NCBI GenBank assembly: GCA_018304385.1 | Contig: JAGVWJ010000007.1 | Coordinates: forward strand, 1 to 38,317 | From: Candidatus Micrarchaeota archaeon | GTDB lineage: Archaea > Micrarchaeota > Micrarchaeia > Anstonellales > Bilamarchaeaceae | Length of the DNA stretch: 38,317 bases | Reading direction: 5' to 3' | Shown here: one piece after another, positions 1 to 38,317 of the stretch | How positions within the stretch are numbered: the stretch's first letter is position 1 | How the letters are laid out: each line of letters starts with the position of its first letter | Notes under the pieces: model-generated | Database searches by the model: none | Told to the model about the DNA's origin: nothing | The model's input: the letters and a program-made list of their open reading frames with translations, nothing else | Made by a program: the position numbers and the translations under genes

Positions 1-552
1 GTTTCACAAAATACATTACGTGTTACAAAAGTATTCTTAGCATTGGATGCACCTTTAGCTTATAGAAGACATTTTCCAGCAATTAACTGGCTAAAGAGCT
101 ATTCGCTTTATACAGATTCATTGGAAGAATGGCTTATGGAAAATGTTTCAAGCGATTTCCCAAAACTGCGCAAAAATGCAATGGCCTTATTGCAAAAAGA
201 AGCAGAACTCCAGGAAATTGTTCAATTAGTTGGACCAGATGCATTACCTGAAAAAGAACAAGCGATATTAATGATTACTAAAATGCTCAGAGAAGATTTC
301 TTGCAGCAGAATGCATATAGCGATATTGATGCGCGAAGCGAATTTAAGAAACAATATCTAATGCTTAAGACAATTTTGAAATTCCATGAGCGCACAGTTA
401 ATGCATTAGATCTTGGTGTTCAGCTCAAGCGCATTGTAGATCTGCCTACGCGCACGAAAATTGGAAGAATGAAGGAGATCACGAAATATGAAGACTTTGA
501 TAAATTAAATGGAGAGATAGAACATGATTTTGACGGGGTTTTGAAGAAATAA
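1..552 (+). CDS. atpA: A/V-type ATP synthase subunit A, C-terminal part (begins before the window)
   Basis: Frame 1 is open from base 1 (VSQNTLRVTKVFLALDAPLAYRRHFPAINWLKSYS), followed by LQKEAELQEIVQLVGPDALP and LREDFLQQNAY, all typical of subunit A; directly upstream of atpB. Confidence 0.97.
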   Translation, partial: VSQNTLRVTKVFLALDAPLAYRRHFPAINWLKSYSLYTDSLEEWLMENVSSDFPKLRKNAMALLQKEAELQEIVQLVGPDALPEKEQAILMITKMLREDFLQQNAYSDIDARSEFKKQYLMLKTILKFHERTVNALDLGVQLKRIVDLPTRTKIGRMKEITKYEDFDKLNGEIEHDFDGVLKK

Positions 553-570
553 TTTTACGCAGGTGAAACT

Positions 571-1953
571 ATGGCAACATTATTGAAGGAATATAAAACA
601 ATAAATGAAATCGCAGGTCCGCTTTTATTTGTAGAAGGAATAAGCGGAGTCGGCTTTAATGAAATTGTAGAAGTAGCTCTACCAGATGGCGAGAAGAGAA
701 AAGGACAAGTTCTTGACGTTAGCGAAACTATCGCAGTTGTTCAGGTATTCGGTCCAACAGCAGGTATTAGCACTGATCAGACAACAGTAAAGTTTTTAGG
801 AGAAACAATGCAATTAGGGTTAAGCAGCGAGATGCTCGGGCGTGCATTTGATGGATTGGGCGAGCCTAGAGACAAAGGGCCAAAAATAATTCCTAAAGAA
901 AAAGTTGACATAAACGGATTACCAATTAATCCTTATTCACGTGAGTCGCCAAGCGAGTTTATTCAAACAGGAGTTTCTACTATAGATGCAATGAACACGC
1001 TAGTTCGTGGTCAGAAACTACCAATATTCTCAGGTGCTGGTTTACCGCACAATCAATTAGCGGTGCAAGTAGCTCGTCAGGCAAAAGTTCGTGGAAGCAA
1101 TGAAAAATTTGCAGTAGTTTTCGCAGCTATTGGTATTACACATGAAGAGGCAAGCTTTTTCATTAGAGATTTTGAAAAAACTGGTGCGCTGGAGAATGCA
1201 GTATTATTTTTGAATTTAGCAAATGATCCATCTGTTGAGAGATTGATTACTCCAAGATTAGCATTAACTACTGCTGAATATCTAGCATATACACAGGATA
1301 TGCACGTACTTGTTATGCTTACTGATTTGACTAATTATTGTGAGGCATTGCGTGAAATTTCTTCTGCTAGACAAGAAGTTCCTGGTCGTAGAGGTTATCC
1401 TGGTTACATGTACACTGACCTTAGTACAATATACGAGCGAGCTGGCCGTGTTAGCGGAGCAAAAGGAACAGTTACACAATTTCCAATACTAACAATGCCC
1501 GGAGACGATAAGACGCATCCAATTCCAGATTTAACTGGGTACATTACAGAAGGACAGATTATTCTCAGCAGAGATTTGCACAGGAAAAACATTTATCCAC
1601 CTGTTGATGTGTTGCCATCGCTTTCACGATTAATGAACTCAGGTATTGGTCAAGGAAAAACTAGGGAAGACCATAAGGGTGTAGCAGATCAGCTTTATGC
1701 TGCTTATGCAAACGGTCGTGATCTAAGAAGCTTAAGTGCAGTTGTTGGTGAAGAAGCACTTACAGAGATTGATAGAAGATACTTGCGCTTTGCAGATGAG
1801 TATGAGAATAAATTTGTCAGGCAAGGTGCTTACGAAGACAGAACAATAGAAAAAACATTGGAGATTGCATGGGACTTGCTTTCAGCACTTCCTGAAGCAG
1901 AGCTTAAGCGTGTTAAGACTGAGTATATTGGGAAATATTTGAAGAAGAAATGA
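571..1953 (+). CDS. atpB: A/V-type ATP synthase subunit B
   Basis: Motifs [47 protein letters not shown]; SD AGGTGA upstream. Confidence 0.98.
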
Positions 1954-1965
1954 AGGGTTGATTCT

Positions 1966-2706
1966 ATGCAAAAATCTATAGTCGTTATCGGTGGAAGCGG
2001 ATTCGCTAGCAAATTAAAAGGAAGGGAAGTAGAAGTACCAACGCGATTTGGAAGGGTAGCAGTTCTTTTAAGTGAAACTAGTGAAGCAAAAGTTTATGCG
2101 ATTAGGCGCCACGGAGCAAATCACGACACACCTCCTCATATGGTAAACTATAAAGCGCATATTGCGCTTGCAAAAGAAGTAGATGCTAAAGCAATATTGG
2201 CTAGTACTGCCGTTGGTGTTATAAGTCTTGATAGATATTCACCAGGTGATTTGATTTTATGCAGCGATATACTTGCCCTGAATGTCCTTTTAGGTGGAAA
2301 GGTAGTTACATTTTTTGATAGCTTTGCTGATGGGCCCCATCATACAGATATGTCGCATCCATTCACTCCAGAATTAAATGCACATTTGCTAAGAGCAGCA
2401 GCTGAATTGTCGATTTCACTTAAAGAATCCGCAATATTAGGTGCAACTTATGGACCGCGCTATGAAACAGCTGCTGAGATCCGTGCACTAAAAATATTAG
2501 GTGCTGATTTAGTTGGCATGACCGCGGCATTTGAAGCAATCCTTGCGCGAGAACAAGGAACTCCGTATACCGCTGTTGCGATTGGCACAAATCCTGCAGC
2601 AGGATTAACTGGCAAACCGCTTTCGCATGATGAAGTAATAGAAATGATGTCGCGAAGAGGCGATGATATTCATGGATTGCTTATGAAAGCAATTGAAATA
2701 GTTTGA
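1966..2706 (+). CDS. mtnP: MTAP/PNP-family purine nucleoside phosphorylase, probably 6-oxopurine or methylthioinosine specific
   Basis: IGGSG, RHG..H..PPH.VNYKA, GPRYETAAEI, GADLVGMT and TNPAAG motifs of the trimeric PNP/MTAP family. Confidence 0.88.
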   Translation: MQKSIVVIGGSGFASKLKGREVEVPTRFGRVAVLLSETSEAKVYAIRRHGANHDTPPHMVNYKAHIALAKEVDAKAILASTAVGVISLDRYSPGDLILCSDILALNVLLGGKVVTFFDSFADGPHHTDMSHPFTPELNAHLLRAAAELSISLKESAILGATYGPRYETAAEIRALKILGADLVGMTAAFEAILAREQGTPYTAVAIGTNPAAGLTGKPLSHDEVIEMMSRRGDDIHGLLMKAIEIV

Positions 2707-2727
2707 ATATAAGGAGGGCAGAAGACG

Positions 2728-3369
2728 ATGGCTGATGTTATTCCAACAAGAATGGAGTTAATAAAAACAAAAGAACGCATTACGCTAGCAGTAAAAGGTC
2801 ACAAACTGCTTAAGCAAAAAAGAGATGCGCTAATCTTGGAATTCTTTAAAATCCTAAAGAAAGCACAGGATCTAAGAGGCGAGCTTGCGAAGCGCATAGG
2901 TGTTGCTTACAAAAGCTTAGCTTTAACTGAGGTTTACCACACGCTTTACGAACTGGAAAATGTTTCTTTGAATCTTAAGAAAAATATTGATATTGAAATT
3001 GATGTAAAGAACGTCATGGGTGTTAAGATTCCATATATAACCTCGCATATGGAGGCAAAGCACTTTATGGATCTTCCTACTTATTCAGTCGCTGCAACAT
3101 CTGCTAAGATAGATTCAGCAGTAGAAAAGTTTGATGAAATATTGCAAATAGTAATTAAACTAGCAGAAACTGAAACTGCGATTAAAAGGCTTATTCTAGA
3201 AATAGAAAAAACAAAGCGCAGGGTTAATGCACTTGAGTACAATCTTATTCCACGCTTAGAAGAGCAAAAAAGACTTATCTCTTTTAGATTGGATGAAATG
3301 GAACGCGACAGCTTTGTAAGCCTGAAGGTAATTAAAAGAAGACTGGAAAAAGAGAAGAGGGCAGGTTAA
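2728..3369 (+). CDS. atpD: A/V-type ATP synthase subunit D
   Basis: PTRMEL, GHKLLKQKRDAL, EIEKTKRRVNALEY and LDEMER motifs. Confidence 0.97.
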   Translation: MADVIPTRMELIKTKERITLAVKGHKLLKQKRDALILEFFKILKKAQDLRGELAKRIGVAYKSLALTEVYHTLYELENVSLNLKKNIDIEIDVKNVMGVKIPYITSHMEAKHFMDLPTYSVAATSAKIDSAVEKFDEILQIVIKLAETETAIKRLILEIEKTKRRVNALEYNLIPRLEEQKRLISFRLDEMERDSFVSLKVIKRRLEKEKRAG

Positions 3370-4137
3370 TTATCTAACTCTTAATCCTCTTAACGCCTCA
3401 AATGGCCTATGGCCAAAATCCCGTTCACGAGTTCTTGGTCTTTCAATTCTTCTTGGTTCTTCCCTTATTCTTCCTGCATCTACATTAGCCAATATTCTTC
3501 GTAGGATTTCTCTTCTATCAAAATCATCCCTGTTTTTCCATCTTGACATTAGAGAATATACGCTTGAATTTCCTTTAGCCATTTCTGTAAGTATAGCCTC
3601 GTTTATTCTTCTTCTACCCTCGAATTTTAATTCAATTATGAGCCTGCCTGCAATATCTACAGAGTATTCTCCTGACGCCTTAATTGCAATTTCCAGTAGC
3701 AAGCCATGTTTATCATTTTTTGCAATAACATCTAATAGATCGAAAAACTTGGTTTGATGTCTTCTAGCTATATCAATTAGTTTTTGCCTTATTCCTTCTA
3801 ATTGCCGTGCTTCTCTTAATTGTCCTATTTGAATTGCAAAATAAGCAAAGTGTTCATTTACTTGATCTATTAGTATTTTTTCTACTGTTTTTGCGCCTAT
3901 TTCGTTATTCATTAATTTTTTTACTAATATATCTAGAACAGTTCTATCTAAAGTTATCATTTCTCTAAAAATATCACAAACAGTCTTCTCAGTATCTGGG
4001 GTAACAGTTAATAGGAGCATTTGAACTGTCGACTGCGAATTCCATAGCAGTGCTCGTGCTAACTCTCTTCTTCCTTCACCTTCAGCAGAACTAAAATTAG
4101 TTACTACTAAATGAACTTGTGCTTGTATAGAATGCAT
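3370..4137 (-). CDS. Hypothetical helical protein with Arg-rich C-terminal tail
   Basis: 255-aa ATG-initiated ORF filling the gap between convergent atpD and the divergent SIMPL gene; no family recognised. Confidence 0.7.
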   Translation of the reverse strand: MHSIQAQVHLVVTNFSSAEGEGRRELARALLWNSQSTVQMLLLTVTPDTEKTVCDIFREMITLDRTVLDILVKKLMNNEIGAKTVEKILIDQVNEHFAYFAIQIGQLREARQLEGIRQKLIDIARRHQTKFFDLLDVIAKNDKHGLLLEIAIKASGEYSVDIAGRLIIELKFEGRRRINEAILTEMAKGNSSVYSLMSRWKNRDDFDRREILRRILANVDAGRIREEPRRIERPRTRERDFGHRPFEALRGLRVR

Positions 4138-4254
4138 ATAACTTGCTTAATAGCAACAATTTAAATTAATTAGCCTTTCACCTAACTATTTGTAACATAT
4201 TTAAATCTAGCTGCTGCTTTAGTACTAGTTATCTATTCTTATGAGGTGAAATTT

Positions 4255-5088
4255 ATGGTATTCGGTAAAGAAGAACCAGGCTTAAATATGTGGCTACCAG
4301 TTTTTGTTTTTATTATAGTAGCGTTAGCAGGTATGTATGTTATATCAAATCAGGTAAAACCTCAGAATTTTTATGTTAATCAAGATCCGCCCAGGGATTA
4401 TATCTCTGTTCAAGGTGAAGCTAAAACAAAGGTTGCACCAAATCTTGTCAAAATATCTTTTACAGTAGAAACAAATGATACATCTTCTGCCAAGGCTGCA
4501 CAAGAGAAAAACTCCGAGGCAGTTAATAAAATAATTACAGAGCTTAAGGTAGCTGGATTAACTGATAAAGACATCGAGACAATATCCTTCACAGTACAAC
4601 CAATAAAAGTTAGCAAATGGAAATGTTCGGTTGAAGGAGATGACAAATGCGATTATTATGATAGAGTTTATTATGATGAACTTATTGGGTACAAAGCAGT
4701 TCATGGTTTCTCAGTTAAATCTGAAGATACTAAAAGAGGCGGCGCGCTATTAGATGCTATTGCAGCAGGCGGCGGCAATGATGCTAAAATAAACTCAGTA
4801 TTCTTTACTCTAAAGGATGAGACACGCGATCAGCTAGAGCGCGAATTATTAGAAAAAGCATCCCAAGACGCTCGAAATAAAGCGCAAAAGATCGCATCTG
4901 GTTTAAGCGCAAGTTTAGGCAAGGTTATCTCTGCTAGCGAGAGCGTAAGATATCCATCTTATGACTATTATCGTTCTCCAATGGCAGCCATCGCAGAAAC
5001 AGGTGCTTCAAAGGCAGCTGATACAGAGGTATTTGCCAGCGATATAGAAGTCACTGCAACTGTAAGCGTAAGCTTTGAAGTGAGTTGA
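4255..5088 (+). CDS. SIMPL (DUF541) domain membrane-anchored protein
   Basis: N-terminal TM helix; ISVQGEAKTKVAP, ALLDAIAAGG...INSVFFTL, A.QDARNKAQ.IA and EVTATVSV.F match the SIMPL pattern. ATG 4255 follows SD GAGGTG. Confidence 0.9.
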   Translation: MVFGKEEPGLNMWLPVFVFIIVALAGMYVISNQVKPQNFYVNQDPPRDYISVQGEAKTKVAPNLVKISFTVETNDTSSAKAAQEKNSEAVNKIITELKVAGLTDKDIETISFTVQPIKVSKWKCSVEGDDKCDYYDRVYYDELIGYKAVHGFSVKSEDTKRGGALLDAIAAGGGNDAKINSVFFTLKDETRDQLERELLEKASQDARNKAQKIASGLSASLGKVISASESVRYPSYDYYRSPMAAIAETGASKAADTEVFASDIEVTATVSVSFEVS

Positions 5089-5117
5089 CTACTGCCTTGA
5101 GTAATGAGCCATGAGCA

Positions 5118-5549
5118 ATGAGCAAAATGAACAAAGAGGAATTAAATAAAAAACTCTTGGACGCAGCAGGAAAAGGGGATTTAGAAGGAGTAAAAAAAGC
5201 CCTTAAAGCAGGAGCTGATGTAGCTACTGTGACTGTGAATAGACAGACTGCTCTTATGCGGGCTGCATCTAGTGGCAATCTAAAACTAGTGAAATATCTG
5301 GCTGAAGAGGGGGGAGCAGGAGCGGACATAGATGTTCCGGATGATAGCTATTGGACTGCCCTCATGTGGGCTGCTTGCAAAGGCAATCTTGAAATAGTAA
5401 AATACCTGTTAGGTAAATGGGGGGCGAGCGTAGCTATAGAGGGGTTTACTTATGGACAAGATGAGGTTAGATGGTCTGTTCTCAAGTGTGCTATTGCTAG
5501 CGGTAATATAAAATTAGTGAAATATCTAAAGGATAAAGGAGCGAGGTAA
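5118..5549 (+). CDS. Ankyrin-repeat protein (4 repeats, no signal peptide)
   Basis: LLDAAGKGDLEGVK.AL..GAD, TALMRAASSGNLKLVKYL, TALMWAACKGNLEIVKYLL, SVLKCAIASGNIKLVKYL. Start could be 5127. Confidence 0.93.
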   Translation: MSKMNKEELNKKLLDAAGKGDLEGVKKALKAGADVATVTVNRQTALMRAASSGNLKLVKYLAEEGGAGADIDVPDDSYWTALMWAACKGNLEIVKYLLGKWGASVAIEGFTYGQDEVRWSVLKCAIASGNIKLVKYLKDKGAR

Positions 5550-5592
5550 ATGCTAAGAATGAAGGCGGATTGACTGTAAAACAGTGAACAAA

Positions 5593-6246
5593 ATGACTGA
5601 CGAAATAGTTGTAACGCGTGATGTGCTCAAAGCAATAGGTGCAGACACAAGAATAGAAATTCTCAAATCACTAGAAGAAAGGCAAAAAACACAAAGCGAG
5701 CTTGCCTTAGAGCTTAAACTAGCTGCACCAACAGTGCTCGAGCACTTAGAACATCTTGCGCATGCTGGCTTAGTTGAAAAACTAGAAGAAGGAAGAAAGT
5801 GGAAATATTACAAATTGACTAAAACTGGCAAGAAGATTGTAAGTAAAACACCTGTGAATGTTGTTATGCTTCTGGGTTTTAGCATAATGTTTGCACTTGC
5901 AGCGCTTTTGTTGATCTCGCAAAAAGCTGCCTTTTTTGTTTCTAGTCCGCAAGCTCCAACTATGGCAATTAGTGAGAAAGCTGATATTGAAAGAGAAAGC
6001 ACAAAACCAGAGGCTACTAAAATTTCTTATTCTATTAATGAAATGGACGAGCTTTCACTTCCTGCTGCAGCACCTATGCCTGCTTTACAGAATAAAACCA
6101 TGCAAGAAAATAGAACTGTTGATAAAAACGAAAGTGCAGTTACGCAAAAAACAGAAGCTCAAAATATTTTACCAGAGTTATTAGTTTTAGTAATAGCGGT
6201 ATTTGCAACTGGATTTTCCATTGGATACATAATAAGAAAAAACTAA
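5593..6246 (+). CDS. ArsR-type winged-helix regulator with two TM helices
   Basis: DTRIEILKSL...TQSELA.EL....PTVLEHL..L..AGLV...RKWKYYKLT wHTH, then two hydrophobic segments flanking a polar loop. The ORF track starts at GTG 5584; ATG at 5593. Confidence 0.85.
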   Translation: MTDEIVVTRDVLKAIGADTRIEILKSLEERQKTQSELALELKLAAPTVLEHLEHLAHAGLVEKLEEGRKWKYYKLTKTGKKIVSKTPVNVVMLLGFSIMFALAALLLISQKAAFFVSSPQAPTMAISEKADIERESTKPEATKISYSINEMDELSLPAAAPMPALQNKTMQENRTVDKNESAVTQKTEAQNILPELLVLVIAVFATGFSIGYIIRKN

Positions 6247-7109
6247 TTTACTAAATCAAAAAATGCCTTAAAATCACTATACGCGCGCGCCCCTACTATT
6301 ATTATAGTATATTTATCTTCTTGTTGTATTAAACTAGTTCCTCTTACAACAGTTCTTACCTTTTTGAGGTCATCTAGTGTAGTTTTATCCTTTGGGATCT
6401 GGATTACAAAGGTTGGTGTTCCACTTATCCCTAATCTTGTAGCATCCTGAATATCTGCATTGACCTCATTTTTGTATTTTTCACTATCAACACAGCTATT
6501 GAATTGATTCATGTTTAGTTCAAGTTCATTTGCATATTCTTGGAATTTTTGTTTTGCTGAAGAAACACTTCCTATATCCCAGAGATTCTGAGTTTGATAT
6601 AGTTTATTGTGCATTTCCCAGAATTTATCTTGCTCATTTGCGCATCTTGTAGCATGCGATGCAAGCATCGCTTTATTATGAATCTCTGGTTGCGGGAAAT
6701 CTCTATAATAAAATTTTACCTTGCTTGTATTTAAATACTTAGAAATCATGATTGACTCTACTTCATTATAGAATTTTTTACAAAATTCGCATTGATAATC
6801 GCCAAATTCTATAAAAGTTATTGGTGCATTATTATCTCCCAATGGAGGAAGGCTGCCTAAATAATTGCTTAATGTAGGTAAGCTACCCTTTTGCCCTAAT
6901 TCTGTTTTTATTTCGTTTTTTATTTTTTCTTTTTCTGCTCCAAAACCACTAGTTACGAATAAATATATTATAACTCCAATTAGTAGTACTATTATTGCTA
7001 CATAAAACATTTCCTTGTCTGTCATAGTTGTTGGCTTGTTAGTTTGTTCTTGTTTTTTATCTACTTTTTCTTCTTTCGTTGTCTTTACTTTGGCTGTTTT
7101 TTTTGGCAT
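6243..7109 (-). CDS. DsbA/BdbD-family thioredoxin-fold protein, membrane anchored
   Basis: TM helix, then LGDNNAPITFIEFGDYQCEFC (CxxC), YRDFP, DKFWEMH and GISGTPTF (cis-Pro loop). Confidence 0.93.
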   Translation of the reverse strand: MPKKTAKVKTTKEEKVDKKQEQTNKPTTMTDKEMFYVAIIVLLIGVIIYLFVTSGFGAEKEKIKNEIKTELGQKGSLPTLSNYLGSLPPLGDNNAPITFIEFGDYQCEFCKKFYNEVESIMISKYLNTSKVKFYYRDFPQPEIHNKAMLASHATRCANEQDKFWEMHNKLYQTQNLWDIGSVSSAKQKFQEYANELELNMNQFNSCVDSEKYKNEVNADIQDATRLGISGTPTFVIQIPKDKTTLDDLKKVRTVVRGTSLIQQEDKYTIIIVGARAYSDFKAFFDLVN

Positions 7110-7193
7110 AAATTGGTTGCTTACATTAGGTATTTAAATATATGGGAGTACAATTATTATTACCTTTTTTTAGTTATCTATATAAGGGTTATT

Positions 7194-7889
7194 ATGACGA
7201 CTTTAGATAAGGCTATAATCGCCTCTTACGAGCATGGTGGCAATCGTTTCGAACTCTATGTTGATCCTGACGCTGCGTATGCATATAAAGAGGGAAGAAA
7301 GCCTGATTTGAAGAACATACTTGTATCAGAAGAGATTTATTCAGATGCTAAAAAAGGCGAACGCGCAAAAGCAGAGCCGGTTCAGAAGACTTTCGGAACC
7401 AGTGACATAGTAAAAATCCTAGAGTTTATATTAAAAAATGGAGAGATACAACTTACTACTGAACAGAGAAAAAAGAAATTAGAAGAGAAAAGAAAACAAA
7501 TAGTTGCAATATTGCTCCGTGAGGCTATTGATCCGCGTACTAATGCACCGCATACGCAGTTGCGTATTGAAAATGCATTAGATGAAGCAAGGATCTCACT
7601 TGATCCGTTTAAAGATCCAAGGGATCAGTTGCCTGATATAATCAAAGAGCTTCGGCTAATACTTCCGCTGAAGTTTGAAAAAATTAGAATTGCAGTAAAA
7701 ATATCGCCTTTATATGCGCATAAGTGCTATAGTGTTCTAAAGAACTATGGCATGATGCAAGAAGAATGGGCAAAAGACGGAAGTTTTATTGCAGTTGTTG
7801 AAATATTTGGTGGCATGCAAGGAGAGTTTTACGATCGTGTTAATAAATTAACAAATGGAAGTGTGGAAACGAAATTGTTGAAGCAATAG
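7194..7889 (+). CDS. Ribosome maturation factor SBDS/SDO1
   Basis: G.RFELYVDPD, IYSDAKKGE, FGTSD...I..FIL..GEIQLTTEQR, IDPRTNAPH..RIENAL. True start is ATG 7194; the 7044 start in the track overlaps the divergent gene. Confidence 0.96.
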   Translation: MTTLDKAIIASYEHGGNRFELYVDPDAAYAYKEGRKPDLKNILVSEEIYSDAKKGERAKAEPVQKTFGTSDIVKILEFILKNGEIQLTTEQRKKKLEEKRKQIVAILLREAIDPRTNAPHTQLRIENALDEARISLDPFKDPRDQLPDIIKELRLILPLKFEKIRIAVKISPLYAHKCYSVLKNYGMMQEEWAKDGSFIAVVEIFGGMQGEFYDRVNKLTNGSVETKLLKQ

Positions 7890-7900
7890 GATGTGATTTT

Positions 7901-8515
7901 TTGAATAATAAAAGAATAGTATTGCCTGGTGAAAGAATTTCTGATAAGAAATTATTTATGCCTAATACTTTTGTTGAAGGCGAAGAAACATTCGCTGCAG
8001 TAATAGGTATGGTTGATGAAGAGGGTAAATATATTCCTTTGGAATCAAAATATAAACCATTACAAGAGGATGTTCTTGTAGGAATAGTTACAGATATAAG
8101 ACATGCTGGATATTCAGTTGATATAAATCTTTCTTCTCCAGGTTTTATATCGTCTAAAGATTTTCGTGTTCAACTAGAGCTTGGCGACATTGTAAGCTGC
8201 AAGGCAGGACAGGTTGATGAAATAGGCGAAGTCGACTTTTCAGAAGTAAAAAAACTGCCACCAGGTAAGATAATACATTTTCCGCCTGCTAAAATCCCAC
8301 GACTAATAGGGAGAAAAAGCAGTATGATAAGTTTAATAAGAGAGCATTCTGGCGGGGATATAGTAGTAGGGAACAACGGATATGTTTGGATAAGCGAGGC
8401 AAGCAACATTCCATTGGTACTAAAAACTATAAATATTATTATTAGAAAGGCGCACATGTCCGGCTTAACGGATGAAATTGCGCAGTATTTAAAAAATCAG
8501 AAAACAGGTGAATAA
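7901..8515 (+). CDS. rrp4: Exosome cap subunit Rrp4
   Basis: IVLPGE N-terminus, S1 domain (YKP...DVLVGIVTD), KH motif PAKIPRLIGRKSSMI and VGNNGYVW. TTG start with GGATGTGA upstream. Confidence 0.92.
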   Translation: MNNKRIVLPGERISDKKLFMPNTFVEGEETFAAVIGMVDEEGKYIPLESKYKPLQEDVLVGIVTDIRHAGYSVDINLSSPGFISSKDFRVQLELGDIVSCKAGQVDEIGEVDFSEVKKLPPGKIIHFPPAKIPRLIGRKSSMISLIREHSGGDIVVGNNGYVWISEASNIPLVLKTINIIIRKAHMSGLTDEIAQYLKNQKTGE

Positions 8516-9256
8516 ATGGGGCAAGACTCAGATATTAAATTATTAGTTGATGGCAAAAGATTGGATGGTCGCAGCCAGTTTGATCTTAGAAATATTCGTA
8601 TAGAAGCTGGCATACTGCATGATGCAGATGGTTCAGCATTTGTAGAATGGGGTAAAAATAAAGTAATATGCGGTATTTATGGTCCGCGCGAATGCATTCC
8701 AAGGCACGAAGCAAGTCCATATAAGGCATTAGTAAAGTGCAGATATAGCATGGCACCATTTTCCTCGTTGGAAGAGCATAGCAGAAGCGGCCCAAGTAGG
8801 AGAAGTGTTGAGCTTTCAAAGGTTATTCGTGAGGTATTTGAAAATCTTATCATAACAGAGTCATTTCCGCGCACTCAGATTAATATATTTGTTGATGTTT
8901 TGCAATCAGATGGCGGAACGCGAACAACATGTATAACTGCCGCTGCCGTAGCATTAGCAAACGCAGGTATTCCAATGCGTGACATGGCATCTGCAGTAGC
9001 AGTTGGTAAAGCAGATGATATTCTTATTGCAGATCTTGCAAAGGAAGAGGATAATTTTGGCCAGTGTGATATGCCAGTTGCATTTTCATATAGGAAAAAG
9101 GATATTCTTTTATTGCAGATGGACGGGCTGCTTACGCGAGAAGAAATTGAAACCTTGTTAAATGAAGCTGAAAAGGCTTCTGATAAAGTTTACGCTAAGC
9201 AATTCGATGCTTTAAAAAAGGTTTATGAATCGCCAGAAGAAAATTTTAAAATGTAA
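8516..9256 (+). CDS. rrp41: Exosome core subunit Rrp41
   Basis: RLDGR, ADGSAFVEWG.NKV, YGPRE, LQSDGGTRT and catalytic-region DLAKEEDNFGQCDMPVA. Confidence 0.97.
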   Translation: MGQDSDIKLLVDGKRLDGRSQFDLRNIRIEAGILHDADGSAFVEWGKNKVICGIYGPRECIPRHEASPYKALVKCRYSMAPFSSLEEHSRSGPSRRSVELSKVIREVFENLIITESFPRTQINIFVDVLQSDGGTRTTCITAAAVALANAGIPMRDMASAVAVGKADDILIADLAKEEDNFGQCDMPVAFSYRKKDILLLQMDGLLTREEIETLLNEAEKASDKVYAKQFDALKKVYESPEENFKM

Positions 9257-9268
9257 TATTTATGGTAG

Positions 9269-10063
9269 GTGAAAAATATGTCTGAAGAATTTAAGGAAAT
9301 TATAATGTCTCATCTAAGAAAAGATGTTTTGTCGAATTCGCTTAAAAAAGGAGAGCGTTTCGATCAAAGAAAATTTGATGAATTTAGATCAATTGAGATT
9401 CAGAAAAGTGTAATAAAAAATGCAGAAGGTTCAGCATTTGTTAAATTAGGAAACACACAAGTGCTCGTAGGTGTAAAATTTGATGTTGTTACACCATATT
9501 CAGATCGTCCGAATGAAGGTACGATGGTTACAAATGCAGAATTGCTTCCTTTGGCAAGCTCAACGTTTGAGCCAGGTCCACCAGATGAGAATTCTGTTGA
9601 GCTCGCGCGCGTAGTTGATCGCGGCATAAGAAGCGCAGAATGCATTGATGTCAAATCACTATTTATAGAAGAAGGGAAGGTTCTTAGTGTGTATATTGAT
9701 TTATACGTATTGGATCATTCTGGAAACTTTATTGATGCGAGCTCGATTGCTGCGATTGCTGCATTGACTGATACGAAAGTACCAAAGGTCGAGGATGGGA
9801 AAATAATAAGAAAAGAACATAAAGGAAAGCTTGATTTAAAGGCATTGCCAGTTACGGTTACTTCGATACGCGTGGATGATTTCTGGTTGGTTGACCCTAC
9901 TATTGAAGAGGAACTTGCAATGGATTCGCGATTAACTATTGCTACTACTGGAACACATGTTGCTGCTGTTCAGAAAGGCAAAGGTTCGCTTACTAAAAAG
10001 GAGTTTTTGGATAATTTGGACATAGCTTTTAAAAGAGGTAACGACATAAGAAAATTGTTGTGA
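9269..10063 (+). CDS. rrp42: Exosome core subunit Rrp42
   Basis: AEGSAFVKLGNTQVLVGVK, FEPGPPDENSVELARVVDRGIR, LDHSGNFIDAS. Start 9269 (GTG) or 9278. Confidence 0.97.
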   Translation: MKNMSEEFKEIIMSHLRKDVLSNSLKKGERFDQRKFDEFRSIEIQKSVIKNAEGSAFVKLGNTQVLVGVKFDVVTPYSDRPNEGTMVTNAELLPLASSTFEPGPPDENSVELARVVDRGIRSAECIDVKSLFIEEGKVLSVYIDLYVLDHSGNFIDASSIAAIAALTDTKVPKVEDGKIIRKEHKGKLDLKALPVTVTSIRVDDFWLVDPTIEEELAMDSRLTIATTGTHVAAVQKGKGSLTKKEFLDNLDIAFKRGNDIRKLL

Positions 10064-10082
10064 TTCCTAGAGGTGTAATAAG

Positions 10083-10319
10083 ATGTTGAGATCTCACAAA
10101 TTCGGTGCAAAGATTCGAAAACTAGTAGTTGCTGCTTTAAAGGCAAAGAAGGCATTATACGAATGTCCAGCCTGCGGTAAAACAAAGGTAACAAGAAAGT
10201 CATTTGCTGTTTGGAATTGTAAGAGCTGCGAAGCGCAGTTCGCTGGTGGTGCTTATATATTTAAAAGTGAGGCTGGCGAGATATCAAGCAGGCTTATTGG
10301 AGATTATCAGAAATTGTAA
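10083..10319 (+). CDS. rpl37ae: 50S ribosomal protein L37Ae (eL43)
   Basis: YECPACGK...VWNCKSC..FAGGAY Zn ribbon; canonical position after rrp42; SD GAGGTG. Confidence 0.95.
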   Translation: MLRSHKFGAKIRKLVVAALKAKKALYECPACGKTKVTRKSFAVWNCKSCEAQFAGGAYIFKSEAGEISSRLIGDYQKL

Positions 10320-10380
10320 ATTGGTTATGAGTTATTAGTTTTGAGTTATGAGTTTTATATCACATAAGGCTTCATGGAAT

Positions 10381-10473
10381 TGCCGACGCAGCGCAAGAAA
10401 AATATTAGACTGCGTCACTATAGAGAACGTAAGTAGAACGACGTATTCATGAGAATGAGAGAATAGGAGGATG
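10381..10473 (+). repeat. Dispersed 93-nt hairpin element, copy 1
   Basis: Matches 34652-34743 (64 of 76 positions identical outside the loop); invariant stem GACGCAG/CTGCGTC at 10385-10391 and 10410-10416. Confidence 0.9.
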
Positions 10474-10480
10474 ACATAGC

Positions 10481-10618
10481 ATGGGAGAATATAAGGATTT
10501 GAAAACAGGCGAGCTTATTACAGTAGCCGATGAAAAAAATTTTGAATTTCCAAATACTGGTGCGAAAATGCTTTTAAAGTCAAGACCGCCGATATCCAAA
10601 GAATGCGGTACAGATTAA
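10481..10618 (+). CDS. rpoP: DNA-directed RNA polymerase subunit P (Rpo12), 45 aa, Zn ligands lost; not in ORF track
   Basis: MGEYKDLKTGELITVADEKNFEFPNTGAKMLLKSRPPISKECGTD: Y-K-x4-G start, xPxxG turn and LLKxRPP C-terminus of RpoP; canonical position between rpl37ae and Brix; SD GGAGG at 10466-10470. Confidence 0.88.
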   Translation: MGEYKDLKTGELITVADEKNFEFPNTGAKMLLKSRPPISKECGTD

Positions 10619-10693
10619 CAAGGTGGCCATTGGTATGTGGCCAGTAGCTAGTGGCCAAAGGGGCTAATAGCCAAAAGCTAATGGCAGATAAAT

Positions 10694-10960
10694 ATGTTCA
10701 CCACATCTAGGTACGCATCAAAGAAAACAAGAGAACTTGCGAAATGGTTTTCTAGCGCATTTGATCAGAACTATTATGCAAGAGGTAAAAAAACAGTATC
10801 TAAATTTGTTGAGTTATCAAGAAAGATTGGTGATGAAAGGGTTTTCATAGTAAAAGAAAAAGACGGCAATCCTATTTTATTAGATGTTATAGAGGTTTAT
10901 GAAGATTTGAAATGGAAATGGACTGGTTCTATTGGGATAGGTTATGAAAACGAGCGCTGA
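10694..10960 (+). CDS. Short Brix/Imp4-domain protein
   Basis: TTSR.AS.KTR.LAK, RGKKT and E..GNP motifs; canonical position after rpoP. Confidence 0.82.
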   Translation: MFTTSRYASKKTRELAKWFSSAFDQNYYARGKKTVSKFVELSRKIGDERVFIVKEKDGNPILLDVIEVYEDLKWKWTGSIGIGYENER

Positions 10961-11183
10961 AATAAGAGTTCTATTAAAAAATAAGGAACAAGTAGAAGCT
11001 GTTTTGCGCGCTCTAGCGCATGAAGAAGATTTTAAAAAAAGATCTATATCAAATATTATTAAAAATGGAAATGAAATAGTTATTAAGGTTGAATCAGAAG
11101 ACGTAGTCTCTTTGCGCGCTTCTTTAAATGCATATCTTCGCGATATTCAAGTGATAGAAGGAATTGAAAAGGAATTAGATTAA
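10944..11183 (+). CDS. pcc1: KEOPS complex subunit Pcc1
   Basis: 79 aa with RS and I..EDVVSLRASLNAYLR motifs; synteny. Confidence 0.88.
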   Translation: MKTSAEIRVLLKNKEQVEAVLRALAHEEDFKKRSISNIIKNGNEIVIKVESEDVVSLRASLNAYLRDIQVIEGIEKELD

Positions 11184-11195
11184 TGGGTGAAAATT

Positions 11196-11555
11196 ATGGC
11201 TATGCAAAAACCAGATCCAGAATTGGAGAAAAGTTTAGTTGAATATGAAAATCTAGAGCGTCAATTACAAGTGCTTGTTTTGCAAAAACATCAGCTGCAA
11301 TTGCAATTAAACGAAATAAATCTTGCACAAGAAGAAATAAAAAAAGCAAGAGGAGACGTTTACAAATCCATTGGGTCAGTAATGGTTAAGAGTTCGCCAG
11401 AGGATGCAGAAAAAGATTTGAAAGATAGAAAGGATTTATCTGATATGCGTTTAGGCACTATTGTTAAACAAGAGGAAAAGCTTCGCTCAAATCTGGTTAT
11501 TTTACAGAAAAAACTTCAGGAAAAGATGAAAGGCTATGGTTTTGGCGAAGGCTAA
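11196..11555 (+). CDS. pfdB: Prefoldin subunit beta
   Basis: Coiled coil - VYKSIGSVMVK - coiled coil; ATG 11196 follows SD GGTGA. Confidence 0.93.
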   Translation: MAMQKPDPELEKSLVEYENLERQLQVLVLQKHQLQLQLNEINLAQEEIKKARGDVYKSIGSVMVKSSPEDAEKDLKDRKDLSDMRLGTIVKQEEKLRSNLVILQKKLQEKMKGYGFGEG

Positions 11556-12483
11556 ATTTTTAGATTTTTTAAAAGATAATAAAAACAAGCGCTTTGCTAT
11601 TGCACCGCATGCGCGCGCTGATATTGATGCAATATCTTGTGCCTTTGCATTACATTCTGTTTTTCCTAATTCTGTTATTGCAATACCAGATGAGCTTAAT
11701 GAAAGCGCTACTGCGCTCGCGAACGAGCTGAAAATAAAATATCAAATAATAAAAAATCTAGATAAAAAGAAATTTGACGGCATGATAGTTGTTGATACGA
11801 GTGCGTATACATTACTAAAAGAGGCAAAAGATTGGAATATTAAACTAATTGTAGATCATCATCGTGCTGAAGGCAGGGATATGCAATCTGAGGATGCAGT
11901 AATTGAAGAACAGTCACCTTCATGCGCAGAGCTTGTTGCGAATATTTTGCCAGAAATAAAAAATAAAGAAATTGCAATCGCGCTAGCGTGCGCAATAATC
12001 AGTGATACCGCGCGTTTTAAAAGCGGAAGAAAAGAAACGTTTGAAACACTTGCTAGATTGCTAAGTATTGCTAATGCAACATACCAGGATGTTTTAAAAT
12101 TCGGTGAGCCAGAGCTTGCTAGCGATGTAAAGATCGCAGTGCTTAAGGCCTTTCAGCGTGCTAATTATCAGATAATTGGAAGTTATATTGTTGCAACCAG
12201 CGAGGTAAGTGGCAATGAGGGAGATGCATCTGCTGCACTTAGCGAAGTAGCGGATGTTGCATTTGTAGCAAATTTTAAGGAAGAAGAAAACCAATGTCGC
12301 ATTTCAGCACGCGCAAGAAAGCATGTCAACGTTGCATTGCACGAAGTTATGAAAGCAGTTGCAATGCAGCTAGGTGGTAATGGCGGTGGCCATCCAAAGG
12401 CAGCAGGTGTAGCTGTTCCTAAAGGCAGGCCAAAAGATGTGCTAAAAGCATGCGTTGATGTGTTCGCATTAAAAGTCAAATAA
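11536..12483 (+). CDS. DHH/DHHA1 family phosphoesterase
   Basis: H..ADIDA, VVDT, VDHH, SDTARF and GGGHPKAAG motifs. Confidence 0.93.
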   Translation: MVLAKAKFLDFLKDNKNKRFAIAPHARADIDAISCAFALHSVFPNSVIAIPDELNESATALANELKIKYQIIKNLDKKKFDGMIVVDTSAYTLLKEAKDWNIKLIVDHHRAEGRDMQSEDAVIEEQSPSCAELVANILPEIKNKEIAIALACAIISDTARFKSGRKETFETLARLLSIANATYQDVLKFGEPELASDVKIAVLKAFQRANYQIIGSYIVATSEVSGNEGDASAALSEVADVAFVANFKEEENQCRISARARKHVNVALHEVMKAVAMQLGGNGGGHPKAAGVAVPKGRPKDVLKACVDVFALKVK

Positions 12484-12567
12484 TTTTAGTAATACTTTTA
12501 AATGTTAACTTTCTTATTTTCTCAATCCGATGTATTAGAAATTAAAAAGGGAGGTTGCGCTAGGATC

Positions 12568-12628
12568 TTCAAATTCGAAGAATTTGAACGAGCTAGAGAG
12601 CGATTCGCTCTCTGGAACCGTAGGTTCC
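12568..12628 (+). other. Three adjacent perfect hairpins with 3-nt loops
   Basis: TTCAAATTC-GAA-GAATTTGAA (12568-12588), AGAGAGCG-ATT-CGCTCTCT (12595-12613), GGAACC-GTA-GGTTCC (12614-12628). Confidence 0.8.
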
Positions 12629-12652
12629 TGGCATTGAAAAGGTGATTTTGAT

Positions 12653-13348
12653 ATGGGTAATAAATTTATTGTATTAGCGATTTTATTTAGCGTTCTTCTA
12701 ATTGCAGGATGTTTCCATGATAAAGTGCCAGGTGGGCAATCTAGCGCAACCACCCCCACGCCAGCGCCAACACCGCCTCCAGCGCAACCGCCTGCACAGC
12801 CACCAGTTCAGCCACCAGTTCAACCACCAGCTGATATTGATTTTGGTATATCTGAAGCTGAATTTCCAGGCTATACTGAAGTTGCATTGCCAGGAACAGG
12901 TAAATCTACATTGCAGGATTTCACAGAAGAATCCCAAAAGGTGTTGAAAGATTATGGCTTTGAATCGGTTTATGTTGTTGTTTTACAGAGTCCTGTATTA
13001 TTAGAAGGCGAAAATCCTGATGAAAATTTTAGAGAATTGCAAAGTTCTGTTTCAACCTTTGCTACTGTTGATGGTGCTAAGCAGGCATTTGATAAAGAAA
13101 TCGAACTTTTGAAAGCGAATAATGTCGATTTTGAAGAAGATGTTAAGCTTGGAGAAAAAAGCCTCTACTATGTAAAGGTATTCGCCAATCAAAATGGAGT
13201 CAAGCTGGAGCAGCATGTTATCATGTTTCTAAAAGGCAAAAGATATGCGTCGGTTAGTGTAACTGCGACTGAAAGAGAAGATGGAAGCGAACTCAGCAAG
13301 CTTTTGGCGCAAACAGCACTTAACCTAGCAAAGAAAATGCCTTCATAA
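12653..13348 (+). CDS. Putative lipoprotein with Pro/Gln-rich linker
   Basis: Signal peptide ending LIAGC, linker VPGGQSSATTPTPAPTPPPAQPP, then an alpha/beta domain. Confidence 0.85.
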   Translation: MGNKFIVLAILFSVLLIAGCFHDKVPGGQSSATTPTPAPTPPPAQPPAQPPVQPPVQPPADIDFGISEAEFPGYTEVALPGTGKSTLQDFTEESQKVLKDYGFESVYVVVLQSPVLLEGENPDENFRELQSSVSTFATVDGAKQAFDKEIELLKANNVDFEEDVKLGEKSLYYVKVFANQNGVKLEQHVIMFLKGKRYASVSVTATEREDGSELSKLLAQTALNLAKKMPS

Positions 13349-13360
13349 GTGTCGGTTACT

Positions 13361-14239
13361 ATGAAACATTTTTATCTTTTTTTAGTTTTTCTAACTTTTA
13401 TTCTACTTTTTGGTTGTAATTCTCCCAGTAATGACACTCCAGAAAAAAAACTAGAAGGTCCGGACGGCAAGTTCGTTGGTACGTGGCTAGTTGGAAAAGC
13501 AGAATATAAAGCAGATGCTGGTGGCTTATGGTATCCTGATAATCCTATGGACAAGATAGCGCTCAAACCTGATAAAACATGGGAAGATGATAAAGGCAAT
13601 AAAGGAACTTGGGGTGTTGGAACAATAGAAGAATCAGATTGGGAAGCATGGGGGGTTTCTTGGGACACATCAGCTGGCAAACCAGAAAAGAAGATGGTAC
13701 TAACTGGTATGAAAACTGTTAGCGGTTGGATAGAAGAAGGAAAAACAGATTTTTTCTGGCTATTTTTCAGGCTTGAAGGTGATGGAGAAACGCCTGCAGG
13801 TTGGATACAGCTAAGATTTGAGAAAATAAGCGATATACCTAAAATAGAAAAATCCACACCACCAGCACCTAATCCATCGAAAGACTCAGAGGTTGCAAAG
13901 ACAAAAGTTGTTTCGGATCTAGAAAGCAAATTAGTTGGTGAATACAGCTTTGGCACAAGCAGGAAATTAGTTTTGAAATACGGCGGCAAATGGGAGCTAA
14001 TACCTGAAGTCGGCGGATCTTCTGGAACATGGGAACTCAAAGATGTTACAAGAAAGGATATAGATAAATGGGTAGAAGATGGGGATATTACAGATGCCTC
14101 AGAAATCTTAAGCAGAAAATTAATACTTCATGGTAGAAGATGCAGTTATGATAATCCGCCTGAAACAGAGGAAATTCAATTGTATGTCGTGGACGGGGAG
14201 GGCGCATTCTTTAGCTGTGGGATTGCTTGGATTAAATAG
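13361..14239 (+). CDS. Putative lipoprotein with two Trp-rich lipocalin-like domains
   Basis: Lipobox LLFGC; two related units (FVGTW...GTWGVGTI..DW and LVGEY...GTWELKDV..DIDKW) separated by a Pro linker. Confidence 0.8.
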   Translation: MKHFYLFLVFLTFILLFGCNSPSNDTPEKKLEGPDGKFVGTWLVGKAEYKADAGGLWYPDNPMDKIALKPDKTWEDDKGNKGTWGVGTIEESDWEAWGVSWDTSAGKPEKKMVLTGMKTVSGWIEEGKTDFFWLFFRLEGDGETPAGWIQLRFEKISDIPKIEKSTPPAPNPSKDSEVAKTKVVSDLESKLVGEYSFGTSRKLVLKYGGKWELIPEVGGSSGTWELKDVTRKDIDKWVEDGDITDASEILSRKLILHGRRCSYDNPPETEEIQLYVVDGEGAFFSCGIAWIK

Positions 14240-14270
14240 TAAAATTAGACTTTTGTATAGGTAAGATTGC

Positions 14271-14753
14271 ATGAAATCTTTTCTTCTCTTTTTTTTGTTT
14301 TTTTCCATCTTTTTTTCAGATGCTGGTCCTTCACTACCAGCCCCGGAAATAGAGGTTAAATTTATAAAAGAAGCCCAGGACTATGTCGGGGATATCGAAC
14401 TTGCATATCATTGTACTGCTGAGCTTGGCCAGGATCGCAATCGCATATCGGTTCAACGAGACGTCAACATGTCCTGTTCAGCAGGTATTTGTAAAAATGA
14501 TAACTGGTTCTATAAATTTAATCCATGTTATTCCAAAGAATCTGGTAATTTTCTTTATAAAGTTGGAAACTCAAATTTCAAAATGGCAAATGGTGATTTT
14601 GTTTTTGAAGAAGGTCGTATCTATAAAATATCTATAGATATAGATAGAAACAAGGCAGAGCTTATTTCCTCATCTTATTGCTGCTTCCCCTTATTTTTGT
14701 TCTTGTTTATTAGTATCCTGACATTTAAGGCAGGGAAACAAAAATGCAATTAG
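14271..14753 (+). CDS. Secreted protein with C-terminal Cys-Cys plus TM anchor
   Basis: N-terminal hydrophobic signal followed by SDAGP; C-terminal YCCFPLFLFLFISILTFK. Confidence 0.75.
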   Translation: MKSFLLFFLFFSIFFSDAGPSLPAPEIEVKFIKEAQDYVGDIELAYHCTAELGQDRNRISVQRDVNMSCSAGICKNDNWFYKFNPCYSKESGNFLYKVGNSNFKMANGDFVFEEGRIYKISIDIDRNKAELISSSYCCFPLFLFLFISILTFKAGKQKCN

Positions 14754-15082
14754 ATTTTTTTCAGGCTTATCTAGTTACTATCTCTGTTGAGTCAATTTTG
14801 CTATATATGTTTTTGGGAAGACGATATGTCGTTCATTTACTAGTTGGGAATTCTATATTAGTAAACACAATTACATTACCATTTGTATGGTTCTTCTTTC
14901 CACTAATTAAATTAGATTATACAACCCGGATAATTGTTGCTGAGTTCTTTGCATTTATTGCGGAAACAATACTTTATCTTAAGCTTTTTAAGAAATTAAG
15001 ATTTTTTGATGCTGTATATATAAGTTTTTTCTGTAATTTATGCTCATTTATCTTAGGTTTTATTCTGCAGTTGACAACTTAA
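14744..15082 (+). CDS. Small 4-TM membrane protein
   Basis: Four hydrophobic helices containing embedded polar residues (VE, N.IT.P, E.F...E, N..SF..G); overlaps the upstream stop. Confidence 0.8.
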   Translation: MQLDFFQAYLVTISVESILLYMFLGRRYVVHLLVGNSILVNTITLPFVWFFFPLIKLDYTTRIIVAEFFAFIAETILYLKLFKKLRFFDAVYISFFCNLCSFILGFILQLTT

Positions 15083-15114
15083 CCATTTTTAAATATTGTA
15101 GTAAAGATAATTGC

Positions 15115-16245
15115 ATGAAATATGTTTTAGTTATTATAATGTCTATAATTTTATTATTTGGCTGTGCAATGCCAGGGGCTCCGCCCCTAGCGCAACCCCC
15201 GAGCGTGCCAGGCGGGCAATCTAGCGCAACCCCCACACCAGAACCGGTTCCACAGCCAACACCTGCTCCAGTTCCGCAGTCTGTGCCAGAACCAGCTCCA
15301 CAACCTCCGCCACCTAAAGAAGAAGTAAAGTATAATACTTATAATGCAGAAGGCTTTAGCATTCTTTATCCAGATGGCTGGGGCATTGAAGATGAATGGA
15401 TAATGTTTATCTCTCCAAAAGAGAGTGAAAATGACTTATTTTTGGAATTGTTTACAGTAAAAACTTGGGAGAGTAGTGAAACATTGGAAGATTTAGAGAC
15501 AGATGAAAAAAGCTTTATAGGTGAGTCAGCCAAATTCACAAAGAGTGAGCGCATTAAATTTAAGGGATATGATGCTATTCGACTTGAGGGCGACTTTTTG
15601 CCAGGATCAGAAAATAGTATTGTAGGTGGTTCAGGTAATGAGCACTTTACAACAATATTTTTTAGGATAGACAAGGTTGTTTATAGATTTAGATATACTA
15701 TTGAAAAAGGAAAAGAGAAACGATATCTGCCTTTTGTAAACCATGCTATAGATACATTAAAAGTAGGTCCAGATGCTTCAAAAGCACCAAAGCAACCAAG
15801 CAGTGGATATATTTATTTTGCAGGTTCCAGATTTTCAATAGAATATCCAAGTGCATGGACTAAAAGGAAGGATCCAAGTTTAAGGTTTGTTGCTGATAAA
15901 GAGAATGAAAATGATCCTGTTCTTGAAGATGTTATAATAGAATATTGGGAAAGCAATGCAACATTAGATGATATGGAAAAAGAGGAGAAATCTGTTTTGT
16001 ATGAAAATGAGACATTTGAGAAAGTGGAACGCATTGAATTTAAGGGTTACCCAGCTGTGTTATTTAGGTACGAAGGATCTCTATATCCAGAAAGCGGGGA
16101 GAAACAACATTATACTGTTACCCGATTTAAAAAAGATAATCTACAATATAGAATAGGCTATGTTTGGGAAACTGTACCAGGTAATACGAAAGAAAAATTC
16201 GAGCCAATATTCAAGAAGATGATCGAGAGTTTTAAGTTTAATTAG
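15115..16245 (+). CDS. Putative lipoprotein with two PsbP/DcrB-like domains
   Basis: Lipobox LLFGC, Pro-rich linker, two repeats beginning FSILYPDGW and FSIEYPSAW and containing I.FKGY.A. ATG at 15115. Confidence 0.82.
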   Translation: MKYVLVIIMSIILLFGCAMPGAPPLAQPPSVPGGQSSATPTPEPVPQPTPAPVPQSVPEPAPQPPPPKEEVKYNTYNAEGFSILYPDGWGIEDEWIMFISPKESENDLFLELFTVKTWESSETLEDLETDEKSFIGESAKFTKSERIKFKGYDAIRLEGDFLPGSENSIVGGSGNEHFTTIFFRIDKVVYRFRYTIEKGKEKRYLPFVNHAIDTLKVGPDASKAPKQPSSGYIYFAGSRFSIEYPSAWTKRKDPSLRFVADKENENDPVLEDVIIEYWESNATLDDMEKEEKSVLYENETFEKVERIEFKGYPAVLFRYEGSLYPESGEKQHYTVTRFKKDNLQYRIGYVWETVPGNTKEKFEPIFKKMIESFKFN

Positions 16246-16253
16246 TGAATTTT

Positions 16254-17240
16254 ATGAAATTCAATATAGTACTATTGATAATACTTGCTACTTTTCTATT
16301 TTTAAGTGGCTGTAATCTACTTAAGCAAGAGCAGAAAACAGATCAAATTGATAAAAGTGCTCAAACCACTCCACCTTCAGCTGTTAAAAGTTATTCGCAT
16401 TTTGAAAATCCATTTTATAATATCGAATATCCGCAAGGTTGGGAAGAAAGAGATTCAGGAGATGCAGTAATGTTTCTTTCTCCTCTTGCAGATGAGTTTG
16501 ATAATTACAGGGAGAATATAATCATACAATCTGCTTCTGCAGGAGACTCTACACTTGAAGAGGCTTTTGAAAGTTACATAAATGGGATAAGAGGGTCTGC
16601 TGAGGAATTTACTATAATAAATTATTCCTCTGCTACGTTAGTTGGTCTTCCTGCCTATAATCTGGAATATAAAGTTAAAATTAAAGATCAAAATCTAAGA
16701 TCATTAGCTGTTTTTACAATTAAAGATAAATATGCGTATATAGTAACCTATTTTGCTTTAGAGCGAGATTATGATAAATATCTAGATGATGCAAAGCATG
16801 CGATTAGTTCATTTAAGATTGTAGAGTACGCTCCAACTCCAGTACCTGAAATTAATGCAGCGGGCGAGTTGGTTAGTGGGGAATGGCGAGTTTATTCTTC
16901 TTCCGTATATTATGATACTGGAGTTTCTGATTTTCTGGAAACACCAAGTGATTTATTAGAAGTAAAAGCAGATTATACATGGACATTTGGCAGTAAAAGC
17001 GGAACGTGGAGTATTAGTGACATAACAGATGATGATTGGAAAAAATGGGGCATTAGTCCATATAGCCCAACGAAGAAGATTATTCTCTATAACTGGAATA
17101 ATGACAGTGTTGATGGGCCAATTGAAGAGTCTGCTAGCACTGTTAGAGCAGGTAATATTTGGATTATGTATCGTAGCGGTCCACCAGAAATTAGCCAACC
17201 AGCTCAAATTCAGATGAAATTCGTATGGAGCGTAGAATAG
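16254..17240 (+). CDS. Putative lipoprotein: PsbP-like domain plus lipocalin-like domain
   Basis: Lipobox FLSGC; YNIEYPQGW...LVGLPAY domain, then LVSGEW...GTWSISDITDDDWKKWG domain related to the 13361 protein. Confidence 0.82.
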   Translation: MKFNIVLLIILATFLFLSGCNLLKQEQKTDQIDKSAQTTPPSAVKSYSHFENPFYNIEYPQGWEERDSGDAVMFLSPLADEFDNYRENIIIQSASAGDSTLEEAFESYINGIRGSAEEFTIINYSSATLVGLPAYNLEYKVKIKDQNLRSLAVFTIKDKYAYIVTYFALERDYDKYLDDAKHAISSFKIVEYAPTPVPEINAAGELVSGEWRVYSSSVYYDTGVSDFLETPSDLLEVKADYTWTFGSKSGTWSISDITDDDWKKWGISPYSPTKKIILYNWNNDSVDGPIEESASTVRAGNIWIMYRSGPPEISQPAQIQMKFVWSVE

Positions 17241-17241
17241 T

Positions 17242-20200
17242 ATGCGCTTGATTAGTATAATCTATCTGTTTCTAATTACAAATATTATTTTTGCCGCTCA
17301 ATTAACCGTTACAACAGAAGGCAAAGGTTTTGTTAAATCTACTTCTCATTCTGGAATAGAATGTGGATATGCTTGTACTGCAGATTATGACGCAGGAACA
17401 CAAGTTTCATTAATAGCTAAACCAAATGAAGGCCTTTCATTTATTGAATGGGGTGGTGCGTGCTCAGGCAGCGAGCTTACGTGCACTGTTTCGCTTGATT
17501 CAGATAAAGAAGTAATTGCAAAATTCTCCGGTGAAGTATTAAAGGAGTATCAGCTTACTGTTTACAAATCTGGCAATGGACAAGGTAAAGTGCAATCTGA
17601 TCCTTATGGTATTGGTTTAGGAATAATAGCACCATATGATTCTGCTCCATTTCCAGCAGGTTCAGAGGTTGTGCTTACTGCAATGCCATTAGAAGGTTCC
17701 ATTTTTGGAGGATGGAGTGGAGCTTGCACTGGAACACAAGAGATATGTAGCATTGTTATTGATTCTAAGAAAGAGGTTACTGCTTCATTTGTTATTGAGG
17801 GAGAACCCACACCAGAACCAACCCTTATACCACCAACTCCTCAACCTGTCCCTCAACCTCCGCCTGCTTCAATTCCAGGTACTATTGATACAACAAACGC
17901 CAAAGGCCTTTCTTTAACCGTTAGCAAGATAGGTTCTGGCGCAGTTGCTTCTAAAGATCAAAAAATAGTTTGTGGTTCTACTTGCATGGCGAATTATGAA
18001 TTGGGAACAACAGTTACATTAACAACCGCTGCTTCTAGCGGATATACATTTATGGGTTGGGAAGGAAATTGTAAGACTAAAGAACCAATATGTATTGTAT
18101 ATATGTCTAAGCAAAAAACCGCTCGCGCATTATTCTTTCCCTCTCTCAATCAACTCACTGTATCAAAAATAGGAGATGGTCATGTAACATCTTCGGACTA
18201 TAAAATATTTTGCGGTCCTTATTGTATTGGAGATTATCTTGGTCATGCAACCGTTACTCTAACTGCGATTCCATCTATAGGCAGTACATTTAATGGTTGG
18301 GGCGGTGTGTGCAGCGGTAAAAGCACAACCTGTGTTGTTACTATTAATAGCTCAACAAATGTAACTGCGAGTTTTGAAACGCCAAAGCCAATAGAATATA
18401 ATCTTTCAGTTAGTGTTAGTAACAAGGAATTGGGCGTTGTTATATCTTCTGATAAAATAATAGATTGCGGTAATAACTGCTCTAGCGCTTATGAAGAAGG
18501 AGAAACAATTACCCTTACAGCCAGTAAATTAAAAGTATATGCTGATGCACATAAGACTGCGCTCGCGTTTATACCAGTGTTCGATGGTTGGGGCGGCGCA
18601 TGTGTTGGCAAAAATCTAACATGCACTGTTACAATGGACGCCTCAAAGCAAGTCGTAGCGAATTTCAGAAAGCCAAGAGAGCGATATAATCTTAGTATAA
18701 ATATGGCTGGAGAAGGATCGGGTACAGTAAGTGCATATGGTGCACAGATTTGTCCTGGAGACTGTTCGCGTATGTCCCTTCCTGGGGACCCAGTTCCACT
18801 TCAGGCAATTCCTGATGATGGTTCTATTTTTGGTGGCTGGGAGGGCCAATGTAATGCATATAGCACTAGTGATGCGAATCATTGTACTGTTAGCCATAGT
18901 TCCGATGAAGATACGAATATAACTGTAATCTTTAACAAAGATCCAAACCCGCCAAAAAATTATCGTCTTAATATATCCAAATCAGGAACAGGCAAAGGAG
19001 AAGTTACTGTTAGCTATAATAATGGAAATTCATATTTTATATGCGGAATGAGCGAAACAACCTGTTATCAAAAGTTTCCAAGAGATGAAAAACTAACGCT
19101 TACAGCAAAGCCAGATCTAGGTTATACCTATGAAAGTTATGTGGGTTCCACTTATATGGGGCCAGTAACAGTTCTTGGCTCCAGATTTAAAGGATGGGAA
19201 GGCGCATGTACTGGCTTAACTGAAACATGCAATTTAACAATGGATTCTCTAAAGCGCGTAACTGCAAAATTCTCGCAGAGTGTATTTTATAATATCACAG
19301 TTGTAAACGAGGCAGAGACAATTACAATAAGGACATACGATCAGATATATTATTATGGTTATACAACTACAGGATCAAAAATTTCTTGCGGCAATAGCTG
19401 CACAGCAGAATATGAAAGCGAGTCTGTTGTTAAACTCCAAAGCAGCAAGGATGTAAAATGGACCGGCTGTGATAGCGTTCTTGAAAAAACATGCGTTGTG
19501 AATCTGGAAAGCAACCGAATTATATCAGTTGATTTAACAGATGCAGATAAAATCCAATTAGTCAAGCAAGCGCTTGTTGAATATTTTACTAGTGGTGAAT
19601 ATGCGCAATATGATTTATTTTCATATGTCCAAAATGAACAAAATCTACCGTTTCAGCATACACTTGAGGCTTTAATGAAAAAAGAAATGAAAAATAATGT
19701 TGCAAGTATAAAGAATTGGATAGAACAGAACAAGGCATGGTTCCTTAATCAAGGTGGCATCCAGGCAACAATAAATCAAATAATGAAGGACATCGTCATA
19801 AGAGTTTTAACAGATGTATTTGCAAATGAAATAGCACAATATCCTGCATTAAAAGATTTCTTGTATGATGAAAGTAAAAAACCATTCCAAACCGCGATGG
19901 TGGATTTGAAAGCAAATCGAAACGGCGGTGGGTTTAATGGATTAAGATCATGGATCCAGGGAGCTAAAGACTGGTATTTAAGCGCTACAGGCATAAATGA
20001 TAAAATAGAAGAATTAAAACCAAAGCCTCCGCCACCGCCCCCTCCTCCACCTTCAATTACTAGCATCGAACCACAAGGAAGACAAATTGGCAAGCCAACA
20101 GTGGTTAAAGGAACTAACTTTATCAATGTTCAAAGGGTTACGGTTGGGTCAGACGTAGTATCATATAATCTGATATCTGAAAATGAAATTGTGCTTCCAT

Positions 20201-20823
20201 ATGTTGCATGGGGAATGGGGTCTAACCCTACAGTAACAGTTGAAACAAACGGATGGAAAACATGGGCACCGCTCATATATAATAACGGAGAAACAGTAAT
20301 ATATAATGCAAATGGGGGAACAGAAGAATGCTTTGGTGGCGTTGGAAAAGGATGCGGTGGTTTAACTGGCGGAAATGTTCTTGGTGGTTCATCAAGAATA
20401 TTGTTTACTCGAGCAGGCTGCGAAAGTGAGGAAGATGGGTATAGAAAATGCTGGGTTGCACCAGGAAGCTTAAGACATGATAACTGTTGTGTAAGAAATC
20501 CAGGTGGCAGGTATTGCGGCGGACCTGGCACTGATGGCAAACCAGCTGAAGATAAAAACCATAATGGAATGTGCAGCTGGGAATGGGATACTGCAGTTTC
20601 AGATGTATTTTGGTTTAGGGCATGGGAGCAGTGGTTTAGGGTTGCGGGTTATAGCCCAGACTTAACTCCAGCTAGTTCCAGTCCTTTCGGTAGGTATAAT
20701 CAAGGGGAAGCAGTAACTACTACTGGCGTATGTGCAGCATCTGGCCACGAGCTAAGGGATATAGAGGATTTCAGATTTTGCTGCTCTGGTTCAGCATATA
20801 TAAGTAATAAGAAATGCGTATGA
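17242..20823 (+). CDS. Large surface protein: 8 divergent InlB B-type repeats, helical region, IPT/TIG-like domain, Cys-rich C-terminal domain
   Basis: Signal peptide; eight F.GW.G.C.G....C....V.A.F units; poly-Pro linker; ITSIEP...VKGTNF (IPT-like); C-terminal GSLRHDNCC domain. Confidence 0.88.
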   Translation: MRLISIIYLFLITNIIFAAQLTVTTEGKGFVKSTSHSGIECGYACTADYDAGTQVSLIAKPNEGLSFIEWGGACSGSELTCTVSLDSDKEVIAKFSGEVLKEYQLTVYKSGNGQGKVQSDPYGIGLGIIAPYDSAPFPAGSEVVLTAMPLEGSIFGGWSGACTGTQEICSIVIDSKKEVTASFVIEGEPTPEPTLIPPTPQPVPQPPPASIPGTIDTTNAKGLSLTVSKIGSGAVASKDQKIVCGSTCMANYELGTTVTLTTAASSGYTFMGWEGNCKTKEPICIVYMSKQKTARALFFPSLNQLTVSKIGDGHVTSSDYKIFCGPYCIGDYLGHATVTLTAIPSIGSTFNGWGGVCSGKSTTCVVTINSSTNVTASFETPKPIEYNLSVSVSNKELGVVISSDKIIDCGNNCSSAYEEGETITLTASKLKVYADAHKTALAFIPVFDGWGGACVGKNLTCTVTMDASKQVVANFRKPRERYNLSINMAGEGSGTVSAYGAQICPGDCSRMSLPGDPVPLQAIPDDGSIFGGWEGQCNAYSTSDANHCTVSHSSDEDTNITVIFNKDPNPPKNYRLNISKSGTGKGEVTVSYNNGNSYFICGMSETTCYQKFPRDEKLTLTAKPDLGYTYESYVGSTYMGPVTVLGSRFKGWEGACTGLTETCNLTMDSLKRVTAKFSQSVFYNITVVNEAETITIRTYDQIYYYGYTTTGSKISCGNSCTAEYESESVVKLQSSKDVKWTGCDSVLEKTCVVNLESNRIISVDLTDADKIQLVKQALVEYFTSGEYAQYDLFSYVQNEQNLPFQHTLEALMKKEMKNNVASIKNWIEQNKAWFLNQGGIQATINQIMKDIVIRVLTDVFANEIAQYPALKDFLYDESKKPFQTAMVDLKANRNGGGFNGLRSWIQGAKDWYLSATGINDKIEELKPKPPPPPPPPPSITSIEPQGRQIGKPTVVKGTNFINVQRVTVGSDVVSYNLISENEIVLPYVAWGMGSNPTVTVETNGWKTWAPLIYNNGETVIYNANGGTEECFGGVGKGCGGLTGGNVLGGSSRILFTRAGCESEEDGYRKCWVAPGSLRHDNCCVRNPGGRYCGGPGTDGKPAEDKNHNGMCSWEWDTAVSDVFWFRAWEQWFRVAGYSPDLTPASSSPFGRYNQGEAVTTTGVCAASGHELRDIEDFRFCCSGSAYISNKKCV

Positions 20824-20858
20824 ATGTTTTATAAAAATTTCTCTACTAAATTTATAAC

Positions 20859-21638
20859 ATGAGAAGACTAAGTCGTCAGCCTTGGGCCTTGAGCAGTGGG
20901 CCAATTAAACTTGCTGCAAGCGATACATTCAGAAGGTACAAACCAGAAGAAAGCCACGAGGTTAGACAACCAATGGCCAGAACAAAAACGCCAATCGAAG
21001 AACTAAGAGCAAGAAGAGAAATGTTAATATCAATGGATCCAAAAAAAGTAAAAGAGATAATAGAATTTCACACAAAACTAAATTTCTTTCAAGCATTGGT
21101 TCTAGCAAAAAGAGAAGGAAAGTTAATGGTTCCAAATTCTGTTCATGAACGAATTTTAACAGAAACAGGGTGTATTGCATATAATTACGAATATGCAAGA
21201 TACCTGGAACAAAATTATCCAGCTTGGACTGGAACAATTGTTATATATGAGGACAAATTCCATCCTTTTAAAGACCAGTTTATCTTTAATGATGTTTTTT
21301 TCACTATTAGTTTTGCTGTTCCACAGAGATTTAGAGGAAAAACTAATTGCATGTTAGTAGTAGAACATCCAGATTTTGATATTGTTGATTTGGGAGATAA
21401 CAAATTTGAATTAAAGGTAGACGATGAAAAAATTTATCTAATTGAGGATGTATGTCGCGGGCGTGGTTGTAGAATGCCGGGTGAGTTGCCTCAAACCAAA
21501 GGACTTGCTGCTGCTAAATATTCTTCTTATTTAGGGCCTGTGGTTCGTTGTGAGGATGGTCTCCACTACGAAGCTATACATCGTACGATCGGAAGAGACG
21601 ACTGGCATCGCGAGCGTTTCAAAGTGGCGTTGTTCTAG
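20859..21638 (+). CDS. Hypothetical cytoplasmic protein (alternative start 20973)
   Basis: 259-aa ORF with TATA-like TTTTATAAAA about 25 nt upstream; no confident family. Confidence 0.72.
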   Translation: MRRLSRQPWALSSGPIKLAASDTFRRYKPEESHEVRQPMARTKTPIEELRARREMLISMDPKKVKEIIEFHTKLNFFQALVLAKREGKLMVPNSVHERILTETGCIAYNYEYARYLEQNYPAWTGTIVIYEDKFHPFKDQFIFNDVFFTISFAVPQRFRGKTNCMLVVEHPDFDIVDLGDNKFELKVDDEKIYLIEDVCRGRGCRMPGELPQTKGLAAAKYSSYLGPVVRCEDGLHYEAIHRTIGRDDWHRERFKVALF

Positions 21639-21644
21639 TTAAAA

Positions 21645-22913
21645 TTAGAGCAATACAGTTTCCTCTCTCTCAGGCCCATAAGAAATCATGCTGATTTTTG
21701 TTTTTGTTTCTTTAGAAATAAAATCTAAATATTCTTTAAGTTCCTTTGGCATCTTTTTATTTTTCTTTATTTTGTTCCAGCCTTCTTCGTTGATATTCCA
21801 ACCTTTAAAGCTTGTATATACTGGCTTTGCTAATTTTAGTTTTTCAATAACTGGGAATTCCTCTGTTTTCTTTCCATCAATTTCGTAAGCAACGCAAATT
21901 TTTAATTCATCAAGTTCACTGAGCACGTCTAATTTAGTAATCACTAATTCATCCGTACCGTTTATCATTGCCGAATACTTTAATGCAACCAGATCTAGCC
22001 ATCCGCAGCGGCGTGGTCGGCCAGTAGTTGTTCCGAACTCTCCACCTTTTTGTCTTATTTTTTCTCCTAGATCATCAGTTAGTTCAGTTGGAAATGGGCC
22101 AGAGCCAACGCGCGTTGTATATGCCTTTGTTATTCCAATAACTTTGTTTATTTTCTTTGGTGGGATTCCACTGCCAGTGCATGCTGCGCCAGTGGTAGTA
22201 TTTGAAGATGTAACAAATGGATAGGTTCCATGATCAATATCTAATAGCGTACCTTGCGCACCCTCAAGCAGGATTTTCTTTTTCTTGTCAATTGCTTCAT
22301 TTAACAAATAACTGGTATTTCTTACAAATGGTTTAATCTTTTCAGCGAAACTCTTTAATTTATTAAGAATTTCATCATCATTGAACTTAGTTTCTTTTCC
22401 GTAAGCGCTAATTATTTTTATTTTTAATTCCGCGATGCTTGCAATCCGTTCTTTTAAATTATCATTATATAGATCGCAAATTCTTATTGCAGTATTTCTT
22501 GATGCTTTATCTGCAAATGAAGGTCCGATACCGCGTTTAGTTGTACCAATTCCTCCTTTTTCATCCTCGATTCCATCTAATTCTTTATGCCACTGCAATA
22601 TAACATGTGCAGCCTCGCTAATTATTAAATTTTTTAGTGAGTAGCCAGCATTTTCAACTTCATTAATCTCTTTAAGAAGCGTTTCAGGATTAATTACTAC
22701 CCCGTTTCCAATCACTTTAAATTTTTCTGGATAGAATATGCAGCTAGGAACAAGATGCAATCCGAACTTCCTGTTTCCAACTTTTATTGTATGGCCAGCA
22801 TTATCACCACCGTTGAAACGTACAATGTAATCGTAATCTTTGGCAAGTATATCAATAATCTTGCCTTTGCCTTCGTCGCCCCATTGCATTCCTATAATAG
22901 TTGAAACGGTCAT
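21645..22913 (-). CDS. purA: Adenylosuccinate synthetase
   Basis: QWGDEGKGK, GGDNAGHT, EGAQGTLLDIDHGTYPFVTSS, EFGTTTGRPRRCGWLD. ATG 22913 (GTG 22922 alternative). Confidence 0.98.
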   Translation of the reverse strand: MTVSTIIGMQWGDEGKGKIIDILAKDYDYIVRFNGGDNAGHTIKVGNRKFGLHLVPSCIFYPEKFKVIGNGVVINPETLLKEINEVENAGYSLKNLIISEAAHVILQWHKELDGIEDEKGGIGTTKRGIGPSFADKASRNTAIRICDLYNDNLKERIASIAELKIKIISAYGKETKFNDDEILNKLKSFAEKIKPFVRNTSYLLNEAIDKKKKILLEGAQGTLLDIDHGTYPFVTSSNTTTGAACTGSGIPPKKINKVIGITKAYTTRVGSGPFPTELTDDLGEKIRQKGGEFGTTTGRPRRCGWLDLVALKYSAMINGTDELVITKLDVLSELDELKICVAYEIDGKKTEEFPVIEKLKLAKPVYTSFKGWNINEEGWNKIKKNKKMPKELKEYLDFISKETKTKISMISYGPEREETVLL

Positions 22914-22972
22914 ATTAGTCACGTATAAATGGTTAATACTAAAAGTTTAAATGTAGCTCCTTAACCTAGCAT

Positions 22973-23019
22973 ATAGGAACAACATAGGAACTGATTTTTT
23001 GTTCCTACTTAGTTCCTAT
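22973..23019. repeat. 47-bp palindromic direct repeat, copy 1
   Basis: ATAGGAACAACATAGGAACTGATTTTTTGTTCCTACTTAGTTCCTAT; 43/47 identical to 24349-24395; built from two TAGGAAC and two GTTCCTA units. Confidence 0.92.
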
Positions 23020-24315
23020 ATAATAGATAACATTTTTCCCAGTCTTCTTTTTTGCTACAAAACCTGATTTCTTAAGTTCTGAAAGTTCCTCTATTGCATA
23101 TCTATAAGTTATTTTGTATTTTTTTGCATAATCTGTTGTAGATATTGTTTTTCCTTTTTTTAATATTTCAATGACATTTTTCTGACGTAGTGAAAGTTCT
23201 GGAGACTGATTATATATTGTTACCTTGAAAAAACCCATTTCTTCTGTGAACATAGGATCCGCAAGACCTCTCTCTCGGCAGAGATTTATTATTTTAGTGG
23301 TACCAGTTCCCCATTGTTCTATATATCCTGCAAGGTGGGCCAAGTAAGCAAAAGCCTCGTTTCTTCTAATTGAAGGATGGCCTTCTTTTTTAAGGTCAGA
23401 GAGTAGTAATCCTGCAGGTACAGTACCAGGATTTTTTATTTCAATTCTATCTTCATAAAGAGCAACATAGCACGTTGATGGTACATTAAAATCACGATGA
23501 ATTACTGCATTTATTATGCCCTCTCTTATAGCTTCTTCTGGGTATTCAAATGTTTCTTTTCTTCTGGTGCCTTCAATTGTTATTGCTTTTTTCATGTGGT
23601 CTAGTACAAACTGAAAGGAATTTTCTACCATCTCCATGAATGATCCTTCAATAAGTTTTATATCTGTTAGTTGATTTCCTTTGATAACACCGCAGTGTAC
23701 TGCGTACTGGAGAAAAAATTTCTGCGGATTTTTACCAAAGAACAGTATTGCTGTATTAGTTAATTTACCTTCTTTAATTATGTTAAGAGAATGGAGTGCA
23801 GATTCAAGATTATTGAATTGATATAAACTTTTCCTAGTTCTCTGTGTTAATGCTATAAAATCCTTTACTTTTTGTTCTTCTATATCTTCCAGTGTTGCTT
23901 CTTCACATACTCTCGTGTCAAAATTTAGCTTTTTAATATGTCGTTTCAGAATCATTTGCTCTATTTCATTGTGATCTAGTTTTAAGTTACTTCTTCCAAC
24001 CCTTTTGTATGCTGTTCCTTTATATAAATATGGTTTTTGGTCTCCTTCTTTTACAATGATTTTTATAACTGTAAGTCCATTAATAATTTCTTCTTTAATA
24101 GTTGGATAGATCTTCGGGCTCGTATTGTTGGCAGTTTCCCTTGCAAGGTTTTCTATTGTGTTTTTGCCAATATCAACCCCAATTATTTTATTATTTTCAT
24201 CTATGCCAACGTATATTTCTCCACCTGATGAATTCCTAAATGCAACTATAGTTTGTATTATCTCATCTAAAGAAGCAAGACTTTTTTTTAGCTCTACTTG
24301 TTCAGATTCTTTCAT
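23005..24315 (-). CDS. Schlafen/AlbA_2 domain plus RecG-like HATPase_c_4 plus wHTH protein
   Basis: ESEQVELKKS...AFRNSSGGEIYVGIDE (AlbA_2); YPEEAIREGIINAVIHRDF, IEIKNPG, IEQWGTG (HATPase_c_4); C-terminal HTH. Confidence 0.92.
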   Translation of the reverse strand: MKESEQVELKKSLASLDEIIQTIVAFRNSSGGEIYVGIDENNKIIGVDIGKNTIENLARETANNTSPKIYPTIKEEIINGLTVIKIIVKEGDQKPYLYKGTAYKRVGRSNLKLDHNEIEQMILKRHIKKLNFDTRVCEEATLEDIEEQKVKDFIALTQRTRKSLYQFNNLESALHSLNIIKEGKLTNTAILFFGKNPQKFFLQYAVHCGVIKGNQLTDIKLIEGSFMEMVENSFQFVLDHMKKAITIEGTRRKETFEYPEEAIREGIINAVIHRDFNVPSTCYVALYEDRIEIKNPGTVPAGLLLSDLKKEGHPSIRRNEAFAYLAHLAGYIEQWGTGTTKIINLCRERGLADPMFTEEMGFFKVTIYNQSPELSLRQKNVIEILKKGKTISTTDYAKKYKITYRYAIEELSELKKSGFVAKKKTGKNVIYYIGTK

Positions 24316-24337
24316 AGTTATACTTAGATAAAAAACA

Positions 24338-24345
24338 TTTATAAA
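24338..24345 (-). promoter_or_regulatory. Probable TATA box of the Schlafen/AlbA gene
   Basis: TTTATAAA 23-30 nt upstream of ATG 24315, a spacing consistent with a leaderless archaeal transcript. Confidence 0.5.
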
Positions 24346-24348
24346 TAC

Positions 24349-24395
24349 ATAGGAACAACGTAGGAACTAGTTTTTTGTTCCTATTTAGTTCCTAT
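24349..24395. repeat. 47-bp palindromic direct repeat, copy 2
   Basis: ATAGGAACAACGTAGGAACTAGTTTTTTGTTCCTATTTAGTTCCTAT, directly after the scpB stop. Confidence 0.92.
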
Positions 24396-24396
24396 G

Positions 24397-24864
24397 TTAT
24401 TGTTGATTAGCAATACTAAAATGCCTCTTGAATTTCTCAGTAACAAAAAGCTTTGCTGTCCGTCCAGCTTTTTTCGTAGTTATAAATTCATTTTCAACAA
24501 GCTCTTGAACATCCTGATAAATCTGCGGGCCAATTCTTTTCGCAAGCTCGCTCTTAAGCATGCCATCATGCTTTGAGATATAAGCCAAGGTGCGTAATGC
24601 ATTCTTGCTAATTTCCATTTCCTGCGCAAATTGTTTTACTTTAGGTAAATAATCGTTGCGTACGCGCATTTCATATTTTCCATTTTCCTCAATTATTTCA
24701 AGTGCGCTTGCCCGGTCTAAGTATTCCTTTTGCAATTCACTAACTTTTCCTTGTAAATAACCAAGCGCAGCAATGCCCGTCAGCGTTCTAAGTTCTCCCA
24801 AATTTAAAGCACGGCCGCTTATAAAGAGTGCAGCCTCCACCAGTCTTTTTTCTTCAAGTTCCAT
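24397..24864 (-). CDS. scpB: SMC-Scp complex subunit ScpB
   Basis: LVEAALFISG.AL, L..EY......LEI....GKY.M.V and ALRTLAYIS two-wHTH pattern. ATG 24864. Confidence 0.92.
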   Translation of the reverse strand: MELEEKRLVEAALFISGRALNLGELRTLTGIAALGYLQGKVSELQKEYLDRASALEIIEENGKYEMRVRNDYLPKVKQFAQEMEISKNALRTLAYISKHDGMLKSELAKRIGPQIYQDVQELVENEFITTKKAGRTAKLFVTEKFKRHFSIANQQ

Positions 24865-24900
24865 ATCTATCAATAGGCTTAGTATATTTAAAATTCTATT

Positions 24901-26580
24901 CTAATTCTCTCGTTCTCGTTTAATTTTATTAACCTTATTCTTTTTAATATCTGAGAATGAGCTAACTTTACCATCTGGCCAAATTACTTTTGTTTTATAG
25001 ATTGTTGTATTTTTTCCTAAGCCAAAGTGCAATCTATATGGGTCGCCAGATAAATAACCACTTGAAGACCTTATAGTTCTGGTTAATGTCCCTAGAGATG
25101 TATTTAAAATAACTTTAGCACCTATCGAGTAAACATTCTTTGAGTTAGGCTGTCTCAATTCAAATTCTACAAATTCATTTTCATTGCAAAGGTTGTTTAC
25201 AAATATACTTGCGTTATCTAGTAGATTATTAACTACTATATCAAGATCACCATCATTATCTAAGTCAGCGAAGCTCATGCCCCTGCCGCCTTTTGTAGAG
25301 TTTAAACCTAATGATTTATCATTATAAAAATACCCACTACCATTATTAATAAGCATAAAGTTCTCTTCTATAAGTCCCTTGTTCTTTTCTTCTAAGTTGC
25401 TTGCCATATAATTTTTTAACATTCCATTAACAATATACAAATCCAAAAATCCGTCATTATTTATGTCTGCAAACTTACTAGACCAGCTCCAACCAGTAGC
25501 ATCTATTCCTCTAGCTTCTGCATCTTCTAAAAATAATCCATTTCTATTTACTTGTAATGTGTTTCTTTTTACCTGTGAAGGATATTCAGGCTCATGTGCT
25601 TGGTCTTCAAGCATTTTCTTTTTTAGTTCTGGTTCATAGAGCAACATATCTGAAGAGAATACATCGTAATCTCCGTCATTCTCAATATCTCCAAAATCAT
25701 AACTCATTGTGAAAAAAGATGTTTTGTTGAATATTTTTTTTAGGGTACACCCTACTTCGTAACATAGAAATGCATAATCATTTATTTCCATATCATTCCC
25801 AACAAAAATATCAGGATAGCTATTATTATCAATGTCAAATAGAGTAGTTACGAGTGCATTAGATCTATGCGCTAGAAATAATTTTTGTCTAAAACTATCA
25901 TTTTCATTAATATACCAGCTAACTCCATATATATTTGAACCTTTTTTATAATCATTAATAACCTCTCCTAGTTCTACATCATAAGAACTTAAAACTAAAT
26001 CAAGATCTCCATCTAGATCTATATCTCCAAAGTCAGAAGAAAAAGAATAATTCATAAAATCCATTTTTGTTTTGCTAAATACTGTTTTCTTATCTGCAAG
26101 TTTATTCTCAAAAAGCTTAGGTGTTGAATTAAATATTGTAATAAATATGTCAATTTGCGCATCTCCGTTATAATCAATTAAATTAACACTTCTACCTTTG
26201 CTTATTGGGAAATCTTCTTTTTCAAATTTTAGATCTCCTTTATTCCAAAAAATGCTAGAATTACCAATAAAGTTTACCAAAAATATATCTATTAGTCCGT
26301 CGTTATTAATATCATTTAGAGCTAGACCAGAACCCATATCATATTTTCTATGTTCTTTATCCAGATTAAGAACAAAATCTAATTCTATCTCTTCGAAATA
26401 GTTACATGACATTTCAGTAGTTTCAAGATTGGAAATGTTTGTTTTAAAATTTTTTTCATTATTTTCTAACTCATAAATGTTATTGGATATGCTTTGTGCA
26501 GGTGAATTTATAGTTTTATTAGTACATCCTACAATGATTATGGTTAAAGCAATCACCAAATAGAGTTCCTTCATTTTCAT
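24901..26580 (-). CDS. CRTAC1-family (FG-GAP repeats plus ASPIC/UnbV) lipoprotein
   Basis: Repeated DINNDGLIDIF, DIDLDGDLDLV, DLDNDGDLDIVVNN; GWSWS; C-terminal GYLSGDPYRLHFGLG; lipobox IIVGC. Confidence 0.9.
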   Translation of the reverse strand: MKMKELYLVIALTIIIVGCTNKTINSPAQSISNNIYELENNEKNFKTNISNLETTEMSCNYFEEIELDFVLNLDKEHRKYDMGSGLALNDINNDGLIDIFLVNFIGNSSIFWNKGDLKFEKEDFPISKGRSVNLIDYNGDAQIDIFITIFNSTPKLFENKLADKKTVFSKTKMDFMNYSFSSDFGDIDLDGDLDLVLSSYDVELGEVINDYKKGSNIYGVSWYINENDSFRQKLFLAHRSNALVTTLFDIDNNSYPDIFVGNDMEINDYAFLCYEVGCTLKKIFNKTSFFTMSYDFGDIENDGDYDVFSSDMLLYEPELKKKMLEDQAHEPEYPSQVKRNTLQVNRNGLFLEDAEARGIDATGWSWSSKFADINNDGFLDLYIVNGMLKNYMASNLEEKNKGLIEENFMLINNGSGYFYNDKSLGLNSTKGGRGMSFADLDNDGDLDIVVNNLLDNASIFVNNLCNENEFVEFELRQPNSKNVYSIGAKVILNTSLGTLTRTIRSSSGYLSGDPYRLHFGLGKNTTIYKTKVIWPDGKVSSFSDIKKNKVNKIKREREN

Positions 26581-26595
26581 GTTGTTATACCAACA

Positions 26596-27189
26596 TTAAA
26601 TTAAATGTTTTATTAACTCTTTATTATAGTCCACATCATCTATCTTCTTCTTTTTCCCTTTAATTACATTAATTATTTCTACTACACATTTATTTAAATT
26701 TCTCTTTGCAGTATCAAGCTCTATTATTTTGGGTTTTTTATAATTTTTTCTAGCCAGTTGGGTGCAATAATCAAGCATCTCTGCAAGCAAATTTTCATCT
26801 ATTTTCTCTTTGGGATATTTTCTTTTTTGTAATCTTTTTCTTAGTATTTTTGGATTACATCTAAGAACAAATACAAATTTTGCAGGTAAATGCATTTCAC
26901 ATGCTAAATGCCCTTCAATAATGATATTATTTTTCGGCTTTTCTAATTCTTTTATTATTGCTTTTTTTAATTTATCTACATCAACAATTCTTTCGCCTTT
27001 TTCGATGTTAAAGAAATCCCGTTCTTTAACAGTTAGAAATCGATTTGTCGATTTCTTGATTTTGTAAAGCGATTTATTCGTATCAACAATTTTTTTTATT
27101 TCAATTAACGTATATCCAAGTTTCTTAGCAACCGCTCTAGCAATAACCGTTTTTCCAGTCCCAGGTGTCCCAGTTACTATGATCTGCAT
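26596..27189 (-). CDS. AK6/Fap7-type adenylate kinase
   Basis: Walker A TGTPGTGKT, IEGHLA, VLRC.P..L..RL..RKY...KI.EN. Confidence 0.9.
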   Translation of the reverse strand: MQIIVTGTPGTGKTVIARAVAKKLGYTLIEIKKIVDTNKSLYKIKKSTNRFLTVKERDFFNIEKGERIVDVDKLKKAIIKELEKPKNNIIIEGHLACEMHLPAKFVFVLRCNPKILRKRLQKRKYPKEKIDENLLAEMLDYCTQLARKNYKKPKIIELDTAKRNLNKCVVEIINVIKGKKKKIDDVDYNKELIKHLI

Positions 27190-27222
27190 AAATATCTCAA
27201 GTCTAGCAAATTCTATGCCATT

Positions 27223-27630
27223 TTATTTATTTAATATTTTTAGGAATTCCTCTGGTGGAACGAATTTTATTCCTCTAAATTCCTTGAGCTTTAATAAATG
27301 TTTTGCATCGTATGTAACAATATAATCAACTCTGGTTTCTACAGCGCCATCTAAAACCTTATTATCTGGAGGGTAATCCTTTATTATATCTAAAGATTTG
27401 GTCGGAGAAACTATTTCCAAAAACTCAAGAAGTCTTTCAACTCTTTTATCTATCTCTTCTTCACTAAGATCGAAATCTCTTTTAAGTACGATACGATATT
27501 CCTGCAAAATTTCACTAGTAGTGAAACCTAAAATTTCACCATCTATTATCTTCATAGTTATTTGGTATGAACTTCCTTTCCAAAAAGAAGCAGAAACTAG
27601 AATATTTGTATCAAGAAAAACCCTAATCAT
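27223..27630 (-). CDS. PIN-domain toxin (VapC-like)
   Basis: VFLDTNILVSA, E...E, DPPDNK-like DYPPDNKVLDGA, YIVTYD.KHLL. Confidence 0.92.
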   Translation of the reverse strand: MIRVFLDTNILVSASFWKGSSYQITMKIIDGEILGFTTSEILQEYRIVLKRDFDLSEEEIDKRVERLLEFLEIVSPTKSLDIIKDYPPDNKVLDGAVETRVDYIVTYDAKHLLKLKEFRGIKFVPPEEFLKILNK

Positions 27631-27632
27631 AA

Positions 27633-27821
27633 CTAACGCCGCGTCTTCTGTGAATTTAGCTCTTCTTTTGTTGGCTTATGTACCTTCTTTAGCATTATAG
27701 TGTCACCAGTTCCAAAAACAGCAAATACAGTTCCCTCATTCGCATTAACTTCTTTGCGGATATCGAGAGGAATTACTATTTGACCCTTTGAAGTCATATG
27801 TGTTAATTCTACATCAGACAT
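27633..27821 (-). CDS. AbrB/SpoVT-family antitoxin, possibly internally deleted
   Basis: TSKGQIVIP.DIRK....EG..F motif; directly upstream of the PIN gene. Confidence 0.85.
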   Translation of the reverse strand: MSDVELTHMTSKGQIVIPLDIRKEVNANEGTVFAVFGTGDTIMLKKVHKPTKEELNSQKTRR

Positions 27822-27912
27822 TTTATCACCTGTACTATATTCTTACTTTCTTACTTTATAAATCTATCTGTAGTAGCTTATAACTCATAACCAATTACCA
27901 ACAACCCAAAAC

Positions 27913-28239
27913 TTACAACTTCCGTACTAGCATCTGAAAATATTTCTTAGCAGCTAAAAGAGTTTCGTCTCCTTTCTTTGTAAGTGTATAATATTTTCTT
28001 CGTTCTTCAAACTCAGATTTTATCAAGCCTTCATTTTCCAGCTTATAAAGAACAATATATATCATAATCTTATTTGGCTTAAAAGAAAAGAGCTTCTCTA
28101 TTTGTTTATCTAACGCATAAGCATAAATTTTTTTATTTTTCCTTATTAGCGTTAAGATATAGATCCAGAGATTCCCATAGGTTAACAGATGTTTAAGTCG
28201 TTTTATTGGCTTAGTAGTAACTATTGTTTCTTGCCTCAT
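27913..28239 (-). CDS. PadR-family transcriptional regulator
   Basis: IYAYAL, IYIVLYKLENEGLIKS...RRKYYTLTKKG motifs. Confidence 0.9.
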   Translation of the reverse strand: MRQETIVTTKPIKRLKHLLTYGNLWIYILTLIRKNKKIYAYALDKQIEKLFSFKPNKIMIYIVLYKLENEGLIKSEFEERRKYYTLTKKGDETLLAAKKYFQMLVRKL

Positions 28240-28301
28240 GCTTACCGTCTCAAGCTTATTATAAAGCTAAGGTATTTATAATTTCTTTTTTATATAAAAC
28301 C

Positions 28302-29480
28302 ATGCGAATAAGCGTGTTGCTGCTATCGTTACTGCTTTTATTCTCTACCTCATTTGCTCTAAGTCTTACTGATATCCCATTAGTCCTTCCTGTTGTAATT
28401 GTAATTGTAGCAGGTGTTTTAGCAATAGCTTATTCACTAAGTCAAACACTTAACAGGCCGCAATTGCATGCATGGGTTAAAACAGAACTAAGGGAGCTAG
28501 TAGTTGCCGCGATATTATTCGCTATTGTAATTGGATTTTTTAGTGGTGGCGCGCAATCTATTATTTTTTTAATTACAGGTGAGGCTGATTATTATGTTGG
28601 CGGTAAGGAATTTGTTTCTGATATGAAGACTGTCATTACAGATTCGTATAGTGATCTTACCAAGGTTTTTCATAGCGTTGGTATGCGAGCTGCATTCTCA
28701 ACAAATATTGCGTTTCCAATTTTTTATTCATCAGGAACTGTGGGTGGTTCTCCATCTTCTGGTTTCGGGGCTTTTTTTACATTTTTATCCCCAGCAGCAA
28801 GTAATCTTACAAACACGTTATTTTTCTACACTGCATTAGAGGTTTTGCTAGATTTTTTTCATGCAGTAGGTTATAATTTAATCTATCTGGCATTTGCATT
28901 TCGTTTTATCCCATTTACACGCCAGCTAGGAAGTACACTTGTTGCACTTGTCATTGGTGCATATGTAATCTATCCATTTTCTTTAGTGCTTGTAAAAGGA
29001 TTTCATAATGTTATAGATGTTCCAAGCCCTAATGTGCCTGCAAGCGTGTTTGATGAGCTGGAGTTTATATTTCCACCAGGTGCATATTTTGTATGTAATG
29101 AATGGTGGATTAGAGTTATTGTTGCAACTTTAGGAGAGTACGTACTTATATTGCCAATATGCATACCAATATCAATAGCTTCGCTTGGCGTGTTATGGGA
29201 ACCTTGTAATTGGCTAGTAGCTATTATATATAATATTCTTATCCTTGCAATGACTCTTGTATGGGCTGGGATGGTTTTGGCATCAACTTTTGTTTCACCT
29301 AACATAGCTCCGGTTTTTGAAGGCCTGAAACCGTTTTTATCAGATGTTACAGGTCTTGTAGTTGTCAGTGTCATAGATGCGATAATTATCTCTGTTATAA
29401 CAATAGTTGGTGTAAAGAGCATTTCCTCTGCGCTTGGTGGAGAGTATATGCTTCCAGGTGTGCAAAAAATGGTTGGTTGA
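28302..29480 (+). CDS. Polytopic membrane protein, paralog 1 of 6 (VirB6/TrbL-like core, tentative)
   Basis: Signal peptide; PQLHAWVKTELREL; FRFIPFTRQLGSTLVAL...YVIYP; C-terminal SALGGEYMLPGVQKMVG. Confidence 0.85.
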   Translation: MRISVLLLSLLLLFSTSFALSLTDIPLVLPVVIVIVAGVLAIAYSLSQTLNRPQLHAWVKTELRELVVAAILFAIVIGFFSGGAQSIIFLITGEADYYVGGKEFVSDMKTVITDSYSDLTKVFHSVGMRAAFSTNIAFPIFYSSGTVGGSPSSGFGAFFTFLSPAASNLTNTLFFYTALEVLLDFFHAVGYNLIYLAFAFRFIPFTRQLGSTLVALVIGAYVIYPFSLVLVKGFHNVIDVPSPNVPASVFDELEFIFPPGAYFVCNEWWIRVIVATLGEYVLILPICIPISIASLGVLWEPCNWLVAIIYNILILAMTLVWAGMVLASTFVSPNIAPVFEGLKPFLSDVTGLVVVSVIDAIIISVITIVGVKSISSALGGEYMLPGVQKMVG

Positions 29481-29481
29481 C

Positions 29482-30492
29482 ATGATGCTTAAAAAATTAT
29501 TTTTCATTTTGTTTTTTGTTTCTTTTTCATATGCAGCAGCGTGCGTTCAAAATACATTTGAGGACATTATGAATACCAGCATGGGCAGTTATATTGCAGT
29601 TGCATTTGCATTTACCATTTTAGTTGTTGTTATTGCCTATTTCTTAGGTACGACATTTAATGAGGCTAGCTTCCTCGTTTTCTACAAGGATGAGTTGTTT
29701 CATTTATTTTTTTCTGCCATTCTTTTAAGTAGCGTGGTTGGCATCATGTTTTTTTCATGCAACGTCATTTCAGGTTTTCTTGATTTTGTCCTTGAAGACA
29801 GGCCTGGCGATGCGCAGGATTTTTTTGCTGAGAGTACTAGGACAGCAGGATCAAAATTGAGTGCATGTTACACTGGATTAGAAAGTCCCCAAGATATTGC
29901 GCTCTGCTACTTTCAAAAAATAGAGCAGGAAACAAGGGCTCTTGTAAAAAATTCAATGAGGCAGAGCATAGACAATGAAATGCGTTCAACGCTTGTTGTA
30001 ACGGTTTCAACACCAGTTACTGGCAGTGTTTCATTGCCTGTAGGTGCATATAAGCGCACCTATGGTTCGCAGTATGAAATGATATATACTAACTTTGCCA
30101 TGCCCGCGCTGATTAGCATAAGCATGCAGAGGGTGCTAATAACATTTGCAGTGGATTTTGCTAGGTTTTTGCTTCCTGTAGCATTTTTCCTAAGGATTCT
30201 TCCAATGACACGTACAATGGGTAATTTTTTTATTGCAGTTTCAATAGCACTCTATATAATAATCCCAGTTTTCTATGCGTTAATGGGTATTATGGATGAG
30301 GCGGTTCTTCCTAGTTGCATACAGTATGAAGAAATGATAACAGACACGGTTGCTGGTGATTGCAATACAAGTACAAGCTTTTGGCTTGTTGCGCGTGCAA
30401 TACCGCAAGCATTCTTTTTGCCGAATTTAATGCTCGCACTAATAATAACATTTTTATCAGCGATTAATAAGGCGTTGAGGGTGATTGGTTAG
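29482..30492 (+). CDS. Polytopic membrane protein, paralog 2 of 6
   Basis: FLVFYKDELFHL; LRILPMTRTMGNFFIA...YIIIP. Confidence 0.85.
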   Translation: MMLKKLFFILFFVSFSYAAACVQNTFEDIMNTSMGSYIAVAFAFTILVVVIAYFLGTTFNEASFLVFYKDELFHLFFSAILLSSVVGIMFFSCNVISGFLDFVLEDRPGDAQDFFAESTRTAGSKLSACYTGLESPQDIALCYFQKIEQETRALVKNSMRQSIDNEMRSTLVVTVSTPVTGSVSLPVGAYKRTYGSQYEMIYTNFAMPALISISMQRVLITFAVDFARFLLPVAFFLRILPMTRTMGNFFIAVSIALYIIIPVFYALMGIMDEAVLPSCIQYEEMITDTVAGDCNTSTSFWLVARAIPQAFFLPNLMLALIITFLSAINKALRVIG

Positions 30493-30493
30493 T

Positions 30494-32437
30494 ATGACTA
30501 AAAATATCAAGAATTATAATAAACTTCTTATCTTCGCGATGCTAATAATACTATCATCCATATTAACCGCTCAATCATTTGTTGATGAGGCTACAGCAGC
30601 ATCAACCTACGAGCTTGCCAAGGACTGGCGTGTTATATCAATGCTTTTCACCATGTTAAGTATTATTTTCATTGCATTAGCCTATATGTTTGGCCAGGGT
30701 TTTAATATACCTGAACTAAAGGCATGGGCATCAACAGAAATGACGCAGGCAGTAGTTACTGCAATAATAATACTAACGTTTACTGGGGTTATAACATTTT
30801 TGGATTTAATGGTTGCCGAAATAGTTAATAATTCTTTTCTTGGTTTTACTTGTGCAGGCGCAAGTGTATGTGCAATAACAACAGCAGAGCAATACCTATC
30901 TGGTATGATTGATACTGCAGAGGATCAGACAAAGAGTATTTTGCAGCAGTATGCTGATACATCAAGAACTGCTGCAGTAAGAGAAGGTGCGTCAGCAACG
31001 CCATTAATAAAACCCATCCCTCTTTTACAAGCATCTCTTTCTGGTTCTATTACTGCAGGATATTTAATGGATGCAGAGAGGTATCAATCTGTTCTTGAAC
31101 ATCTAGTGAATCTGCTTTCATCAATGTATGCACAACAATTTTTCGTTAAAGAAATTTCATTCAAGCTCGCCCCTATAATCATGGCCATGGGCATTGTTGC
31201 ACGATCATTTTTCATAACAAGAAAGCTTGGCGGTTTATTAATTGCGATAGGTGTAGGGACAATGTTTGTTTTTCCTTTGATGTATGTGTTTAATTGGCTA
31301 ACACTAAACGTTGCGTTGTATGGAGATTCTGTAATAACACCGGCTGGTGGTGTATGTCCTGCAACATGTTTGTTAACTGCACCTAAGTTTTATAGTGGCA
31401 CAACTCCAATCTATTCTAAGGCGGATTTGTATACATTTTTTGGGCTCTCTGAAGATCCAAATGGTGATGGAGACACAAGGGACAGCGAAATAACTGATGA
31501 AATAGTTGAAAATGTTGAAAAGTTGGCCAGGGGTGAAGTAATCGATTCATACACAAGCCCTAAGAATGGAAGGACTGCATCTTCCTGTGAGACTACAGCT
31601 CATGTTGGGAGTGGATATTGTCCGATTGAATGTCGTGAATTGCCATATCCATTGTCTACTACTTGTAACCCAATGCCTGAGATTCAGGAGCCAGAGGAGG
31701 GTCAACCTGAGGCATCATTTGTTAATGATGCAACACCAGATACAAGAATTGCATGCGATAGTATGCCTTCTGCCTGTAAAATAATAAGATATGTTAATCC
31801 TTATGATCCTTACTTTGAAGGTGCCCCTACTGATGCTACACTCCAATTATATGATAATTATGCTAGATATAGTGAAGATTGCAAAAGAGAGTGTAGAATA
31901 GTACCTCCGTTAAAAACAAATTGTGCAACTGGAGATAGCCTTCATTGCCCACTGGAAAAAGATTATTGCAAATATTCATGGAAGGATAATCTTAATGCAA
32001 GACCACCGGGTTGTGGTGTAGCTTTAGGTCCAAATGGTGGTCCTCCAGTTATAGCAAAGGCATGCGAAGCATCTTTTACAGCAATAGAATCTTGTACATA
32101 TGTACTTCCAAGAAGGGATGCACTTGATCAGCATGAATGTGATACTTGTTTATTAATTCCTGATCCATACAAATATGATCCTCCAATATATAAGAATTGT
32201 GCTGATCTCTGCAGGGGTTCACCAGCAGGTCCGCCAAGGATAAGCCCAGGAGAGTTTGCAAAAAAATCAGCAGAAGGCATGGTTGGAAAACCTGAGATAA
32301 AGGTAGCAGCATCATTGGTTCTTCCTGCCTATGTTTTACCTATTTTAAATATTACTGTTACTTTGATGTTCATAAGATCACTATCTCAAATACTTGGTGG
32401 GGATATTGAGATACCAGGGGTGAGTAAGATATTATGA
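30494..32437 (+). CDS. Polytopic membrane protein, paralog 3 of 6, with Cys-rich insertion
   Basis: PELKAWASTEMTQAV; ARSFFITRKLGGLLIA...FVFP; insertion with 20 Cys; C-terminal ILGGDIEIPGVSKIL. Confidence 0.87.
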   Translation: MTKNIKNYNKLLIFAMLIILSSILTAQSFVDEATAASTYELAKDWRVISMLFTMLSIIFIALAYMFGQGFNIPELKAWASTEMTQAVVTAIIILTFTGVITFLDLMVAEIVNNSFLGFTCAGASVCAITTAEQYLSGMIDTAEDQTKSILQQYADTSRTAAVREGASATPLIKPIPLLQASLSGSITAGYLMDAERYQSVLEHLVNLLSSMYAQQFFVKEISFKLAPIIMAMGIVARSFFITRKLGGLLIAIGVGTMFVFPLMYVFNWLTLNVALYGDSVITPAGGVCPATCLLTAPKFYSGTTPIYSKADLYTFFGLSEDPNGDGDTRDSEITDEIVENVEKLARGEVIDSYTSPKNGRTASSCETTAHVGSGYCPIECRELPYPLSTTCNPMPEIQEPEEGQPEASFVNDATPDTRIACDSMPSACKIIRYVNPYDPYFEGAPTDATLQLYDNYARYSEDCKRECRIVPPLKTNCATGDSLHCPLEKDYCKYSWKDNLNARPPGCGVALGPNGGPPVIAKACEASFTAIESCTYVLPRRDALDQHECDTCLLIPDPYKYDPPIYKNCADLCRGSPAGPPRISPGEFAKKSAEGMVGKPEIKVAASLVLPAYVLPILNITVTLMFIRSLSQILGGDIEIPGVSKIL

Positions 32438-33408
32438 AGTTAGTATTATTGATGTTTTTACTATTGCAATTCGCATCACTTGCATTTGCCCAGCAGTGGC
32501 TAAGTACATCTGCTATTGCAATAGTTACCTCAGTTGGTATTCTAGCACTAATTTATGCAATAGGTATAGGCCTTAATTCAGATGATTTAAAGTTTCTTAG
32601 TTCTGAGGAGCTGTATCAAACACTGGTTACTATTGTCATGATTAGTGTTGTTCTTGGTGCAGAGAATTTTTTAAATGCATTCTCTGCAAGCCTTGAACTT
32701 GGTGATAATTTACAGGATGCCTCTTTGGGTATAATGACTAGTACCATAGACAAACATTCATCTTTATTCAATAATCTTAAGACTTTTTCAAAGGATCTTG
32801 GCAAAGAAGCATCAGAAGGCATGTATTGCAGTTGGCAAGGTATGGGATTTAATACTGCAGCGTGCAGCTCTTTTCGTTCACTAGCGCCAGCAACATCACT
32901 TTCAATGCAAACACTTTCGCTCTCTGTTGCTGAGCTTGGTTCAGTGCATACGTTGCTTAATTTCGGAAAGAGCTATTCATTTACTCTTTTGCTTCCATTA
33001 GGTATTTTATTAAGAACCTTTAGGTTTAGCAGAGGTGCCGGCGGTTTATTTTTAGGTCTTGCTGTATCGCTTTATTTATTTACTCCCTTATCAGTTATAT
33101 TTATGAATATACTAATTTCATCTGACCCAGTTGGATTAGCTGCAGTGCCTCCATTGCCTACGCCAAGTTGCAATGTTTTTGCTTATGCAAATGCTCTCGG
33201 AGAGTTTGATTATGAGAATGTTGATACAGTAAACAGCCTTTTTGCAGACATGAAAAGTACATACCTGCCAAGATATCTTTATGCGTTTTTGATTAATGGT
33301 ACACTGAATACCATAGTTATTTTACTTACATTTATTGCATCATTAAGATGGGTATCAAAATTAGCAGGTGCAGATGTTGATATATCTGCATTGGCGAGGT
33401 TAGCGTGA
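32434..33408 (+). CDS. Polytopic membrane protein, paralog 4 of 6
   Basis: DLKFLSSEELYQTL; LRTFRFSRGAGGLFLG...YLFTP; C-terminal LAGADVDISALARLA; ATGA overlap with paralog 3. Confidence 0.85.
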   Translation: MKLVLLMFLLLQFASLAFAQQWLSTSAIAIVTSVGILALIYAIGIGLNSDDLKFLSSEELYQTLVTIVMISVVLGAENFLNAFSASLELGDNLQDASLGIMTSTIDKHSSLFNNLKTFSKDLGKEASEGMYCSWQGMGFNTAACSSFRSLAPATSLSMQTLSLSVAELGSVHTLLNFGKSYSFTLLLPLGILLRTFRFSRGAGGLFLGLAVSLYLFTPLSVIFMNILISSDPVGLAAVPPLPTPSCNVFAYANALGEFDYENVDTVNSLFADMKSTYLPRYLYAFLINGTLNTIVILLTFIASLRWVSKLAGADVDISALARLA

Positions 33409-33416
33409 TATGATTG

Positions 33417-33485
33417 GTTATGAGTTTGTAGTTATAAGTTTTGGGTTACGCGTAAACTCACTACTCAAAACTCACAACTCAAAAC
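33417..33485. repeat. Heptamer-built imperfect inverted repeat
   Basis: GTTATGA GTTTGTA GTTATAA GTTTTGG, central palindrome TTACGCGTAA, then the reverse-complement units (AAACTC, ACTACTC, AAAACTC, ACAACTC, AAAAC). Confidence 0.8.
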
Positions 33486-33496
33486 AGTGATTAAAC

Positions 33497-34576
33497 ATGG
33501 CAATAGAAACAATATGTAGTGGTGCTGCGACTGCGCTTATATATTCATCAATAATCCCAGCAGTTGCTATTAGTGCAGTGACAACTGCAATGATAATTGT
33601 ATTTGCTTATATGTATGGAAATACAACAAATAATCCCAAGGTGTTATTATGGGCAAAAACAGAGATAATGCAAGTGTTCATTTCAATTTCTACAGTTGCT
33701 ATACTTATCGGATTAATAAATTCATTTTGTAATATTAATGTTGATTCTGTACTCTCTTTATTTTCACTGCCTGGTGCTGGCGCAGTTCCTGGAGGGGTGA
33801 CTACTTTATATGATGGGGCAGAAAAATATCTTGTTGAGGCTGGAAAGTGGATTCATACATTAATGGCAGCAGCGCGTTATCATTTAGGTGGTTTTAACAT
33901 TCTTGAAGGTTATGGTCGATATTTATGTGAAGGTCCGGAAGGAACAGGATTACAGATAATATTTTGTATTTTTGGTAGTTCTATTGGTCTTGGGGGTGGT
34001 GCAGGTGTGAGCATGACGCCGGATTCAGGTTATGCATATATGGCACCAGCACTTTCAGTTTCTTTTAATGCACTTATTATATCTTACTTTTCTTCTTTAA
34101 ACTATTTATTTATTCTTAAATTTGTATACGGAGGGTTTATCTTCTTTTTCTTGCCACTAGGGGTATTTTTGCGTTCTATGCCATTTTTAAGGACATTTGG
34201 GTCACTCTTGATTAGTCTAACTATATGTTTTCTTGTTGTTTATCCATTAATTCTTTCTATATTCTATATCGATTTTCTTTCTCTAAGAGTACTTGCTCCA
34301 GATCTTGGCCCTTCTGGTGTTCTTTATTATTCCACTGCAGATATATCAAATGTAGTTGACGTTTGGGATGCTTTTGATACTGACGGTCTTTATAGCGATG
34401 TATTTGACTCAGGTGGTGATAAATCCTTGGAAATAATAAAACTTTCTGGGAATGCATTTTTGGTAGGCGTGTTTATTCCATCTCTTGCGATGCTTGCAAC
34501 ACTTGCAGCAGTATCTTATGTTAATAGATTCCTTGGTGAAGAAATAGATTTAAGTAGAATCGTACAGGTGATTTGA
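33497..34576 (+). CDS. Polytopic membrane protein, paralog 5 of 6
   Basis: PKVLLWAKTEIMQVF; LRSMPFLRTFGSLLIS...VVYP; C-terminal FLGEEIDLSRIVQVI. Confidence 0.85.
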   Translation: MAIETICSGAATALIYSSIIPAVAISAVTTAMIIVFAYMYGNTTNNPKVLLWAKTEIMQVFISISTVAILIGLINSFCNINVDSVLSLFSLPGAGAVPGGVTTLYDGAEKYLVEAGKWIHTLMAAARYHLGGFNILEGYGRYLCEGPEGTGLQIIFCIFGSSIGLGGGAGVSMTPDSGYAYMAPALSVSFNALIISYFSSLNYLFILKFVYGGFIFFFLPLGVFLRSMPFLRTFGSLLISLTICFLVVYPLILSIFYIDFLSLRVLAPDLGPSGVLYYSTADISNVVDVWDAFDTDGLYSDVFDSGGDKSLEIIKLSGNAFLVGVFIPSLAMLATLAAVSYVNRFLGEEIDLSRIVQVI

Positions 34577-34651
34577 GTATGAAGGTATTCAGCTTTGAGC
34601 AGTGGGCAGTGAGCAAGGTGTTGCTTCACTTGCATGAGAAAGGCACAAGAC

Positions 34652-34743
34652 TGCCGACGCAGCATAAGAGAACACAGGTCTGCGTCCCTATAGAGAATAT
34701 TAGTAGTACGACGAATATATAATAATGAGAAAATAGAAGGATG
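34652..34743 (+). repeat. Dispersed 93-nt hairpin element, copy 2 (92 nt)
   Basis: Stem GACGCAG (34656-34662) / CTGCGTC (34680-34686); the terminal ATG coincides with the start of paralog 6. Confidence 0.9.
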
Positions 34744-35823
34744 GTACAGATGACTGAAACAAGCGGGTATATGACTGGATTTGATGCGAATGTTGTTGGG
34801 ACATTGGCACCTAACTACCAGTGGCTGCCAATGACGGTCCTTGTTTCATTTATCATTATAATACTGCACGGTACACTGCTTGGCATTGCCCATGCGTTTA
34901 GTGTTCAGGACCTCAAACGTCATGCTAAGGCAGAGATAGTTAATGCGTTTGCAACACTACTTATAGCTATATTTTTGGTGTATCTGGTTTTTGAGATACA
35001 AGAGTTTTCACTAAAATATTTCTTATGCGCTAGCAATCCACTTGACTCAAGTGCACCGCTACAATGCCCTAAGTTTGATTGCGGCGGCGATTCAGTAACA
35101 ATAGATCAGCTTACAAACTCAATTGATTTGCTAAAATGTAAGATGGGTGAAAGGGCAAATGAATTTTCTGGACTTCAAGAGGAGGTTACTAGTGCTGCAG
35201 CTGTTCCATTAGGCTTGCTTACTACCTATTTTAGTATTATTGGGATTCCGGTTTTTCAAGGAAACTATGTCACTTCTTGGTATCAGGAAGCAGAAACCTA
35301 TCGTTTGCTAAACAATTTTATGACTACGTTGATTATAGGAACAAATGCAGTTACTGTTATTGCAGATTATGTAAAGAACAACATGCTTTCATTTTATTTG
35401 CCTCTTGGATTATTGCTTAGATCATTTTATTTCACACGGAGTGTTGGTGCATTCTTAATGGCTTTAGCAATAGGCCTTTATTTTATTTATCCAATATTAT
35501 ATATTATTACTGACCCTGGTTTTGTAAGGCCTAGCTTTACTGCTCCACCACGGCCACCTGAATTGGAATCTCCTTTGTGTTATCCCACTCTTAGCACTGT
35601 TACATTTGCAATGTCATCTAGTTCAGTTGAAGCTGTTGCAACCTCAGGGGGTTCTACTCTTTCAGTTGCCCAGCTAAAATCAGAGGTATCAGAGCTTTAT
35701 CTATCTGTTTTCTTGCATCCATTTGTTGTATTTGCCATAACTATTGTATTTATTAGATATTTAATGAATATTTTAGGTGGTGAAACACAAGATCTGCTTA
35801 GAGCAGTAGGGAAGGTGATTTAG
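34741..35823 (+). CDS. Polytopic membrane protein, paralog 6 of 6
   Basis: DLKRHAKAEIVNAF; LRSFYFTRSVGAFLMA...YFIYP; C-terminal ILGGETQDLLRAVGKVI. Confidence 0.85.
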   Translation: MVQMTETSGYMTGFDANVVGTLAPNYQWLPMTVLVSFIIIILHGTLLGIAHAFSVQDLKRHAKAEIVNAFATLLIAIFLVYLVFEIQEFSLKYFLCASNPLDSSAPLQCPKFDCGGDSVTIDQLTNSIDLLKCKMGERANEFSGLQEEVTSAAAVPLGLLTTYFSIIGIPVFQGNYVTSWYQEAETYRLLNNFMTTLIIGTNAVTVIADYVKNNMLSFYLPLGLLLRSFYFTRSVGAFLMALAIGLYFIYPILYIITDPGFVRPSFTAPPRPPELESPLCYPTLSTVTFAMSSSSVEAVATSGGSTLSVAQLKSEVSELYLSVFLHPFVVFAITIVFIRYLMNILGGETQDLLRAVGKVI

Positions 35824-35910
35824 ATGAAATTGATGTATTTTAACAATCAGAGATCTGCAACGGGACATGAGCCCAAAACTCCTAGGCCCAAAGCTCGCGG
35901 CCCACGGCCC

Positions 35911-36438
35911 ATGGCAGAATTATTAAAGGCACTAGCTTTATTTTTGCCGTTAGTTTCTTGTGGCGGAGATCCAGATACTGAGACGTCAAAAGGCAACAGA
36001 GATGGTGGTGCACAACATGAAATGGATAGTAAACCCTCGGATAACAAATGCAGGTGGGTAGTACTTGCAGAAGAATCAACAATAGTTGCTTTAGATGAAA
36101 CAGCATATCTTTTTGTTAATGAGCGTGCTGGTTTCTCAAGGTTAGCAGCTACGCTTATAGAAGTTGGAAGCCTACTCTCTGTTCCAGAGGATCCTGAAGG
36201 TAGAAGTGAGAGGGCCCGTTTCCGCATTATCGCATATGATATTGCTGGTGTAAGATTATCACAACTTACTTATGATGTAAACAGAAACGAAGGATTTATT
36301 ATAGTGCCTCTTAACCGGCCAGGTAGAGAGCCTCGTGAAGAAGCCCATATAAGATTGCTGGATGCCATGACATCAGATGGTGTTTATTTTGATAGTACTG
36401 AAATAACTGCGCAGCTTAAAAGATGGGAATGCGAATAA
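35911..36438 (+). CDS. Putative lipoprotein (track start 35824 includes a heptamer-repeat tract)
   Basis: MAELLKALALFLPLVSCGG resembles a lipoprotein signal; ATG 35911 is in frame with 35824. Confidence 0.65.
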   Translation: MAELLKALALFLPLVSCGGDPDTETSKGNRDGGAQHEMDSKPSDNKCRWVVLAEESTIVALDETAYLFVNERAGFSRLAATLIEVGSLLSVPEDPEGRSERARFRIIAYDIAGVRLSQLTYDVNRNEGFIIVPLNRPGREPREEAHIRLLDAMTSDGVYFDSTEITAQLKRWECE

Positions 36439-36449
36439 ATGGTGTCAAT

Positions 36450-38317
36450 ATGAAAAAATATATTATTGCGTTTCTTTTTCTTTTCATTGCAGGTTGCCTA
36501 GAAAAACCACTTAGTTATGGTTGCTGCAATCTGGATGAGGAGACTAATACTTGTATTCCACCTCTTAAAGGTGAAACCTCTGATGGCGTAGAACTAATAG
36601 GAACTAATGAGTGTGATGCAGAGTCTGGTACATGCAATGTAACCATCCGTATAACAAAATTAAGGCCAGGTGCTGAGCCTATTATAGAAGAGGTGCAGCC
36701 CATAATTAATGTATGTACTAATAGGGTTAGTGGATGCAGAACTGCGAATTGCGTTGCCCAAGTCTGTGGTTCTTTTAGCTATCGTCCTACACCTATTCCC
36801 AGTGTTGCAGATGCAACTAAGTTTAGTGAAGAAGCAGAGCAAGAAGGCAAGGTAGATGCAATAGACGCAGCAGCAGAGGCCGTGCCAACGAATTTTTACG
36901 GTACAGTTTGTCATATGTTAAAAACAAACGAAACTCTTCAAACATTTTTAAAGAATTCCAAAGGTAGTTTTGTAAATACCTTTAGGGTTGGCATTGGAGA
37001 TAGCTTTGATGAATTTGACAATTACAGATATTTATTTCCTTATACAGACTCAGTTTGTAATGCTAATCCTGTTATAAAAGGCACTAAAGATAGATACATG
37101 AATTATCTATTGACACCAGGACAATTTCAGATTCATGTAAGTGATCCAGCCCTAGATCAAACTGATAATGGTCTTGAAGCTGAGGCATTCTGTTTGGAAG
37201 ATGCAGAAAGACCTTTCTTAGGGCCCCAATATAATGGTAATACCATTTCCGCATACAAGATGAAAAATATAACCAGAGAACCAATCGATTATAGTTATAA
37301 AGAATTAGATGTAAAATTCTATCTTAATTTTCTTTCCATAATGTATGCAGATCAGCTTGATACAGAATCCATAGGTGATGTTCCTTTGCCTGCGCCATTT
37401 GAGTGTGAAACTGGAATTGAATGTGCCTCAGGTTTTTGTAATTATAAAGATTATACTAGGGGCATATGCAAAAAAGATGACAGCTGGATCAGATGCAGCT
37501 GCAGTTCAGCTGCACGTGAATGCTTAGCATCAAACATATATATCGATTATCTTGATGATGTGAAGCCAACTACTGCTGATGAACTGCAAGAGCATGTTGA
37601 TGCGTATATTAATGATGGCGCAGAGTTTTATAAAAAACGTGATCGCCAGCTTAAATTAGAGTATGGGGAGGTAGATCCTGACTGTGATTTTTGGGCGAAT
37701 CCTACTGGTGATATTGATGGCGTACACTACGGTGTGCCAGCAGCAAATGGTGTGTACTTTCCGGTAGATTGTATTGTAGAAGATTATACTAGTTGGCGGA
37801 TTGTATGTACTTTGCCCCCTGAGGCTTCCTCCAATTCACAATTTTCTTATGTTTGCGAACCTGCAGGAGATAATTATGCGTGTAGAGAAAACGTTGAAGA
37901 TGCAACAGATACTATTACATGCGTTTTTGCGGATAATAACATGGTTTGTTCTATCTCATCATCTAGGGCATTTGATGATTGCCAATCAATAGGAGAGAAT
38001 AGTATTGGATGCGGATATGCTGCAGGAAGTCCAGGCGTTACTTGTAATATTGGAGAAGGTGGCAGTGTTGCGTGTACATCATTATATCCAAGTATAACCA
38101 TAACTTCATGTAGCTTTGATGGAAGCAGCACATTAACCTGTTCATCAACAGCTTCAAGGGTTTTTGGTGATTGCGAAGATAACAGTGGTACAAAATATTG
38201 CGGCAGCCAGGGGCAGCAGTTCGTTGATGGTCTTCTTGAGATAGATGGTTCAGATTTTAAGTATTTATTTGATCCTGACATTAGATTTTTTGGTTCTGAA
38301 AAACAAGGCATTAGCGG
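36450..38317 (+). CDS. Large Cys-rich putative lipoprotein, 3'-truncated by the window end; not in ORF track
   Basis: Manual translation from ATG 36450 (MKKYIIAFLFLFIAGCLEKPLSYGCC...) is open for 622 codons to the window end; lipobox FIAGC; many spaced cysteines. Confidence 0.88.
   Translation, partial: MKKYIIAFLFLFIAGCLEKPLSYGCCNLDEETNTCIPPLKGETSDGVELIGTNECDAESGTCNVTIRITKLRPGAEPIIEEVQPIINVCTNRVSGCRTANCVAQVCGSFSYRPTPIPSVADATKFSEEAEQEGKVDAIDAAAEAVPTNFYGTVCHMLKTNETLQTFLKNSKGSFVNTFRVGIGDSFDEFDNYRYLFPYTDSVCNANPVIKGTKDRYMNYLLTPGQFQIHVSDPALDQTDNGLEAEAFCLEDAERPFLGPQYNGNTISAYKMKNITREPIDYSYKELDVKFYLNFLSIMYADQLDTESIGDVPLPAPFECETGIECASGFCNYKDYTRGICKKDDSWIRCSCSSAARECLASNIYIDYLDDVKPTTADELQEHVDAYINDGAEFYKKRDRQLKLEYGEVDPDCDFWANPTGDIDGVHYGVPAANGVYFPVDCIVEDYTSWRIVCTLPPEASSNSQFSYVCEPAGDNYACRENVEDATDTITCVFADNNMVCSISSSRAFDDCQSIGENSIGCGYAAGSPGVTCNIGEGGSVACTSLYPSITITSCSFDGSSTLTCSSTASRVFGDCEDNSGTKYCGSQGQQFVDGLLEIDGSDFKYLFDPDIRFFGSEKQGIS

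Follow-up and report, generated by a model that had tools for sequence, protein, structure and literature searches.

Six neighbouring VirB6-like channel paralogs, predicted from sequence and modelling, in Micrarchaeota

Six neighbouring genes of a tiny host-dependent archaeon (Candidatus Micrarchaeota archaeon, GCA_018304385.1) encode ancient, distinct copies of one predicted five-helix membrane protein that resembles VirB6/CedA, the channel subunit of conjugation-type transfer machines. In other Micrarchaeota families the six genes are followed on the same strand by 2-TM proteins and, in most of the genomes read, by a VirB4/CedB-like ATPase, and in one of them they are preceded by VirB2-like pilin candidates. 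We suggest, with a probability of roughly 0.65, that the six genes encode non-interchangeable VirB6/CedA-type subunits forming the membrane core of an archaeal type IV secretion-like (Ced/Ted-like) machine that is fixed in the chromosome of most Micrarchaeota. We found no paper describing it.

The window analysed is the whole 38,317-nucleotide contig JAGVWJ010000007.1. The six co-oriented genes, here called hexad A (A1 to A6), are separated by gaps of 1, 1, -4, 88 and 164 nt, as an earlier note on this sequence had stated, and their features are given in the table below. Pairwise BLASTP within this small set gave E values of 1e-5 to 1.6e-11 for most pairs, with collinear matches, and a six-way alignment has invariant E62, R201, R207, G210 and P225 in A1 numbering. 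The same five positions (E56, R226, R232, G235 and P250 of A5) stay invariant across 58 diverse family members. The three ordered motif blocks claimed in the earlier note were confirmed, namely the Glu after TM1, the LRxFPFTRxxG loop, and the C-terminal LGG(E/D)xD tail. The note was also correct that the window holds no VirB4/VirD4/HerA ATPase or pilin.

Features of the hexad A locus and of related loci on other contigs (C, contigs of the same genome; coordinates without a contig refer to the window)
Feature	Coordinates	Strand	Description
PadR	27913..28239	-	PadR-family regulator (Pfam PadR 2.9e-12), divergently transcribed upstream of the operon, possible regulator; a 58%-identical homolog has the same divergent position in one relative but not in the other sampled relatives
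A1	28302..29480	+	VirB6/CedA-like paralog 1, 392 aa; signal-peptide-like N-terminus, extra hydrophobic segments in the outer loop; single clade, sister to B1 (97)
A2	29482..30492	+	paralog 2, 336 aa; lacks the C-terminal LGGExD tail; single clade, sister to B2 (97)
A3	30494..32437	+	paralog 3, about 647 aa (start ATG 30494 or TTG 30485); roughly 340-aa extracytoplasmic insert holding 20 Cys between TM4 and TM5; single clade, sister to B3 (99)
A4	32434..33408	+	paralog 4, 324 aa; its orthologs take most of the sub-threshold CedA model hits
A5	33497..34576	+	paralog 5, 359 aa; the one that was modelled
A6	34741..35823	+	paralog 6, 360 aa; single clade, sister to B6 (97)
d1	35824..36438	+	204-aa ORF between A6 and G1; lineage-specific, membership of the system doubtful; no Pfam match
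G1, N-terminal part	36450..38317	+	N-terminal 622 aa of a 1314-aa Cys-rich lipoprotein (lipobox FIAGC followed by a CC motif), cut by the contig end; full-length form is P0334
G1, residues 700-1314	C35:33805-31961	-	continuation of the giant lipoprotein
G2 homolog	C35:31586-28428		second giant protein, follows G1
ATPase module	C33:19315-24491		likely partner module of the hexad
Pilin-like homolog	C1:12336-12713		
Pilin-like homolog	C36:3542-3793		

The family is large. A profile of the six paralogs finds 2034 cluster representatives at E<=1e-10 among 1.84 billion, which is far beyond chance, and 2907 cluster representatives match in total, yet no Pfam or NCBIfam model names the family and no transporter family claims the proteins. 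It was found in 41 of 41 genomes of the order and in 111 of 121 sampled genomes of the phylum. The 73 orthologs of A5, at 33-64% identity, are all unnamed Micrarchaeota proteins, and a search with A2 returned Micrarchaeota loci only.

A tree of 77 proteins showed that the six types are ancient positional orthogroups that keep a fixed gene order, and that the whole hexad was duplicated en bloc into type A, in this window, and type B, on contig C4. All 13 groups are single clades, needing 12 label changes, which is the minimum, whereas shuffled labels need 60.5 on average, and five A/B pairs are sisters. These orthogroups lend indirect support to the hetero-oligomeric channel proposed in the earlier note.

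To examine the fold, A5 was modelled with AF2, which gave a confident model (pLDDT 89.3, pTM 0.82) with a topology like that which VirB6 appears to have. The predicted subunit has an outside N-terminus, five TM helices, a large helical outer loop between TM2 and TM3, and a variable, acidic outer loop before TM5. The short, Arg-rich TM3-TM4 loop, which carries the invariant motif, is read as cytoplasmic from its charge, and the C-terminal tail is also read as cytoplasmic. Signal-peptide-like N-termini in A1-A4, together with loop charge and Cys distribution, agree with this topology. The top three Foldseek hits were chains of TrwI/VirB6 of plasmid R388 (PDB 7o3v, 8rt9, 8rtd; E 0.2-0.3), which were also the only full-length VIA-align match (Z 9.1-9.5, 235-245 of 261-272 residues). 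These scores are middling for helical proteins, as the rmsd is 6.8-6.9 A, Z under about 13 is common for helical bundles, and unrelated helical hairpins reach Z 8-9 over about 70 residues. Clusters of three families, TrbL, TrbL_2 and TrbL_3, appear among ESM Atlas structure neighbours at TM 0.42-0.50.

Sequence-level homology to bacterial VirB6 was not detected. Neither the six paralogs nor the 58 family members hit TrbL (PF04610) at E<=10, a profile of A5 orthologs found nothing among PDB sequences, and hhalign gave no signal against TrwI alone or against a 34-sequence TrwI profile (probability 1.2%), although that template profile was shallow, at >50% identity. Pfam and NCBIfam scans of the six paralogs likewise gave nothing usable. 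Interestingly, however, CedA and CedE (NF041796, NF053657) are the two most often hit of 18950 NCBIfam models across the 58 members, with a best E of 1.5e-4 for CedA. Run over whole genomes, the CedA model gives sub-threshold hits in 25 of 41 relatives, and by our reading against the family hits, 22 of the 23 hits at E<1e-3 lie in or beside hexad genes, always aligning CedA positions ~75-200, which correspond to TM3-loop-TM4. The best score is 24 bits against a cut-off of 330, none of this genome's own copies hit the model, and the control scored above cut-off only in Sulfolobus acidocaldarius.

Because all direct similarity scores are below the usual thresholds, the hexad could be a Micrarchaeota-specific membrane complex unrelated to type IV secretion, the VirB6-like shape being a common helical arrangement and the weak CedA hits reflecting composition. 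We consider this unlikely, as the CedA hits concentrate on hexad genes and on one region of the model and not on the many other membrane proteins of these genomes, as three different TrbL families appear among the structure neighbours, and as gene order gives independent evidence.

In other Micrarchaeota families a single hexad lies in one co-directional cluster. In four such genomes (here G050, G043, G070 and G074) it is followed by one or two ~275-aa 2-TM proteins, and in all but G074 also by a VirB4/CedB-like ATPase; a ~240-aa protein follows in G050 and G043. The two small proteins just upstream of the G043 hexad hit T4SS_pilin and TrbC/VirB2 at 4.5e-4 to 0.03. Of seven small TM proteins tested, lying upstream of or near hexads or single copies, five hit T4SS_pilin and four of these also TrbC/VirB2, at E 1.9e-4 to 0.47, all below cut-off, so that their identity as pilins is only suggested. 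The G043 pilin-like proteins also match the N-terminal hairpin of B1 (residues 38-90, E 7e-5 within one small proteome), a relation seen for this one paralog only but resembling that reported between CedA1 and CedA and between VirB2 and VirB6 (PMC9905601).

In the genome studied here neither hexad is adjacent to an ATPase or a pilin. Pfam PF03135, which models the VirB4 N-terminal domain, is absent, but this was misleading, since the genome has three VirB4/CedB-like ATPases, of 478 aa on C2 (CedB 1.5e-31, VirB4-like 8.5e-26), 520 aa on C33 (CedD 2.7e-19) and 474 aa on C44 (CedB 2.6e-12). The C33 ATPase is VirB4-like and closest to the hexad-linked ATPases (446 and 433 bits). The C2 ATPase forms an operon with a seventh, single copy of the family, an arrangement found in five genomes including this one and G050. 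This linkage is not universal, as the two are split in one genome and no single copy was detected in another at 1e-8.

The six subunits are inferred to assemble 1:1:1:1:1:1 into a ring whose conserved cytoplasmic loop and tail dock a hexameric VirB4/CedB-like ATPase. The machine may move a macromolecule between cells, DNA being the most likely cargo by analogy with Ced/Ted, while the outer loops, the Cys-rich A3 insert, G1 and G2 may build the part that crosses the space under the S-layer. The ring, the ATPase contact, the substrate and any role in host contact are inferences from sequence and prediction.

The giant proteins point to another possible role. G1 is homologous to the first giant gene after hexad A in 8 of 8 relatives and is usually followed by G2, and A3 orthologs in relatives carry inserts that bring them up to 1380 aa. 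By contrast, d1 has no homolog in eight related operons or elsewhere in the genome, and its GC is 0.426 against 0.378 for the hexad. G1 and G2 have no Pfam match and no PDB sequence match apart from a chance-level prohibitin coiled coil, and the AF2 model of the G1 N-terminal 622 aa was poor (pLDDT 45, pTM 0.34). The hexad, at least type A, could have been recruited away from transfer to export, fold or anchor G1 and G2, or to tie the S-layer to the membrane, with no cell-to-cell cargo, and the separation of both hexads from an ATPase in the order to which this genome belongs would fit. However, hexads in other families have no giants and are instead followed by the 275-aa proteins and a VirB4-like ATPase, and type B has no giants at all, so that this alternative appears improbable. 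That G1 and G2 are themselves S-layer proteins was rejected, because the S-layer protein of the cultured Micrarchaeon carries PF05123 (10.1101/2021.04.28.441871) and these do not.

As VirB6, VirB4 and VirB2 sets are typical of conjugative elements, and a Schlafen-type gene flanked by repeats may lie about 4 kb upstream, the genes could also be the conjugation apparatus of an integrated mobile element. This was rejected as very unlikely, given the presence of the system throughout the order, orthogroup trees that follow the genome families, and flanking housekeeping genes (LeuRS, purA, scpB and a Trm5-like methyltransferase). No integrase, relaxase or coupling protein appeared among the neighbours scanned, although no dedicated search for a relaxase or coupling protein was run.

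The Ced (Sulfolobales: CedA, CedE, CedA1, CedB, CedD) and Ted (Thermoproteales: TedA, TedB, TedC) DNA-exchange systems are chromosomal archaeal systems built from a VirB6-like 5-TM channel protein, a VirB4/HerA-like ATPase and a VirB2-like pilin, and Saccharolobus already uses two channel paralogs, CedA and CedE (PMC11868833). The Micrarchaeota system differs in having six channel paralogs in fixed order and a second copy of the whole hexad, extra conserved ~275-aa and ~240-aa proteins, and giant Cys-rich lipoprotein partners, and its DPANN hosts have no known UV or DNA-repair context. In R388, TrwI probably forms a homo-pentamer under the VirB5 stalk, whereas six distinct subunits are implied here, and no VirB3, VirB5 or VirB7-11 were recognised. 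The Rickettsiales rvh system (PMC2653234, PMC7648143) also has a tandem array of diverged VirB6-like genes, some with very large extensions, in a host-dependent organism with a reduced genome, but its members match the VirB6 family by sequence. The chromosomal type IV secretion system of Patescibacteria/CPR (PMC12102498) is retained across a radiation of ultra-small, host-dependent cells, and its virB6 and virB4 genes are reported as essential for epibiotic growth, but it has a single VirB6 that standard profiles recognise, with no hexad and no giant Cys-rich partners.

A bolder possibility, which we regard as doubtful though not excluded, is that the channel of a phylum-wide descendant of the type IV secretion system is an obligate hetero-hexamer matching the six-fold symmetry of the VirB4-like motor, with one hexad copy coupled to giant disulfide-rich envelope proteins, and that it is the physical conduit through which these cells take DNA or other macromolecules from their hosts.

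How DPANN archaea physically exchange material with their hosts is an open question, and no molecular machine has been assigned to it in Micrarchaeota. The gene set described here provides a concrete, testable candidate, a T4SS/Ced-like system kept in nearly every sampled genome despite genome reduction, much as the chromosomal T4SS is kept in ultra-small CPR bacteria. Its architecture of six fixed channel paralogs is not reported for Ced or Ted or in the T4SS papers we consulted. The finding gives a name to a large orphan family (about 2900 clusters at 50% identity) and would extend the reach of VirB6/VirB4/VirB2 homologs in archaea beyond the Thermoproteota.

The six genes lie on a 38317-bp contig (C19), which is the entire window, of a 1.53-Mb, 65-contig, 89%-complete genome (G000), and orthologs of the genes in this window are labelled Candidatus Micrarchaeota. 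The six ORFs, here called A1 to A6 or hexad A, have the spacings of 1, 1, -4, 88 and 164 nt given in the earlier note, and they are true paralogs, as that note had proposed: pairwise matches are collinear, at E 1e-5 to 1.6e-11 within this small set, the residues E62, R201, R207, G210 and P225 are invariant, and the same five positions stay invariant across 58 diverse relatives. No Pfam or NCBIfam family claims them. The coordinates of these and the related features are collected in the table.

Positions of the hexads and of associated features (window positions are those of contig C19)
Feature	Location	Strand	Description
Hexad A (A1-A6)	window 28302-35823	+	Six paralogs
Wedged ORF	window 35824-36438	+	204 aa, between A6 and G1
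Repeat protein	window 17242-20823	+	1193 aa, six InlB B-repeat (Flg_new_2) domains (1.1e-51)
Contig junction	window 38315 end; C35:33805-28428	- (C35)	Residues 700-1314 of G1 at C35:33805-31961; 1052-aa G2 homolog at C35:31586-28428
Hexad B (B1-B6)	C4:27738-35391	-	Second hexad of G000
Paralog B1	C4:33796-35391		Its N-terminal hairpin is matched by the pilin candidates
ATPase module of G000	C33:19315-24491 (L043:7316-12492)		Proteins of 276 aa, 262 aa, 520 aa (ATPase) and 257 aa
Small 2-TM protein	C1:12336-12713	+	Homologous to VirB2-like pilin candidates of other genomes
Small 2-TM protein	C36:3542-3793	-	Homologous to VirB2-like pilin candidates of other genomes
6-TM protein of G000	C57:13894-14649	-	251 aa
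Hexad-linked ATPase of G043	L084:5485-8628	-	1047 aa, VirB4/CedB-like

To assess the size and range of the family, a profile of the six proteins was searched against 1.84 billion sequences, and it found 2907 cluster representatives at E<=1e-3 and 2034 at 1e-10, many of them 1000-1700 aa long. All 41 sampled genomes of the window's order have 7-21 matches. In an even sample of the phylum, 111 of 121 genomes have the family, with 12-17 matches in the window's order and mostly 5-9 in most other families, while it was not found in ten genomes of five families; this tally includes one unpublished genome (G063), on which no other claim here rests. All 30 A5-type loci found among GTDB species genomes are Micrarchaeota MAGs. 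The possibility that the hexad belongs to a mobile element is excluded by this distribution. Literature searches found no description of this system in Micrarchaeota or DPANN.

A5, folded with 73 orthologs, gave a confident model (pLDDT 89.3, pTM 0.82) with five long TM helices and a helical outer region between TM2 and TM3. A1-A4 begin with signal-peptide-like segments, the TM3-TM4 loop, which carries LRxFPFTRxxG, is short and K/R-rich, and the loop before TM5 is acidic and Cys-bearing, with 20 Cys in A3, giving a predicted topology with the N-terminus outside and the C-terminus inside. The three best PDB hits in a Foldseek search are chains of R388 TrwI/VirB6, though these are weak (E 0.2-0.3). 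VIA-align over 48161 representatives likewise ranks TrwI first (Z 9.1, 235 of 261 residues), as the only match spanning the whole protein, and a second comparison gave Z 9.5 over 245 of 272 residues for 8rt9_F. ESM Atlas structure neighbours include the TrbL, TrbL_2 and TrbL_3 families at TM 0.42-0.50. On their own, these scores are only suggestive for an all-helical protein, and an unrelated lineage-specific complex remains a rival, although an unlikely one.

At the sequence level, a comparison with a TrwI profile was negative. Against that, CedA and its paralog CedE, which together with TedA are the archaeal VirB6 homologs (PMC9905601, PMC11868833), are the two NCBIfam models, out of 18950, that are hit by most family members. 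When run over whole genomes, the CedA model gave sub-threshold hits in 25 of 41 relatives. Checked against the family hits in these genomes, 22 of the 23 hits at E<1e-3 lie in or beside hexad genes, mostly A4 and A5, and they always align CedA positions ~75-200, the TM3-loop-TM4 core.

Genomes of the window's order hold two hexads. Type A, the one in the window, is always followed by a giant Cys-rich lipoprotein, G1 (1131-1640 aa, 47-92 Cys, a lipobox then CC), and usually also by G2, which has a signal peptide, a TM near residue 200 and a long low-Cys tail. An envelope-anchoring role for type A is thus a further rival reading, which we also consider unlikely. The last ORF of the window is the first 622 aa of G1, whose full-length form (P0334) is 1314 aa. 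Its C-terminal half, 100% identical to P0334, and a G2 homolog lie on contig C35, so that C19 and C35 abut, with about 68 codons missing between them. The ORF wedged between A6 and G1 has no homolog in eight related operons or elsewhere in the genome and has a higher GC (0.426 against 0.378), and it is probably a lineage-specific insertion. The InlB-repeat protein, probably a surface protein, lies upstream on the same strand, but is separated from the operon by opposite-strand housekeeping genes. Type B, on contig C4, stands between housekeeping genes.

Further analysis by a tree of 77 proteins made A1-A6, B1-B6 and a seventh, single family member each a single clade, needing 12 label changes, the minimum, where shuffled labels need 60.5. 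The tree pairs A1/B1, A2/B2, A3/B3, A5/B5 and A6/B6. An ordered hexad therefore existed first and was then copied whole, which is what one expects if each position is a distinct, required subunit.

The genome has three VirB4/CedB-class ATPases, on contigs C2 (CedB 1.5e-31), C33 and C44. The seventh, single family member forms an operon with a ~260-aa 2-TM protein and a CedB-like ATPase in G000, G016, G006, G031 and G050, and most of these five genomes also keep a ~240-aa protein downstream. Interestingly, in genomes of other Micrarchaeota families (G050, G043, G070 and G074), the single hexad is directly followed on the same strand by one or two ~275-aa proteins, and in the first three, but not in G074, a VirB4/CedB-like ATPase comes next. 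The G043 ATPase aligns to the 520-aa G000 ATPase over its residues 2-74 and 612-1044, which leaves an insert of about 540 aa just after the N-terminal part, possibly an intein or an inserted domain. In G000, the equivalent module is detached, on C33, and holds two paralogous ~270-aa 2-TM proteins, the VirB4/CedD-like ATPase, which is closest to the hexad-linked ones, and the 257-aa protein; the ~270-aa and ~240-aa families have no Pfam or NCBIfam match. The 251-aa protein on contig C57 is homologous (E about 1e-25) to the 6-TM proteins directly upstream of the hexad in G070 and G050, and may be a further conserved component. Small TM proteins that lie just upstream of the G043 hexad and of several single copies hit T4SS_pilin and TrbC/VirB2 at 2e-4 to 0.03, all below cut-off, and are candidate pilins; neither of their two G000 homologs is next to a hexad.

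That the hexad forms a hetero-hexameric ring, that the ATPase docks on the conserved loop and tail, that G1, G2 and the A3 insert act as the outward-reaching part, and what the cargo may be are all inferences. Taking these observations together, we suggest that the hexad is most likely the channel platform of a Ced/Ted-like, T4SS-derived machine.
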